This document shows, in pieces, positions 1 through 64,000 of a stretch of 64,000 bases of DNA. Source of the stretch: a virus. Made by a program: the position numbers and the translations under genes. The DNA lies in IMG/VR virus record IMGVR_UViG_3300020034_000010, positions 7,264 to 71,263 of that record. The stretch is one strand, 5' to 3'. The notes under the pieces were generated by a model. The model ran no database searches and had not been told where the DNA came from. It worked only from the letters and a program-made list of their open reading frames with translations. Within the stretch, counting starts at the first letter, position 1. The number at the start of each line of letters is the position of its first letter.

Positions 1-103
1 GGCGAACTCGCACAGGGAGGTCAGCGCCCGCTCCTGGTCGCGGCGCCGAGCTTTAGTCAGGGTGTTGTAGCCCTGGTACTCATCGGCAAAGCGGTCGAGC
101 ACG

Positions 104-2749
104 TTACTCATCGTCGATCTCCTCGTCTTCCTCGTCGTCGCGCTCGGGCTCGGCGGTGGAAATGATGTAGTGGCTAATACTCTCGTCAACCGAGACGCCA
201 GCGGCCTGGGCTGCGGCCCGGACCGTCATGCCCTCAAGGTCTACGTCCCTGTCGATGAGATCGGCCAGGAATTTGAGGCTCAGGTCTTCGGGCAGTTCGG
301 GGTCCTTGAGCGTTTTGCGATGTCCCTCCCAGAGGGTCTCGTCGGCGTACTCCTCCATGAAGTCCCGGAACATCTGTTTCTCGGCGTCCTGAAGGATCTG
401 GTCCTCCACACTGTTGCTTGCGAGGTAGAAGACATGGGATAACTCCTGTCCCGCTTCCTCCATCTCTTCCGCCCGTTCGTAGCGTTTCTCCTGCTTGGCG
501 ATGGCCTCGGGGTTGGTGTAGAGGACCTCTCGGCTCTCGCCATACCTCGACCGGCCCTCGGCTTCCCACGGGCGGTTGCCGATGTAGTGGTGGGTCCGTT
601 CGAAGCCACTCCTCTCTTTGACGACCGGCTTGCCTTGTTCACGACTCCATCTGTGGTCAATGCATCCCCACCTACGTTCAACGCGATCATGGTCAACACT
701 GGGATGGCGGGGTACCGTGATCGGGTCAATGCTCCAGACCTCGAAGAGTTCCTGGCGAGCGAAGTAGGTCACAGCGATGCAGTCCTCGGTAATGAGCGAC
801 TTGCCGATCTCTTCTTTCTCGGGGTCAGTCAGGTAGTCACTGAGCGAAGCACCACGCAGCCACGCCTTCCACCGAGCAGAGGAGTAGAAGATTCGCCAGC
901 TCAGTACCGTCCGTGGTGGCATCTTCCAACGCTTGACTTCCTTCTCGACGCCACGTTTTGTGTACACGATGATGCGAACAAAAACGTTCTCGTCATTCTC
1001 CGGCGTCAGCACGACGTGATAGCCATCGGGCCGGCGCCCAATCACCAGTGCGTCCCGGTGGCGTTCTTGCAGTGTCTTGAGCAGCTCCGCCGGGGTTGCC
1101 GTCTTGTCGAGCTTCTTACGCACCACGTACTGGTCAACGATCTCGGTTAGCGCCTTGCGATCGTGCTCGTCGTCGCCAACCAGGGCGCGGTGTTCACGGT
1201 TCTTGAACTTCCACCACTCGACAAGGCCAGGCACGGTGCGTCGGGCGCTTTCGATCGTCTCGCCGTGTTCGGTAACAAGCTGCGCTGCGATCAGCTCGCG
1301 GAAGGGCGCCTCGGCTTGTGCCTCTTCGCGTTTGATTTTGATCGCTGCCTTCAAGAGCGGGAACATGTAGAGGTACTCCGACCTGTCGCTGCGTGCGCGG
1401 AGGTACTCTTCCATCGTCTCGATCTCGGCGAAGTCAATGGCGATGATGAACTTATCCTTCGGGCCAATAAGGACTGAGGCTTTCCGCTTGTAGGGTTCAG
1501 ACCCGTAGTAGGAATACTTCGTGTCGGTACGTTTGTACTTGACCACGAGGTCCTTGCCTGCGCGTCCGTCGATGGTCAGCGGTTCCCATGATCCCTCGGG
1601 AGCGCTGGCTGAGGATGGCCTGAGTCGAGAGTGCCCATAGCGATAGCGCCCCTCTCGGCTGAACGTGTTGGCCTTGTGCCAGATCGGACCTTCGAAGGCG
1701 CCGACGATCCGCATGCCGGGCCGTAGCTCGCTGTTGATTCGCCGGAGCCACTGCTTGAATGGCTCGCGGCCGGTGCCCAGACCCTCCTCTGCGTCCAGGA
1801 TGAATTTCACCTTGCCTTCACGGTGCATCTTGGAGTCGAGAAAGTTGACGCCGAACTCAGGAAGGGGATGGAAGATTGCCGTTCGATCTACGAGCCCCTG
1901 AAGGACAAGACCCATGCGCATGTAGTGGCGCTGTTTGCTCTCCACTTCCTCTTCCGCGCGATCGTGCCTGAAGTCGCCCGGTTCAAGGACCTTGGTCTCA
2001 TACTCGCCGGTGTCGAAGTTGTAGCGGCGTTCCTCGAAGAGCTGAGTGAACTCATCCGCCGGCGGGACCATATGCTCACCCACTGAGAAGTTGGTCCAGA
2101 TGCGATAGAGGCACTCGCCGTTGCGGATGAGGAAGTAGGTGTGCTCGTCGAACTTGCCGGCCTCGTCGTTGGCCCACGCATGACCGTAGTCCTTAGACTC
2201 GGCGTTGCGGGGTCGGATCGCGACGACGCCCTTCTCGTCGGGGATTACCTGTTCGATGTGTCGCTCGTCTTCCATGAGCCACTCGTCGAATCGCTCGACC
2301 TCCTGGAAGTCGATGCCGTTGTTCTCGGGGTCGATCGCGCTCTCTTCGTCCATCGCGAGCACGAGCTGACGTATGTGGATCGGGGTGTCAGCGGGCGCCG
2401 GCTCGCCCTTACGCAAGGTGAGGATCTCCTCGGAGCGGCCAAGGTACAGGTTCACCGTCCAGATTCCCTCTTCGAGTCGCTCGATCATTTCTTGCAACGG
2501 CCCAATGATCTCCAGCGCCTCACTCATGCGCCGGTCTAGCTCTTCCTGCATCTGTTCAGTCAGTGCCTTGACCTCTTGGCGCTTCTTCTCGATGAGCTGC
2601 TTGCGCCGTGCCATCTCTCGCTTGAGGACAGGTGCCGCCTTGCCCACGTGGACAAGCGCCTGCGTAGTCTCACCAGTGTCGTTCAGCAGCTCCTGTGCTT
2701 CGCCGGTGGCTTTCGCAATCTCATCCTGTATGCGGTCGATCTCGGTCAC
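104..2749 (-). CDS. Large hypothetical protein (~881 aa) with N-terminal coiled coil
   Basis: Long ORF. The likely GTG start at 2749 overlaps the TGA of the upstream gene (GTGA). No catalytic motif recognised. Confidence 0.8.
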   Translation of the reverse strand: MTEIDRIQDEIAKATGEAQELLNDTGETTQALVHVGKAAPVLKREMARRKQLIEKKRQEVKALTEQMQEELDRRMSEALEIIGPLQEMIERLEEGIWTVNLYLGRSEEILTLRKGEPAPADTPIHIRQLVLAMDEESAIDPENNGIDFQEVERFDEWLMEDERHIEQVIPDEKGVVAIRPRNAESKDYGHAWANDEAGKFDEHTYFLIRNGECLYRIWTNFSVGEHMVPPADEFTQLFEERRYNFDTGEYETKVLEPGDFRHDRAEEEVESKQRHYMRMGLVLQGLVDRTAIFHPLPEFGVNFLDSKMHREGKVKFILDAEEGLGTGREPFKQWLRRINSELRPGMRIVGAFEGPIWHKANTFSREGRYRYGHSRLRPSSASAPEGSWEPLTIDGRAGKDLVVKYKRTDTKYSYYGSEPYKRKASVLIGPKDKFIIAIDFAEIETMEEYLRARSDRSEYLYMFPLLKAAIKIKREEAQAEAPFRELIAAQLVTEHGETIESARRTVPGLVEWWKFKNREHRALVGDDEHDRKALTEIVDQYVVRKKLDKTATPAELLKTLQERHRDALVIGRRPDGYHVVLTPENDENVFVRIIVYTKRGVEKEVKRWKMPPRTVLSWRIFYSSARWKAWLRGASLSDYLTDPEKEEIGKSLITEDCIAVTYFARQELFEVWSIDPITVPRHPSVDHDRVERRWGCIDHRWSREQGKPVVKERSGFERTHHYIGNRPWEAEGRSRYGESREVLYTNPEAIAKQEKRYERAEEMEEAGQELSHVFYLASNSVEDQILQDAEKQMFRDFMEEYADETLWEGHRKTLKDPELPEDLSLKFLADLIDRDVDLEGMTVRAAAQAAGVSVDESISHYIISTAEPERDDEEDEEIDDE

Positions 2750-3494
2750 TTCAACCTCAGTGCGGCATCGACCGCATCCTTCCGCCTCTTGTAGTACCCC
2801 TCGCAGAAGTCCCACTGTGACCAGTCCTCAACGTCTGCGCCTGAGAACGCTGTCAGCGTTGAGCCTAGCCAGCGCCATATCTCCCAGTGGTCAACTTCGC
2901 GGTCACCGTGGCCATCGGGCGAGGGCGCCAGTTCAGTGCAAATACGGATGCGCCAAGCCGTCTTGCCGTCGTTCGATGGCAGCAGCCAATCGCCGGCGCC
3001 GATCCTGGTCATCGCGTATTTGCGCTCTACTGCCATGGTCTAGACAAACGGAGCGATGGACCCGATCTCGACAAGGTTGCGACCCTCGACCGTGCGCTTT
3101 TGCACAGCGAAGGTGGTCTCATTGTCGAGTCGCTCGGTTAGGTCGTGGTAGATCCCGTAGGGCTTGTCGTTGTAGTCCTCGTGGGGATCGACGATGCAAA
3201 CTTCCGCCTCCGGTTCCTTGAGGCACTCCAGTGCCCAGATGAGTTCACGCACGTTCATACTGAATACTCCTTTCGGCCCCCGCGAGGGCCAATAGTGACG
3301 TGTCGAGTGGCCGACCGTCGGCTCTTGGGCATCCGGGTCACTGTGACCTCGAAATCGGGCTCACCGACCGTGGTTCTGATGCCAATGCGAATAGCCCTAT
3401 CGCCCGCGCGTTTGACGTTGATGATCTCCCTGGTCAGAGCGTCGAGCTGCTTGCCCTTGATGACGTTGCGGTCGATTTTGCCCGTGGGCGTCAT
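2746..3494 (-). CDS. Three small coupled hypothetical genes (2746-3036, 3040-3258, 3255-3494)
   Basis: Abutting or overlapping ORFs with phage-like codon usage. Confidence 0.65.
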
Positions 3495-3889
3495 AGTACG
3501 TTGTCCCCTTGTGGAGTTCCGATGGGTTGCATTAGGTCCATAAAGTTCAGCTCACCGTCGCCCCCGTGGTGCTCCCAGAACTCTTCCTTGGTGGCAAACA
3601 CGTTGTCCCTGTCGGCCGGCCCGCATGCAACCTCGGGGTCCCGGGGTTCCTTCAAGGTGTTGGCTCGGAACGTGGCGGCGCCTTGACATTGGCGAATGTC
3701 CGGGTGCTCCCACTTACCGACCGTGCTGCCCTCCTCACTAACGATGGTCTGGTGGCAGGCGATAGCTATGTCGCTGTCGGCCGCACGCAGCCAGTCGAGT
3801 GGACCCATCGGTCCGAGCCAGCCAGCGGCAGACTTACGTCGCCATGGACAGTCGTTGCAGGGCTTGGGGCAGGCGGGCGGAAGCGGCAT
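3491..3889 (-). CDS. Cys-rich metal-binding protein (DUF6283-like)
   Basis: PCxxCPWR...ACH...QCxG motif pattern. Confidence 0.55.
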   Translation of the reverse strand: MPLPPACPKPCNDCPWRRKSAAGWLGPMGPLDWLRAADSDIAIACHQTIVSEEGSTVGKWEHPDIRQCQGAATFRANTLKEPRDPEVACGPADRDNVFATKEEFWEHHGGDGELNFMDLMQPIGTPQGDNVL

Positions 3890-4131
3890 TAGAGGGAGTG
3901 GTTTGCCTGTCCGAAATTACGCAGACTGTCGCGTACATCGCCGGCGCCGGGCACGCGTAGCTCGACCTCATCGAGTCCGCCAAGCTCCCTGATTGCAGCC
4001 TCGGCAACGAGGAAAACGTCGTCGTCGTCGCCAGTCATGGCATCGCGAAGCTCCTCGGCCTGTTCTGCGGGTACGGAGACCTCGACACTGAACGTGGCCA
4101 TCCCACCCCGAATCGTTACATCACTCATCAC
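3889..4131 (-). CDS. Small acidic hypothetical protein
   Basis: ORF coupled to both neighbours. Confidence 0.6.
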   Translation of the reverse strand: MMSDVTIRGGMATFSVEVSVPAEQAEELRDAMTGDDDDVFLVAEAAIRELGGLDEVELRVPGAGDVRDSLRNFGQANHSL

Positions 4132-5203
4132 ACAGCTCCTTTGCTCGTTGAATGCCGGCGTCGGTCAGTACGCGACCTTGCCCGATCTGTACATACCCCT
4201 TCTCGATGAGATAGGGCTCGACTCGTAGAGCGATCGCCTTTGAGTCGCGGCTCTTTCCGATACCCGTGGCGATGGTGTTGACGCTCGCGCGGTAGCTGAC
4301 GCCGCCGCTCTGCGTCTCCCGCCTGCTCTTGGTGTAGAGGAAGATCAACATGTTCTGCATGTCGAGCGTAAGCCCATCGTCGGTGACGCCGTTCAGCTCG
4401 TGGAGGACCTCGCGCGCGGTGTCGGCGTCAACAACGTCGTCGCAGAGCATCCCAGCGTTCTTCACGTAGTTGTTCACCTGCCGCGGCACACCACGAGCGG
4501 CGCCGGCGAACAGCTCGGCCGCGGTCGGGACGACGACGAGCCCCAGCTTGTCACCGTTCCAGCGCGCCATGCCGGCCAACGCCGCCTCATCGTAGGGCTC
4601 AAGCCTCGGGCGAAGCGGGAAGCGCGCCAAGAACGGATCAGGCAACAGCCCCTCATCCGTGGTGGTGCCGATGATCGTGATGTCCGGGAAGTCGAGCAAG
4701 CCGTTGCCAGCCGGCATCACCCGGTCCTCCATGATCGCGTAGAGAACCTCGGGTTGAGTCGAGCCGCTGATCCCGCGGCGTTCCATGACGCCCTGCTGGT
4801 GGATCTCCTCAATTCGGAGAATGTCACCGTCTCTCATTACCTGCCGCAGTTCAAGCAGTGTGTCGCGCGAGACGGGCGCCTCGACCTCGAATACCTCGGC
4901 ATCGAGTTCATGGGCGATGACGTGAGAGAACGTACTCTTGCCGGTGCCGGCAGACCCGACCAGGAGCACGTGGTCTAGCGACCGGTGACGCCGCTTGCAG
5001 GTCTCGACTACGCGGGTCATCATCGCGACCGCTTTCTCCTGCCCGATGACCTCAGCGAAGGTTTCCGGGCGCAGCACATTCTTAGAGCGCTCATCGGTTG
5101 AGACGGCGCGCGGTGCGTCGATCAGCGCCTCGCCTCCACCGTGAGTAGAGGCAAGCTCGGCTATCTCGGCGCGTAGGTTGGCGTTGGTACTGAGCGTGCT
5201 CAT
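4121..5203 (-). CDS. ruvB: RuvB-like Holliday junction branch-migration AAA+ ATPase
   Basis: LRPETFAEVIGQ N-terminus, Walker A GSAGTGKS, Walker B-like LRIEEIH, IGTTT sensor 1, ARF arginine finger, RGVPR sensor 2, EPYLI..GY C-terminal winged helix. Confidence 0.88.
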   Translation of the reverse strand: MSTLSTNANLRAEIAELASTHGGGEALIDAPRAVSTDERSKNVLRPETFAEVIGQEKAVAMMTRVVETCKRRHRSLDHVLLVGSAGTGKSTFSHVIAHELDAEVFEVEAPVSRDTLLELRQVMRDGDILRIEEIHQQGVMERRGISGSTQPEVLYAIMEDRVMPAGNGLLDFPDITIIGTTTDEGLLPDPFLARFPLRPRLEPYDEAALAGMARWNGDKLGLVVVPTAAELFAGAARGVPRQVNNYVKNAGMLCDDVVDADTAREVLHELNGVTDDGLTLDMQNMLIFLYTKSRRETQSGGVSYRASVNTIATGIGKSRDSKAIALRVEPYLIEKGYVQIGQGRVLTDAGIQRAKELCDE

Positions 5204-5613
5204 TCGAAGCGGCGAAGGTAGTGGGGATGATTGAACAGGAAGAACAAATGTGCACGGCAGGTCTTAGGCATCGAGACGGCGTGATAGTCCCAATCGTTGT
5301 TGAGCAGCGCGAAGACGTTGAACATAAGTAGGCACGCTGCGCCAAACTCATGCGGTGCGGCAATGCGACGAGAGACGTTGATGTAACACGGTTCAGGTTC
5401 AGCGGGCGCCGACGATTCGCCGGTTCCGGCCAGTTCGGCTTCGCTGACGATCTCAACGTCGATCGATGTACACAGCGCCGGCGCTCCCCAATTCTGCTCG
5501 GCCAGCCGATAGGCATAGCTGACCGAAGGCGAAGGGGGAGCCGCCGCCGCGGTGCCGGTGTAAAGGGCGAGAGAGAAGACGATGGGCAGGAGGATCTTGC
5601 TAGCTCGCAACAC
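5200..5613 (-). CDS. Secreted protein with signal peptide
   Basis: Basic N-terminus, hydrophobic stretch, then AAAA cleavage-like site; several Cys. Confidence 0.6.
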   Translation of the reverse strand: MLRASKILLPIVFSLALYTGTAAAAPPSPSVSYAYRLAEQNWGAPALCTSIDVEIVSEAELAGTGESSAPAEPEPCYINVSRRIAAPHEFGAACLLMFNVFALLNNDWDYHAVSMPKTCRAHLFFLFNHPHYLRRFE

Positions 5614-5872
5614 TGCCGGCCTCCTGCTCGATCTCGGCGCGCACCTTCGCGAGCCGCTCGATGTCCTCGGCGCAGCACGCTCGGTTGCGCTCGCTGTTGT
5701 AGCGGCGCGCCTTGCGAATGAGCCCGGGGCAGTTCTTTTCGACGTAGACCTCAGAGAGCGGCGGCGTCTCTTCCATGAATCGGACGGTCAACGCTGACCG
5801 CTCGGAAGCCGAGAGTTTGTCGCGGATCGCCCGCGCCTCTTGCAGCGTGCGTTTCTCAGTCCACTGTGTCAT
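5600..5872 (-). CDS. Hypothetical protein
   Basis: Coupled ORF (TAATG junction with the upstream gene). Confidence 0.6.
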   Translation of the reverse strand: MTQWTEKRTLQEARAIRDKLSASERSALTVRFMEETPPLSEVYVEKNCPGLIRKARRYNSERNRACCAEDIERLAKVRAEIEQEAGSVAS

Positions 5873-7089
5873 TACTTGTCGCTCCGAAGGCGAACCTTTG
5901 TGTCACAGTCATAGTAGGCGTGTGTGCCCTCATCGTCTTCGACCTCTACCGATCCTTGGACCGGTCCGTAGCCGACGCAGGTGAAGAATCTCCCGCTTCG
6001 ATCTTCGAATTCGCGACCGTGCTCGATTCGGTCGAGCCTCATTACGTCGTCGTGGAAGTTGCCGTCTGCGTCCCCGGTGAACTCCTCGATCTTGACTTCA
6101 CCGAAGGGCTCGGGCTCGGGGTCGCCAGCCATGCCATTGGGCGAAGAGGGTGTGTCTTCGCTACGTGGAGCGTAGGACTGTGTGTCTTCTAGTTTCTGCT
6201 TCGCGACTTCGAGATTCCCAAACCGCCAGCCCTCTGGGTCATCGTTTTCTTTGGCCTCCCTAATGGCACCGTCAATCCACGCGAGAGTTGCGCTGCGTCC
6301 GTGGGAACGCAGGTGGGCGGCGGCGTCAGAGAGTCCATTCTCTTCGAACTCATCGGCAAGTGAACCGTAGGTCGGGATGCCCATCTGCTCGGCAACCCAA
6401 TCGGCCGCGGGTCCGCCGAACTGGTCCCAGAGACGGTCGGCGTCGATCTTGGTGAGGTCGAAGTCTGACGGTATGTGCTCGCGATTCACGAGCACATCCA
6501 GTAGGACGTTCAGGAAGCACCGGTCGGTGTGTCCGTCGAGCGGCGTCCGCGGATCGATCTTGTTGCCGCAGTTCGGGCATTCGACGGGCTCGCGATGTTC
6601 CTCGCCGGCCTCCAGGAGCGCGGCGTAGAACTGCTGCTTGTATCCGCCGGCGCCCTCGATGCCTTGCTCGATCTCGAACGCGAAGGCAAGGAAGCGGTCA
6701 CGCAGGTCCACGTCTTCCTCGCCCGGGTCAATCAGCTCGGAGCCGGGGATATTCTCGGTGCCGGCGACGGCAAGCCATCCGCCGGAGCGGCCGGCCTGAT
6801 AGATCGTCTCGAAACCGTGATCCTTCGCGAGCTGCTCGGCCCAGTGCCAGAAGTCGTGTTGCACCTGCTCGTAGATACGCTGCGTCTCAGCGTCTCCGAT
6901 CTTCTTGGCCGCAGCTTGTGACGCAAGCGGGTACTGATGGATCGTGTCGTGATCCTTTACGTCAATCGCGAGAAGTCCATCCTTCTCATTGATAATGACG
7001 CCAAGGGAGCGATCATCCCAGCGGACGCGGAGATCGTGTCCCTGAAAGTAAGCGTTTGCGGAAGTGCCGAAGGTGTACTGCGTGTCCAT
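5872..7089 (-). CDS. Multi-domain acidic hypothetical protein
   Basis: 405 aa; GRSGGWL motif; CPNCG zinc knuckle; GAGG RBS before the ATG. Confidence 0.75.
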   Translation of the reverse strand: MDTQYTFGTSANAYFQGHDLRVRWDDRSLGVIINEKDGLLAIDVKDHDTIHQYPLASQAAAKKIGDAETQRIYEQVQHDFWHWAEQLAKDHGFETIYQAGRSGGWLAVAGTENIPGSELIDPGEEDVDLRDRFLAFAFEIEQGIEGAGGYKQQFYAALLEAGEEHREPVECPNCGNKIDPRTPLDGHTDRCFLNVLLDVLVNREHIPSDFDLTKIDADRLWDQFGGPAADWVAEQMGIPTYGSLADEFEENGLSDAAAHLRSHGRSATLAWIDGAIREAKENDDPEGWRFGNLEVAKQKLEDTQSYAPRSEDTPSSPNGMAGDPEPEPFGEVKIEEFTGDADGNFHDDVMRLDRIEHGREFEDRSGRFFTCVGYGPVQGSVEVEDDEGTHAYYDCDTKVRLRSDK

Positions 7090-7102
7090 GATTTACCTCT
7101 GC

Positions 7103-7148
7103 GGTCTCGTTTGTCCTGCGTTCAGAGGATATACCGCGACCGGGGAAC
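7103..7148 (-). promoter_or_regulatory. Conserved upstream element, copy A (GTTCCCC-N5-CGGT...TATCC...CAAACGAGAC)
   Basis: Near-duplicate at 7782-7820; both precede leftward ORFs. Confidence 0.55.
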
Positions 7149-7169
7149 TGTAGCGCAAGGTGGCCGGTT

Positions 7170-7577
7170 TTAGTCGGCGGGCCAGAAACGCGCTGCAAGC
7201 TCGGAATATCCCAGCTCGGGGAATGAACGCATCAGGCCAGCTCGTGCCTGTTCAGCGTCACAGCCGGTCTGTTCGATGACCAGCTCCGCGGTGAGGAAGT
7301 CGGTGTCCGCTTGGCGAATGCGTAGGATCGCCGCGTCTATCTCCCGTTCAGCGGAGATCAGATCGCGCGCTAGTTCAGCTCTCAGAGCCTCGTGAAGACT
7401 CATCGCCGGCGACCGCCCAAGCGTGTTCGATTCGCCATGGAATTGCAGCGCTATAAGGATCGTGTCCATGTCGCCGGGAGATATCGTCCAATTCTCCCCG
7501 GCCGCTCTACCATGCGAATCTCGCGTGATTCTGCGCATCTGCGGTTCAGCGGCATTTGTGGGCTCTGAAACCGCCAT
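7170..7577 (-). CDS. Hypothetical protein
   Basis: 135-aa ORF. Confidence 0.5.
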   Translation of the reverse strand: MAVSEPTNAAEPQMRRITRDSHGRAAGENWTISPGDMDTILIALQFHGESNTLGRSPAMSLHEALRAELARDLISAEREIDAAILRIRQADTDFLTAELVIEQTGCDAEQARAGLMRSFPELGYSELAARFWPAD

Positions 7578-7747
7578 TACAAGCCACGGTTCAGGGTTTT
7601 GCGAAAGGTCGAACTAAGGTGGTGGCGTGGCCGGCGCATCTCACGCAGGGAAACCGCGACCGCCAAGCCCGCCACGGGAAGCGTTAGTGCCAATGAAACA
7701 GCGGCACTGTTGCTAATCGTGTGGGCTTGGCTTTCTATCGCGGTCAT
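7577..7747 (-). CDS. Possible 56-aa peptide with hydrophobic core
   Basis: MTAIESQ...AVSLALTLPVAGLAVAVSL...; its TAA overlaps the next ATG; overlaps a long stem-loop. Confidence 0.3.
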   Translation of the reverse strand: MTAIESQAHTISNSAAVSLALTLPVAGLAVAVSLREMRRPRHHLSSTFRKTLNRGL

Positions 7748-7781
7748 GGACACAGCACTTAGGAAGTGCGAAACGGAAACC

Positions 7782-7820
7782 GTCTCGCGTTTGTCGCAGG
7801 GATAACCGCGACGGGGGAAC
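7782..7820 (-). promoter_or_regulatory. Conserved upstream element, copy B
   Basis: GTTCCCCCGTCGCGGTTATCC...GACAAACGCGAGAC on the minus strand. Confidence 0.55.
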
Positions 7821-7926
7821 GCTTGAGACGTGCGCCGCGTTAGTACATATGTCTACAGGACTTGATATCTGCGATTACCTGCCGATAATGCATACATGGA
7901 CGCAAACGCATACAAAGGAAGTCACA

Positions 7927-8595
7927 ATGTCAAACGCACTTATTAGAGACATGGCCGCGCAGGAAGCGGCCGACCACGGTAGCCACGGTTACCATGGGGA
8001 CCACGCCGGCGCCGAGCTGCTGAAGCTTTGCGCGAAAGCCGTAAGGATCGGCGCGCGCAGAGAAGAGCGGGAATTCAGCTTGCCGGCCATCTCCGCCGAT
8101 GAGCGGGAGGAATACACAAATGAGCTTGCCGCGCGCTTGATTGGCGAACATGGCGGCTTGCCTGACATCGAGAGCATTGGCGCTGGCTATCTCGCCAAGC
8201 GTGCTAGCGGGCTCGTGTTGAACGATAAGAGCCGGCGCGCGATCGACACGGGAGAACCGGGAGCGGCCGAGCCGGGAGCTGATACGCGGCTTGACGGTCC
8301 ATTGTCCATACCTGCCGATGTTGAAGCGGTCGCGGAGCTGCTAGGGCTTGGGGAGACTGCAACTAAGGCTCTAGCCGCTGCCATGGTGCCGGCGACACGC
8401 TCCGAATGGGCGGCGCACTTTGGGTACGCCAGTGCGGACTCGTGGCGCGTCATGGCGCGCCGTGGGCGAGCTGAGCTCGTGTCGATAGGTCCGGATGCCA
8501 TCCGCGCAGCTCTGGCGCGCGTGGAAGCGGAGAAGGCGAAGCGAATTGAAGCCGAGCAGGTAGACATTCGCGCACTGATTGAGGAGGCTCGATAA
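7927..8595 (+). CDS. Divergent sigma70/ECF-like factor (putative)
   Basis: Region-2-like EREEYTNELAARL and GYLAKRASGLVLNDKSRR; region-4-like TRSEWAAHFGYASADSWRVMARRGRAEL; AAGGAA RBS before ATG 7927. Confidence 0.5.
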   Translation: MSNALIRDMAAQEAADHGSHGYHGDHAGAELLKLCAKAVRIGARREEREFSLPAISADEREEYTNELAARLIGEHGGLPDIESIGAGYLAKRASGLVLNDKSRRAIDTGEPGAAEPGADTRLDGPLSIPADVEAVAELLGLGETATKALAAAMVPATRSEWAAHFGYASADSWRVMARRGRAELVSIGPDAIRAALARVEAEKAKRIEAEQVDIRALIEEAR

Positions 8596-9077
8596 TGCAT
8601 TACGTCGATACAATAGGCGACATTGAACATCTCAATTCCGGCATCGGTCATCATTTCTTCGACACTGACACAATGCGTTTCTTCGCGTCACGTGTCCACG
8701 AGCCGGTTATCTCTCAACGTTTCTTTATCACGTCTGAGGAGCGCGGATTTGACGATAACAAACGTGAGTCACATATCCGCATGGTGCGGAATGATGGCAG
8801 GATCGAAACGTTGCACATTGATGATGAACGTGCGACGTATGACACGCCGGCCAAGGCACGCAAAGCCCTAGAACGGGCTCTAGAAGCTGGCACTAGCGTG
8901 CGTTTTGATCTCTATGAGATGGACGCCGCGACCCTATCCGGCAGGACTGAGAGAGAGATCCTGCGTAACTTCTATTGGCGCGCGTGGGTGGGACGGCTTG
9001 GCATCGGTAGCCGGACCGATAGGACCGATGCGCGGCGCATGGCCAAGGAAGCCGGCGAACCTTGCCCAATCGGATAA
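8595..9077 (+). CDS. Phage early-region family protein (HFFD..TMRFF.SR motif)
   Basis: Motif recalled from other phage proteins of unknown function. Confidence 0.65.
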   Translation: MHYVDTIGDIEHLNSGIGHHFFDTDTMRFFASRVHEPVISQRFFITSEERGFDDNKRESHIRMVRNDGRIETLHIDDERATYDTPAKARKALERALEAGTSVRFDLYEMDAATLSGRTEREILRNFYWRAWVGRLGIGSRTDRTDARRMAKEAGEPCPIG

Positions 9078-9125
9078 ACGTTTAGACCGCTTGCAAACGC
9101 GACACGAGTAGCGGAAACTAATCCC

Positions 9126-9251
9126 ATGGACACGTTGAGACTTATCGCCATAGGAATATGCATTCTGTTGCTCGTGTCGCTTATCCACGGCGCGGTAGAT
9201 CCCGGCGCCGCGCATACGGCGCGACAGAACGCAATAGAACTTACGGAATAG
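9126..9251 (+). CDS. 41-aa membrane peptide (leaderless)
   Basis: MDTLRLIAIGICILLLVSLIHG...; ATG lies 6 nt after TTGCAA-17-GAAACT. Confidence 0.5.
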   Translation: MDTLRLIAIGICILLLVSLIHGAVDPGAAHTARQNAIELTE

Positions 9252-9261
9252 AAAGGCAACA

Positions 9262-10068
9262 ATGAGCGTTGACATGGACACAAAGCTTAGGGTTTGGCAG
9301 ATTCGCGCGAAGGCACTAGGCGAAGACGCCGGACGCGCTGCGGGTAGCTGGGCAGCGGACGGGAACACAGATAAAGAGTCGGCCGCGAAGGTACTCTGGA
9401 TGATGCGTGGCGGAGATCCCGCTGCGGTCGATTACCTGCCGCGTCATCCCGATCTGAGCGGAGAAGACGCCGACGGACCTACGCCGCGGTCTGTGCTCGA
9501 AGACGTGGCCGATGAGTCATGGACCGATATCGAATTGCTCGCAGAGGATGAGCAAATCGGGGAATGGATGGACGCGGTATCCGATGCGTGGGAGGAAGGC
9601 GTTTCGGAGACTTTCGAGCTGAGCTGCGAGCGGGAGCTGATCGCGGTCGCTGAGCCCGATAGAGCCGCTGAGGAAGCCGAATTCCTGCGCGGCTACATGG
9701 AATGCGCGTTGTGGTCTTCCAACGATGAGAACGGGAAGCCGCTCGACGACGAATATGTAACGTCGGATGTATCCGACGATCTGAAAGTGCGCATGTCGCA
9801 GGACTGCGCCGCATTTATCCGTACCGTGAGCTGGGAGACGCTAGATCGCTTTAGTGAGGTCACCGGCCGCGATTACGCGTCCCATGGCCATGATTTCTGG
9901 CTTACGCGTAATGGCCACGGCGCCGGCTTTTGGGACCGATACCTAGAGGTCTCGACCATGCCAGACCGCAAGCGCGCCGAGAATCTTGGCGAAGCCATCA
10001 GCGTAGATGCGCGCGCTGCGGGAGAATTCAACATAAACGCCTACGATGGCAGAATCGAGCAGATGTGA
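9262..10068 (+). CDS. Acidic phage protein with GHDFWLTRNGHGAGFWDR motif
   Basis: Widespread phage motif of unknown function; AAAGG RBS. Confidence 0.75.
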   Translation: MSVDMDTKLRVWQIRAKALGEDAGRAAGSWAADGNTDKESAAKVLWMMRGGDPAAVDYLPRHPDLSGEDADGPTPRSVLEDVADESWTDIELLAEDEQIGEWMDAVSDAWEEGVSETFELSCERELIAVAEPDRAAEEAEFLRGYMECALWSSNDENGKPLDDEYVTSDVSDDLKVRMSQDCAAFIRTVSWETLDRFSEVTGRDYASHGHDFWLTRNGHGAGFWDRYLEVSTMPDRKRAENLGEAISVDARAAGEFNINAYDGRIEQM

Positions 10069-10756
10069 TGCGCGTAACCGTAGAGATCGAGACCCAAGAG
10101 CCGGATACCATTGCGGACGGCGCCGGCATGCTCGCAGCTAAGCTGCTGCGGGATGTGGCCAACAGCGCGGAAATAGGCGGCATGGTGAGCGGACCGTTGC
10201 ACCTGCCGCTTACCGGCGAGAGGATCGGCCGATATAGCGTGGATGTGAGCCGGGAGCGCATATAGGTAGGGCTCATACATATGTCTACTGAGGTAGACAT
10301 GCGGCGCCATAGGTGCGAATGTATACCCATGGACACAACGACACATAGGCATAAGGAAGATCAGCAAACCTTCCGCGATTTCCTTGACAATGGCAGCGTC
10401 AAGGATGAGCGCACGTCGTACGACGATGGCAGCACGCGCGAGCCTGATTGGAAAGCCGAGCCCGCAAAGCGGCGCCCATTGGCGCCGTCACCATTCACTA
10501 GGGGGACCAAATGAGCGCAGACGCCCAAACCATCTACCATCCGACGCGCCGGGCTGCTGCTGAGATCCTGGTAGACCAGTACGCGCGCGAATTCGATAGA
10601 GAGCCGGCTGTTGACGCCGCCTATGACCATCTCCGGATCGCAGAGGAAAGCAGAGGCGACACCATCGAGCGCAACGGGATCGCGGTAAGGGTCTCGGCGG
10701 ATGGCTACAGCGTCCGACGCGTGGCGCCGACGACGCAAATTTCCGCCGAGGGCTAG
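10068..10756 (+). CDS. Three small hypothetical genes (10068-10265, 10329-10514, 10511-10756)
   Basis: Coupled or leaderless ORFs. Confidence 0.55.
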
Positions 10757-10792
10757 TCGCTGCGCGGCGCCCAAACGGATAGCAGCAGGTAG

Positions 10793-10814
10793 AGCCCGCT
10801 AGAACGCGGGCTTT
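10793..10814 (+). terminator. Rho-independent terminator
   Basis: AGCCCGC-TAGAAC-GCGGGCT followed by TT. Confidence 0.55.
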
Positions 10815-11405
10815 CCTGTATCTCGGCGCGCGCATAATCACATCCTCACTTCCGCCTAGTCATCCGTAGCAGCATCGGGACATGGCAAATGGCCAGCCTG
10901 ACGGCTTGGCTCGTGGCACTGGGAGCGGGATTGGAGCAGCTCTAGCCGCTTGATAGATGGGATGGGAAACGGCGCTGATTTTCGGGGAAACGTGGCGGAA
11001 TTCGGAAATGCGATGGCACGATCCTGTCCTACCCAGCCATTCCCGCCACGAGCCCACGCCTACGCCTATCGTCAGTCCGTATGGGACTGTACGTAGACCC
11101 CCCCGGTTTTTTCGGCACAACGGCGCCGGCTCAGATTTACCTCATCGGACCCACACGGTCGCTACGCCCCCAAGCCAGAATTCGGGTGTGTCATGTCTCC
11201 AAAACGAACAAATGCAACACCCCCTGGGGATGGGTGCGGAACCCCCACACATCCCCCTAAAAGTGATGTAAAACGACGATTCAGTCGTTATTTAAGGGTG
11301 TACTTATGCGCGCCTCCCCCCTCTGAAGAAGTTGGCGCCTTGTGAAACTGCGGCTGGGTAAGGAAGAGGCTTTTGGGCGCCGGCCCGCGGCTGTAGGCTC
11401 GGGCT

Positions 11406-11621
11406 GTGAAGCGATCGACGTGGGTCCTGCTGGAGAGCGTGCTGGCCGAGCTGCTGGAGCGGCGCCGGCGGCTGGAGGCCGAGACGATCGAGGTTGGCGG
11501 CGAAGTGCTGCCCGCGGAAGGCTGGATCGCAGAGGAGTGGTTCGGCAAGATCCCGCCGGTGGAGTCTCCGGAGCTGGCGAAGGCGCTGGAGGACCTCCGC
11601 GACAGCGAGGTATTCGATTGA
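11406..11621 (+). CDS. Small hypothetical protein
   Basis: 71-aa ORF with typical codon usage. Confidence 0.55.
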   Translation: MKRSTWVLLESVLAELLERRRRLEAETIEVGGEVLPAEGWIAEEWFGKIPPVESPELAKALEDLRDSEVFD

Positions 11622-11831
11622 TACCCTGGCCGGCGGAGCGGCGCCGTTGACGCCAGTGGGGCTGGACCGGGGTCGGCTTATCATGAGAGCGGCCCGGGGC
11701 CATGAGACAGAGCCTCCCGATAGAAGTCCGTCGAGCAACCCGGTCTGTGGCGGACCTCTCTTCTGCGGGGACCGGGGGCATCGCTCACCATTTGCTACTC
11801 TGCGCGCGTAAACGAGACCCAGGAGGTAGAA

Positions 11832-12362
11832 ATGAAGCACTGGTTCGCCGCAATTCTCGCCGCGCTCATCGTCGTCGTCGCCGGTTCAGCTCTCGCATCC
11901 GTCCCCGGCGGGGGGACGAATTTCGTAGCTCAAGACCCTGCCGTGACGGCGATCGCCTCTGGTCAGACCCCGGCCACCGGCGGCGGCGCGGAAGCCTGCC
12001 ACTGGAAAGCCGAAGAAATGGTCTACTGCCAGGGCGAAGGAATCACCTTTACGCCGGCGAGCGATGCGACCTGCCTGGTCGGCGCCAGCATCGGGTTGGT
12101 CGGCGAGCCGATGGGCGAAAAAGCCGGGCTGCTCGACGGCGTTGAGTACGGGATCGGGCTCCACTACGAAGGCGCCGATCATCAGGTTGACCAGAATGGG
12201 CTGGCGGCGACCCCCAGCTACCAGAGCTATGCGACCATGCCCCGGACCCGATTGGTCCCCGTCGAAGCCGGCAAGGAATACTCGCTGGAGGTCTGGATTC
12301 ATTCGACTGCGGCCTCCCACGGGACGGCCTACTGGTACCTGAGCTACGTCTGCTTCGGTTGA
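11832..12362 (+). CDS. Secreted or surface protein
   Basis: AGGAGG RBS; signal peptide MKHWFAAILAALIVVVAGSALA; upstream TG-n-TACTCT -10. Confidence 0.75.
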   Translation: MKHWFAAILAALIVVVAGSALASVPGGGTNFVAQDPAVTAIASGQTPATGGGAEACHWKAEEMVYCQGEGITFTPASDATCLVGASIGLVGEPMGEKAGLLDGVEYGIGLHYEGADHQVDQNGLAATPSYQSYATMPRTRLVPVEAGKEYSLEVWIHSTAASHGTAYWYLSYVCFG

Positions 12363-13147
12363 TCTCTCTGCTGATCACCACGCCCGGCCGGTCGGGGCTT
12401 CTCCAACGGAGCCTCGACCGCTTGGCGGAATTGACCCTCCCTACCCAGCTAGTCGTCATCGACGACGCTTCCGAGGAAGGCGAAACCCTGGTGTGGGTCG
12501 TCGAGCAGTTTGAGGATCGGACGGGGTGCCCCAGCGTCTATGCGCGCACGGAGACCTCCAACGGCAACTGCTGCGTGCCGCGGAACCTGGGGCTCGCGCT
12601 CTGTAGCGAGCCGATGGTGGCCTTCGCGTGCCCGGAGATGTACTTCCTCACCGATGTGGTCGCGCGACTCCAGCACGCGCCGCCGGATGAGCTGACACTG
12701 GCCGGTGCGATCTACTACGGCGTGAGTGATGACGATCGCCAGCGTCCCTTCGACCTGGAGCGCTCCGGCGACGGCAAAGCCAACGCCCCGTACATCGCGG
12801 CGACAGCCCGCGAGAACCTGATCAAGATCGGCGGCTGGGATGAGCGGTTCACCGGCTGGGGCACCGACGACCTGGACCTGATGGCGCGCCTCGACGAAAT
12901 CGGCGTCCACCGGGCCTGGGACATGGAGGCGGTCGCCCTGCACCAGTTCCATGGCGACGGCGGCGGGCCGGAGGAGAAGGGCCGGCAGGCGAAGGCCAAC
13001 TCGGTGATCCTCGATCGCAAACCGTTTACCCATGGCGCGGCGTTCCACGTTTGCAGCGAAGAGTGCCTCGTGGGCCGGGGTGTGAAGATAGTACGAGACC
13101 CTGAGTTCTTTACACCGCAAAATGCGGCATCTCTAGCTAAGGGATAA
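12359..13147 (+). CDS. Glycosyltransferase family 2
   Basis: VVIDDAS; RNLGL; IGGWDERFTGWGTDDLDL..RL...HQFH (GT2 with GT7-C-type motif). Confidence 0.85.
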   Translation: MISLLITTPGRSGLLQRSLDRLAELTLPTQLVVIDDASEEGETLVWVVEQFEDRTGCPSVYARTETSNGNCCVPRNLGLALCSEPMVAFACPEMYFLTDVVARLQHAPPDELTLAGAIYYGVSDDDRQRPFDLERSGDGKANAPYIAATARENLIKIGGWDERFTGWGTDDLDLMARLDEIGVHRAWDMEAVALHQFHGDGGGPEEKGRQAKANSVILDRKPFTHGAAFHVCSEECLVGRGVKIVRDPEFFTPQNAASLAKG

Positions 13148-13204
13148 ATCCACACACTTCGTAAGTGTGTATGTTGCGCAGGCAATCGAGACCGGAGGAC
13201 CAGT

Positions 13205-13602
13205 GTGTGGCGCTCAATCGATACGAGGACCTTGGCGAAGCGACCCCGGGTGGCGCGGGTGAATAACCCGACGGATCTGCCCGTCGTCGCCATTCGCAAC
13301 TACGACGGCCAGCAGGTCGAGGCCGAGATCGTGTATCAGAAGGGCTTCGTCGAGCTGACCTTCACCGAGGAGTTCGAGGGCGAAGTGGCCCTCGCGCTGC
13401 CGGCATGACCGACATCTGGCGCGCAGTTCAGACCGACACCGGCATCGCGCAGGTGCAGAACCCGACCGACCTGCCGATCGTCGCCATTCGTGACTCGCAG
13501 GGCAAGTCAGTCGAGGCCGACATCGCCTACCACGAGGACTACGTGATCATCAACTTCGGCGGTCGGTTCGTCGGCGAGGTCGCTTTCGGGGTGGCAGCGT
13601 GA
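13205..13602 (+). CDS. Tandem paralogous small beta proteins (13205-13408, 13405-13602)
   Basis: Shared NPTDLP[VI]VAIR..G..VEA.I.Y....V...F...F.GEVA. Confidence 0.75.
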
Positions 13603-14883
13603 GTCAGATTCTCGTCAAGAGGCACCTGGGCAAGGTCGGTGACACGGTGAGCGTCGGCGGCGCCGTGATCCTGCCGATCGACGACTTGGAGCTGATCGGC
13701 TTCGCCGCGACCGCGACGATCGTAACTGTGGACGTTGGCAAGCAGGATGAGCTAGTCGCCAAGCTGCGGGCCGAGGGTCACGAGGTAAGGGTGGTTCCGT
13801 GAGCTTCCCAGAGGAGGCGTGGTTCGTCTCGGTCAAGGAGGATGGCTCACTAGACCGCAACTGGGGCGGCGACTGCGAGGAAGCGGGCGAAACGCCCCAG
13901 GAGCTTCTGATGGGCGACGGGACGCGGATCGTCAAGGTAATGCCGGTATCCGAGGCGCGGCAGCCCCTCGACCGTATTGCCGATGCGATTACGGCTTGCC
14001 GGGAGATCGAGAACGATCGCCACGATGAAACCGTACTCGTCGGGGACCCAACCACAAGCCAGGCTGCACAAGTGGCGGTTTCGACTGCCGAATCGATTCG
14101 ACATGTACTGGAGGCTTTGTGAGCGGAATGGAGACACAGGCGCACGTCAAGTATCACGCCGCAGAAGCTCGGAGATGGGCAGAAGCGGCCGATAACGAGG
14201 CTGTGGGCTCTGGCGGTGACGCTGGTCTTGCCGGTGACACTGCCAACGGTGAGTTCTCCTGGAAGCGTGCTGGTGTGTTCGCCGGGGTCTCTCAGGCTCA
14301 TGGAACCGCGGCGCTGGCGACCGTCCTGGGCGAGGGGTACATCTCGGGAGAGATGGAGATGGTCAAATTCGCCGGTCAGCAGGAGCCAGTGCCGATCGGC
14401 GCCGCGGCCGAGACGCTCGCCAAGAAGTTCTGGCAGCTCCGGATCACCGACGGGGAAAACCTGGAGCCGTGGGACGAGCTGAGCGACGAGGAACAGAAGA
14501 AAAAGCTCACCATGGCTGCCACGATGATCCAGGACACTCTTCTCCCGCTCATAAAGCCCTCTTCTACCCAGCCGGCTGTTCCGGTGGTGCCAGCGCCCGG
14601 GGTGCCCGCCCGAGGCGTGTTGACGGCCGGTCAGCGGGTCTTGGCGGTGCCGACGGGAGGCCATGTGTGGCCAGCGGTTTTGAAGACCGGCGTTGGGGCT
14701 CCCTATGAAGGTGTGGCAGGCGTGGTTGAGAGAATTGACCCCGAGAGCGACTTGATCAAGGTCCTGGTTGATCCGCAGGCTGGTGGGCAGGTTGGTCCGA
14801 CCGTTCAGTTACATCGGGAGCAGCTTCGTATTCCCGCGCCGCCGCCGCCGGAACCTCCGGGCGAGCCGAGGATGTCGGGATGA
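13599..14883 (+). CDS. Three coupled hypothetical genes (13599-13802, 13799-14122, 14119-14883)
   Basis: GTGA overlaps between genes. Confidence 0.65.
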
Positions 14884-15455
14884 GCGAGCTGAGCCTGGGC
14901 AGCAAAATCGTTATCGGCGACGACTTCGAGGCCGACCTCCGGTTGGACTTCTTCTTCTGTCCGGATCACGGCATCTTCATACCCAGCCGCTTTTCCATGG
15001 ATTGGACCACCGACGAGGGGTGCCCGGCGTTGATGTCCGACGAGGAACAGTGTGGGAAGACCATGCGCTCGGTCAACTTGGCCGACTGGCAAAAAGCGAC
15101 CGTGCGGATCGAGGTCAACCGGAAGACCTACGAGATTCCCACGAAAGCTGTCTCGGGGAAGGCCCTGCGCGAGCTGGCGGAGATCCCCGAGGATGAGGAT
15201 CTGCTCGGTAAAGGTGAGCCCCATGAGGGCGAGCTGGGCGATGACGGGTGCTACCTGCTGCCGCCAGGCCAGCTAATCCATCCACAGGAAGGCATGGAGT
15301 TCTTCAGCGTGGCCAAAGACCGGACCCTGGTCTTCGCTGGCATCCCGATCGAGGTCGATCCGAGCTTGGCGCCGAACCGCATCCGGCTGGTGACGGGTGT
15401 GGCCGAGAAGGTCTTCAGAATCGAGGGCGAAGAGATGATCGAGGAGACACAGTGA
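14880..15455 (+). CDS. Multi-ubiquitin (Multi_ubiq-like beta-grasp) domain protein with N-terminal Cys/His cluster
   Basis: VRIEVNRKTYEIPTKAVSGKALRELAEIPEDEDL...LI...EGMEFFSV fits the bacterial multiubiquitin pattern. Confidence 0.6.
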   Translation: MSELSLGSKIVIGDDFEADLRLDFFFCPDHGIFIPSRFSMDWTTDEGCPALMSDEEQCGKTMRSVNLADWQKATVRIEVNRKTYEIPTKAVSGKALRELAEIPEDEDLLGKGEPHEGELGDDGCYLLPPGQLIHPQEGMEFFSVAKDRTLVFAGIPIEVDPSLAPNRIRLVTGVAEKVFRIEGEEMIEETQ

Positions 15456-18400
15456 GCGACCCAGTTCTGATCGCGCGCCTGCGTTTTCTCGCGGACGTAA
15501 TGGAAGGCCCGTGCAAGGAGCACGTTGCCACCATGCCCAACGACGAGATCGACTCGACGCTGAAAATGTGTCAGGACTTCCGCGAGTCGGCCGACCAGCT
15601 CGAAGCTCAAGGCGAACTGCTGGCCCTGGTCCTCGACGAGATGGCCGCGGCGACCAACCGGGATCTTGCAGCCGACGGTGCCGTTGGTGACGAGGAGGGT
15701 GTGGTCTGGGCGAAAATTGAGAAGGCCGCTGGCGAGCTGCGCCTGCGGGTGATCGGTTCCGATGCTATGCCGGCGGGTATGACCTTTGCCTGGATAAAAG
15801 ACCGAGAGAAGGAACAGGCGCGCGATGGATCAGAGTGACATCCGCATCGGGGCGATATTCGCTTCCGCAGGGGGGTGGAACAAATTCGTCAAGGTGAAAA
15901 CGGTCGATCTGGAGCGCAAGCGGTTGGAATTCGCGTGGCTGGGTCGTGGTGGAGAGCGCGGTACTTACGTCGGTATGGGCTTCATCGAATTCTGCGACGG
16001 GCGCTTCGTGCAGCAGTCGGAGCGAACCGCCGAGGACTTTCGCGAGCACCTAGAGCTGAAGATGCAGGAAGCGGGCGGCTGGACTGAACCGATCGGGTTC
16101 GTTGCGCTCGCCGGACTCCACATCGCCGAGGCAATCGATGGGCTCGCAAACGCTGTTCGAGGCACCAACAAGGAGGCTCGCAAGAGTCGGGAAGGCGGTC
16201 CTGGATATGGCTCGTGATCTGAAGCCGGCTGAAGACCAAGACCGTTACGGTCACTACTCACCCCCGCGCGAGGAGGTTCGCCCCGACGGCAAGGGGTTCG
16301 GCGCCAGCTTCGCGTGGATCTACGGTGACGCGATCGGCAAAGCGCCCGACGGCCTGATCGAGAGCGCCCTCGGGAAACTCGCTGACCGAGAGAAGCTGCT
16401 GGGTGATCTGCTGGGCCGGGTCGAGCGCAAGCACGAGGCAAAGATCAAGGAGTTGAGCAAGCCGCTCGAAGAAGCGCGTCACGAGCTTCAGGCTGCGCAG
16501 ATCCTGATCAACAACATGCGCGCCCCACTCGCGCCCGTCGAGTACCCGGAGAAGGCGTATGGATCGCCTCGCTGAAGAGCTTCTTGAGTCCGCGGAGCTA
16601 GTCGATCGCTGTATCTGTTGTGGCAGTGAGCGAACTCCCCGGATGCGCCGCACGATCAGTCGCGAGCTGGGCGGCGTAGCGGCGAGCGCGAAGTTCACCG
16701 TGGAGTACTGCGCCGACAGCGTGGCCTGCGGCGAGTGGCGCGCGATGGAGATAATGGACACCATGGCGGCGACCTTCCTCCAACTGGAGCTTCGCCGGCG
16801 AGGCACGAGCATCATGGATCTCGGCGTTCCCGACTCTGAATAAACCAAAAGGAAGAGGACAAAGTGCATATCAACGTGAGGCAGGAAGTGGGCGACGATG
16901 GGTCGCACACCACCTGCGTCTGGGTTGTCGGTGACGACGGCGAGACGCAGAAGACCAGTTACCTCAAGGACGGCGAACAGGTCTCGGTCGAGGTCGGCTT
17001 CACTCAGGCCAGTCAGTCGGCGTCCGTCGGCGAGGTCGAACCGTTCGGCAACGACCCGGCGCAGCCCTCCCCGCCGCCGACGGAGCCCCCGCCTGCCTAA
17101 TGCAGTTCGACATGCTGTACACCCCGCTTGATCTGAGCCTCCAGATCGCATTGACGACCTGGACCGGCACCCCTGGCCACGCCAGTCACTGGCGCGTGGA
17201 CAGTAAGGGTCAGGACGGGGCTGTGCGGTTGTTGCTCGGCCGGGGGGACTCCGACGTTCTCCCCGGCTTCAATCTCTTCCTGGTCCCCGGTTCGGCCGAG
17301 GACCTTACGTCCTGGGTTGCGCGTTGGCTTGGGCAGGCGAAGATGCCGGAGGTAAGATTCGAAGGCGACGGCGAAAACAAACCTTCGCATCGGATCTATA
17401 GCGATGCCCGTAACGGCGTCGGCACACACGAGGACGCGCTTGCGAGCCCGAACGTGCTCTGCGCGATCGAACCGGTCTGGGAGTACATCGGAAAGTGACG
17501 CTCCGATGGCTGTACTTAGCGGCTGGTGCCCCGACGGCCACAAGATCGAGGTCTCGATTATGAGCTGCGACGTTCGCCGCGAAGGCGAGGATGGCGTCGT
17601 GGCTGTCACCGGGATCGAGGACGTAACCTGTCAGTGCGGTAAGCTGATGACAGACCTGGAGGTTGAAGAGTGATACTCAGGCCCGGCATGGTCGTCTTGG
17701 TTCCTTCCAGCGGAGGCTACGCGCCTGACGCGACCGAACCCGAGTTGCTGCGGGTGGTGTCGATCGGCGGCGTACAGGGTTGTTTCGTGGAGTCCCTTAC
17801 CTATGGCGACAGCAGGGAATTTCCCCTGGACTGGGACTGGGTGGTGAATGCAGGTAATCTCAGCCGAGTGCTCGATGCGGCGACAGGCAGGGGCGGTGCG
17901 TTCCGAGAGGACTCCAAGAAGATCGGCGGCGGCGATCTGTTCGTATTCCCCCCGGAGATCCCCGAGCGTGCCTCTCCGCCTGAGGAGGGCTTCGACCTGG
18001 AAGACGGACACCTGCCATGGCTCCTCAGTTCGAAAATCAGCCTCGGCCTCGGTCTCACGGCTCTGGTGGTGTCGCTGGCTGCGATCGTGATCGCTACGGT
18101 GCCGAAGTGAAATTCCGCGCCACGAGCTACTCGATGGGAGTTGTGATCGGGCAGGCCACCTTCGAGGCCGAGAGTTATGGCGCCGCCCGCCGGCACCCGA
18201 AGGTTCGGGCTCTGCCCGCGGGCGCTCAGGGGGAGCGCGGCAAGGTGCAGGCGATCGGGATCAAACTCCTTCGATGAGTGACGGTTCGAGAAGCCATACC
18301 GCTCAGCGAGCAGGCTGGGACTGTTCTCCTCTTGCTCGCGGAAGGACACCGAGCCGACGTGAAGGTAGGATCGAGCTGGTATCCAACCAGGGTCTTCCGA

Positions 18401-18927
18401 GACGCAGATGGGAACCTGAGCATCAACGTGCAGGGCGCATCAGTGGCAGCTCTTCGCCGGCGCGGCCTAGCGATCAAGGCGAAGGGCGCCTGGGGATTGA
18501 CGCAGGAGGGCTGGGCTGTGGTCGAAGGCCAACTGGAGACGCCGCCTAAATGAAAGAGTGGATCATCATCAACGACGAGGGCGAGACCTTCTCCGGCGTT
18601 GCCGACAGTAAGCCTGTGTTCGGTGCCAAGGCCGCGGTCTTCGATTTGAAGTCGAAAGCTGACGAGCGCGCAGGGGCGCTCACCAAGAAGGGGCTGAAGG
18701 TCGAAGTCGGCTGGCGCGAGACCAACGTTCGTCCGGTGGGACCGTAAGTGCCCGAGATGGAAAAATGCCCCGAGTGCGATGTGGAGCTGCCGACGGATGA
18801 TCTTTGGGCACAGGTGGCTCACATGGAGGCAACTCACCCTGGAGTCATCAAGCAGCGACTCAAGGACGCGGGGTTCGAGGAGCAGCCTGACGGTAGCTGG
18901 GACGATTTGCTGGCGGTTCCCGAATGA
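15452..18927 (+). CDS. Run of ~12 small coupled hypothetical genes
   Basis: e.g. 15452-15838, 15825-16217, 16207-16575, 16559-16843, 16864-17100, 17100-17498, 17670-18110 (C-terminal TM), 18278-18553, 18550-18747, 18757-18927 (CxxC...H...H). Confidence 0.6.
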
Positions 18928-19442
18928 GCGAAATCATCGCCGGCGAAGGAACGATCGTCCCCAACGACGTGAGCTGTCACTGTGACCTGCACATCGAGAA
19001 GTACTGCTCGATCGCGTCGGGTCTACGGATCGTCTCTGGCCAGCACCCCGCGGTCGCCTATCCCGACTGCATTTCGAACTTCCCCTTCAAGGAGCACGGC
19101 TGGGCCGAGTGGTATCCGCCGAGCAAGCACGGTGGGCTCGTGGACATCGGCTCAGACGTGTGGATTGGCGAGGCCGTGGCGATTATGGACGGGGTGGTCG
19201 TCGGGCATGGCGCTGTGCTCGCGGCTGGCGCCATGGTCGTCAAGGACGTGCCTCGTTATTGCGTTGTGGCCGGGAACCCGGCGAAGGTCGTCAAGCAGCG
19301 GTTCACCGATGACCAGTGTGACCGCCTCTGTGAAATCGCCTGGTGGGACTGGCCTCGGGAACGGATTGAAGCCTGGCTGCCGTCCATGACTAACGTCGAG
19401 GAGTTCTGCCGAGATGCTCCTGTTGCCGAGGGGCTGAGGTAG
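18924..19442 (+). CDS. CatB/Vat-related hexapeptide O-acetyltransferase
   Basis: YCSIA, ISNFPF, IGSDVWIG, VVAGNPAKVVKQRF, IAWWDWP. Confidence 0.88.
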   Translation: MSEIIAGEGTIVPNDVSCHCDLHIEKYCSIASGLRIVSGQHPAVAYPDCISNFPFKEHGWAEWYPPSKHGGLVDIGSDVWIGEAVAIMDGVVVGHGAVLAAGAMVVKDVPRYCVVAGNPAKVVKQRFTDDQCDRLCEIAWWDWPRERIEAWLPSMTNVEEFCRDAPVAEGLR

Positions 19443-19601
19443 CGATGCTGCCCAAACTCATCCTCGCCTTCGCCGGCGTCGTTCTATGCGCTGTCATCGT
19501 CTATTGCTCAGGGTGCAATCTCCACGAGCAACACGAAAGGGAACGTTGCGAACGAGGCCAGATCGCCAGTTGCCCTGTTACCCCCGGGCGGTGATAACAG
19601 C

Positions 19602-22600
19602 ATGATCGAGACCGTCGAAGAACTCCACGAGTACGTGAACCGTTACCACGTCACAGCACGCATCGACGACATCGAGGGGCGCCTGTCGATCCGCGGGGGC
19701 AAGGCGGTCGGCATCAGCTACAAAACCGAGCGAGGGAGCTGGCTGATGCTCGGGGTTGACGAGGCTGACATCGGCCGTCTGGAGATTGGTACTAGTGACA
19801 GTTGGGTCAGCCTAGAAGACTTCGACGAGAAGGCCACTGCACAGCGGATTGAACGATTCGAGAAGCTGAGCAATTTGGAAATGGCGACCGATAACTACCT
19901 TCGCGCTGCGACTGCCCTGGTCGAGGCTCACGAAGCCCTGGGCGCCGAAGACCAGGACGCCTTGCAACTCCCAGAGTTCCCGATTGTTCCAGCGCCGCCG
20001 GTGAGGATCTCCGCGCATCGAGAGGCGATCAAGTGAGCTGATGGGCGACTTCGAGAAGCGCACCTACTACGTAGTTCGCGACCGCACCGGTGCAACCTAT
20101 AGCGCTCTGCGGGCGCCGGAGCCGTCTTACTCCCGGGGAGATATCGAGCCGCCGGGGCAGAAGATCGAGGCATATACGTCGGAGGAAGCAATCGCCCTCG
20201 TTGCGCGGGGAATGGTCACCCAGACAGAGATTCTCGTGCCGCTGAGTCGGGAAGCGATGGTCGGCTTCCTGGGGCTCGGCCACCCCCATAGCGCGACGTG
20301 GTTCGCCGAGCTAAAACACACCTTCGAAGAAATGACCGGCGAAAAGATGTCGGACAAGTTCTCCGACGAGCCCCGGGTCTTTACTGCCAAAGAAATGACC
20401 GCACTAGTAATGGCGATGGCGCGCGCTTACGGTCACGGCACGACGATCATGGCCCACGTCAACTCGAATAAAGAACTGACGCCCGATAGTGCTAAAGCAA
20501 TCGAGATGATCGTTCGAGCGGCCTATAACGAGATGCTGATCGGAGAGTAATGTCTTACACAAAGAAACAGATGGAGAATGCCGTCACAGCCGTGATGCAT
20601 TGGAAGTTCCCTCACGGCATGGTTGACGAAAGCCTCGTTCGTAACTACGAAGACGTGGTGCGCAAACACCTGGAGATCGCGGCGCCGATCCTGACTGGCG
20701 TGGATGATCATGACTTTCGTTTGGGGGAGGCGTTTCGCGAGATCGGCCTGCCGGAGGACACGATTCGTCGTGCTCAGAAGGGGCACTGGTCTGATTTCAA
20801 GTCACCCCTTGACGGACCGAAGTTGGAGCTTGTCGAGATGCTGCGGAGGAAGGGCGGGGAAGGCGTCGATGGGGCAGGGGCGCTCGCGCAGAGGGTTATG
20901 ACGGGTGAGTTCGATGGCTGAGGAGGTCATTACTCGTTATATCTGCAAAGACTGCGGTCGTGACTGCTCCGCGGAGACGATCGATCTTGACGAAGGTCGG
21001 AAGAAATGCACCAAACGTATCCACAGGTCGATGCCGGTCAAGCGGATCTACTTCAACATCAAAGGCGTGGCAGCAGCGCTTAGGCTCGGCGAATCAGCCC
21101 GCACCCCGGAAGACGGCTTCTGGGAAGGTGGCGCCGAGGAGGAGTCGGAGCGCGTGCTGGCTTACCGTCAGGGTGTGCGCGAGGGGATCGCTATCGCTCG
21201 GGCGGACCTGAAGAGGATGGTCGATGCCTGACTCCAAGGCGGTGCTGACCATCGCGCGCGAGATGTGGGAGCAGGTCCACGATCGCCAGTGGAAAACGGC
21301 CTCGATCGAAGAACAGCGCCGGTGGTGCAACTGGGCTCGGTCGGCTCTGGTCAAGGCCCATGTCGAGTAAGCCGCTCCCGGACATGTCGCACATGTTCGA
21401 CCGCTGGGATCGGCGCCGGCGACCAAAGCTGAACCCTCGGAAGTGCAAACATCCGACGGCTGCGCTGAGCGTTCATGGGCTTGCCCTCCTGCGGGTGGGC
21501 AAGACCGTCCACTGTCCCGGCTGCAATGGCGCCCTGCGGCTCAGGTGAGCGAGCGCGCCAACATCCGGGCTGTGCGCACCTACCTCGACGAGGCCAAGTC
21601 CGACCGACTGGCGATCGATCTGATGGTGGCCGCTGCCGCTGGCGACGACCTGCCGACCGCGGTCAAGCGCCTTGAAGAATCACTGGCCAATCTGCCGCCG
21701 ACCAAAAAGGCGATCAAGGCCAACTACGTGTGGAATGATCTCGTTGAACGGACCCGCGAAATGATGGAACTCTGCGTGCGCGACTTCAAGCTGCTGATCA
21801 AACGCGAGGCTGCGGGGTGAGCTACGACTATCGCGACATCGAAGCTGCCTTCAGGTGCGCCGGGGACTCACAGGACCGGCCGACGCTGCAAGAGGCGAAG
21901 GGAAAGGTGTTCGCGCACCTGGAGGGTCGCTGTGACTGCCTCGTCGGCCGATGCCCGGCCTGCGGCGAGCGTGAATCCGGCGGCATGCAGATCCACCTTT
22001 TTCAATGCCCGTTGTTGTTACTCGCTCCGTTAGAAATGCCGTAAAGAGCACGATATTCGGACAGTCCCCTGCACATCTCACTCGGATGTGTATATGTTCC
22101 CGCGACATGCACGAACCACTCACCACAGCAGAGGCCAAGGCCCTCCTCGATCACATCGCCGGCGCCCATGACGCGGTGATCGACTCGGCCATCTCGAAGC
22201 TCACGCACATGCTGGAGCGCGAAGCGCCACGAGAGCTGCCTGCGAACCCGATCGAGCGGATCTGGACCTGCAAGATCGGCGCGCAGCTCAACGGCCGTCT
22301 CAGGGTCGCAGATCGCCCGATGATGCTCGCGGTGCAGGAGGCATTTGGCGAGATGCTGATGGCGCCGGAGGAATTCATGTTCAGCGGCTGGGGCGGGTCG
22401 CTCACGGAGATCGAGCGCGCGTCGGTCGAGGATCGGATGCCTGATCCACTGAGAGTCGAAGTGTTCCCGTCCGACGCTGCCTCGGTGCTCCAGCTCCTGA
22501 ACGAGATGGATCTCACCTGCGATCTGCCCGAGGACACCCGGGGCCGGCTTCGCAATCTTCAGAGGTCGGATCTGTGACGATCGACGACGAGAAGGTCAGG

Positions 22601-24081
22601 AAGCTCGCCGACGGGCATGGGCTCAACCTGGACGAAGGCAACAGGATCATGCTTGCCCTTGGCCGTGGGCAGGGTGACGAGGGCTTCAACGAGGGGCAGC
22701 TCGCTCAGGCCCTGCATGCCGTCTACAGGATGCGCACGATGGGGGTCGTCGCGCATATGATCCTGAAAGGCGAAATGGACATAATGATCAAGGACGGTGA
22801 AGTTCGCTATACCACCAACCCGTCCTTCGCCCCCGAAGAGAAACCCGATGAGTGACGAGGCACCGAAATACGACATCCTCCGAGTCCAGGCGGGAGTCAC
22901 AATCGCTGTGGTCAAGGACGCAACACACGTCCAGACTGTCGGGATCGTCAAGTTGGTCTGGGGCAATATCCCCGACGATCTTGTCGGCGATCGACAGGAG
23001 CCCACCGACAAGGGGGAGTGGAAGTTTCACCTTGGTGGTACTGACTGGATGTTGGTGAAACGTCATGGCTGACACCATCGTCTTCGAAGACATTCTGATC
23101 CTCCTGCCCGAGGGCGCGCTGCTCAGCCTCAAAAACCACGCCAGCGGCGAATCGGTGAGGGCACACACCGAGCTGGACGAGGATCGAGAGAGCTACTGGG
23201 CGACGATCGCCAATGCCTTCGAGAATGCGATCAAGGGGCAGCAGCAAGTGAGGGCCGGCGCCATTGGACCGCAGGAGACCGGCCTGCGCCTCGGCGATGT
23301 GTGGGGGCTGTACGAATCCTTCCGTAAGGAAATGGAGTCCGAGGGCGAGGGGCGCCTAGAGGGCATCGACGAAATCACCAGCAACTTCTTCACCAAACTC
23401 GACCACATCTTGCGCGGCGACTCTGGTCACCAGGAGCCCGACGAGATGAACGCGCGCCGCGTGCAGTACTTCAAAGAATTCCTCGCCCAGAACGGATGGG
23501 GATGAAGGTCGAAGTCGAGATACGCAACGGTCGGACGGCCTTCAGGTTCGCTAAACGAGGACTGTTGCTCAAGGCAATTGAAAGAAAACCCGCCGATAGG
23601 CAACAGGCCAGCATCCCCTGCGAGATCCGGCACAACGTGGACGACGGGTTCATTCCTGGACGTGTGCGATTCCTTAGCGCCAATTCGATCTCATACGTCC
23701 TGGAGCTACCCGAGGAGGAGTCATGAACGGACCAGTCCTTACCGTGAAGTGTGTCGGCTGCGGCGAGAAGAAAGACCTCAAACCGGGAGACGTGCCCGCC
23801 GGCGAGATGCCGATGTGCGACAAATGCTTCAACCCGATGGTTGCCCAGAGCGCGAAGGTTGGCTGATGGCGCAGGACAACACTCGCGAGTGCCCGATCGA
23901 CGGTTGCAGTAACCGTCACAGTCGCTCGAAACTGATGTGCAAAGAACACTGGTACAAAGTTCCGAAAGAACTGCGCGACCGAGTGTGGTCCACCTACCGC
24001 AGCGAGGGCGTTTTCTCCGAGGAGTACATGGACGCCCGGGACGCGGCGATCGGCGCCGTGGAAGAACGGTTGGCTGCATAA
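19602..24081 (+). CDS. Run of small accessory genes, many Cys-rich zinc-binding
   Basis: e.g. 19602-20036, 20041-20550, 20550-20921, 21360-21548, 21817-22044, 22107-22577, 22574-22855, 23065-23505, 23723-23866 (zinc ribbon), 23866-24081 (C..C..MC..HW). Confidence 0.6.
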
Positions 24082-24220
24082 ATGTCTAGCTCTGCGGAAA
24101 ATGCGGCAACTTCGTATAATCTTCCGACCGGCGGGGCTACGGTCTCGTGCCCCGTCGGTATATTCACTCCGGCTCCAGTGGCGCACCGGGGCAGGATAAT
24201 GCGACCTGGAGCCTAAACTT

Positions 24221-25828
24221 ATGGACGACGAGACCAAAGAGAAGCTGGCAAAGGTAATGGACAAGGTGGTCGAGCTGGACGCCGACCTGTCCCTGACCTC
24301 GAAGGGGTACGGCAAGGTCGAATGGTCGATCGGCATCCACTTCGGCGAGGAGACGCCCGGCAGCTCGATGGTCGCCGGCGCCAGCTACGGCATCGGCGAC
24401 ACGCTCAGTGAAGCCCTGGACGGGCCGATCAGCGACTTCAAGCTGTGACCCGCGAAGAACAGATCCGGCGCATCGAAGAGGCCATTCACTACGCCGCCGC
24501 GGATGACATGCTCAGCATCAACGAGCTGTCGGAGCATGCCCAGCGCCAGCTACACGATAAGGCCGTGGCTGCGCTGGCGTCACTGGAGCACCCGCCGATC
24601 CACATCTACACCCCCCGGGAAGCGCTGCTGATGATCCGCGGCCTCGTCCACACCGTCAGGGCCGGCGGCATGTCCCGCGATCTCAAGAGGCAGTTCGACG
24701 AGATGACGCTGGCCGGGCTCACCGGTCGCGAGGATTTCCTGATCACCGATCGTCTCAGCGACAAGCTCGCAGAGGCGCACGCGATCCTGGGTGAGCTTGC
24801 GGAAACGGCTCCCGGCACGCCCGAGTTCTTTGCCCTACTTGCCCGAGCCCGAGAGGCCCGCGTATTGGGACCCGATCTTGAGGCCATGATTGAGCATCGA
24901 ATGACCAGGGTCTAGTGGACCTTGGTGGACCAGTAATCGAGACCAACGCCGGGAGGCAAAGATGGACACCAAGGTGACTCCGACGCAATCGAAGATCCTT
25001 GCCGAATGCGTCAAGAAGGCTTATGACAACGGCTGGGATGGCAGCCTTCAGAAGACCACTCTTCGGCCGAAGCTTGGCAGGGAGGGAACCGAACCGACGC
25101 GTCTCGCCATGGAGGCCAAGGGCCTACTGGAGTGGGGCAAGTCGTCAACCAACTCCGGCCAGTTCTATCTCACGGCTGCGGGTGTTGCCGCCGGCAATGA
25201 CTTCTACCTCAAACGACACGGTGGGACTGCTGAGGCGGACGCCAAGATCAAGCGCACCAAAGAACAGGAAGAGGCGCAGGCCGAGCAGGACAAGGTTGAT
25301 CACGCCGCCCATCTTTTCCGCGGCCTGAATTCAGCGACCAGGGCTCGCGGCGGCACCAAGGCCATGTCGAGCAGGATCAAGAAGCGACAGTGGGGCGAAG
25401 TCCGTCTCTCGATCGACGATCTGATCGCGCTCGGCGAAGGCATTGAGAAGCTTCGCTGAGCTGGTGAGGGATCTCTACAAGAAGCTGGAATTTGATCGCT
25501 ATCCGCCACCGTGGGCGTCGATCATCATCCTCTGCCAGGCGCTGACGATCATCGGATTGCGAGGTATCGGGTGAGCGTCCCTGTCCGGCCTCCGGGCCTG
25601 GTGACAGTACGCTGGTTCGGGATGTCCGACACCACAAAGGAGTTCAGCGGGATTCGGCTTGACGACGCCCTTTGTCAGGCAGTCAGAACGTGGTTCCCGT
25701 CGAACGAGGCACCTGATCGATTCGTCCTTCCAGTCGTGATCGAGAGGGATGGAAAACGTATGACTGACGAGGAGGCCGAAGCCTACGTCAGGAAGGAGTT
25801 CGCAGTGAAACGCGCCACCCGAACCTGA
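24221..25828 (+). CDS. Hypothetical genes (24221-24448, 24445-24915, 24962-25459, ~25622-25828)
   Basis: ORFs downstream of a TATAAT at 24115. Confidence 0.6.
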
Positions 25829-25892
25829 CGGTGTTCCCCTCCGTCGGTGTTAGATGCAACAATGCGTTTTTCCGCAAACTGGAAGGAGTTCG

Positions 25893-26240
25893 ATGAACGC
25901 ACTGGATGAGGCACGCGGGTTGGTACAGAACCGACTTGCAGACCTCAACGATGAGAAGGCTCGCTTGGAGCGGGCCTTGAAGGAGCTGGACGGCGGCGTG
26001 AAACGTGGGCGTCCCCGCAAAGCTGCTTCAAGCACAGGCAAATCGCGGCGGAAACGCCGTGGCGGGACGCGGGCGAACGAGGCGGTCAAACTGATCGCCA
26101 AGCACCCCGGCATCACCGCGTCCGAGATCGCGAAGGCGATGAAGATCAAGCCCAACTACCTGTACCGGGTCCTCGCGGATCTGGAGAAGCAGAAGTTGGT
26201 CAAGAAGGACGGACGGAAGTACACCGCCGTCAAGAAGTAG
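25893..26240 (+). CDS. Nucleoid-associated-like DNA-binding protein (coiled coil, AT-hook, winged HTH)
   Basis: AAGGAG RBS; RGRPRK; HPGITASEIAKAMKIKPNYLYRVL; has its own terminator. Confidence 0.8.
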   Translation: MNALDEARGLVQNRLADLNDEKARLERALKELDGGVKRGRPRKAASSTGKSRRKRRGGTRANEAVKLIAKHPGITASEIAKAMKIKPNYLYRVLADLEKQKLVKKDGRKYTAVKK

Positions 26241-26250
26241 CGGTGGCGGT

Positions 26251-26302
26251 GTACCGGGCGCCCTGGTGAAGACGGCCAGGGCGCCCGTACGTTTCTCTTT
26301 TC
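26251..26302 (+). terminator. Rho-independent terminator
   Basis: CGGGCGCCCTGG/CCAGGGCGCCCG stem followed by a T-rich tract. Confidence 0.75.
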
Positions 26303-26757
26303 TCGGTGTTTGCGGAATCGTTTGACACCTTCGTCAAAACCTCTGATAGCTTCCCGCGCCGTGGCCGCATCCGACAAGATCATCCGTCTGCGGGTTCCGA
26401 GTCAGACGTTGAATAGGCGCCGGCTCGCCGAAGCCGAGGTCGTCATCGACAAAGACGGCATGGTGATCAAGAACCGGTTTGGTCCCGAGGGTCGGCAGGC
26501 GACCCAGGACGAGCTGGATCGCGCGGTCGAGGTCTATGGGTGAACACGACTTGCGGCGTTTGCGGCCAGATGTTGACTCCGGCGGATGTCGAGCACCGGA
26601 TCGAGATCGAGCAGGAAACCTACATCGGCGACATGGGCTGTCAGATGACCCTCGAAGTCTGGTATTGCAACAAGGGCGCGATCTGTAGTGCGGTCGCCGC
26701 AGCTAACAAGCTGGACGAGGTTGCCGAGACCTTCTTCTCCGTCGTGGGGACCCGAGA

Positions 26758-27513
26758 GTGAGTGACAAACAGGCCAGAGGCCCCGAGTGGGTCCGCGGGA
26801 CCCCTCAGTACGTCGCGGTCGCCGACCAGGCTGGCAAAGCCCAGGAGGCCGCGAGGACGGCCACTGCGGTCACTGACGAAGCGAGCTGTGCCTCCGCGGC
26901 CGAGCTGCTCTCCAAGGTCGCGAAGGTCGTCAAGTACATCGAAAAGCAGCGACTCGACACCACTGAGCCCTACCGGAAGTCCACGGACGCGATCAACGCG
27001 GAGTTCAAAGAGCTGGCGGCTCCCCTTGTCGGTGTTGAAACCCGTCTCCGCGAGGAGGTCGAGGACTTCGAAGCGAAACGGCGCGCGGCGGAGGCTGAGG
27101 CACGGCGCAAACACGAGGCTGAAGTCGCCGAGCATGAGCGCAAAGTTCGCGAGGCCGAGGAAGCCCGACTCAAAGCCGAGGAGGACGCCCGGATCGCGGC
27201 TGAGCAGGCTGCCGCCGCCGCCAAAGCCGCGGCCGAACCCCCGCCGCCTCCACCCCCGCCGCCGGAGCCCGCCCCGGCTCCCCCTCCTCCGCCACCACCC
27301 CCGCCACCGCCGGCGGCGAGCGGCAAACGATCGACCACTACTGGCTCGGTCAGCACCAGGACCGAATGGAAGTACGAAGTCATCAACTTCGCTGAGCTGC
27401 CCGATGACCTGAAGATCCTCAATCAGGCCGAGGCGACTCGACGTGTCAGGGGCGGCGATCGAAACATTCCTGGCCTGCGGATCTATCCGGTCGAGAAATC
27501 ACACGTTCGATGA
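26758..27513 (+). CDS. Coiled-coil protein with Gp157/Gam-like C-terminal domain and poly-Pro linker
   Basis: WKYEVINFAELP...IPGLRIY C-terminus. Confidence 0.55.
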   Translation: MSDKQARGPEWVRGTPQYVAVADQAGKAQEAARTATAVTDEASCASAAELLSKVAKVVKYIEKQRLDTTEPYRKSTDAINAEFKELAAPLVGVETRLREEVEDFEAKRRAAEAEARRKHEAEVAEHERKVREAEEARLKAEEDARIAAEQAAAAAKAAAEPPPPPPPPPEPAPAPPPPPPPPPPPAASGKRSTTTGSVSTRTEWKYEVINFAELPDDLKILNQAEATRRVRGGDRNIPGLRIYPVEKSHVR

Positions 27514-29162
27514 CCGCATATTCCCCGGCCGACCTGGACCAAGCCTTCGAGTGCGCGGCGCGGTTAAAGCTCTCCGAGAGCGTGGATTCGGTGAGGGTCA
27601 GGGTGCAGGCCCATCTCAACGGAGAATGTAAGTGTCAGCTCCAGCGGTGCGAGAGCTGCGGCAAACGGGTACTAAATGGAATCCCGCGACACACGGACGA
27701 ATGTCCACGTAGGAGGGGCAAGTGATCTCCTTCAAAAATCGCGAAGAGCTGGTCAAGTTCGTGCAGGCGTGCTCTGACTCGGAGTACTCCCCGGAAGAAG
27801 TGGTCGATGACCTGATCAAGGATATGCACGAGGCTGGCGAGATCACCGTCTACGCGCTGGAGGCAGAGCGGTTCTTGAAAGACGGGGTAAGGGCCTTCAA
27901 TGCTCTCGGTGACACCCAGGAGAACGCCCAGCTCTCTGCCCTGCTGGGGATCGGCTTCGCTCTAATGCACGGCGCCGAGAACGCCGAGATGTTTTATGCC
28001 GGCTTTCTCGATCGCACGCGGGCGGAAGAGCGATGAAGATCAAAAGTCGCATCGGCCTTCGCCGGGCGGCACCCACCACCGTCGAGTCGTCCACAGTGCT
28101 GGTCGTGCTCAGTAAAGGTGACACCGAGGTTTACAGGGTCGAGCTGCCGACGGAGGTTGCTCGCGACGAGGATGGGCTCTACGTCGCCCTGTCTCCGCAC
28201 GAGCGTAGTCTTGGCGAGGACGTTACCTGGGACGGCATCTCAATTCAGGCCCGATATAGACGGCGCGATGTGTGACGAAGAGGATGAGGACTTCGACGAT
28301 CGTGACGCCCGGGAAGTCCGAGAGGACGAAGAATATGAGGACGCCGATCGCAAAATCGACGCTGCAAAACTTGGGGACATCGATCTTGATGTGGACTGGT
28401 TCCCCCCGAAGGGTAGATCAGGCATGAGGAAACGTGGCGCCTGAACAAGTCACCAAGAACTTGGCCCGCGGGCGCATCGACCGGATCGGGGCGATCTTCT
28501 GGGGCATCCATGATGTCGAGGAGATCGTAGTGCGGGTTTTGGCTGACTACGCGCTCGTTGGAGGCGCCCCGATCGATGTGTTGAAGCAGCGTGCGAAAAA
28601 ACGAGTGGAGGAAATGCATGCGAATCAAAGTTGAGATGGGCGAAGGTAGGGATAAGTCTCAGAAGGTCACCACCGAGGACGGGGAGATCATCGAGGGGGT
28701 CAAGGAGTGCCGCTGGGTGGCGGGCACGCAGGGACCCCCGATGCTCCAGCTCGATCTCTATGCGGAGAAAGTCGAGTTCGATCTCGGCAGCAACGAGCCG
28801 GCCGAAGGCCCCTCGGAGGCAGAGGCCCCGGCTTGAACTTCGAGCTTCGAGAGTACGTTTGGGATCGGGTGTGGAAGAGCCCGGCGATGGTCGTCGCCTT
28901 CAAAGAGGAGAACGAGCGATACACCGTCGTGGAGATCGTCTCTTCCCAGCAGAAGTACGGTCGCGTTGCCAAGCGGATGGAGTCCGATCTCTGCCGCTTC
29001 GTGAAGCTGATCGTGCCCGAGGACGAGGCCGAGCTGGCTGAGCGATTGGTCGGCTTTGGCGTCGGAGAGCACATGACGAAGGTGGAGCGCGAGCTTGCTG
29101 ATGACTTCGCGAACCGAGTGCTCGGAGCCCGGCAGCGCCGCGGGATCGTTCAGAAAGCCTGA
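27510..29162 (+). CDS. Run of small hypothetical genes
   Basis: 27510-27725, 27722-28036, 28033-28275, 28268-28444, 28434-28634, 28618-28836, ~28833-29162. Confidence 0.55.
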
Positions 29163-29332
29163 TGAACATCGAGAAGAACGAGCTGGTTTCGATGACGACG
29201 ATTCGGCGTGAGCTGACCGATCGCGTTGACGACCTCCAGGAGGGCCGACTGGAGAAGATCGTTATCACTCGCAACGGCAACTTCGAGGCGGTGCTGCTCA
29301 GCGTCCCTGAGTACGAGGGGTTGATCGAGTGA
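29162..29332 (+). CDS. Phd/YefM-family antitoxin-like protein (56 aa; below the ORF-track cutoff)
   Basis: LVSMTTIRRELTDRVDDLQEGRLEKIVITRNGNFEAVLLSVPEYEGL. Confidence 0.75.
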   Translation: MNIEKNELVSMTTIRRELTDRVDDLQEGRLEKIVITRNGNFEAVLLSVPEYEGLIE

Positions 29333-29628
29333 ACCAGGACAGCGGCGGCAAACCACACGTAACGGTTGGCGAGCTTCCCGACAAAAGCGATCGTGTCGAG
29401 GAGCTGTGGATCTTGGTGGCGATCATGCCCGACGGCGGCGAGGGGATCTACGGCCAGACAGTCGAGGGGATGATGCTCAACTTCATCGCTCAGGACCCTG
29501 CGACCAAGGACGCGATGGAGAGCTTCCTGCGCGAGTCCGGCTCCGTGGAGGTTTGCCGCCGGCAGGATCGGACGCTGGAGTGGCGGCACGTCTATCTCCA
29601 CCCCGATGTCAAGGAAATCCTGACTTAG
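29329..29628 (+). CDS. Hypothetical protein
   Basis: GTGA-coupled ORF. Confidence 0.6.
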   Translation: MNQDSGGKPHVTVGELPDKSDRVEELWILVAIMPDGGEGIYGQTVEGMMLNFIAQDPATKDAMESFLRESGSVEVCRRQDRTLEWRHVYLHPDVKEILT

Positions 29629-29632
29629 CTCG

Positions 29633-30181
29633 GTGAAGAAGAAGCGCCCGAAGATCCCTCCGAAAGAGCTGCGCGAGCTGTGGGCGCAGATCCCTGACAT
29701 GAAGAACTGCCTGGGGGCTTGCGAGCGCTCCTGCGGTCCGATCGGCTGCTCCTCGATGGAGAAGAAGTTGATGGAGGACCGCGCCGGCCGTAAGCTCGGC
29801 ACCACGGGCAAGGACGCCGCGGAGCGATGCAACATGCTCGTGAATGGGCTATGCAGCGTGTACTCGATCCGGCCGTCGATCTGCCGACTCTGGGGCGTGG
29901 TTCCTTCCCTGCGTTGTCCGTATGGCTGTATCCCGGAGCGCGAACTCACTGACCGGGAGGGTTACGGCATCATGGCCGAAGCGATGGCGCTCGCGGGTGA
30001 TGCCGATGGTCACGATATGCAGGAGTTAATCCGAGCTGCGACCCCCGAGTTCTGGCAGAAGTTGAAGGAACACGCAGGCGGCGCGCCGGACCTCGGCGGG
30101 TCGATCGTTGCTTCCAGGCGTCCGGCGGCAAAGGCACTGTACGAGGCCGCAGCCGAGATTCGCAACCGAGTCGTAGATTAG
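29633..30181 (+). CDS. YkgJ-like (CxxCxxCC) Zn/Fe-S cluster protein
   Basis: CLGACERSC...CNML...CSVYSIRPSICR. Confidence 0.8.
   Translation: MKKKRPKIPPKELRELWAQIPDMKNCLGACERSCGPIGCSSMEKKLMEDRAGRKLGTTGKDAAERCNMLVNGLCSVYSIRPSICRLWGVVPSLRCPYGCIPERELTDREGYGIMAEAMALAGDADGHDMQELIRAATPEFWQKLKEHAGGAPDLGGSIVASRRPAAKALYEAAAEIRNRVVD
30171..30180 (+). promoter_or_regulatory. Late promoter motif TCGTAGATTA
   Basis: One of 7 copies; precedes the lysis genes. Confidence 0.65.
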
Positions 30182-30191
30182 AGAGGACGCC

Positions 30192-30962
30192 ATGAAGAAG
30201 AAGTTGACCGCCCGTCTCAAGGAAGCTGTCCACAAGCGGTCCCTCTTCGGGAAGGCGATGGAGATCGCCGATCGCCGGCGGCACGCCTTCAATAAACGGC
30301 TGACCGAGCAGAAGGAGAGGTTCGTCTCGCAGGAGGCGATCCTCCGCACCCTGAAGCAGCACGACTCGGCCGACGAGGAGCGCATTCAGGACGAGGAACA
30401 GGTTCTTTACCTCATCTATGGGAAACTGGAACGCCTGAGGAAGAAGCGCAACTTCTGGCGGGCTCGATATGTGGCCGCGCGGGAGCGTCACATGCACTGG
30501 GGCACGGTCCTTCGTCACCGTAAGGATCGAATCCGGGCGTGGGCTCAGAAGCACGAATCTTTCCAGCCCTATATGGCCAACGGCAAGCCATACGAGAAGC
30601 TCACCGACGAGGCGAAACACGGGATCTACCTGGACTTCAAGGAAGGTCTCTATGTCACTTCCACCTATGAGGGGTTCTCTGGCGACGGCGTGCATACGCC
30701 AACGTCCTACCACTACATCACTAATCAGCCCGAAGAAAAGGGGCGGTGCTGGGACGCCGGCAGCACCAAGCTCTCGGTGATGGAAGGCTGCCAGCGGCGA
30801 CAGACGAGTCAGTTCCCCTCTTACTTGACCGAGCAGTTCGGGCCGATCAACGACTTGGCCTACAAGAACGGCATTCGCGAGACTCTTCCCGAGGGGTCGG
30901 CGCTTGAGACCCTTCACGACAACCATGTCCACACCGACATCCGGGATGGTGCTTTTGCATGA
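30192..30962 (+). CDS. Putative endolysin, M15-like Zn peptidase with basic coiled-coil N-terminus
   Basis: VTST...H...SYHY...D...HDNHVH; lysis-cassette context. Confidence 0.6.
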   Translation: MKKKLTARLKEAVHKRSLFGKAMEIADRRRHAFNKRLTEQKERFVSQEAILRTLKQHDSADEERIQDEEQVLYLIYGKLERLRKKRNFWRARYVAARERHMHWGTVLRHRKDRIRAWAQKHESFQPYMANGKPYEKLTDEAKHGIYLDFKEGLYVTSTYEGFSGDGVHTPTSYHYITNQPEEKGRCWDAGSTKLSVMEGCQRRQTSQFPSYLTEQFGPINDLAYKNGIRETLPEGSALETLHDNHVHTDIRDGAFA

Positions 30963-31636
30963 AGATCGGCAAGCTCACATCGAAGCTGAAGGTGCGCAAG
31001 TCGCGGCGCGATCACCAGGCTGAGCTGTACAAGAAAACCGGCGAGCGCGGCCACGCGAAGGCTGCCAAGCGCCAGGCCAAGGCGGTGCGCTTCCTCAAGG
31101 GCCTGCTCCGCAAGGAGCGCCGGCGCCGCAAGCAGGTACCGCGGGTGATGTTCGATGACGTGACGGTCGATCTGATCCCGTCGAAGGCCGAGGCTGTCGC
31201 CGGCTACGTGGGCGGCAACTTCACCACCTGGCCGACGATTGTCCAGCGCTTCCCGCACGCCCACAAGCTCTCGATCGCGGTCAACACGAGCGAGTCCGCG
31301 CGCTGCCTCGACGTTGAGCCCGGCGATGCCACCCCGGCCGACGCTCCGGCCTGGCTCCGCCGCCAACAGCATCGCAACCCCCACTCGATCCCGGTCATCT
31401 ACGCCTCGATCTCGGCAATGCCCGAGGTCGTCGCAGCGATGGGTCGGGCGGGGATCAAGAGGAGCGAATACCTCCTCTGGTCAGCTCACTACACCTTCCA
31501 CGAGCACATCTGCGGGCCGAAGACCTGCGGATTTGCCACGAAGGTCGATGCAACGCAGTGGACTGACTCGGCCCTGGGTCGCAGCTTGGACCAGAGCCTG
31601 CTGTCGCCGGACTTCTTCGCCGACGGTCAGTCCTAA
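30959..31636 (+). CDS. Putative endolysin, GH25-like muramidase
   Basis: MFDD, AGYVGG, LDVEPGD, PVIYAS, WSAHY, ATQWT..DQS. Confidence 0.7.
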   Translation: MKIGKLTSKLKVRKSRRDHQAELYKKTGERGHAKAAKRQAKAVRFLKGLLRKERRRRKQVPRVMFDDVTVDLIPSKAEAVAGYVGGNFTTWPTIVQRFPHAHKLSIAVNTSESARCLDVEPGDATPADAPAWLRRQQHRNPHSIPVIYASISAMPEVVAAMGRAGIKRSEYLLWSAHYTFHEHICGPKTCGFATKVDATQWTDSALGRSLDQSLLSPDFFADGQS

Positions 31637-31657
31637 CCCAACCCAACGAAAGGAATC

Positions 31658-32116
31658 ATGAATCTCAACGCCCTCCTGGCGAAGATTCCTCTGGCAAGCA
31701 GTGTGTTCTTGGTCTACGCAGTCGTGGGCCTGATCATGCTCTTGGCAGGGACGTTGGAGTACGGGTCCTACAGTGACAACCTGCTCGCCATTGGCCTTGC
31801 CTGCGGCGCGCTCGGGGTCCCTCGGGCCATCTCCAAGGTCGCCAACAACGTCCAGTCCATCAACCTCCTCGGGTTCATCGAGTCGATCCAGGTCCCTTCG
31901 ATCGTCTTCGTGATCTTCTTAGGGGCCAGCTCGGTCAGCCTGATCCTCACCACCATCACGTTTGGACAGTTCTCAGAAAACGTGTTGAAGGTCGGGGTCG
32001 CCTGCGGCGTCCTACAAGCAACACGCGCCGTCGAGCACGTTTTCGCATCAACTGACGTAGCACCGGCAGCACCGTTAGTGGGAGAGCCGGTTTCTCCCGC
32101 ACCGAGCGGGAATTAG
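31658..32116 (+). CDS. Putative holin with internal duplication
   Basis: About 4 TM segments arranged as two repeats; follows the lysins. Confidence 0.6.
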   Translation: MNLNALLAKIPLASSVFLVYAVVGLIMLLAGTLEYGSYSDNLLAIGLACGALGVPRAISKVANNVQSINLLGFIESIQVPSIVFVIFLGASSVSLILTTITFGQFSENVLKVGVACGVLQATRAVEHVFASTDVAPAAPLVGEPVSPAPSGN

Positions 32117-32123
32117 CGCGGCA

Positions 32124-32151
32124 CCCGGCGGGGCCTACGGGCTCCGCCGGG
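32124..32151 (+). terminator. GC hairpin with cUACGg loop
   Basis: CCCGGCGG-GGCC-TACG-GGCT-CCGCCGGG. Confidence 0.5.
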
Positions 32152-32164
32152 GTATCGTCGTCTC

Positions 32165-32503
32165 GTGGCCCCAACGCCGCAGACCTACGTCAAGCGCTCT
32201 CGGTTCTGGCCTCCGCGCGACCGCGAGGACACTCCGATCCCGCACAAGATCGAGACGATCGGATTTCTTCGAGCGGTTCCCCACCTGCTGTCGTTTTTCG
32301 ACAAAGTGGTGCCGGAAGAGTTCTGGACCGAAGAAACCGATGTGGCCGGCACGAGGATCGTAATCGCCTGCCCTTGCGGCGAGGAGCCGGTCCTGGAGTA
32401 TCGGCTCCGCAGCTACTCGATCGCCGAGTGCGGCTGCGAACGCTTCTTCATGCACGACGGCACGCAGGTCCGGGTCGGCAAGTCCGACGACCCAGCCTCG
32501 TAG
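32165..32503 (+). CDS. Zinc-ribbon protein
   Basis: CPCG...CGCER. Confidence 0.6.
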   Translation: MAPTPQTYVKRSRFWPPRDREDTPIPHKIETIGFLRAVPHLLSFFDKVVPEEFWTEETDVAGTRIVIACPCGEEPVLEYRLRSYSIAECGCERFFMHDGTQVRVGKSDDPAS

Positions 32504-32507
32504 ATTA
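32498..32507 (+). promoter_or_regulatory. Late promoter motif TCGTAGATTA
   Basis: Repeat copy upstream of the membrane-protein genes. Confidence 0.6.
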
Positions 32508-32554
32508 CAAGGGGCACCCCCTCGCGGGAGCAGGGCGGTCCCAACGAGACCAAC

Positions 32555-33150
32555 GTGACTGTGGAGCCAACCGATCGAGACGAGCTGAAGGCAGCCATCG
32601 AGCTTGCTGAATGGCGAGGGAAGATGGACGAGCGGATGCGGAGCGGAGACGGCCGCTTCAAGAAGATCGACGAGACCCTTGAACGAATCGAGACCAAACA
32701 GGATGAACAGGGCGAGGATCTCGCCACGATGAAGGCGAAGGTGGCCTTCTACGGTGGGATCGGGGGCATGGCGGGCTCTGTCGTTGTCGGGGTCATCGTG
32801 GCATTCGGGACTAAGGCGCTCGGATGACCACCAAGCTCAAGCTCCAGCTCATTTTCGGCTTCGCCGGCCTGGTAATTGTCGCCGGCGCCCTCGGTTTCTT
32901 CCTGCGGCTCAACGTCGAATCGAACGAACGCACAGAAGCTGACACGGCCTACCAGAACCAGCTCACCGCGTGTCGTTCCCGCGGCAACGAAATGCGTGAA
33001 TACGTCTTCTCCCTCGCCGAGGCAGACGCCGAAGATCCCGACCCGGGCAAGCGGGCCGCGGGGCGCGCTGTGATCTACGGCATGAAGCACGCCGAATACT
33101 CCAATGCCAACGGCACGATTCACTGCCAGGAAGCGGTCAAACAGCCATGA
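32555..33150 (+). CDS. Two lysis-associated membrane proteins (32555-32827, 32824-33150)
   Basis: First: coiled coil with C-terminal TM. Second: N-terminal TM. Confidence 0.65.
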
Positions 33151-33821
33151 GCCACCTGTCTCGCAAGAACAAACTCCAGCTCCTGGCGATGGGGCTCAGC
33201 GTCTTGATCGGCGCGGTTTTGCTGGGCCTTCTCGTCCGCGGCGGCAAAGAACACGAACGGGCAAAGACACAGAAGGCGCAGAGTGCCGCCAGCAAAGCGG
33301 AAGGCACCGCCAAACAGGCTCAGAAAACGGCTACGAAGGCCCACGTCGAATCGAAACAGATCATCCGCTACCTCCGCGGCGAACGGGGTGTGCCGGGCCT
33401 CACTGGCGCCGAAGGGCATCCGGGGGAACTTGGCCCGGCCGGGCTCACCGGCCCTGAAGGAAAGCTCGGGCTCGTCGGGCCTGAAGGTCCCCGCGGTCCC
33501 GCTGGCGCAGAGGGACCGCAGGGCGAAATCGGTCCGCCGGGTCCACAGGGCTCGCGCGGCAACGATGGGTCCAGCGGCTCCAATGGCTCGAACGGTGAAA
33601 AGGGCGATCGAGGCGAATCTGGACCACAGGGTGCTGAAGGAATCGCCGGTAGCCCTGGTTCTCCTGGCGCCGGCGGCGCGGAAGGTCCGCCCGGACCTCC
33701 GGGGCCAGAAGGCCCTCCGGGACCACCCGGGCCGGAAGGACCGCCGGGTCCAGCCGGGGAAGCAACCGTGCTCCACTGCACGGAAATTGCGCCCGGCGAA
33801 TTCACCTGTGAACCAGCTTAA
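33147..33821 (+). CDS. Membrane-anchored collagen-like protein
   Basis: N-terminal TM then a long Gly-X-Y run. Confidence 0.85.
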
Positions 33822-33875
33822 CCTTGCGCTCGCCGCCGGGCTGATGTATACCTGCCCCTTGGCTAGTAGCGAACA

Positions 33876-34235
33876 ATGGCTGTAAGAACCAACTGGCACG
33901 AGGACGCAGATAGGACCGGCTCATCGGTAGTCGATCCGTTTGACCTGCCATCCTCCGCGCCAGTGGCGGTGACGGCCCCCTTATCCCTTGATCTCCCCTT
34001 CGATGAGCTGGAGCGGCGCATCAAGATGCTCCTCCACCGCGAGGCTTTCCTCTGCAAGGAGGGACTCACCTGCGCGATCAAGGACAACCCCGAGGGGACC
34101 TGCCTGGGCTGCCCACTAAACGAGGTCGGCAGCGATAGCGCCAAAGGCGCACTGTGCAAAATCGGCTGCGAACAAGAGCGTGTGCAGACGATGATGCTCG
34201 CCAAACATGCCCAGCCAGCCCAGCCGAAGTGGTAG
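33876..34235 (+). CDS. Cys-rich hypothetical protein
   Basis: Six Cys in the C-terminal half. Confidence 0.55.
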   Translation: MAVRTNWHEDADRTGSSVVDPFDLPSSAPVAVTAPLSLDLPFDELERRIKMLLHREAFLCKEGLTCAIKDNPEGTCLGCPLNEVGSDSAKGALCKIGCEQERVQTMMLAKHAQPAQPKW

Positions 34236-34695
34236 GGGCGCCGGTCCTCGGCCCTACAAGCAGCGCCGAGCCCGGACGATCTTCCTGCGTGTTCCCTACT
34301 CGGAGTGGGGCGCGGTCAAGGCGGGTCGCAAGCGCGAGTTCAGAGCCTCTCCGAAAGCGACACCGCAGCTCTGGGACGTTGATCCTCCCCTGCCGGTAGT
34401 TGCATACGCGATCTCGAAGGCACTTGGCTACCGATCGCAGCTCATGATCCTGGAGGAGACGTGGCGCGAGCCCCTCGGCGCGATCTCGGCCGAGTCGCTG
34501 AAGCAGGAGGGCCAGCCCGACATCGCCCACTTCCGGCGCTACTGGATGGGCCGCGAGCACACAGCCTTCAAACCCACCCGGTTGGTCTCGGTCTTTCGAG
34601 TCCGGCCCTGGCAGCCCTCTGACTTCGCCACCATGGGCGAGCGTCTCCTAGAGCGGCTCTACGGCGAATTCCTTGGCGACGTTAGAGCAGGTTGA
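34207..34695 (+). CDS. ASCH/PUA-like domain protein
   Basis: AVKAGRKREFR...EPLGAISAESLKQEG...F..YW. Confidence 0.6.
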   Translation: MPSQPSRSGRGAGPRPYKQRRARTIFLRVPYSEWGAVKAGRKREFRASPKATPQLWDVDPPLPVVAYAISKALGYRSQLMILEETWREPLGAISAESLKQEGQPDIAHFRRYWMGREHTAFKPTRLVSVFRVRPWQPSDFATMGERLLERLYGEFLGDVRAG

Positions 34696-35062
34696 ATTCG
34701 CCGAGGAGGCCCGGTCGCAGCGGATCTGTGCCGCCGAGGGGTGCCGTAGGAATTGGCCATGGCACCCACACCACGTAGTCAAACGCCAGGACCTCGAAAG
34801 GGCGCTCGGGCTCAGCAAATACAACGAGGCCGACCACGCGATCCTCTGGGACCCGCGGAACTGCCTGCGGCTCTGTCCCGACTGCCACATGAACCACCAC
34901 GGGCTCTACAAGCTGAAGCTGAAGGTCCTGCGTCCCGCAAGTTACGAGTTTGCCTTCGAGCATTTGCGTGCCGGCGCCGGCGAGTACCTTCGACACCATT
35001 ACGATGGCGACGATCCGAGGCTAGAGGAATATGAACGGACCTATCACGATCTGCAAAGTTGA
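34673..35062 (+). CDS. HNH endonuclease (terminase-adjacent)
   Basis: C..C, HHVV, NCLRLCPDCH..HH. Confidence 0.75.
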   Translation: MATLEQVEFAEEARSQRICAAEGCRRNWPWHPHHVVKRQDLERALGLSKYNEADHAILWDPRNCLRLCPDCHMNHHGLYKLKLKVLRPASYEFAFEHLRAGAGEYLRHHYDGDDPRLEEYERTYHDLQS

Positions 35063-35684
35063 GGCGCCCGGCGGCGGCGAGGTCCTGCTCCGCTCCGAGG
35101 CCGAGGTCCAGCTCTATGAGGAGATGTCCGCGGCCTACCAGAATGACTATCGCCTGGTGCGCCAGAGCGAGAAAGTCCTGCTCGGCTCGATCCTGAGCCA
35201 GGCGCTGATCCTCTTTCGCGCCCAGACCGAAATGACCGGCGTCAAGGCGACGACCGACAACAACGGTGTGCCCAACGGCTATGAGGAGGTCAAGCTCAGC
35301 AGCACGGAGCGCACAGCCCTCCAGAAGACGATCTCCGAAGCCACCAAGGAGATCCGCGAGATCGAGAAGGCGCTCGGCATCGACAAGAAGTCGCGCGACT
35401 CCGGCGGACAAGAAAACGTCGCTACGTACCTGACGACACTGAAGCGTGCAGCGCACAGGATGGGTGTACATATCCATCGCCGAGTGAAACTCTACGAGGA
35501 ATTCGCGATGGAGCTTCGCTGGCGGTTGCGTTTGCTCCGCAACGGTGACGACGAGGATAAAAAATACCACGACATCTCGCCCGAGAAAATATGCGCATGG
35601 TCTGAGAATAAACTCGCGGAAATAGAAGAGTTCGACAAACTGTTCGCAAAATCACAATCAAAACTATTCGGAGGCAAACTGTGA
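35031..35684 (+). CDS. Putative terminase small subunit
   Basis: Helical protein with ALGIDKKSR motif, upstream of TerL; mostly positional inference. Confidence 0.45.
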   Translation: MNGPITICKVEAPGGGEVLLRSEAEVQLYEEMSAAYQNDYRLVRQSEKVLLGSILSQALILFRAQTEMTGVKATTDNNGVPNGYEEVKLSSTERTALQKTISEATKEIREIEKALGIDKKSRDSGGQENVATYLTTLKRAAHRMGVHIHRRVKLYEEFAMELRWRLRLLRNGDDEDKKYHDISPEKICAWSENKLAEIEEFDKLFAKSQSKLFGGKL

Positions 35685-35880
35685 CATGTGAGGAGAGGTT
35701 GGCACAGGCGGCGACGATCGGTGATGCCATGGCCGACATGCTGAGCGACGTGTATCCCGAAGGCACGGAGCAGATCCGCGAGAACTGGAGCACGCTGATG
35801 GCCGACTGCCAGCGCGCCGGCGCCGTGCCAGCACCCTCCGAGCCCGGTGATTACATGGAGGAGTGGGCAGGCACCGACTG

Positions 35881-36393
35881 ATGATCAAGCGAACGATCCA
35901 ATGTCTCCGTCGGCGCGAATTCAAGGCGCTGCTAGAGGACTTCGTGGAGCCGGAGTACATCGGGCACGAAGACTGCCCGCTGATGGTGCGCTACACCCTG
36001 TTCTATCGGCTCGGGGTCAAGGTCACCATCCACTACTTCCCCCCGGAAGTCACGGACAAGGACCCGCACGATCATCCCAGCGCATTCGTCAGCCTGATCC
36101 TGAAGGGCGGCTACTTCAACACCGAGTGGGTCAAGGTTGATCTCCCCGGCCAGGAGTACATGCAAGAGTTGGAGTGGATCGAGCGCGGCCGGTTCATCTA
36201 CCGACCTGCGAAGCACATGCACATCGTCGAGACCAACCATCTCGGCGCCTGGACCTTCGTCGTCATGGGGCCGAAGTCTCGGCCGTGGGGATTTCTGCGG
36301 CTGGTTGATCAGAGCTGGTGGCCCTTCGAAAGGTACGTCGAGAAATTTGGCGGGACGGCTCGTTGCGAGACCGATGATGGATCTCGAACGTAA
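35881..36393 (+). CDS. Cupin-fold protein
   Basis: PHDHP...LILKGGY...H.VE...WTFVV.GP..RPWGF. Confidence 0.7.
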   Translation: MIKRTIQCLRRREFKALLEDFVEPEYIGHEDCPLMVRYTLFYRLGVKVTIHYFPPEVTDKDPHDHPSAFVSLILKGGYFNTEWVKVDLPGQEYMQELEWIERGRFIYRPAKHMHIVETNHLGAWTFVVMGPKSRPWGFLRLVDQSWWPFERYVEKFGGTARCETDDGSRT

Positions 36394-38165
36394 TGGTCGC
36401 CCTGAAGGAACTGCCGGAGTTCCTTGAGAAGGGCGTCTACCCGGACACCGAGGACGACAAGATCCTTGGTGAGATCGCCGAACTCGCAGGTAGTCAGTTT
36501 CTGCCCGAAGGTGACTATGACCTTGACCTCGACGATTTCCTGCTGTACTCGATGCTCACCGACTCGATCTACGCGGCCGAGCTGCTGTGGGACGACCCGA
36601 CCAACCACGAATTCGGCGGGCTCTACCGTGTCAAGGACTACCAGTACCCGCTCTGGCGCCACGAAGGTACCTACGCCGGTTTCGCCTGTGCTCGCGCGGT
36701 AGGCAAGACCGAGAGCATCAAGGGGGACGCCTTCTCTCACGCCTTCAAACGGCTCGGGGAGAACATGCTGGTGACGGCGCCGGAGCTGATCCACCTTCAA
36801 CCTCTGACCAACTCGATCGAGGAACGGATTCGCGACACCAGGCTGACCCGCGACTTCCTTGATCTCCGCGGCGGCAAGACCGGCTTCACACACAAACCGT
36901 TCGGGGTCGAGTTTGCCGACGGGACCAAGATCGTCGGCCGTATCCCCAGACTCACCGGTACTGGTGTCAAGGGGCAGCATCAGCCCGACCTCCGCATCGA
37001 GGAGGCCCAGGACTACCCGAAGCGTGGGTGGGATGAGGTTCACGAGACAGTCAACAAGGGTGGTGTCGATTGGAAAGGTGATCCCGACTTCACCTACTGG
37101 TTCTACGGGGTGCATTCGGGCGCGCGCGACTCGGGGTTCTACTCTCGTGCCGGCAACTCCTCCTTCAAACTGAAGACGATCACCAAGCTTCAGACGGTCG
37201 AGTGGAACAAAGCCGAGAAGGACGCTGCACTCGCGGCCTACGGTGGCTCCAACTCGCCGGACTATCGCCGCAACATCCTCGGCGAGGCTGGGTCGCCGGC
37301 AAGCCCCTACTTCGTGATGTCGAGGCTGATGGCGACGATCGACCAAGACGAAGAGAGCGACTACAACCAGAACCAGTACGTCTCCCAGCAGATCCACGCA
37401 GAGGAGATCGAGGATCTCGACATGTCGATGACCGACGTGCTCGACCTGCCGGTCAACTACGGGCCGATTCATGGGGGGATGGATGTAGGGCTCACCGAGT
37501 CGCCGACGGTGATCGTGTTGTTCTCGAAGGAGAAGGTCGCTGGCCGTGATCGACTGAAACTGTTGCGGATGTATCACCTGTGGCGCCTGCGGCCAAAGCA
37601 GATCAGGGAAACGCTCTATGCCCTCGACTATCACTTCGGCAAGAAGCTGCTCAGCTTCGGCATGGATGTCACCGGGCTCGGCTTCCCGATGTTCCAGGAG
37701 ATGGAAGACGACGAGACCGCTCCAAAGCACCTACTAGAAATCAGTCGGGGCTACTTCTTCAATGCCTCTGTTCCAGTGGGTATCAACAAAGACTTCGTGC
37801 GCGAGGACACCGACGGTCAGCTTCGCGACCAGTATGGATCGGCGGTGAAGAAAGAGATCGATCCGCTCTCCGGCGAGGAACGTTACATCTCCCTGATGCC
37901 GATGATCGAGGCCAGCACCCGCTACGTCCGCGACTGGGTGGATACCGGGACGCTAATGCTGCCCTTCGATCGCGAAGTGGTCGGTGACATGCAGGGCGAG
38001 ACCCACCAGCGAGTGAAAGCCGTCGGGGAACGGCGAGGCAAGAAGCCGAACTCGATGCACATCCTGGACGCGATCCGCGGCGCCGGCATGGCTGAGCGAG
38101 CCGAAGAAATTGAGGCCGAGATCGGCAACGAGCCCCAGGAAGAAGTACTGGACTTGGTGGGATGA
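36393..38165 (+). CDS. terL: Terminase large subunit
   Basis: Walker A ARAVGKT, Walker B-like IEEAQD, RNase H-like GMDVG, GMDVTG and HILDA. Confidence 0.85.
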   Translation: MVALKELPEFLEKGVYPDTEDDKILGEIAELAGSQFLPEGDYDLDLDDFLLYSMLTDSIYAAELLWDDPTNHEFGGLYRVKDYQYPLWRHEGTYAGFACARAVGKTESIKGDAFSHAFKRLGENMLVTAPELIHLQPLTNSIEERIRDTRLTRDFLDLRGGKTGFTHKPFGVEFADGTKIVGRIPRLTGTGVKGQHQPDLRIEEAQDYPKRGWDEVHETVNKGGVDWKGDPDFTYWFYGVHSGARDSGFYSRAGNSSFKLKTITKLQTVEWNKAEKDAALAAYGGSNSPDYRRNILGEAGSPASPYFVMSRLMATIDQDEESDYNQNQYVSQQIHAEEIEDLDMSMTDVLDLPVNYGPIHGGMDVGLTESPTVIVLFSKEKVAGRDRLKLLRMYHLWRLRPKQIRETLYALDYHFGKKLLSFGMDVTGLGFPMFQEMEDDETAPKHLLEISRGYFFNASVPVGINKDFVREDTDGQLRDQYGSAVKKEIDPLSGEERYISLMPMIEASTRYVRDWVDTGTLMLPFDREVVGDMQGETHQRVKAVGERRGKKPNSMHILDAIRGAGMAERAEEIEAEIGNEPQEEVLDLVG

Positions 38166-38754
38166 AGATCAGCGTAGAGCGTCATCTTTGGCCAATCCCT
38201 CGGCCCTATATCGAGCGGGGGTGGGAAGTTCACAGCATGTGGATCGCCTTTGTGATCGGCAATAAATTCACGGACGATGTATTCAGCCTCACCTTGGAGT
38301 ACAGGCTCTCGGAACGCCAGTATCAATTTCTGCTGAAGGTCTTCGGATGACCTACGAGGAAGTCAAAGACCGGATCATCGAAGTTGCGGCCGTTCATCTG
38401 CCAGAGACGCCCGAGGACATGGCCAGCAGGATCAAGATTGAAGTGCTCGAAGCCCACCTGCTCTACACGGCTCGCGCGCGCGGCATCCTCGAAGAAGCCC
38501 GGTTGGCCATGGAGGATCGCTACGAAGAAATAGACGATACCTGGCGGAAACTTACGGGCTACGAGATGTATCTCAACGGGAAACCGAAATCTCAAACTGA
38601 CATCGACGAAGCCAAGCGCCAGGTAGATCCGAACCTATTCGGTGAGAGGCGTCTCATTATGAAACTTCTGCGACAGGTCGGTAATCAAATCCGCCGCCTT
38701 GAGAAAGACGACGCCGTGGCGTCACGTTCCTACACGATGCTGACGGGTTCGTAG
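38162..38754 (+). CDS. Two hypothetical genes (38162-38350, 38347-38754)
   Basis: Coupled ORFs. Confidence 0.6.
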
Positions 38755-38758
38755 ATTA
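38749..38758 (+). promoter_or_regulatory. Late promoter motif TCGTAGATTA
   Basis: 5 nt before the ATG at 38764 (leaderless spacing). Confidence 0.65.
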
Positions 38759-38763
38759 CGTAG

Positions 38764-39387
38764 ATGGAAACGTTCCTGATCGCCCCGTCCGAGCGCGCGC
38801 GGCTTTCACTGCGCCGCTACCAACGCAACGACGAGCCCTGTCCCCACGGCTATCACAATGCCTCGGCTCCGATCGGGTTTGTGCCCATGACGATCGGCGG
38901 CGAGGAAAACTATGAGTTCGACTCGCCGGAGAAGCCCGCAAAGGACGATCCGCGGTGGCCGGTCAAATGCGAGCACTGCACCTACCACTTCGCCCCGGAC
39001 GATTGCTGGCAGCTCTCTATCCAGCCGCTGTACGTGGCCGCAGATGGCCGTGAGACCAGCCTGCACGACGCTCCTACCGGCGCGATGTGGGATGCCTTCT
39101 GGTTGCCCGACAACTACAAGATCAACGGCTCAGGGCCTTGCTGGATCGTCAGGCTGCCCAATGGCGATGATTGGACCATGGGCTCGAACGCGACCAACTG
39201 CCCCCGCGAGGGCGAGGACCACGACTGCTGGTGCGTACATGGGGAGGCGCCGAAGCTGACTGTGGACAAGAATCCCGAGCCCGGCCGAACTACCTGCAAC
39301 GCCGGCGGCGGTTCGATCTGGGCTGGCCAGGGAACCGAGCGTGATTGGCACGGTTTCCTGCGGGATGGGCAGCTCGTTCAGGCTTAA
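38764..39387 (+). CDS. Cys/His-rich protein with DUF6527-like C-terminus
   Basis: W..HG..PKLTV...SI...WHGFLRDGQL. Confidence 0.5.
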   Translation: METFLIAPSERARLSLRRYQRNDEPCPHGYHNASAPIGFVPMTIGGEENYEFDSPEKPAKDDPRWPVKCEHCTYHFAPDDCWQLSIQPLYVAADGRETSLHDAPTGAMWDAFWLPDNYKINGSGPCWIVRLPNGDDWTMGSNATNCPREGEDHDCWCVHGEAPKLTVDKNPEPGRTTCNAGGGSIWAGQGTERDWHGFLRDGQLVQA

Positions 39388-39441
39388 CTCTCGGAAAAAG
39401 GGCCTTAGCCGGGTCCGTGGACAGGCTTAGTCCGAGGGCGC

Positions 39442-39451
39442 TCGTACATTA
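39442..39451 (+). promoter_or_regulatory. Late promoter motif TCGTACATTA
   Basis: 6 nt before the portal ATG. Confidence 0.65.
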
Positions 39452-39457
39452 CTAGCG

Positions 39458-41695
39458 ATGGAGGTATGGGAAGAGGACGGTCTGATTCTCCCTCCCGGGG
39501 CGACCCCGGGCGTTCTCGATGGGGAGCCGGCGCCGGGCTCGCGCCGAGAGCAGCAGGCGGTAATCGACAACCGCACCGACTTGCCCGACGAGCTGATCAT
39601 GGGCGCCGCCCAGACGTACTTGGAGGAGAACAGCGCCTACAACCTGCGCAACAACATGCCGATGTCGGTCTACAACGACGGCGGCGGCTCGATGATGTCG
39701 CGGGCCGAATTTCGATCGCCCTCCTCGATCCCCGACGAAATCCGCCTCGCGCGCATGTTGGCCGAGAAAGACGACGATATCGCCGCGGTCATCGGCGAGA
39801 TGATCGGCCTGGCCTTCTCCGACGGCGTGCAGGTCCAGCACCAGGACGAGCGTACCCAGGCCCTCTTCGAAGGGATCAACGAAGAGATGGATATCGAGGG
39901 CGTGCTCGCCAACATGTACCGCGAGTGGCTGATCGCGGGGCAGGTGAGCACCACGATGCTCTTCACTCGCGAAGAACTCGACTACGAACTCAGCGACAAA
40001 GAACGGATGCAGTCGGCCAACGTCGCGGTTCCACGGGTCGGCGTCCTGGCCTCGGAGCAGATCCGCGTCCTTGGCAACGACATCTTCGGCACGGCTCAAC
40101 TTGCCTACGAGCCCGAGAGCGAAAAACTCAAGCGCTGGCTGGAAGAGTACTTCAACCCACGTACGTCGCCGGCGCGCAAAGCCGAACTGGGTAGGAAAGA
40201 TCGCGTTGCGGCGAACATGTTCATCGGCAAAGTCGCAGTTAACCCCTTCATCACAGATAACCCGCAGACGACGACGGGTGTGCTCTACCTGCTCAATCCG
40301 TTGGTAGTGCAGCGCACGACGATGCCGAAGGGTGCGTGGACACAGCCGCGGCCGACGATGACGAGGAACTTCCCGCTCCTGGAGGCGAAGCGGCTGCTGA
40401 ACGTGATGGACTTCGCGCTTCTCCAGGGTGGCAGCAACTTCATCGTGGTCGCGAAGAAGGGCACCGACCAGCGGCCGGCGAGAGGCAACGAGGTCGCGAA
40501 CCTCCGCGAAGTCGTCAAACGCGCTTCCAAAGTCGGCCTGATCGTCGGGGACCATCGCCTCAGTTTCGAAATCATCACTCCGAAACTGGACGAATTGCTC
40601 AACGCGGAGAAGCGCAAACTGCTCGGCCGCAAGATGGCGATGGGCTTGATGCGAGTCGGGGAGCACGGCAGTGAAGACTCCGGCGCCGAGGGGCAGGTTG
40701 CCGAGATCGAAATGTTCTCGCGGGTGATCTCCTGGGACCGTGACCGTTTGATCAAGCACCTGGAACGCAACATCTACAAATCCACGGTCAAACGCAATCC
40801 GAAAGTGTTGAAAGGCGCGGCGAATATCTGGGTGATGAAACTCATCCTCCAGGGGACGCAGTACTTCAACGACATGGTGTTGAAAATGCGCGACCGCGGT
40901 GACATTTCCCGTCGCTCTACTGTCCAGGCTGCCGGGTTCGACTACGAGGCTGAGCTGGGGGAGCGCGAGCGCGAGCTTGCTGCCGGCCACGACGAAATCC
41001 TCGTTCCGGGCGTTGTGCCCCACACGTCTCCCGATCAGCCGGGGCAGACGCCCCAGATCAACGACAACGGCGGCGGGCGCCCGGCCGGTGTCAAAAACGG
41101 AGACGAACCCGGTCCGCGGCCGAAAAAAACGCTCAACAAAGTCGCCGGCGAGACGATCAAAGCCTGGTTCGACGAGGACGCCGATGTCGATCAGGTTGTC
41201 CGCATGGGCGAAGAGACCTACAAAGTCCTCGACGCCTTCCCCGATCGCGTCATCGGCCGGCTCACGGCCAACGACATCGAAGCCCTCAGGCTCAGCGAGG
41301 CCGGGCGCATCGGGCCGACGGTATACGTTCCCGTCAACCCCGGCTACGAGGTCGCGGAAGCTCGCGCGGTGCGCCTCGAAGATGGGCTCTCCCTGTTGGT
41401 CGGCCAGATCCCGGGCGGCGCGATCGTCGCCAAAGCGATCGGCTTCCGCGAGCCCAGGTGGACCGCGGAGCAGGCCGAGGAGACTGCGATCAAATGGGGC
41501 TTCCTCACCGAGGCACTGCCCGACCTCGACCCACTCGATCCCGACGAGGAGACCGCAGCGGCCGACGGTCGAGAGCTGACCTTGAAGATCGAGTTGAACG
41601 GCGGTAACGAAGGCGGAGCCCGGATGCTGATCAAAGACAAAGACGGTCAGATCATCGGTTCCCAGCTCGCCGTAGATCCGCCGAAAGACGACTGA
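39458..41695 (+). CDS. Portal protein with C-terminal extension
   Basis: 745 aa, downstream of TerL; helical; ISRRS...GFDYEAE portal-like segment. Confidence 0.7.
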   Translation: MEVWEEDGLILPPGATPGVLDGEPAPGSRREQQAVIDNRTDLPDELIMGAAQTYLEENSAYNLRNNMPMSVYNDGGGSMMSRAEFRSPSSIPDEIRLARMLAEKDDDIAAVIGEMIGLAFSDGVQVQHQDERTQALFEGINEEMDIEGVLANMYREWLIAGQVSTTMLFTREELDYELSDKERMQSANVAVPRVGVLASEQIRVLGNDIFGTAQLAYEPESEKLKRWLEEYFNPRTSPARKAELGRKDRVAANMFIGKVAVNPFITDNPQTTTGVLYLLNPLVVQRTTMPKGAWTQPRPTMTRNFPLLEAKRLLNVMDFALLQGGSNFIVVAKKGTDQRPARGNEVANLREVVKRASKVGLIVGDHRLSFEIITPKLDELLNAEKRKLLGRKMAMGLMRVGEHGSEDSGAEGQVAEIEMFSRVISWDRDRLIKHLERNIYKSTVKRNPKVLKGAANIWVMKLILQGTQYFNDMVLKMRDRGDISRRSTVQAAGFDYEAELGERERELAAGHDEILVPGVVPHTSPDQPGQTPQINDNGGGRPAGVKNGDEPGPRPKKTLNKVAGETIKAWFDEDADVDQVVRMGEETYKVLDAFPDRVIGRLTANDIEALRLSEAGRIGPTVYVPVNPGYEVAEARAVRLEDGLSLLVGQIPGGAIVAKAIGFREPRWTAEQAEETAIKWGFLTEALPDLDPLDPDEETAAADGRELTLKIELNGGNEGGARMLIKDKDGQIIGSQLAVDPPKDD

Positions 41696-42713
41696 TGCTG
41701 ACCCCCGAGGGGCAGAAACAGCTCGCGCGCCTAATCGCCGAATGGGTCCGGGGCGGAGCGATCGTCGTGGGCAATGGAACTGAGTCCGCCGAGGCACCGA
41801 TCGAGAGCATCGAGGTCGTCCAGGTCGAGGGTGATGGCGTCAGCTATGGCGTTCAGGTCGAAGCGACCTTCGGCGCGACCGCCGCCAACTTCGAGTGGGC
41901 GCGTAACGGGGTCAAGCTCGCCGACGGCACCGAAATCGATGCCGACCAGAAGGACGGAGGCCGCAAGGTCGCCGGCGCCGCTTGGAAGTTGGCGGTTCTG
42001 GTCAAGGTGGCCTAGTGGCTGTCGAAGTCAACATCGACTCGGTTGAAACTGAGGACTCGGTTCCCGCGTCGGCCCCATTCAGAATCAGTGACAAGCCTGG
42101 GAAATCGAAACTGACCTACAGCTTCACGGTGACGGCCGATGGTGTGATCAGGGCTTGGCGCAGCCGCTTCCAGCCGACCGATCGCAACCACGGCAGACTC
42201 CTCGCCAGCCGAGGGATGGTGTGTGGATCGGGGGATCGCTGCGGGTCTCCGGTCGCTCGATCCTTGGTGGCAACTTCTCCTCTCCCAAATAGCGAGGAAA
42301 TCAACGAGGCCGATATCCATGGCTTCTCGGACGGGGATTACCCTGTCGAGGTCTTTGCAATGGAAGAAGGCGCCTGGAACTAAATGCCGTGGGAAGAAGA
42401 GACATGGATTGATGACGATGGAACCCTGACGGTCGGTACGCCTTTTGATGCCGACCGGATGAACAACATCGAAGTCGGCATTCGTGAAGCTCTGGAAGGA
42501 ACCGGCGGCGGCGGCTCCGATGTGAACCTAGTGTTCACCCAGGGAGTTGCCGCAGAAGTATGGGTCATCAAACACGAACTAGGCAAGATTCCATCTGTGA
42601 TCACCTTCGACAGCGAAGATAATGAGATAGAGGGTCAAGTAGTGCCTCTGTCCAATGACGAAATCGAAATCCGCTTCAACGCTGAGGTTTCGGGGAAGGC
42701 AGTACTGAACTAA
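41695..42713 (+). CDS. Three small virion-associated proteins (41695-42015, 42015-42383, 42384-42713)
   Basis: Beta-rich; the third has DADRMNNIE.GI and a WVIKHELG..PSV domain typical of fibre proteins. Confidence 0.6.
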
Positions 42714-43915
42714 TGGCCGTTAAAGACATCCTCACTCATTTCGATTTCAAGAAGTCCAACGAGCTTCGCAACGCGCTGGTCCACAAGCTCGCCGCCGCAC
42801 CGTCGGAACCTGTCGAGGGACAGATTTATTACGACACCGTTCTTCACAAGTTCTTCTACTACAACGGCACCGAATTCGTAGCGAGCGATCTCTCCGCCCT
42901 CGAAGCCGGTGACGCGCTCACCAAGACCGGCAACAAACTCGATGTCGCCCCTGGAACCAACCTGGAGATCAGCTCCGACACGATCCGCATTGCCGCGACC
43001 GCGGCCGGCTCCGGGCTCGGAGGGGGCGCGGCCGAAGCCCTGAAAGTCAACGTCGGCACCGGCATCGAGATCAGCTCTGATGCAGTTCGTATCGCGGCGA
43101 CAGCGGCGGGCGCCGGCATCGGGGGAGGCGGCGGCTCAGCACTGTCGATCGCTGCCGGGACCGGGATCACGATCGAAACCGACGGGGTGGCTGTTGACAC
43201 CACGGTCATTGCGACCAGGGAATTCGCAGAAGCCCTGATCAACGGGACCGACAACAAGGCGTCGGTGCGCGCGGCGACCACGGCCAATATCACGATCGCT
43301 ACTGCCCTGAACAATGCTGACGTGCTGGACGGGGTGACCCTGGCCACCGGCGATCGGGTCCTGGTCAAGAACCAGACCACCAAAAAAGAAAACGGGATCT
43401 ACATCGTCGGTGCTTCCCCAGCCCGGGCCACTGACGCCGATATCAGCGCTGAGGTTACGTCTGGTCTCTACGTCTTCGTTTCGGAGGGGACGGTCAACGC
43501 GAGCAGCGGCTGGCAGCTCTTTACCAAAGACCCGATCACCCTTGGCACTACCGAACTCGTCTTCGAACAGGTCTCGGGAGCAGGGCAGATCACCGCTGGA
43601 GCTGGGCTCACGAAGACGGGGAACGTCCTCGATGTTGGTGAAGGCGCGGGCATCAAAGTCGAAGCCGACAAAATCGTGCTGGACACCGCGGTCGCTGTCA
43701 GGAAGTTCGCAGGGCTGATCGGCACCGGTGCCGCAACCGAAATCGAAGTCGAACACAAACTCGGGACCGAAGACGTGACGGTTCAGGTCTGGCAGGCCGG
43801 CGGCGAAAAGCTCCAAGTGGACTGTGGCGTACAGAAAATCTCCACCGAAAAAATCAAACTGCTGTTCAACGTTGCCCCGACCTCAAACCAGTACCGGGTC
43901 GTCGTTCACGGCTAA
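42713..43915 (+). CDS. Fibre/decoration protein
   Basis: AG.G[IL] beta repeats; VRAATT...DGVTL..GDRVLVKNQT...NGIY. Confidence 0.75.
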   Translation: MAVKDILTHFDFKKSNELRNALVHKLAAAPSEPVEGQIYYDTVLHKFFYYNGTEFVASDLSALEAGDALTKTGNKLDVAPGTNLEISSDTIRIAATAAGSGLGGGAAEALKVNVGTGIEISSDAVRIAATAAGAGIGGGGGSALSIAAGTGITIETDGVAVDTTVIATREFAEALINGTDNKASVRAATTANITIATALNNADVLDGVTLATGDRVLVKNQTTKKENGIYIVGASPARATDADISAEVTSGLYVFVSEGTVNASSGWQLFTKDPITLGTTELVFEQVSGAGQITAGAGLTKTGNVLDVGEGAGIKVEADKIVLDTAVAVRKFAGLIGTGAATEIEVEHKLGTEDVTVQVWQAGGEKLQVDCGVQKISTEKIKLLFNVAPTSNQYRVVVHG

Positions 43916-45207
43916 TGGAGCAACTCGGTAAGTTCATATCGCCTCACTCGGAAGGCAAACCGAGCAGCCCGGTCGAAGGCCAGCAGCACTTCGACGTTCT
44001 TAGGAACGAACTCTACTTATGGGATGGAACCGAATGGGTCGCGCTTGGCGATAAGAATGCTGTGCTCGACTCGTCTGCCTTTTCGACGGAAAGCAAAAGC
44101 AGCTTCGGATGGACCCACACGTTCAACGATTACGTTACGGGGCTACTAGTTCTGATCGTCCAGACGGGCTCCACTTCTAACTTAATTAGTTCGGTCAAAT
44201 ACAGCGGGGTCGAACTATCGCTGATCGGCGAAGTCAAAGACACGACTGAGGGCGGCGCTGTGTGGGCGTATTGGACCTCGACGCTCACGGGGGGGTTCAC
44301 TGGGAGCGGCAATAAAGTCTCCGTAGTCGTCGCGGACGCAACCGCGAAGATTGGTGCCTCCTATGGGTTTAGCGGCGCAGAGGATCTAGTCGCCCAGATC
44401 CAGACTGCTACAAGCGCGAGTAGTAAAGAAATCGAATTCGAAACTCCGGCCAGGACGGGAATCGAAGTGGCTATGGTTGGGGCTGCCCATACTGGACTGG
44501 AAACTCCCACCGTCACCCCTAACGAACGAACTACCACTGACAAAACACAGGACTTCGGAACGGCAGGTGCGATCTTCGGGCACCTGACGCATTCCAGGCG
44601 GTGGACTGGCGGTGTCGGTGTTGGGTGGACCGCTTCAATCGCCGATGACTTCGGGCTCATGAACGTCGTGGTGCGCCGTCGTCTGATCTCCGGGCCGGGC
44701 ACGGCCTTCCCCTCGACCCCTGCGATCGGCGACAGTTTCACCTTCATCGCGAGTTCCTCCAAGAATGTCTACTGGCAGTTCGTCTACGACGGGCTCGGCA
44801 CAAATCCCTGGAAGAAGGTCGGTGGGCCACCGCTCAAATCCTGCGACGTTGGCGGGGAACGCTCGTCGGGGACCGCCGGCTCCATCCTCACCACCGGGTC
44901 GCCGGTCATCGAAGTCCCGGTGTCGGGTGAATACACCGGGCGCTATGGGTGCTCGTGGACGCAGCTCGCGACCGCGGGGGCGACCCAGGCCGACTCTCGC
45001 CTCTTCATCAACGCCTCCCAGAAAGAGATTTACTCGCTCGTCGGCACTCAACAGTTCGAGGGTGACCCGATGGACCACGGTTGGAACCAGCCCTACGCGA
45101 TCACCAAAGGCCAGGCGGTGCAGACCCGCTACTCCTCCAACAACGCGCGGGCCTACACCTTCCACGATCTCTTTATCGAGGTCGATCCGATCTGCGTTGC
45201 AGGGTAA
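43915..45207 (+). CDS. Fibre/receptor-binding-like protein
   Basis: PVEGQ..FD....LY.WDGTEW N-terminus shared with the upstream gene; beta-rich. Confidence 0.6.
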   Translation: MEQLGKFISPHSEGKPSSPVEGQQHFDVLRNELYLWDGTEWVALGDKNAVLDSSAFSTESKSSFGWTHTFNDYVTGLLVLIVQTGSTSNLISSVKYSGVELSLIGEVKDTTEGGAVWAYWTSTLTGGFTGSGNKVSVVVADATAKIGASYGFSGAEDLVAQIQTATSASSKEIEFETPARTGIEVAMVGAAHTGLETPTVTPNERTTTDKTQDFGTAGAIFGHLTHSRRWTGGVGVGWTASIADDFGLMNVVVRRRLISGPGTAFPSTPAIGDSFTFIASSSKNVYWQFVYDGLGTNPWKKVGGPPLKSCDVGGERSSGTAGSILTTGSPVIEVPVSGEYTGRYGCSWTQLATAGATQADSRLFINASQKEIYSLVGTQQFEGDPMDHGWNQPYAITKGQAVQTRYSSNNARAYTFHDLFIEVDPICVAG

Positions 45208-45890
45208 TGCCCTCCGGCTTCGTAGTCACCCTCGACCGGACGGCGCCACCATTCGCCGTCGAGATCATCTCCGTCGGCCCTGACCCGACCCTGATCACGC
45301 TGAAGCTGGTCTCCGACGCCGAAGCCTTCGAGTTCCGGCTCTGGGGCGCGATCGACACCGGCGACCCGGCCAACGCCGGCTATGGCATCGACGAATCGGC
45401 CGAATGGCTGCCCTTCGACGAAGAAATCCAGGTCCGCATCCCAGACCCGGACTCGGCCGAAACCCGGCTCAGCCTCCAGGTGCGCGACGACGTATGGAAC
45501 GCCTCGCCCATCGAAGTCGTCGTCTTCGGGGAACCGGAAGCCCCGACACCGCAACCGACTCCAGCCCGGCCGGGTGGAGCTGGCCACGTCGAGCCCCCTC
45601 GCCGGACGCCGGCGCCGCGGGGCAGGAAGCTCTCACGGGAAGAGACGATCGTCGTGTCGAGTACAGCCACGGTCGAAGTCGTCGTCGAGCGGGAGACGGA
45701 GATCAGTTTGGCGTTGTCGGCTGCCATCGAAGCTCGCGGGACCTCTTCTTCACTGCTGCGGTTGTCCTCTGTGTCTCGAAGCGCAGCCGAGATCAGCATC
45801 GTTTCCGATTTGGAAACAGTCAGCCTTTACGACACCACCCGTGGGCTTGACCCCGTGGAGGAAGAAGCTCTCGTAGCCGTCCTGCTGTGA
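45207..45890 (+). CDS. Hypothetical virion-associated protein
   Basis: TAATG coupling; TLDRTAP Ig-like start. Confidence 0.5.
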   Translation: MPSGFVVTLDRTAPPFAVEIISVGPDPTLITLKLVSDAEAFEFRLWGAIDTGDPANAGYGIDESAEWLPFDEEIQVRIPDPDSAETRLSLQVRDDVWNASPIEVVVFGEPEAPTPQPTPARPGGAGHVEPPRRTPAPRGRKLSREETIVVSSTATVEVVVERETEISLALSAAIEARGTSSSLLRLSSVSRSAAEISIVSDLETVSLYDTTRGLDPVEEEALVAVLL

Positions 45891-45908
45891 GATCGCGTCT
45901 TCCCTGAC

Positions 45909-45918
45909 TCGTAGATTA
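45909..45918 (+). promoter_or_regulatory. Late promoter motif TCGTAGATTA
   Basis: Directly before the AAGGAG RBS of the protease gene. Confidence 0.65.
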
Positions 45919-45930
45919 AGGAGCAGCGAA

Positions 45931-47289
45931 ATGCCTGAGATGACCAAGAAGACCGTCTTCGAGCGCGGGGACAAGGTGTACATCGTTTCCCCGGTGGCTC
46001 CGTTCACTCCCGACGCCGCCGGCATCGAGGAGTTCGCCTTCGCCAAGGAGCTGATGGCCCAGGCGCCGAACCAGGCGATCAAGTGGCTGAAAGGCGAGTA
46101 CGTCGAGGCCGACAAGCCCAACAAAAACGGGCAGATATGGACCGAAGGCGAGGTCGCGATCAAGTCGATCACCGCCCAGTTCATGCCGGTGACAGTCATG
46201 CACGATCGCCGTACCGCGGTCGGGCTCATCGCCGACACCCGCCTTCTGGTCCCTGACAAGGATGGCGTCCCGCGGGCGAAGGTGGACAACACCCTCGCGA
46301 TCTGGGAGCACCGCTTCCCGGAGATCGCAGAGGAGATCGACCACAACTACCAGGCCGGCACTCTCATGCAGTCGATGGAGTGCCACAGCCCCTCGTACTC
46401 ATGTGCAGAGTGCGGTCAAATGTTCCACAAGCTGCCGGATGCGGCCGAGCGTAAGAACTGGTGTCACCACCTGCAAGAGGGAGCAGGTCATGGCGCTCGT
46501 ATATTAAACGGTGTCGTCTTCACGGGAACCGGATTGATATTCGGAACTCGGGGCACAGAGGGGGCCAATCCCAACGGCCATCTCGATGTCTTTCAGGATG
46601 AGGTAGCCGAGTTTCACGAGCAGGCCCACAAGAACGCGGGCCGTACACCTAAGAAGAGCCGACAAAAAACACGAAGGAGAAAGACTTCAATGGGCGAGAT
46701 CGACATCAGTGGTGAGGAGTACGCGGAGCTGAAGGGCCGTCCGAGTAAGGACGAGCTGGCTGCCGCGGAGAAACGCGCCACTGAGGCCGAGTCCACGGTC
46801 AACGACCTGAAGCCCAAGGTCGAGGCCGCTGAGACCGCCCAGAAAAAGGCGGAGGACGAGAAAGCCGAGTCCGACAAAAAGCTGAAAGAGCTGGAGGAGG
46901 AGAAGGCCCAGGTGACCCTCCGCGACGAGCGCTTCGGCAAGCTCGGCACCGGCTTCGTCGCCAAGCTCGGCGACACGACCAAGGAGAACCTGCGCAACGA
47001 CGCCGGCAAGATGGAGGACGCCGACTGGGACAAGCGCCTCTCCGAAGTCGAGGAGATGGCGGGCGTCAAGCGCGATGTCAAGCTGGACGCCAAAAAAGGC
47101 GGCAAGAAACCGGCCGAGAAGGACGAGTCGGCCGGGGCGACCGAGGAGGAGGCCGAGTTCACCATCGAGGAGCTGGCCGCGTCTTCGGCAGGCGGAGGCG
47201 ACGAGGAGAACGCCGCGCCGACCGTCAACCAGCGCCAAAGCGTTGCAAGGGGCCTTCTGGGCTCGAAAAAAACGGAGAAGTCCGAGTAG
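45931..47289 (+). CDS. Prohead protease-scaffold fusion
   Basis: NKNG...MHD...QSMEC...CAECG protease-like region followed by a charged coiled coil; upstream of the capsid genes. Confidence 0.7.
   Translation: MPEMTKKTVFERGDKVYIVSPVAPFTPDAAGIEEFAFAKELMAQAPNQAIKWLKGEYVEADKPNKNGQIWTEGEVAIKSITAQFMPVTVMHDRRTAVGLIADTRLLVPDKDGVPRAKVDNTLAIWEHRFPEIAEEIDHNYQAGTLMQSMECHSPSYSCAECGQMFHKLPDAAERKNWCHHLQEGAGHGARILNGVVFTGTGLIFGTRGTEGANPNGHLDVFQDEVAEFHEQAHKNAGRTPKKSRQKTRRRKTSMGEIDISGEEYAELKGRPSKDELAAAEKRATEAESTVNDLKPKVEAAETAQKKAEDEKAESDKKLKELEEEKAQVTLRDERFGKLGTGFVAKLGDTTKENLRNDAGKMEDADWDKRLSEVEEMAGVKRDVKLDAKKGGKKPAEKDESAGATEEEAEFTIEELAASSAGGGDEENAAPTVNQRQSVARGLLGSKKTEKSE
46690..47289 (+). CDS. Nested scaffold protein (in-frame internal start)
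   Basis: AAGGAG at 46674-46679, in-frame ATG at 46690, TCGTATATTA at 46497-46506. Confidence 0.6.
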   Translation: MGEIDISGEEYAELKGRPSKDELAAAEKRATEAESTVNDLKPKVEAAETAQKKAEDEKAESDKKLKELEEEKAQVTLRDERFGKLGTGFVAKLGDTTKENLRNDAGKMEDADWDKRLSEVEEMAGVKRDVKLDAKKGGKKPAEKDESAGATEEEAEFTIEELAASSAGGGDEENAAPTVNQRQSVARGLLGSKKTEKSE

Positions 47290-47325
47290 AGCCGGCTTCC
47301 GCTCAACCAAGGAGAACCCACTGCA

Positions 47326-47904
47326 ATGAACGCCTTCTTCGACGAAACCGACGGCTCGCACGTCCTCTCGGGGGTTAAAAACCTCCCGAACGCCCAGGTC
47401 GTGCATCCCGGTGAGCGCTGGACCGACCGCAAAGCGTCGGGCGCGATCACTCCGGGGGAACCCGTCGTGCCACTCGCCTCCGGCACTTCGCCGACCGGCA
47501 CTCTGGTCATGCGTCCCGTCAAAAACGGTGACCTGACCCAGCAGCTCGCGCTCGCGACTCGGGTGATCGACATCCCCGATCCGAACACGGGTCCGACCTC
47601 GCTCGGCCCCAACGAAGTGCGCAACCAGGACATTCCGCACATGGAATGGCTGATGGCTCACTACAGCGGGGTCTTCGTCCTGACTCTGGTCACGCCGGAC
47701 ACCTACGCCCCCGGCGAACTGATCGGGTGGGACCTGAACGGCGCCCGGCCTGCCGGCAAGGCGACCACGCACGAAGGGGCCTGGTCCAAGAACGCCAACG
47801 CGGACATCAAAGCCGTGTTCGAAGTTCAGGACTGGGAGGAGATCAACTCCTCAACCCACGAGGGCATCCTCACCGTCAAGTTCGTCGGCCGGAGCCAGTT
47901 CTAA
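47326..47904 (+). CDS. Capsid decoration/cement protein (putative)
   Basis: Lies between scaffold and major capsid; AAGGAG RBS; beta-rich. Confidence 0.55.
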   Translation: MNAFFDETDGSHVLSGVKNLPNAQVVHPGERWTDRKASGAITPGEPVVPLASGTSPTGTLVMRPVKNGDLTQQLALATRVIDIPDPNTGPTSLGPNEVRNQDIPHMEWLMAHYSGVFVLTLVTPDTYAPGELIGWDLNGARPAGKATTHEGAWSKNANADIKAVFEVQDWEEINSSTHEGILTVKFVGRSQF

Positions 47905-47934
47905 ACCCACTACGGAATCGGGAGCAGCCACACC

Positions 47935-48870
47935 ATGGATAACGGAATTTTCAAAGTTCTGGCCCGAATCCAGGGCGAGGAGGACGCGGCGGCAAAAGCG
48001 GACCTGATGGAGCAGAGCAATCAGCTTCTGGGCGAGCACTTCAAACGCAACCCGTTCGACCTTCAGGAGCTGGCCTACGACATCGTGGGGCTCCTCTGGC
48101 AGGACGTGATGAAAGAAGACATCACGTCGAAAATCATCGAGGTCAAGAACATCGGCCTCGGCGAGATCGATTACGTCGAAGAGGACCTCCGCGGGGGCCG
48201 TGCCTACTGGCAGGGCAAAGGCGGTCAGATCCTCAGCTCGATCATCCGCCAGGAGCGCAGCTTCATGCCCCGCGAGGAGATGGTTGCGGCGATCGACCTC
48301 CACCAGGACGAGATCACCACCAACTTCTGGGGCACGTTCGAGAAGCTCCGGGCTCAGTACGAAGAGAAGCTGCGTCAGCTCCCGCCGACCCAGCTCGTCG
48401 AGCTGATCAAAGCCGCCATCACCGGCGGGTCCTTCTTCGGCGAATTCGCCGTCTCGTCGCTGACCGCGGCGCAGATCGATTCCGTCGTCGATCCGGTGGC
48501 CGCTCGCTCCAAGGGGGGTGTCACGATCATCGGTACGGAAATCGCGACCCGCCTCCTGGCGCCGATCGGACTCCAGTTCGGCCCGAACCTCCAGGAACAG
48601 ATTTTCAACACCGGTCAGATCGGGGTCTACAAAGGCCGCGCGGTCGTCCAGGTCGAGAACTTCGAAGACTTCAACGGGCGGTTCGTGCTCCCGAACGACG
48701 AGTTGTGGATCGTCGGGAACAACGCCGGCCGTCTGACCTACTACGGAGATCAGAAGACCCAGATCCTCCCGCGCGAGGCTTTCTACCAGCGCTGGGAATC
48801 GGCCCGGGACGCCGGCATGCTCCTCTACGGAGCGGCCAAAGGCCGGATCGGTCGGATCAGCTTCAAATAG
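47935..48870 (+). CDS. Major capsid protein
   Basis: 311 aa; position; G.IG.YKG..VV A-domain-like motif; strongly biased codons; followed by a hairpin. Confidence 0.75.
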   Translation: MDNGIFKVLARIQGEEDAAAKADLMEQSNQLLGEHFKRNPFDLQELAYDIVGLLWQDVMKEDITSKIIEVKNIGLGEIDYVEEDLRGGRAYWQGKGGQILSSIIRQERSFMPREEMVAAIDLHQDEITTNFWGTFEKLRAQYEEKLRQLPPTQLVELIKAAITGGSFFGEFAVSSLTAAQIDSVVDPVAARSKGGVTIIGTEIATRLLAPIGLQFGPNLQEQIFNTGQIGVYKGRAVVQVENFEDFNGRFVLPNDELWIVGNNAGRLTYYGDQKTQILPREAFYQRWESARDAGMLLYGAAKGRIGRISFK

Positions 48871-48878
48871 GGCTAGGC

Positions 48879-48904
48879 GCGCCAGGGCATATCGGCCCTG
48901 GCGC
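48879..48904 (+). terminator. Hairpin terminator after the capsid gene
   Basis: GCGCCAGGGC-ATATCG-GCCCTGGCGC. Confidence 0.6.
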
Positions 48905-48936
48905 CTCGGTGTAAGCACGAGCGAAGGAGATGCGCG

Positions 48937-49530
48937 ATGGGTGAGTCAGGTCAGAAGAGCAAGTTCCAGAACACGTCGCCGGGTGTCGCCGGCGCCGTCA
49001 TCCTCGACCACGAAGGCAAAGCGAAGGGCATCCCCGTCGCGCCTCGGGCCGAGATATGGCTGTCGCTCAAGGAGCAGGGTCTCACCGCCATGGCTCCCCG
49101 CCACGAGCACGACAACCCCTTCACGGACGGGACCTTCACGCTGATCGCCAAGGGCGAGGATCTTCAGCATCAGCGTCCGATCGGCGACGATCAGGTGCCC
49201 CAGCAGCCTCAGTCCGACCCGGAGCCCGGTGACGACCGCGACCCGGAGAACATCGACATCCGGGAGGAGACCCTGGAGCCCGCCGCGGATCAGCCGCCGG
49301 CGCCGCCCGAGCCCGCCCCGGAGCCGGAGCCCGAGAAGGCTCCCGAGGTCCCGGTGCCGCCGACGGCGACCGAACCCGTTCCCGCTGAGAAGCCGGTCGG
49401 TGTCAACCCGGTCGAGGCCGAGGACGGGACCGTGCAGCCGACTCCTCCGCCGGCGCCACCGGTGGTCGATGGTGGCTCGACGGGGCCGGCGCCCCAACCG
49501 GCGCCGAAAGCTCCTCCGAAACGGCCGTAA
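48937..49530 (+). CDS. Pro-rich hypothetical protein
   Basis: AAGGAG RBS; low-complexity C-terminus. Confidence 0.7.
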   Translation: MGESGQKSKFQNTSPGVAGAVILDHEGKAKGIPVAPRAEIWLSLKEQGLTAMAPRHEHDNPFTDGTFTLIAKGEDLQHQRPIGDDQVPQQPQSDPEPGDDRDPENIDIREETLEPAADQPPAPPEPAPEPEPEKAPEVPVPPTATEPVPAEKPVGVNPVEAEDGTVQPTPPPAPPVVDGGSTGPAPQPAPKAPPKRP

Positions 49531-49545
49531 CCCCGATCGGGGCCT

Positions 49546-50097
49546 ATGGAACCGGTCACCGATCTCCTTCAGCAGCATCTGGAGACGCGCTTCTGGCCCT
49601 TCGTTGAGCCGGAAGATGTCGAGGATACCTGCTGGCTGTGGACGGGGCGGCTGACCAGCAAGGGCTACTCGGCCGTTCGTCTGTTCGGCGGCGCGGTGCT
49701 CGGCCATATCGTCTCCTATGAGATCCTCAACGGGCCGGTGCCCGACGGGCTCGTGCTCGATCATCTCTGCCGGCAGCGAGCCTGCGTAAATCCTCTCCAC
49801 CTGGAGGCAGTCACTGCGGAGGAGAACACCCGCCGCGGCCACGAAGCGAAGACGGCGTGCGCTCACGGTCACGCTTTCGACTTCCGGCGGGGAGATGGCG
49901 CCCGCGGGTGCCGCGCCTGCGCCCGGGATCGGTGCAAGGCGTATCGAGCCCGGCACCACGTTCCCCTACTTGCCCGTCCCTGCCTGGAGTGCGGTGACAG
50001 CTTCACCCCGCGGTCCCGGCCGGACGCCTTCCTGTGCTCAGGCAAGTGTCGTCAGCGCCGCCGGCGCCGCCGGTTGAGAGAGGAGACTCTCGCCTGA
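49546..50097 (+). mobile_element. Free-standing HNH homing endonuclease
   Basis: CWLWTG..GY..H..SYE...DHLCRQRACVNPLHLEAVT..EN plus C-terminal zinc fingers. Confidence 0.85.
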
Positions 50098-50690
50098 TGG
50101 AACCGGTTACTGACCTTCGGGACACCCGTGTGCTCATCCCGCGTCTGCGGCGCGCCCTGGACGGCCCAACGGCCATGTCCTCGGGCGCGCTGTCTTCGAC
50201 GCTCTTAGATGAACAGCTCAACGCGATCGGCGCCGATGCGATCGGCACGGTCATCTTCTACTCGGGGAGCCTCTTCGGGGCCAAACTCGAAGTCTCCGCG
50301 CGCGACGACACCTATATGTCGCCGACGGCCTGGCTGACCGATCCTGCGCTCACTGAGTCGCAGGTGACGGTCGTCGTCTCCCAGGCTGCCCTCGACTACT
50401 TCTTCAACCGCCTGACGACCTCTGAGAGCGGCAAAACCGCAGAGACGATCAAGGACGAGGCGACCGAATGGTCATGGGAGGTCAGCGCGCAGACGGTGGT
50501 CGAGCGGCTTCGGCAGCTCCGGGCCGACCGGGACCGCGCGCTCGAACAGCTCCAGGAAGACGACTCCGAAACCGATGCCTCGTGGGTCTCCTTCATCCAG
50601 ACCCGGGATGCCGTGACCTCGCGCCTGATCGAGCCCTGGCTCACTCCCGGCGGCGCTGGCGGGTTGAACCCGGCAGAATGGGCGGTATGA
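50097..50690 (+). CDS. Head-tail adaptor (putative)
   Basis: AGGAG RBS, TGATG coupling, position. Confidence 0.55.
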   Translation: MEPVTDLRDTRVLIPRLRRALDGPTAMSSGALSSTLLDEQLNAIGADAIGTVIFYSGSLFGAKLEVSARDDTYMSPTAWLTDPALTESQVTVVVSQAALDYFFNRLTTSESGKTAETIKDEATEWSWEVSAQTVVERLRQLRADRDRALEQLQEDDSETDASWVSFIQTRDAVTSRLIEPWLTPGGAGGLNPAEWAV

Positions 50691-51121
50691 CCGAAGATGC
50701 GACGATCACCGGTTACGCCGACGCCCAGGCCCGCCTCAGGGCCAAGACGGGGCGCGAGCTGTGCTTCTACACGCCGATCGCCGAAACCTGGCCACCGGGC
50801 ACTCCGCTAGACGTTCACGGCAAGCCGATCGATCCATCGGTCGAGCCCGAACAGTCGGGCTTCGAAGGCGCACCGATCCTCTGCAACGTCGCTTCCCGGC
50901 CGGTCCGCGGTGCTCTCAGTGCCGGCGCCACGGATTCACCGGTGGGCCTGATCGGTTCCAGCTCACTCGTGCTGATCACGGACCCGGAGTTGTATGCGAC
51001 GGTTGAAGATGCGACAGAGTGTGTCGTCTTCGGTCACAGGTACAAAATCGAGGACGCGAAACCTGATCAAATCGGCGGCGATAAAGTGCAGCGCATGTTG
51101 ATATTCGTGGAGAAGAAGTAG
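50687..51121 (+). CDS. Head closure/stopper protein (putative)
   Basis: Position; G..YKI beta pattern. Confidence 0.5.
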   Translation: MTEDATITGYADAQARLRAKTGRELCFYTPIAETWPPGTPLDVHGKPIDPSVEPEQSGFEGAPILCNVASRPVRGALSAGATDSPVGLIGSSSLVLITDPELYATVEDATECVVFGHRYKIEDAKPDQIGGDKVQRMLIFVEKK

Positions 51122-51616
51122 ATGGCTGTCACGCGCGAGGACTATGTAACACAGTCCGTAGACATCTACCTGCGACGGATCATGGAAGAAAAGGGGTACG
51201 GGGAAGACGTGATCGAACTCCTCGACTCCTTCCCGCACACTCGCTTCGATAGCGAGGAGCTGACCAAGACGTACATCGCCGAGGGCTTCGGCTTCGACGA
51301 TGGTGGCAAGCAGGCGGAGCTGGGCTCGAACCTCAAGGAACGGCTCTACACCATCGAGTTCTTCGTCATCGGTCGCACTCCCACATGGGCGGAGAATGTC
51401 GCCAGCGCTGTGAAATTCTCACTGGAGAACGATCAGACTGTCCCGCTGGTGGACATTCTCCAGCCCGACAAGCCGGTGATCGACGCTCTCGTACTTGCTT
51501 CAGTTTCCTCTGAGCACCAACCGATCTCCCAGCCCAAACCGTGGCAGGAGAACATCTGGACGGTGCATGCCCGGGTCGAAGACTGTTACGACCCACGCGC
51601 CGTCGGCGTGACCTGA
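51122..51616 (+). CDS. Tail terminator-like protein (putative)
   Basis: Position and size. Confidence 0.5.
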   Translation: MAVTREDYVTQSVDIYLRRIMEEKGYGEDVIELLDSFPHTRFDSEELTKTYIAEGFGFDDGGKQAELGSNLKERLYTIEFFVIGRTPTWAENVASAVKFSLENDQTVPLVDILQPDKPVIDALVLASVSSEHQPISQPKPWQENIWTVHARVEDCYDPRAVGVT

Positions 51617-51649
51617 GAAGTAAACGCGACCCGCGGCTTACCGGTGATC

Positions 51650-51806
51650 AAAGGGGGTGGCGCCGCTGTCCCCCTAGCCGTGCGTTGGTCGCCGGCGCAT
51701 CCTACAGGGGATTCACCCGGCGCCGCTTGAGGACCAGTCAAGAGGGCGGCGCCGGGCTCAGCCTGACGACAGCTCATGAGGGCTGCCCGACACGAATTCC
51801 CCGCGG
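51650..51806 (-). ncRNA. Candidate structured RNA 2
   Basis: 11-bp perfect stem and multibranch pairing; G-U pairs favour the minus strand; TATTCT -10 at 51809-51814. Confidence 0.4.
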
Positions 51807-51864
51807 CCAGAATACATGTAATTTCGACACCGTTTGTCGAAAACCCCGCAGTTTGCGGCATGGA

Positions 51865-52025
51865 TGCACCCGATCGACCTTCCCGCTGATCATGGCAGGC
51901 GTCCAACCGGGTGCAGAGCCGAGCATCCGCTTGTCCTCGCCCTTCTGAGACGGTGCCCCGCTGTTCTAGGGCGGTTCGGCTCCACCTGCCGAGCACGGCT
52001 GATGGGAGGACCACAGCTTCAGACT
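51865..52025 (-). ncRNA. Candidate structured RNA 1
   Basis: Two long helical domains; G-U pairs favour the minus strand; TG-n-TAGGTT -10 at 52033-52038; followed by a hairpin and TTTT. Confidence 0.45.
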
Positions 52026-52120
52026 CGGCGCCAACCTACCAAATGTTGCGGCAAAGACATCATGGTGGACACCACAATCGCCGAAATTGCGGAAAACCAG
52101 TTCCCATGCGGCTTTCAGAA

Positions 52121-52136
52121 CGTTTCACGTGGAACA
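52121..52136. promoter_or_regulatory. parS: parS-like ParB-binding palindrome
   Basis: TGTTCCACGTGAAACG (minus strand) versus the conserved chromosomal consensus TGTTNCACGTGAAACA. Confidence 0.7.
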
Positions 52137-52158
52137 TTAATTCGGTGACTCACCGTAA

Positions 52159-52231
52159 TGCCGGCGGCGGGACTCGAACCCGCGACATCCTGCTTAAAAG
52201 GCAGGCGCTCTACCAACTAAGCTACGCCGGC
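52159..52231 (-). tRNA. tRNA-Lys (anticodon UUU), CCA not encoded
   Basis: GCCGGCG acceptor stem, AGTTGGTA D-loop, CCTGC-CTTTTAA-GCAGG anticodon arm, GGTTCGAGTCC T-arm. Confidence 0.95.
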
Positions 52232-52235
52232 GGGG

Positions 52236-52337
52236 TCAGCCCGGGAAGGTGTGGGCAGTGAAGGGGGCGCCGCCGAAGTCGAGCCAGAAGTTGTGCCAGC
52301 CCAGCACGGCGATGCGGAGTTTGGTCTCGGTCGTCAT
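52236..52337 (-). CDS. 33-aa small ORF upstream of the tRNA
   Basis: MTTETKLRIAVLGWHNFWLDFGGAPFTAHTFPG; GC3-biased codons; TAGTAT 8 nt upstream. Confidence 0.45.
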   Translation of the reverse strand: MTTETKLRIAVLGWHNFWLDFGGAPFTAHTFPG

Positions 52338-52358
52338 CGACGTGGATACTATTCCCCT

Positions 52359-53060
52359 ATGGCTGAACTTGGCGCCGGGTTCGAGGATCGGGATAGCGGT
52401 TACTTCGCGACCTTGCCGACGCCGCCGGGGCTGCTGGGAGGGCTCGTCTTGCTGGAGGAGGCCATGGCCTTCGCGCGCGTGAACCCGCTGGGGGCGGAGA
52501 TCCTCTCGGGGATCGAGAGCCTGATCGGCACCGTCGATCGCCAGGTCACGAGGATCACGATCGAGACCGTCAAGGTGGCCGACGAAGCGATCAGGGACAA
52601 GATTGAGCGCACGCGGGTTCGGCCGCGGATCAGCTCATTTGGCTTCATGGTGCCGAAAAAATCGCTCTCAGAAGGCGTGCGCTCAGAGGTCCTCGGTCCC
52701 GGAGCCGTCGGCATCGGCAGTCTCGGGGAGATGGACACCGTGGTCGGCACCGACGGTCGGCCCTATTGGCGCACCCAGGAGTACGGCTCCGACCACAACG
52801 TCGGCCGGATCATCTACGGGCTCTTCCAGCCCGGTGGCGCCGCTCCGAGCCAAGAGGACTTCCGCAAGCACCCAGTCTTCCAGCCCGGGGCCGAAGGGGG
52901 CGGAGCCATGATCATCCGCCGGCCGATCCCAGCTCGACACTTCATGCGCGACGGCGCCGCGGTCGCCGAGAGCTTCAGGGCTCGCGAACTAGGGCAGCTT
53001 GAGGACCAAGCGATCGGCGAGATTCGTGTCCTACGTGCTGCTTTGCCTGCTGCCGCGTAG
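52359..53060 (+). CDS. Neck/tail-completion protein (HK97 gp10-like)
   Basis: PYW..QEYGS...PARHFMRDG; leaderless start 6 nt after TACTAT. Confidence 0.6.
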   Translation: MAELGAGFEDRDSGYFATLPTPPGLLGGLVLLEEAMAFARVNPLGAEILSGIESLIGTVDRQVTRITIETVKVADEAIRDKIERTRVRPRISSFGFMVPKKSLSEGVRSEVLGPGAVGIGSLGEMDTVVGTDGRPYWRTQEYGSDHNVGRIIYGLFQPGGAAPSQEDFRKHPVFQPGAEGGGAMIIRRPIPARHFMRDGAAVAESFRARELGQLEDQAIGEIRVLRAALPAAA

Positions 53061-53089
53061 AGCAGACCCACAGTCACAGCCGAGGCCGC

Positions 53090-53099
53090 TCGTATATTA
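53090..53099 (+). promoter_or_regulatory. Late promoter motif TCGTATATTA
   Basis: Intergenic; heads the tail operon. Confidence 0.65.
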
Positions 53100-53103
53100 A
53101 GCA

Positions 53104-53382
53104 GTGGCAATGGCAGAGACGGGCGACGGTAGCCGAAGGGCGTACATCCATCGGCGTAAGGGTCGTTATATGGCGCAGTTGCTGGAGGAGTTCGAGCTAA
53201 AAGTCGAACCCCTAGTTTCAGCACAGGTGGCCGATGACTTCAAATCTTACGTTCGGCGGAAAATGAACGCTCTCGCGGCTGATGCTGTGGAGCTGTTGGA
53301 GCTTGAGGATAAGGCGATGAACGAGCTGGCGACTGACCTGAAGGATCGACTTTTTCCTGATGGCCCGCCGGGAAGGACTTAG
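53104..53382 (+). CDS. Hypothetical protein
   Basis: ORF between the promoter motif and the tail tube gene. Confidence 0.6.
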   Translation: MAMAETGDGSRRAYIHRRKGRYMAQLLEEFELKVEPLVSAQVADDFKSYVRRKMNALAADAVELLELEDKAMNELATDLKDRLFPDGPPGRT

Positions 53383-53385
53383 AAT

Positions 53386-54618
53386 ATGAGCATTCTCGCG
53401 GGTGACATTCTTCACGTTGGCGGTCAGAACATCATGGACCGCATCCAGCAGGCCGGACTCGGGAATGCGCAGATCCCGATCGAAACGATCCGCGAGGTAG
53501 GAAACCGCGAGGTCGTGGACAAGGTGCCGGGCGAGCCCGACTTCACCTTCACTCTTCAGAGCTTCAACGTCGGCACGGAACTGATCGCGTTCCTGACCGG
53601 CAAATCCGGTGGCAAAGCCTCCGCCTCCTTCCCCGGTTCGGGCGATCCCGACGGGACCGAGTACAACTGGCTCGACTGCGGCTTCGTGAACATCACGTCG
53701 CCCTGGAAGAAAGGCTCGACGGGCTCCGCCGGCGTCGTCGAGGCGGGCTTCCTGGTCCCCGGCTACTACCCGACCCGCTATACCCTCAACTTCGGCGTCA
53801 CCGACAACGCTCAGCAACAGGCCGAGCTGTCCGGTGGCTCCTACTACTACGCGGAGGCCGCTCCCGAAGAGAACAAATTCGCCGGTGACGGCGTAACGGT
53901 CGCCTTCGAATCGGCCGACACGACCGTCCACTACCGCAAGGGCGGGGGCGAAGGCGAAACCTTCCGCGACGTGTTCGGCGTCATCGTCGATGGTCAGATC
54001 CAGACCGAGGAAATCGACTACAAAGTGAGCGGCGGCAACGGCTCGAAAGCCGTCGTCACCTTCGACGAAGCGCCCGAAGGCGGCGCCGACATCCGCTTCT
54101 GCTACTTCACCAAAGCGGCCAAGAGCTACCCGCAGCCGCTCCACGCGTCCTCCCAGGTCCTCCCGGGCGCCGTCCGCGGCCGGAACATCGTCATCGAGAT
54201 CGACGAAGAGCGCGCCGGCGGCGGTCAGACCTTTACCCTGGAGGCGACGGTCGAAGGCGAAGTCGAGCGCGAGCTTGGCACCGAAGACGTGATCGCCTAC
54301 AACGTGAAAGGCACCGACACGAACGGGACCTTCACGGTGCGGCCGAAGGACAAAGACGCCTTCTTCGACCTCCTCAGCCGGATCACCGGCGTCAGCCGCT
54401 CCGAGGTCTTCGGCTTCTTCAACGATCACACGGTCCAGCTCGACGTGAAAATCCAGAACCCGAAGAACCCGTCGAAAATCCTCAAGACCGTCCGGGTCGC
54501 CGATGCCAAGTTCCAGCCTCCGGGCCAGCAGGCCCAGGTCAACGCGGCGACCGACTTCGCGATCAGCTACGCATCGGTCAACGGCACCTTCTCGGAGTTC
54601 AAGGGCGAAGCGCCCTAA
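53386..54618 (+). CDS. Major tail (tube) protein
   Basis: 410 aa, beta-rich, strongly biased codons; precedes chaperone and tape measure. Confidence 0.7.
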   Translation: MSILAGDILHVGGQNIMDRIQQAGLGNAQIPIETIREVGNREVVDKVPGEPDFTFTLQSFNVGTELIAFLTGKSGGKASASFPGSGDPDGTEYNWLDCGFVNITSPWKKGSTGSAGVVEAGFLVPGYYPTRYTLNFGVTDNAQQQAELSGGSYYYAEAAPEENKFAGDGVTVAFESADTTVHYRKGGGEGETFRDVFGVIVDGQIQTEEIDYKVSGGNGSKAVVTFDEAPEGGADIRFCYFTKAAKSYPQPLHASSQVLPGAVRGRNIVIEIDEERAGGGQTFTLEATVEGEVERELGTEDVIAYNVKGTDTNGTFTVRPKDKDAFFDLLSRITGVSRSEVFGFFNDHTVQLDVKIQNPKNPSKILKTVRVADAKFQPPGQQAQVNAATDFAISYASVNGTFSEFKGEAP

Positions 54619-54730
54619 CCCTCCGGCTTCACCACATAGTGGCTTCGCGGCCACGCACTACGGACTCGGCGCGCGAAAGCGCAGGCAGATGTAAAGCGGG
54701 GCATTACGCCCCCCACAGACAAGGAGCAGC

Positions 54731-55690
54731 ATGAACGATCAGCCCGAGACCCACACAGCAGAGATGCCCCCCGTGGCGGTTGCCGCGGAGGATGTCGCCG
54801 TTGGAGGCATGCCGCCGGCAGACGCCGCCCCGGAGCCGCCCGCGGCCGAGCCAGCCCCTGAGCCGGTCGTCGAAACGAGCCCTGCCGAAGAAGCGACCCC
54901 GAAGAGGATGCACAACTACTCGGAGTACCTCCACGTCGGCGCCGGCGCCGAGGACTGCGAGCACGGCGCTGACGGCGCCTGCGAGGACCCTCAGCACTCC
55001 CACATCTGGGTCCGCCTGCCCAACCAGTTCGAGCGGGCGAACATCTCCGAAAAGGCCGCTGCCGCCGCGGCCCGCCGGCTGCGCCTCCTGCGTGACCCGG
55101 AGTCCGACCAGCGGGTGATCCTCGACGGCGAGCTTGAACAGCTCCAGGTCGCCAACGATCGCCCGGCTCTGATCGAGCAGATCGTGGGGAAAGACTTCCT
55201 CGAAGACCACCTGGCGGCGCTGAAGGAGGTCCTGGAGGAAGACGAAGACGAGTGGGCGACGATCGACGAGGATCGCGAGCGCCTGCGGGTGCTGGAGCCC
55301 ATGCCCGAAGAGGAGCGGCCGAAAGAGGAATTCGAAGAGCTGTCGGCCCATCTCAAAGAGCACACGCGCCTGGTGAACGAGCGCCGGGATGCGATCCAGA
55401 AACCGAAGAGGGACGAGCTGGAGGCGAAGGGCACCGAGGATCTGGTGGACATCCTTCGCGAACAGCAGATCGAGGCGATCGGCACCGCGGCCCGGCGTGA
55501 AGAGTCGGCCAAATGGGAGTGGTACATCTGTTCCTTCAAGCCGAAGTCGCCGGACAAGCCCGGCTTCCCCAGCGATCGGTTCTTCTCGTCGATCGACACG
55601 TTCACTTCTGCCTCCACAGAGGAGATCGAGGCAATCTCCGAGGCAGTCACTCGGTTGGAGACGGAGGCGAGCGAAAAGCTAAAAGGCTAG
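54731..55690 (+). CDS. Tail assembly chaperone (G-like)
   Basis: AAGGAG RBS; lies between tail tube and tape measure. Confidence 0.65.
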   Translation: MNDQPETHTAEMPPVAVAAEDVAVGGMPPADAAPEPPAAEPAPEPVVETSPAEEATPKRMHNYSEYLHVGAGAEDCEHGADGACEDPQHSHIWVRLPNQFERANISEKAAAAAARRLRLLRDPESDQRVILDGELEQLQVANDRPALIEQIVGKDFLEDHLAALKEVLEEDEDEWATIDEDRERLRVLEPMPEEERPKEEFEELSAHLKEHTRLVNERRDAIQKPKRDELEAKGTEDLVDILREQQIEAIGTAARREESAKWEWYICSFKPKSPDKPGFPSDRFFSSIDTFTSASTEEIEAISEAVTRLETEASEKLKG

Positions 55691-56013
55691 TCCTCGATGA
55701 CTCATGGCTAGAAACGGTTCGACTCGCGCGGGAGATGGGAACGGCAGACTTGCTGTTCCCGCCCGGCGTGGAGCGCATAGACGAACTGCCGGCACAATTG
55801 TTCGAGGCGATCAGGGTGTCGATGATCTACCTGAGCTTCGAGGAGCTTCCCGAGGAGGACCGTCCACCCAAAAAGATTTGGGACGACAGTGCGAAACTCA
55901 AACTGCACTTCCAACAGGTGAAAGAAAAGCGTAAGCGACAGAGCGACCCCGACGCAGCGGCCCCGATCGAGGAGCCGGTGCAGAATGACCTGACGAAACA
56001 CATCACAAGATGA
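55672..56013 (+). CDS. Tail assembly chaperone frameshift extension (T-like, -1 frame)
   Basis: The -1 frame is open across C GAA AAG CTA AAA G; contains EDRPPKKIWD. Confidence 0.55.
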   Translation, partial: RKAKRLVLDDSWLETVRLAREMGTADLLFPPGVERIDELPAQLFEAIRVSMIYLSFEELPEEDRPPKKIWDDSAKLKLHFQQVKEKRKRQSDPDAAAPIEEPVQNDLTKHITR

Positions 56014-59000
56014 CACCGTTCGACTTCGGAGCCTTTGAGAGGGAAGCTGGTCAGCTTCTCGCGCAGATGCGCAAAAGCGCCGCGGTCGCAGCGGAGTATG
56101 AGTCGCAGGCCAAATCGGGTCGGCTCTCGACCAGCGAGGCGTCACGCGCTGCGGAGCCCGCCGGCGCTGCCGCTGGCGGTTCGAAGTCGGCCGAGGCAGA
56201 GATCAGGTCGCGTGGGCTGGCGACGGATCAGCTCGTGACCCGCCAGAAGGCCCTCACTTCGGCCGAGCAGGACGCCTCGCGCGCGGAGAGTCAGCTCGCC
56301 CAGAACATGGCACAGAGCCGCGGCTCCCTGCGGACCACCGGTGCCCTGACTAACGAGTTCGTGGATGAGGCGAAACGCGGTGCAGTGACGATTCGCGAGA
56401 TCGGCCAGGAGGTCAGCGGCACGATCTCCAAGTTCGGCGGCTGGATCGTCGCCGGCGGCGCCGTCTACTTCGCCTTCGACGCCCTGAGTGATGTGAAACG
56501 AGGCGCGATCGACGCGGCCTCTGGTGTGGAGCAGATGAGTCGAGTGATCAACAACCTCGACATCAGTAGTGCGACCGATGAAGTGAAAGAACTGGCGAAC
56601 GAATTCAACCTGCCGATCTCCAGTGTCACCGAAACTGCCTTCGGGATCGGCAAGGCGTACCACAACCAGGCGCAGGCTCTCCTCGCCACCAAATCGGCAC
56701 TGTACGCCGTGAAGGTTGGTGAGCTTGACGCAGGGACCGCGACCAAATACCTGATCTCGATCATCAACGGCTTCCATCTCCCGGCGTCGGCGATGGCCGG
56801 GTTGTTCGATCAGTTGCTGACCGCCCAGAAGCGTTATGCGATCGACCTCCCCTCCCTGATGGCCGGCGTCGGTCGAGCGGCTGGTTCTTTCCGAGCTGCC
56901 GGCGGCGATGTCCACACACTGATCGCGCTGATCACGACCCTTCAGCACGTCTCCGGGCAACAGGGAAATGTCATCGGCACGACGATTCAGCGGTCTCCTC
57001 ACTTCCTCGCGATGCCGCAGAACCAGTCGGTACTCAAACAGTTCGGCGTCGATCCGAACCAAGACATCGAACAGGTCTACTCAGAGGCGATCAACGCAGC
57101 TCAGGGTAAATCCGGCAACGTCCAGAGGGAGATCGCTGAAGCACTGTTCGGTCCACAAAACGCCTCCCGCGTCGGGATCTTCCTACTCCAGAACAAGAAA
57201 CTCTTCGACGAAGTTCTCAAACAAACCTCACCAAAACATGCCAAAGGCGCCGCGGAAGAACAGTTGGAAATCGTTCTCTCCAAGGCAAGCGAGAAGATTG
57301 ATCGAATCGGGCATCAGCTCGAACAGATCGGGCTCGGCCTGGCGCGCGGCCACCTGCTCGACTCGCTCGGTCTTGCTCTCCAGACGATCAACGAGCTTCT
57401 CTCCGTAGCAAACAGCCTGCTCGGGGCATTCGACTCACTCCCGGACGGGGCTCAAAAGCTCCTCGCCTACCTGATCCAGGCGTCGTTGGTCATCAAGACC
57501 CTGCGCAGGCTGAATCTCGGCGAGACGATCGCTGGGCAGCCTCAAGGGCAGGTGGGTGGAGTACGTGGCGGCGCCGCTCGCTTCTTCGGCTACGAAAGCA
57601 AAGACTCCTTCGCCAAGGAAGCGCGCGCCGGGTTCATCAACGAGCAGCAGGCGCTCCAGAAAGAACTCTCGAAAATCACGACTCGGCAGTACACGGCCGG
57701 CCGCGAGGAGACCGCGGCCTTCAAAAGGGCACGGGAGACCGATGCGGCTGTTGGGCCGGCGGTCAAACAGTACGGCGCGCTTTCACCAGAGGCAGCGGCG
57801 GCGAAAGAGAAGGCCGTCGGTGCAGCGCGGACGGCAACGGCAGCGGCTGAAGCCAGCGAAAAACTGGCGATCAAAGAAGAGGCTGCCGTTGCGCGTCTCG
57901 CTGCGATCCAAGAGAGCATCGTTGCTACCCGCAAAAAAGTCGTTGGCGGGCTCAACGCGGAGGCGACGATCGCGGAGGCCCAGCGGCTCGGCTACCCGGT
58001 GCCCGCGGGCTTCGAAAAGGACCCTCTGGCTGGCACCCGCAAACTGGGCGCCACGCAGAGAGAGGTCGAGGCGATCAACCAGGCGACCAAGGGCGTCGTC
58101 CCCGCCGGCGCCGCAGAGGAGGCGGGCAGGACCTCGGCCGTCGTCGGTGGAGCCGCGGGCAAGGTCAAGGACTTCAGCTCGAAAGTCGGGGGCGTCAAAG
58201 GTGCGGTGTCGTCTCTGGGCGGCGCCTTCAGCGGGCTCCTCGGGCGAGCGGGCGAGCTTGCCTTCGCTGCCTTCACGATCGGCTTGCTCTCGGAACTACT
58301 CACCGACCAAGCCGACAAGGTTGGTGACGAGTTCGAATCCATCAGTGCGGCATCGAAGTCTCCAAAAGCACGTCTCGACAGACTTCATCAGCTCAAAAAG
58401 GGATCACAGGCTGGTGAAGGTGGCGAAACCTTCTCCGATCGCCTCGACAACCTGATCACCGAACGGACCAAGGTCCTCGGTGTGGACGTGCCGACTCTTG
58501 GCCTCGGTCCGGGGAAGGGGATCGGGGAAGAACGAGAGGAACTCGAAGCTCAGGCTGCCCACACGATTGAAGCCGAACTGAAGGCTCAGCGCAGTGCGAA
58601 ACGAAAAGGTGAGCCGGTTCCATTCCGGTACATCTCTGACATCAGGAAAGACATTCAGCGTGTGCAGAAGTCGAACCTGGGGCGTAAGCAGACCGAAGAA
58701 GCGCTGGAAAAGTACGAAGAAGAGCTGCTGCACTCGTACGCCGGCGGGAAAGATCACAACAATGAACTTGCTGCGGCACAGGCAGAAATCCAGAAGGCTG
58801 GTGTCGAAACCGCGAAGGGTAAGGATCTGGTTGAAAAACTCCAGAACCTGAAAGCCTCGCAGATCACCGAACGGTTGTCGTCGAACGCGGCGTTGATCGG
58901 GGGGTCTGAAGGGGTCGCGTATGACCCTGCGATTGCACACAAGCTGGCGCTGATCTATGAGGCTCAGGTTCATACGCGACGTGGGGCCACCGACGCTAAA

Positions 59001-60443
59001 TCTCTCTCCGAACTCGCGTCGGCGCGGCAGACGTACTTCTCCGCGATCGAGACCGCGGTGTCGAGTGAACTCCAGTACGGCCTCGACACAGCCAAAACCC
59101 AGGGTCAGCGATCCGCTGCCTATCAGCAGGCGCTCTCCAGGTACAAACACTTCGCAGGTTCGTCAGGTGCCGATTACAAAAAGCAGAAAGAGCAGGTCGA
59201 ACAGCTCGAAAAACGCCGCCAGCAGGTGGCCGCGCAGCAGCAAGAAGAAGAAGGCAACATACACAGTCCGGGGATCGACGCGACAAAACTCCCTGGTAAT
59301 GAAGAACTGAAAAAACTTGACACTCGGCTCCAGGCTGAAAAAGGCAAACTGAAAGCCCTTGCTGACGAAGAGAACCAGAAGCAGAGGTTCGTTCGTCAGA
59401 TCATTCAAAAACTGCGCGAGGAACAGTTCCAGGCGAACAGCGCACTTCGTCAGGCCGAAGAGGGTGCGCGCGAGGCGCTGACTGCCGACCCGGTTGTGCA
59501 GACCCGAGAGAAAATTGAATTCCTCGGTAAAGAAATTGCCCAGGCGATCAAAGTCTACGGTAAGGATTCCCAGCAGGTCTTCCAGCTCATCACCGAACGG
59601 CGCCAGGCGCAGCAGACGTTGATCCAGGATCAGCTCGGGTTGATTCAGGCACACGGTCAGCTCGCGACCGCCGGCATCCTCCAGCAGGTTCCTCGTGAGA
59701 AATCGGAGCTGTACGGCCCCGGTGGGCTCCTCGCCCAGCTTCGTTTCGAGCAGGCTCACCGCAACGCCTTCGACCCAAAGCAGATCATCGAAATCGAGGC
59801 CCAAGTCAAACAGGCACAGGCCCAGCTCGAATTCGATGTGGTGCAGGAAGCCACCCAGCTTGCCGATGCGCGGTTCGGTATCAGGGAAGCGCAGGCGCAG
59901 TACAAAGGTAACGGTGCGCAGGCCGCGAAAATCGCACTGGATAAAGCGAAATACGATCTTGCACATGCACAGACGCCGCAGGAAAAACTCGCTGCGCAGC
60001 AGTCGGTGATCCAGGCCGTCGGCGCGAAGCGGGATGCCGTTGCTCAGGCCAAACTCGAATCGATCGAATTCGAAGCCAACATCGCGAAGACCACTACGCA
60101 GGACGAGATCGAACAGCTCGAAAATCTCCTCCATACCTACAAGCTCAGCATGGCGATGCGCCGGCAGATCCGTGAGCAGATCCACTCGCTGAAAGGCCAG
60201 CTCTCCAGTGAAGGTGACGCCTTCAACCTGAACGTCGGCGACTTCTCGCTGCCGACGGCATATGACATTCGCCGCGCTGTGCTATCCGGTGGTTCGGGGG
60301 GGCAGAGCCCGCAGGTCAACCAGTCCAACAGCTTCCACATCGAGAACTACTCCAGCGATCCGAACGTAGTGGGCCGCGCGATCGGCCGGGCACTCGGCGG
60401 CGCCGCCCACTCAGCCGCCCTATCAGCGGGAGTCGCGGGATGA
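56010..60443 (+). CDS. Tape measure protein
   Basis: 1477 aa, Ala/Gln-rich helical, with a TP901-like core region. Confidence 0.9.
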   Translation: MTPFDFGAFEREAGQLLAQMRKSAAVAAEYESQAKSGRLSTSEASRAAEPAGAAAGGSKSAEAEIRSRGLATDQLVTRQKALTSAEQDASRAESQLAQNMAQSRGSLRTTGALTNEFVDEAKRGAVTIREIGQEVSGTISKFGGWIVAGGAVYFAFDALSDVKRGAIDAASGVEQMSRVINNLDISSATDEVKELANEFNLPISSVTETAFGIGKAYHNQAQALLATKSALYAVKVGELDAGTATKYLISIINGFHLPASAMAGLFDQLLTAQKRYAIDLPSLMAGVGRAAGSFRAAGGDVHTLIALITTLQHVSGQQGNVIGTTIQRSPHFLAMPQNQSVLKQFGVDPNQDIEQVYSEAINAAQGKSGNVQREIAEALFGPQNASRVGIFLLQNKKLFDEVLKQTSPKHAKGAAEEQLEIVLSKASEKIDRIGHQLEQIGLGLARGHLLDSLGLALQTINELLSVANSLLGAFDSLPDGAQKLLAYLIQASLVIKTLRRLNLGETIAGQPQGQVGGVRGGAARFFGYESKDSFAKEARAGFINEQQALQKELSKITTRQYTAGREETAAFKRARETDAAVGPAVKQYGALSPEAAAAKEKAVGAARTATAAAEASEKLAIKEEAAVARLAAIQESIVATRKKVVGGLNAEATIAEAQRLGYPVPAGFEKDPLAGTRKLGATQREVEAINQATKGVVPAGAAEEAGRTSAVVGGAAGKVKDFSSKVGGVKGAVSSLGGAFSGLLGRAGELAFAAFTIGLLSELLTDQADKVGDEFESISAASKSPKARLDRLHQLKKGSQAGEGGETFSDRLDNLITERTKVLGVDVPTLGLGPGKGIGEEREELEAQAAHTIEAELKAQRSAKRKGEPVPFRYISDIRKDIQRVQKSNLGRKQTEEALEKYEEELLHSYAGGKDHNNELAAAQAEIQKAGVETAKGKDLVEKLQNLKASQITERLSSNAALIGGSEGVAYDPAIAHKLALIYEAQVHTRRGATDAKSLSELASARQTYFSAIETAVSSELQYGLDTAKTQGQRSAAYQQALSRYKHFAGSSGADYKKQKEQVEQLEKRRQQVAAQQQEEEGNIHSPGIDATKLPGNEELKKLDTRLQAEKGKLKALADEENQKQRFVRQIIQKLREEQFQANSALRQAEEGAREALTADPVVQTREKIEFLGKEIAQAIKVYGKDSQQVFQLITERRQAQQTLIQDQLGLIQAHGQLATAGILQQVPREKSELYGPGGLLAQLRFEQAHRNAFDPKQIIEIEAQVKQAQAQLEFDVVQEATQLADARFGIREAQAQYKGNGAQAAKIALDKAKYDLAHAQTPQEKLAAQQSVIQAVGAKRDAVAQAKLESIEFEANIAKTTTQDEIEQLENLLHTYKLSMAMRRQIREQIHSLKGQLSSEGDAFNLNVGDFSLPTAYDIRRAVLSGGSGGQSPQVNQSNSFHIENYSSDPNVVGRAIGRALGGAAHSAALSAGVAG

Positions 60444-60868
60444 GAGACACATTCATCAACCCTCGTAATGGGGAACAGTACGAATGGCAAGTGGGGCATA
60501 AGTCCGAGGAACCAACCTCGAAGACCAGGCAGATTTCGGAGTCCGCGAACACGAACAACACCGGGCTCGTGAAGCAGCAGGGCGATGTTCAGCCGCTCGT
60601 GTTGAAGTACTCGGGCTCGATCCTGCACAAACATCAGAACCAGGAATTCTGGCGCTGGTACCAGCTCTGTGAGACGCAGACGGTCTTCTTCCGTGATTTC
60701 GCGGGCAACGAATACGAGGTCATCATCACTGACTATGCCCCGAAACGTGAACCCACCATTCGGAACCCGAAGGACTTCAAAAACGCGCCTCTCTGGTTCT
60801 GGCAGTACACCCTCACGATGGAGGTCGTCCGCGTGATTTCAGGGGAACTCGCCGGCCTCACCCCCTGA
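60440..60868 (+). CDS. Distal tail protein (putative)
   Basis: Directly after the tape measure gene. Confidence 0.55.
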   Translation: MRDTFINPRNGEQYEWQVGHKSEEPTSKTRQISESANTNNTGLVKQQGDVQPLVLKYSGSILHKHQNQEFWRWYQLCETQTVFFRDFAGNEYEVIITDYAPKREPTIRNPKDFKNAPLWFWQYTLTMEVVRVISGELAGLTP

Positions 60869-63000
60869 TGCCAACGCAGGAGCAGATAGCTGAGCAGCGC
60901 CACCGGTGGCTGTCGATGAAGCACGTCGGCGAAGCTCGACCGGTGGTGCGCGCGTTCGTCCGCAAGGGGCACTTCCAGCGCCACTACAAACGGGTGCCCG
61001 ACTCAGAGGTCTACGGCTTCATCCCGGGCCTGCTGACGCCCAACGACGTTTGGTATGGCGAATGGGTACCCGACACCGATTACGTCGAGATCCCGAACGT
61101 CAAGGACGCCAAAGGCGACCAGGACTACAGCCAGAACGGCATCGAGCAGGTCACGATGTCGATCGACAACATCGCCATGGTCGCGCAGGAGGGTGCCCTC
61201 GGGGCTCTCTTCCACACCATAGAGCGGGGGTACTACAGCCCGGAGCGCGGTCAGAGGTCCAGCCGCGGTGAGGCTGCCGGCACCAAAAACGAGTGGTTCA
61301 ACACGTGGAAGGACAAGTCCACGCAGATCATCATTGTCGGTGGATACGGCGAGGCCGTCTTCCCCCTGCATCTTGGTCTCATCGACAAGGTGTCGTTGAC
61401 CTCCAGACCCGACATGATCTCGGTGACGATGCGAAGCATGGGGCAGTACATCACCGACCAGCACATCTTTATGGACGCGAAGAACTTGTGGGCTCGGGAC
61501 CCGATCACCTTCGCCGATCGCGTTGACGTGCAGGAAGGCCCGAACGTCGCCAACAGCGCGCAGGCGAAGTCACATCGGAGTGGTTATCCGGCGAGCATGG
61601 CAGTAGACGGGAACACGAAGAGCCTCTGGCTGTCGGATGGGCACAGCGATAGCCGCGATATCGAGTGGATCGAGTTCCCGCTCTCCGGTGGACACTTCCT
61701 GAAGATGGAGCTGTTCCCTGCCTTCGAGAATCTGGAGATGTTCGTCTCGGTCTTCACTACCAACGAAAACGTCCCCGGTGGTGGCAAAGCGCGCTATCAA
61801 GGTGGCGAGGTTCTCGGTGAAGGCTGGGTAGATGGCGGGCTCGGTCATGTGCCCGGCACAACGATTCCCTACGTCAACAACGTGCCGATGATCCGCGGCG
61901 CCCTCACGACCTACCCGGTTACCAAGAGCGGCAGGAAGATCGTCTCCGGTGACAACACCCGCATCCGTATCTGGTTCCGCAACCTCCACAAAGCGAAGAC
62001 GGACAACGGGCTTGGCTTCAACTTCCGCGCCGGTGTCAAGGAGTGTCGCATCCACGACTCTTCGATCCCCGAGGCAGCGAAAAAGGGCCACTGGATTCTG
62101 ATCGACGACGTGTCCGACATGGTGAAGATGGTCCTGCAATGGGCCGGGTTCCATGACTTCGAGGTCGAGACCTGCGGGGTGCGGCTGTCAGACAAGGTGA
62201 CGTTCGATCGCTCCAAATTCCTGATCGACCCGATCAACTACCTCAAAGAACAGGTCGGCTACGTCTTCTACGTGAAACCGCCTGACGACTTCGATCTCAC
62301 CGACCTCACCCCGGGTAACAAAAAAAACCTGACGATGGGGACTGCGGTGTTCAGACAGCAGAGCGCCATGAAGCAGGAATCGCCGGACCCGATCGAGTCG
62401 GTTAGGGACGACAACCTGCTCACCGGGGTCAACGCCGAATTCGATGCCAACGCTCTCCCGGATTCGATCAGGGTGAGGGGAAAGGCTGTCGCCGATGCAA
62501 TCGCCAAGCGAGACCCGCACCACATCCATCCTCTCGGCGCCGATCGGACCAAGCGCTTCCAGGCCAGCTACCGGCCCGTGTGGGCTCGGAAAGGAAGCCA
62601 GGGCGCTGCGCACCTTCGCCGGCCGGTGGTCCACTATGACTATCTCCTCGACGACCAGTACCTCTGTGAAGTCGCCTGTCTCCTGATCGCTTTCCAGGCA
62701 GCCCTCGGGTCAGCGAAAGGCGAGATCGAGATCCCTGCGTGGCCGATGATCCATCTCGACTACCAGACGTTGCTCTTCGACCGCGGCACTGGCATGTCCA
62801 CCCGACTGTGGAATGTGCAGCGCACCTGGAATTACGTCTCGGGTGCGGAGGTCGAATTCAAGATGAACCTCGGTGGCGCCTTCATTGACATCGACGACGT
62901 TGCAGAAACTCGCGAGGAGCTGGAGGAACTGCTTAACGAAGGTGGGCGCATGCCGGCGCCGATCGCCCGCGCGCCCTGGACCAAACCGGTGACGTTCTAA
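60868..63000 (+). CDS. Baseplate hub/Tal-like protein with inserted discoidin-like domain
   Basis: YPASMAVDGNTKSLWLS...EWIEF; position. Confidence 0.6.
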   Translation: MPTQEQIAEQRHRWLSMKHVGEARPVVRAFVRKGHFQRHYKRVPDSEVYGFIPGLLTPNDVWYGEWVPDTDYVEIPNVKDAKGDQDYSQNGIEQVTMSIDNIAMVAQEGALGALFHTIERGYYSPERGQRSSRGEAAGTKNEWFNTWKDKSTQIIIVGGYGEAVFPLHLGLIDKVSLTSRPDMISVTMRSMGQYITDQHIFMDAKNLWARDPITFADRVDVQEGPNVANSAQAKSHRSGYPASMAVDGNTKSLWLSDGHSDSRDIEWIEFPLSGGHFLKMELFPAFENLEMFVSVFTTNENVPGGGKARYQGGEVLGEGWVDGGLGHVPGTTIPYVNNVPMIRGALTTYPVTKSGRKIVSGDNTRIRIWFRNLHKAKTDNGLGFNFRAGVKECRIHDSSIPEAAKKGHWILIDDVSDMVKMVLQWAGFHDFEVETCGVRLSDKVTFDRSKFLIDPINYLKEQVGYVFYVKPPDDFDLTDLTPGNKKNLTMGTAVFRQQSAMKQESPDPIESVRDDNLLTGVNAEFDANALPDSIRVRGKAVADAIAKRDPHHIHPLGADRTKRFQASYRPVWARKGSQGAAHLRRPVVHYDYLLDDQYLCEVACLLIAFQAALGSAKGEIEIPAWPMIHLDYQTLLFDRGTGMSTRLWNVQRTWNYVSGAEVEFKMNLGGAFIDIDDVAETREELEELLNEGGRMPAPIARAPWTKPVTF

Positions 63001-63470
63001 TGCCGGAGCCGAGCCTCCAGAGACTGGAGAGGTCCTTCAAGACGATCAGGATCGGGGCCGTTCGCGACTCCCAGAAGATCCGTGAAAAGGCCGCGGAAGA
63101 CGGTCTGATCGAGCGAGAGGAACAGGTCCACATTGACATCGAGGGGCGGGCCGAGGAGTTCGCTGCCTGGAAAGAAGTGCACATCGACTTCGCGACGATC
63201 TTCGTCGATGCCACCGGCCAGCGCGATTCGCCCTTCGACCGTCCGCATGTCACCGTCGGCGCCGAGCTGTATACACCATCGCCGGTGGCTCTTCATGCCG
63301 TCGTGATGGCCTGGAAAACGAACGACCGAAACGAAACGCTTGGCGCGACCGTCGCAGTAGGAGTGTCGAGTACCGACAAAACGACGAAGTTCAAAGGCGT
63401 CATCCATTGCAGCTTCCAGGGCTTCGGCCAGCCACTGAACACCTTCAACGATGAGGAACTGACGACATGA
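63000..63470 (+). CDS. Minor tail protein
   Basis: TAATG coupling; position. Confidence 0.55.
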   Translation: MPEPSLQRLERSFKTIRIGAVRDSQKIREKAAEDGLIEREEQVHIDIEGRAEEFAAWKEVHIDFATIFVDATGQRDSPFDRPHVTVGAELYTPSPVALHAVVMAWKTNDRNETLGATVAVGVSSTDKTTKFKGVIHCSFQGFGQPLNTFNDEELTT

Positions 63471-63490
63471 CACGGAAACAGGTGAGCTAA

Positions 63491-64000
63491 GTGCGCAAGA
63501 CCCCGTTTGCAGGGCTATTGGTCCCCGAGCCCGGGGAGTCGATCAACGAGGACAACGGGTCCTTCTTCACCGACCGCGATGTCATCGATCACCTGCTCGA
63601 AGTCGGCTCCAAGACCCACCGGCACAACGGGCTCGTCGGCCTACCGAATCCGATCGTGGCGCCCGGCGTCTCTGTGGTCGCCTCAGGCGGAACGATCCCG
63701 GCCGAAGAGTCGATCACCGTCGGCTACACCCTGGAGGACGCTCAGAACGGCGAGACGATGCTCAGCAACGTCACCGTGGTCTCGACGCCGCCACCGATCC
63801 AGGCGCCCGGTGCGGCGCCCAGCGGCGTCTTCGCTAACGACTCCGGCTCGCTGCTGGTCAACACCTACTTCTACGCGCTGACATTCACCGACGGCGAAGG
63901 GGGCGAGACTCCCTATGGCGCCTCGCTTCAGGTCGAGCGGCCACCTGGGTTCGCCAGCGGGCGCATCCAGCTCTCCAACCTGACCTTCGGCATGGAAGCG
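63491..64000 (+). CDS. Minor tail protein, truncated by the window end
   Basis: GTG start MRKTPFAGL...HRHNG...GET; frame open to the end of the window. Confidence 0.65.
   Translation, partial: MRKTPFAGLLVPEPGESINEDNGSFFTDRDVIDHLLEVGSKTHRHNGLVGLPNPIVAPGVSVVASGGTIPAEESITVGYTLEDAQNGETMLSNVTVVSTPPPIQAPGAAPSGVFANDSGSLLVNTYFYALTFTDGEGGETPYGASLQVERPPGFASGRIQLSNLTFGMEA

Follow-up and report, generated by a model that had tools for sequence, protein, structure and literature searches.

The 742-bp interval at positions 51617-52358 of the temperate soil phage analyzed here is best read as an ordinary inter-operon gap with an insert on the minus strand, which consists of a microprotein gene and a tRNA gene. 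As an explanation of the whole interval, we give such a gap, with a minus-strand microprotein and tRNA unit and a heterogeneous non-coding remainder, a probability of about 55%. The gap would separate two plus-strand late transcription units of a siphovirus-like temperate soil phage, with head-completion genes ending at 51616 and tail genes starting at 52359. On the minus strand, the microprotein gene (52337 to 52236) would be followed by the tRNA-Lys gene (52231 to 52159) and a short hairpin, while the remaining ca. 540 nt would be non-coding and made up of a spacer, a GC-rich hairpin, an 88-nt replaceable segment and a 261-nt conserved block.

The phage record is 71,263 nt long and 81% complete; the stretch under study (the window) covers 64 kb of it. 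The gap is genuine and lies between a capsid-like gene and a tape-measure gene, in a virion module that is marked by weak major-head-protein matches at 47935-48870 and tape-measure matches at 56010-60443. A preliminary description of this DNA had noted a break of ca. 740 bp in the plus-strand virion genes, and this break is real: open reading frames of the plus strand stop at 51616 and restart at the ATG at 52359. No codon-position periodicity of GC content is present over 51617-52160, as opposed to the flanking genes, whose GC content at third codon positions (GC3) is 0.76-0.86. The last gene upstream of the gap (51122-51616, plus strand, 164 codons, GC3 0.76) and the first gene downstream (52359-53060, plus strand, 233 codons, GC3 0.81) gave no match in Pfam, PHROG and PDB sequence searches.

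Protein-based scans of viral contigs retrieved a single relative, contig L002, which encodes homologues of the two flanking genes (70% and 56% identity for the 164-aa and 233-aa products, respectively) and was found again in a metagenome scan. At the same junction, it carries a 201-nt gap of unrelated sequence with neither a tRNA gene nor a parS site. Relatives closer than L002 were found in soil sequencing runs of two studies and are referred to below as X3, X4 and X5. The scan of genomes for relatives returned one 6.9-kb contig of a metagenome-assembled genome (MAG), which begins downstream of the gap. The MAG lacks matches to both flanking genes and is the sole genome in which a relative of the phage tail gene was found; we treat it as a candidate host, the link being made through metagenomic binning of that contig. 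In 400 further genomes of the same phylum, no relative of the tail gene was present.

The minus-strand open reading frame of 33 codons that had been pointed out in the preliminary description was borne out as a gene (52236-52337). Its GC content at codon positions 1, 2 and 3 is 0.53, 0.53 and 0.91, and a GC3 of 0.91 over 34 codons has a binomial probability of about 5e-4 at a background GC content of 0.65. All five candidate sequences matched the microprotein; one of them is the window's own, and the other four are homologues with 66-78% identity. In one of the homologous loci, L024, the copy overlaps the stop and start codons of its neighbours and differs at many synonymous sites. A profile search returned 12 representatives at E <= 1e-3, of which 10 are 29-51 aa long and have in common a C-terminal block that is invariant or nearly so. 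The contexts of the family are unrelated: here, the gene lies beside a tRNA gene, from which it is separated by 4 nt on the minus strand, and elsewhere it is operon-coupled, upstream of a DnaE-like polymerase gene. Pfam and PHROG contain no family for the microprotein, and the ESM Atlas returned one unnamed cluster only, with a score of 0.75. A further locus, L025, encodes a 108-aa protein that has only a short motif in common with the microprotein. Since the high GC3, the homologues and the synonymous differences in L024 all speak for translation, the frame is, judging from these sequence features, a genuine protein gene and not a component of an RNA system.

The minus-strand tRNA gene was likewise confirmed. 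ARAGORN identifies positions 52159-52231 as tRNA-Lys with anticodon UUU (reported as ttt), and the same segment matches Rfam family RF00005 with 78.9 bits, the gathering score being 29. As read from the sequence, the tRNA has a canonical cloverleaf, a CUUUUAA anticodon loop and a discriminator A, and its CCA end is not encoded. No other tRNA gene occurs in the window or within the initial 8.5 kb of the record, and the entire gene is kept in the X3 and X4 contigs.

Lysine codon usage offers a role for this tRNA. In late genes, there are 197 AAA and 211 AAG codons (AAA fraction 0.48) despite a strong GC3 bias; in the same genes, the corresponding fractions for other codon pairs are 0.09 (CAA), 0.06 (TTT) and 0.11 (AAT). 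Early plus-strand genes contain 65 AAA and 197 AAG codons and the minus-strand genes at the left contain 19 and 70, so that AAA is enriched in late genes relative to the other gene sets (Fisher p = 3e-12). The tRNA would raise the capacity for decoding AAA, which late genes use for about half of their lysines, and such a supply is its most likely role. The enrichment is not specific to tRNA carriers: late genes of L002 contain 70 AAA and 73 AAG codons (0.49), with no tRNA gene in the 12,483 nt examined of this contig, which is only 16.7 kb long, so the gene may lie elsewhere in that genome. In its lone tRNA, its orientation of its own, its place in a virion-module gap, its patchy occurrence in relatives and its late genes rich in the cognate codon, the insert resembles known phage tRNA genes and moron-type inserts. 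It differs from them in the conserved microprotein gene 4 nt upstream of the tRNA, in the conserved block with a parS-like site that follows it, and in that the codon enrichment extends to a relative in which no tRNA was found.

A countermeasure against host defence would also account for the carriage of one tRNA isotype. According to this explanation, a resistant lone tRNA-Lys(UUU) replaces host tRNA-Lys cut by AriB of the PARIS system or by anticodon nucleases of the PrrC type. As stated in an excerpt of PMC11464382, tRNA-Lys is the target of PARIS and phage T5 rescues its infection with a tRNA-Lys of its own; an excerpt of PMC10264068 deals with phage tRNAs able to escape anticodon nucleases, and carriage of a single isotype suits a targeted countermeasure. 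T5 and the present phage thus both bear a tRNA-Lys isoacceptor, but T5, going by the same excerpt of PMC11464382, has 23 tRNAs and changes in the anticodon stem-loop, whereas the single tRNA here has a canonical anticodon loop. The AAA-rich late genes provide a simpler reason to carry a tRNA-Lys. We therefore regard an anti-defence function as quite improbable.

A second alternative is tRNA-dependent lysogeny. Here, the integrase would insert the phage into the tRNA-Lys(UUU) gene of its host by way of a short core, leaving that tRNA unrestored; the prophage would then make up for the loss with its own tRNA, expressed in the direction opposite to late genes. Fionnbharth, LeBron and BrutonGaster, phages with this type of lysogeny, carry tRNA-Lys-TTT, the isotype used by several actinophage clusters; this mode of lysogeny calls for an attB that overlaps a host tRNA gene of matching isotype and for a common core of only ca. 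8-17 bp, which does not restore the tRNA (PMC10865867, in excerpt). The Fionnbharth tRNA overlaps a gene of the opposite strand, has its own promoter and is 88% identical to the closest bacterial tRNAs (same excerpt of PMC10865867). The present phage is likewise temperate: immediately to the left of the window (record positions 6466-6924), its record encodes a tyrosine integrase that matches PF00589 with 92.2 bits, in addition to the lone tRNA-Lys(UUU). This tRNA is also antisense to its neighbours and distant from the candidate host's counterpart, its best identity to the one tRNA of the MAG being 82%, a value similar to that given for Fionnbharth. However, the integrase is at most 23-29% identical to integrases of the phage collection and hence only distantly related to known ones. 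It is flanked by dense minus-strand genes with no attP-like non-coding region adjoining it, although attP could be in the portion absent from the 81% complete record. No evidence of a short core was obtained either: matches of 9-12 nt between the tRNA and the record are recurrent GC-rich words inside genes and are unspecific. We consider this kind of lysogeny unlikely here, and the preferred reading remains a tRNA carried for its late genes in an inter-operon gap.

For the minus-strand unit, promoters and ends can be proposed from the sequence only tentatively. Overlapping divergent TAnnnT hexamers at 52346-52352 could be the -10 boxes of leaderless transcripts: the plus-strand hexamer lies 6 nt before the ATG at 52359, and the minus-strand one lies 8 nt before the ATG at 52337. 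In L002, the same hexamer is found 7 nt ahead of the corresponding ATG; this pattern of a hexamer plus ATG is no commoner than chance. A scan for σ70-type promoters returned no promoter-like sites in 51000-53000. Downstream, a short hairpin with a 5-bp stem followed by an A/T-rich tail (52143-52155, minus strand) begins 3 nt past the 3′ end of the tRNA and may serve as a terminator; here, the terminator scan found one site against 1.4 expected in shuffled sequences, so that it is the position of the hairpin that argues for this function. The seven sequencing runs found included no RNA run.

The DNA to the left of the tRNA gene is heterogeneous. The part next to the head genes (51617-51701) is a fast-evolving non-coding spacer with no GC3 periodicity, in which small insertions and deletions of X3, X4 and X5 cluster at 51659-51689; in X4, there are 20 substitutions and 8 gaps over the 208 nt of 51602-51809. 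A strong GC-rich hairpin follows (51713-51759), with perfect 11-bp arms at 51716-51726 and 51746-51756 and an inner 5-bp stem, and is among the few perfect hairpins of at least 11 bp in the 64-kb window. Among the differences listed for 51701-51769, there are no substitutions in X3 and X4, and insertions in X5 fall in the hairpin loop. Intrinsic terminators combine a GC-rich hairpin with a U tract behind it, but hairpin 51716-51756 has no T/U tract on either strand, in contrast to the canonical terminator at 26255-26287, which has one. The hairpin probably defines the 3′ end of the head-operon RNA or stabilizes this RNA. Next comes an 88-nt segment with two small hairpins at 51822-51842 and 51846-51858 (the segment spans 51810-51897), which is replaced in relatives: in the X3, X4 and X5 contigs, 97 unrelated letters bridge it between flanking sides of 212-255 nt.

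Adjacent to this replaceable segment is a conserved non-coding block of 261 nt (51898-52158), which has a locally lower GC content and contains TTGCGGMAAA twice as well as a parS-like site. Over 51898-52231, X3 and X4 differ at 14 of 334 positions with no gaps and X5 differs at 12 of 289 with one gap, a divergence at the level of the coding flanks and below that of the left spacer (p = 2e-4, or 3e-3 at worst). The block does not appear to be translated. A 1-nt insertion after 52075 in X5 breaks any open reading frame spanning it, and small frames in the block, as read by eye, have GC3 values of 0.44-0.57. Two plus-strand frames were rejected as genes: the only match of the 116-aa frame is an antisense-of-tRNA artefact, and the 104-aa frame has no homologue. 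A host origin of the block was also rejected, with only short chance-level matches in 20 of 401 genomes (E from 5e-4 to 0.01). The block probably acts in cis as DNA, by protein binding or as a promoter region. Its conservation could in part come from recent recombination in mosaic phage genomes; among the few differences listed, the upstream gene of X5 seems nearer to the window than the block is.

The parS palindrome claimed earlier is real as a sequence match and is a candidate site. Positions 52121-52136 agree at 15 of 16 positions with what we take to be the 16-mer consensus for the parS sites bound by chromosomal ParB, and at 13 of 14 with its core; none of 100 shuffled sequences gave a match at one mismatch or less. 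The site is the only one in the 71,263-nt record, and an exact 24-nt pattern across it was found in no viral contig; contigs of the closer relatives in the soil runs do extend over it. As a member of the parS class, it has neither a cognate ParB on its replicon nor clustered sites: the ParB_N domain gave no match at E <= 1 in the record (81% complete), in which no ParA-linked context was found either. The near-consensus 16-bp palindrome, together with an identical 14-mer in the candidate-host MAG, thus resembles chromosomal parS sites bound by ParB/Spo0J, from which it would differ as a single candidate site, on a phage without ParB, that lies away from any origin or parAB operon.

It may be that the host ParB does load at this palindrome on phage or prophage DNA, where it could help to position or segregate phage genomes or could spread and so reduce, in the lysogen, the activity of late genes and of the divergent promoters next to the site. 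In line with this, the palindrome sits in a block with coding-like conservation, free of indels in X3 and X4, and the MAG, which encodes a ParB, contains close variants in addition to the identical 14-mer. However, the MAG has 8 sites matching the parS pattern against 5 for the reversed control, and it is linked to the phage by the binning of a 6.9-kb contig. By our own estimate, ca. 0.01 chance matches of this quality are expected in 71 kb, which is not negligible given the many possible motifs. L002 has no parS-like site within two mismatches in 12.5 kb, and a phage with an integrase has no need for plasmid-type partition. We judge a working ParB site improbable on this evidence. In a more specific form, the conserved block would be a cis-acting DNA element with which the phage, having an integrase but lacking a ParB itself, recruits host chromosomal ParB to a single parS; spreading of ParB at the head/tail operon junction, beside divergent promoters, would silence late genes of the prophage or organize replicating phage DNA, with the tRNA and microprotein unit remaining expressed. 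This we consider a long shot. Prophages of extrachromosomal mycobacteriophages reportedly encode their own parAB and have no integrases. Such prophages have parABS and RNA-based origins (PMC7157519, in excerpt) and resemble the present case in a partition-type site beside non-coding DNA in a temperate phage; they differ from it in that this record contains an integrase, lacks ParB and has RNA structure that is unsupported. In the excerpts available from the literature on host ParB and on parS sites of phages and prophages, there is no mention of an integrase-bearing phage that lacks ParB and has a parS of the chromosomal type, which is weak evidence of absence.

According to the preliminary description, the open reading frame, the tRNA, the parS site and two structured non-coding RNAs would act together as an undescribed RNA-based control module, with two highly paired segments that each have a -10-like hexamer. 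Folding was judged against dinucleotide shuffles. For the 504 nt of 51617-52120, the minus strand gave z = -0.91 (17 of 100 shuffles were as good) and the plus strand z = -1.78 (5 of 100); the 261-nt block gave z = +0.26 on the minus strand and -1.51 on the plus strand, not beyond shuffles. Among 56 sliding 90-nt windows, the best z was -2.6 and six were at z <= -2, and two of these local windows, with z near -2.5, can be set on the side of the module, as can the conserved non-coding block that follows the tRNA in the minus-strand direction. The small hairpins with T-rich runs at 51822-51858 (minus strand) could, in addition, end a longer tRNA-trailer transcript. On the other hand, the tRNA alone reaches its Rfam gathering score in the whole window, and sub-threshold matches at E <= 10 over 51400-52500 either overlap it or are far under the cut-offs. 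Folding energies are thus within the shuffle range and one strong hairpin is present instead of two paired segments, with no promoter-like sites; the corresponding gap of L002 is unstructured (z = +0.89).

The pattern in relatives points in the same direction. X3 and X4 lack the microprotein gene (22 nt replace 52232-52358), the small-hairpin segment is replaced in X3, X4 and X5, indels accumulate in the left spacer, and L002 has neither the tRNA nor parS; it follows that the five elements, as far as these sequences tell, are not supported as one co-inherited module. What stands of the proposed expression independent of late genes is that the position and orientation of the putative minus-strand microprotein and tRNA unit fit it; co-inheritance and the RNA basis fail. 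We therefore hold an RNA-based control module to be very unlikely and an inter-operon gap with a microprotein and tRNA insert to be the best explanation.

With the gap being mostly an ordinary phage tRNA island, one candidate for an undescribed RNA system is struck off. Two leads survive. One is the unnamed microprotein family, whose members, at 29-51 residues, are small enough to be synthesized and tested. The other is the conserved non-coding block, in which a phage without ParB carries a parS-like site of the host type: if host ParB binds this site, this would be a new use of the host segregation machinery by a temperate phage.

The source record (71,263 nt, of which the window covers 64,000) is classed as linear and 81% complete, and the stretch is present, at least partly, in seven soil-metagenome runs. 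A gap interrupts the plus-strand virion genes, as the preliminary description had it, between a 164-aa gene ending at position 51616 and a 233-aa gene beginning with the ATG at 52359; neither gene matched any Pfam, PHROG or PDB sequence. By position, the gap lies between head and tail genes: a head-decoration match (42713-43915), weak major-head-protein matches (47935-48870) and tape-measure matches (56010-60443) mark the virion module. Real genes of the phage have a GC content of 0.72-0.86 at third and 0.37-0.56 at second codon positions, whereas GC is flat at ~0.6 at all three positions throughout 51617-52160, and every long ORF in this segment has a GC3 of 0.59-0.63. The gap thus exists, and most of it does not code for protein.

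Several other features of the virion region were observed. An HNH endonuclease gene (49546-50097, plus strand; PHROG 826, E = 8e-42; Pfam HNH_3) is located amid head and head-completion genes. Two overlapping plus-strand ORFs (54731-55690 and 55513-56013) lie immediately 5′ of the tape-measure gene, the position that programmed-frameshift tail assembly chaperones usually occupy. An 11-mer, CTCGTAnATTA, occurs on the plus strand in five exact copies (~0.1 expected by our estimate) and two copies with one mismatch, at positions 30170, 32497, 38748, 39441, 45908, 46496 and 53089, with no copy in the island. Six of the seven precede gene starts (four at 5-13 nt and one 48 nt upstream) and one is inside a gene; the motif may act as a promoter or regulatory signal specific to the phage.

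The minus-strand tRNA-Lys(UUU) is located at 52159-52231. ARAGORN and Rfam (78.9 bits; gathering score, 29) agree on it as the single tRNA in the whole window. It has four regular stems, a CUUUUAA anticodon loop and discriminator A; CCA is not encoded. In late genes, AAA accounts for 197 of 408 lysine codons (0.48), compared to 65 of 262 in early plus-strand genes and 19 of 89 in left minus-strand genes (p = 3e-12). Since other A/T-ending two-fold codons are rare in the same late genes (CAA 0.09, TTT 0.06, AAT 0.11), the AAA enrichment fits a late-expression demand for this tRNA. However, late genes of L002, the nearest phage contig with retrievable DNA, show the same bias (70 AAA vs 73 AAG) with no tRNA found in the available part of that genome, which weakens a simple tRNA-AAA link; in a third relative, L010, 12 of 37 lysine codons are AAA. 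The bias towards about one-half AAA in late genes of the window (35863-63470) and L002 (68-10291) exists despite a GC3 of 0.8-0.9 and the scarcity of CAA, TTT and AAT in both, the share in early genes of the window being 0.25.

A tyrosine integrase (PF00589, 92.2 bits) is encoded just left of the window (record G000:C1:6400-7452, minus strand), and the phage is therefore temperate. The leftward gene block of the window contains a RuvB-like AAA+ ATPase gene (RuvB_N, E = 2e-24; 4121-5203, minus strand). In a temperate phage, a single tRNA-Lys(UUU) antisense to its surroundings is exactly how tRNA-dependent lysogeny is arranged in several actinophage clusters (PMC10865867). Neither attP nor attB was found, and minus-strand genes crowd the integrase gene without an obvious attP beside it. 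PARIS, too, targets tRNA-Lys, and T5 counters it with a tRNA-Lys of its own (PMC11464382).

The insert that carries the tRNA also contains the predicted 33-codon minus-strand ORF (52236-52337), which is a protein gene. Its GC content at codon positions 1, 2 and 3 is 0.53, 0.53 and 0.91; a GC3 this high over 34 codons has a chance of ~5e-4 at a background GC of 0.65. A search with the 33-aa product extended by seven in-frame upstream codons retrieved five proteins among five candidates: that of the window and four more, 33-51 aa long and 66-78% identical. Their N-termini vary, and their C-terminal block is nearly constant. The IMG/VR contig L024, of lower GC content and from an unrelated phage, carries a full-length copy that differs from that in the window by many synonymous changes, while residues are kept. 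Within L024 3092-7558, this copy is translationally coupled between 277-aa and 65-aa genes, its start overlapping the stop of the former and its stop the start of the latter, and it lies upstream of a 1113-aa DnaE-like ORF, which puts the family in a replication-type module in that phage. Since there is no tRNA within 4 kb of this copy, the microprotein gene does not always go together with the tRNA. An exhaustive profile search retrieved 12 representatives at E <= 1e-3, ten of them 29-51 aa long and sharing the C-terminal block; the other two, longer repeat proteins, were taken as spurious. The microprotein matched no Pfam or PHROG family.

Only for L002 could DNA of a relative be retrieved at the junction. 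The proteins on either side share 70% and 56% identity with those of the window, and the 201-nt gap between their genes is unrelated, with no tRNA and a folding z of +0.89. In the distant relative GX15bay (29% identity in a 410-aa protein), genes are tightly packed in the equivalent stretch. Closer relatives were found as contigs in soil-metagenome runs X3 and X4 (one study) and X5 (another), aligned at >=80% likeness, with 212-255 nt on the shorter side of the joints discussed here. In the upstream gene, X4 has 31 differences per 495 nt and X5 few of those in the list of single differences, which extends to 51778. The left spacer (51602-51809) has 20 substitutions and 8 gaps over 208 nt in X4 and indels at 51659-51689 in X5, and in all three runs 97 unrelated letters replace 51810-51897. 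Segment 51898-52231, which includes the tRNA, has 14 differences and no gaps over 334 nt in X3/X4, and 12 differences and one gap over 289 nt (to 52186) in X5. The microprotein gene region (52232-52358) is replaced by 22 letters in X3/X4, and 52187-52402 by 147 letters in X5. The downstream gene has 25 differences per 539 nt in X3/X4 and 65 per 403 nt in X5. Thus, conservation of 51898-52231 equals that of the coding flanks and exceeds that of the left spacer (p = 2e-4; 3e-3 if the tRNA holds none of the 14 differences); in X5 it far exceeds that of the downstream gene (p = 7e-7). In X5, one extra nucleotide inserted after 52075 speaks against a conserved ORF spanning the 51898-52158 block.

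This block contains the proposed parS palindrome (52121-52136), which is real as a parS-like site: it matches 15 of 16 positions of the parS consensus, and 13 of 14 of the 14-mer core. At <=1 mismatch it was matched in 0 of 100 shuffles; at <=3 mismatches there were three matches (0.65 expected; 6 of 100 shuffles reached three), two of them being the two strand readings of this site. No second such site exists in the 71,263-nt record, where no ParB_N domain was detected at E <= 1, and no parS within two mismatches is present in 12,483 nt of L002. We estimate that 71 kb would contain one such match by chance with a probability of ~0.01; for a motif chosen post hoc, this low value does not settle the matter. 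The sole genomic relative, a contig of 6.9 kb, belongs to a MAG titled Polyangia bacterium; it begins at the tail gene and is thus uninformative on the island. ParB is encoded in this MAG, whose parS-type sites include the exact 14-mer of the phage (8 sites at <=2 mismatches vs 5 for a reversed control) and whose best tRNA match is 82%. The host link is one of binning only.

Two structured RNAs, each with its own -10-like hexamer, had also been proposed, and neither they nor their promoters found support. Over the 504 nt that separate the upstream gene from the palindrome, folding gave z = -0.91 for the minus strand (17 of 100 shuffles were as stable) and -1.78 for the plus strand (5 of 100); 6 of 56 sliding 90-nt tests reached z <= -2, the best being -2.6. 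The promoter scan of 51000-53000 retrieved no sites, and the terminator scan one, at 52155-52143 directly after the tRNA (1.4 expected). Only one structure is robust, a hairpin (51716-51756) whose GC arms pair perfectly over 11 bp; a T tract is missing on both strands. The window has few perfect arms of >=11 bp. The other clear case (26255-26287), a GC hairpin with 12 perfect base pairs and a T-rich tail, lies 15 nt past the end of gene 25854-26240; it is a canonical intrinsic terminator, showing that the host reads such signals.

The preliminary description is confirmed in part: the gap, tRNA, small ORF and palindrome are real, but since relatives have them in different combinations, they do not form one module. 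We favour an inter-operon gap that contains a microprotein-plus-tRNA insert on the minus strand, together with a conserved non-coding block of putative cis function in which the host-type parS-like site lies. The island is a phage tRNA island, a known kind, from which two modest leads remain: an unnamed microprotein family and a parS-like site in a phage without ParB.
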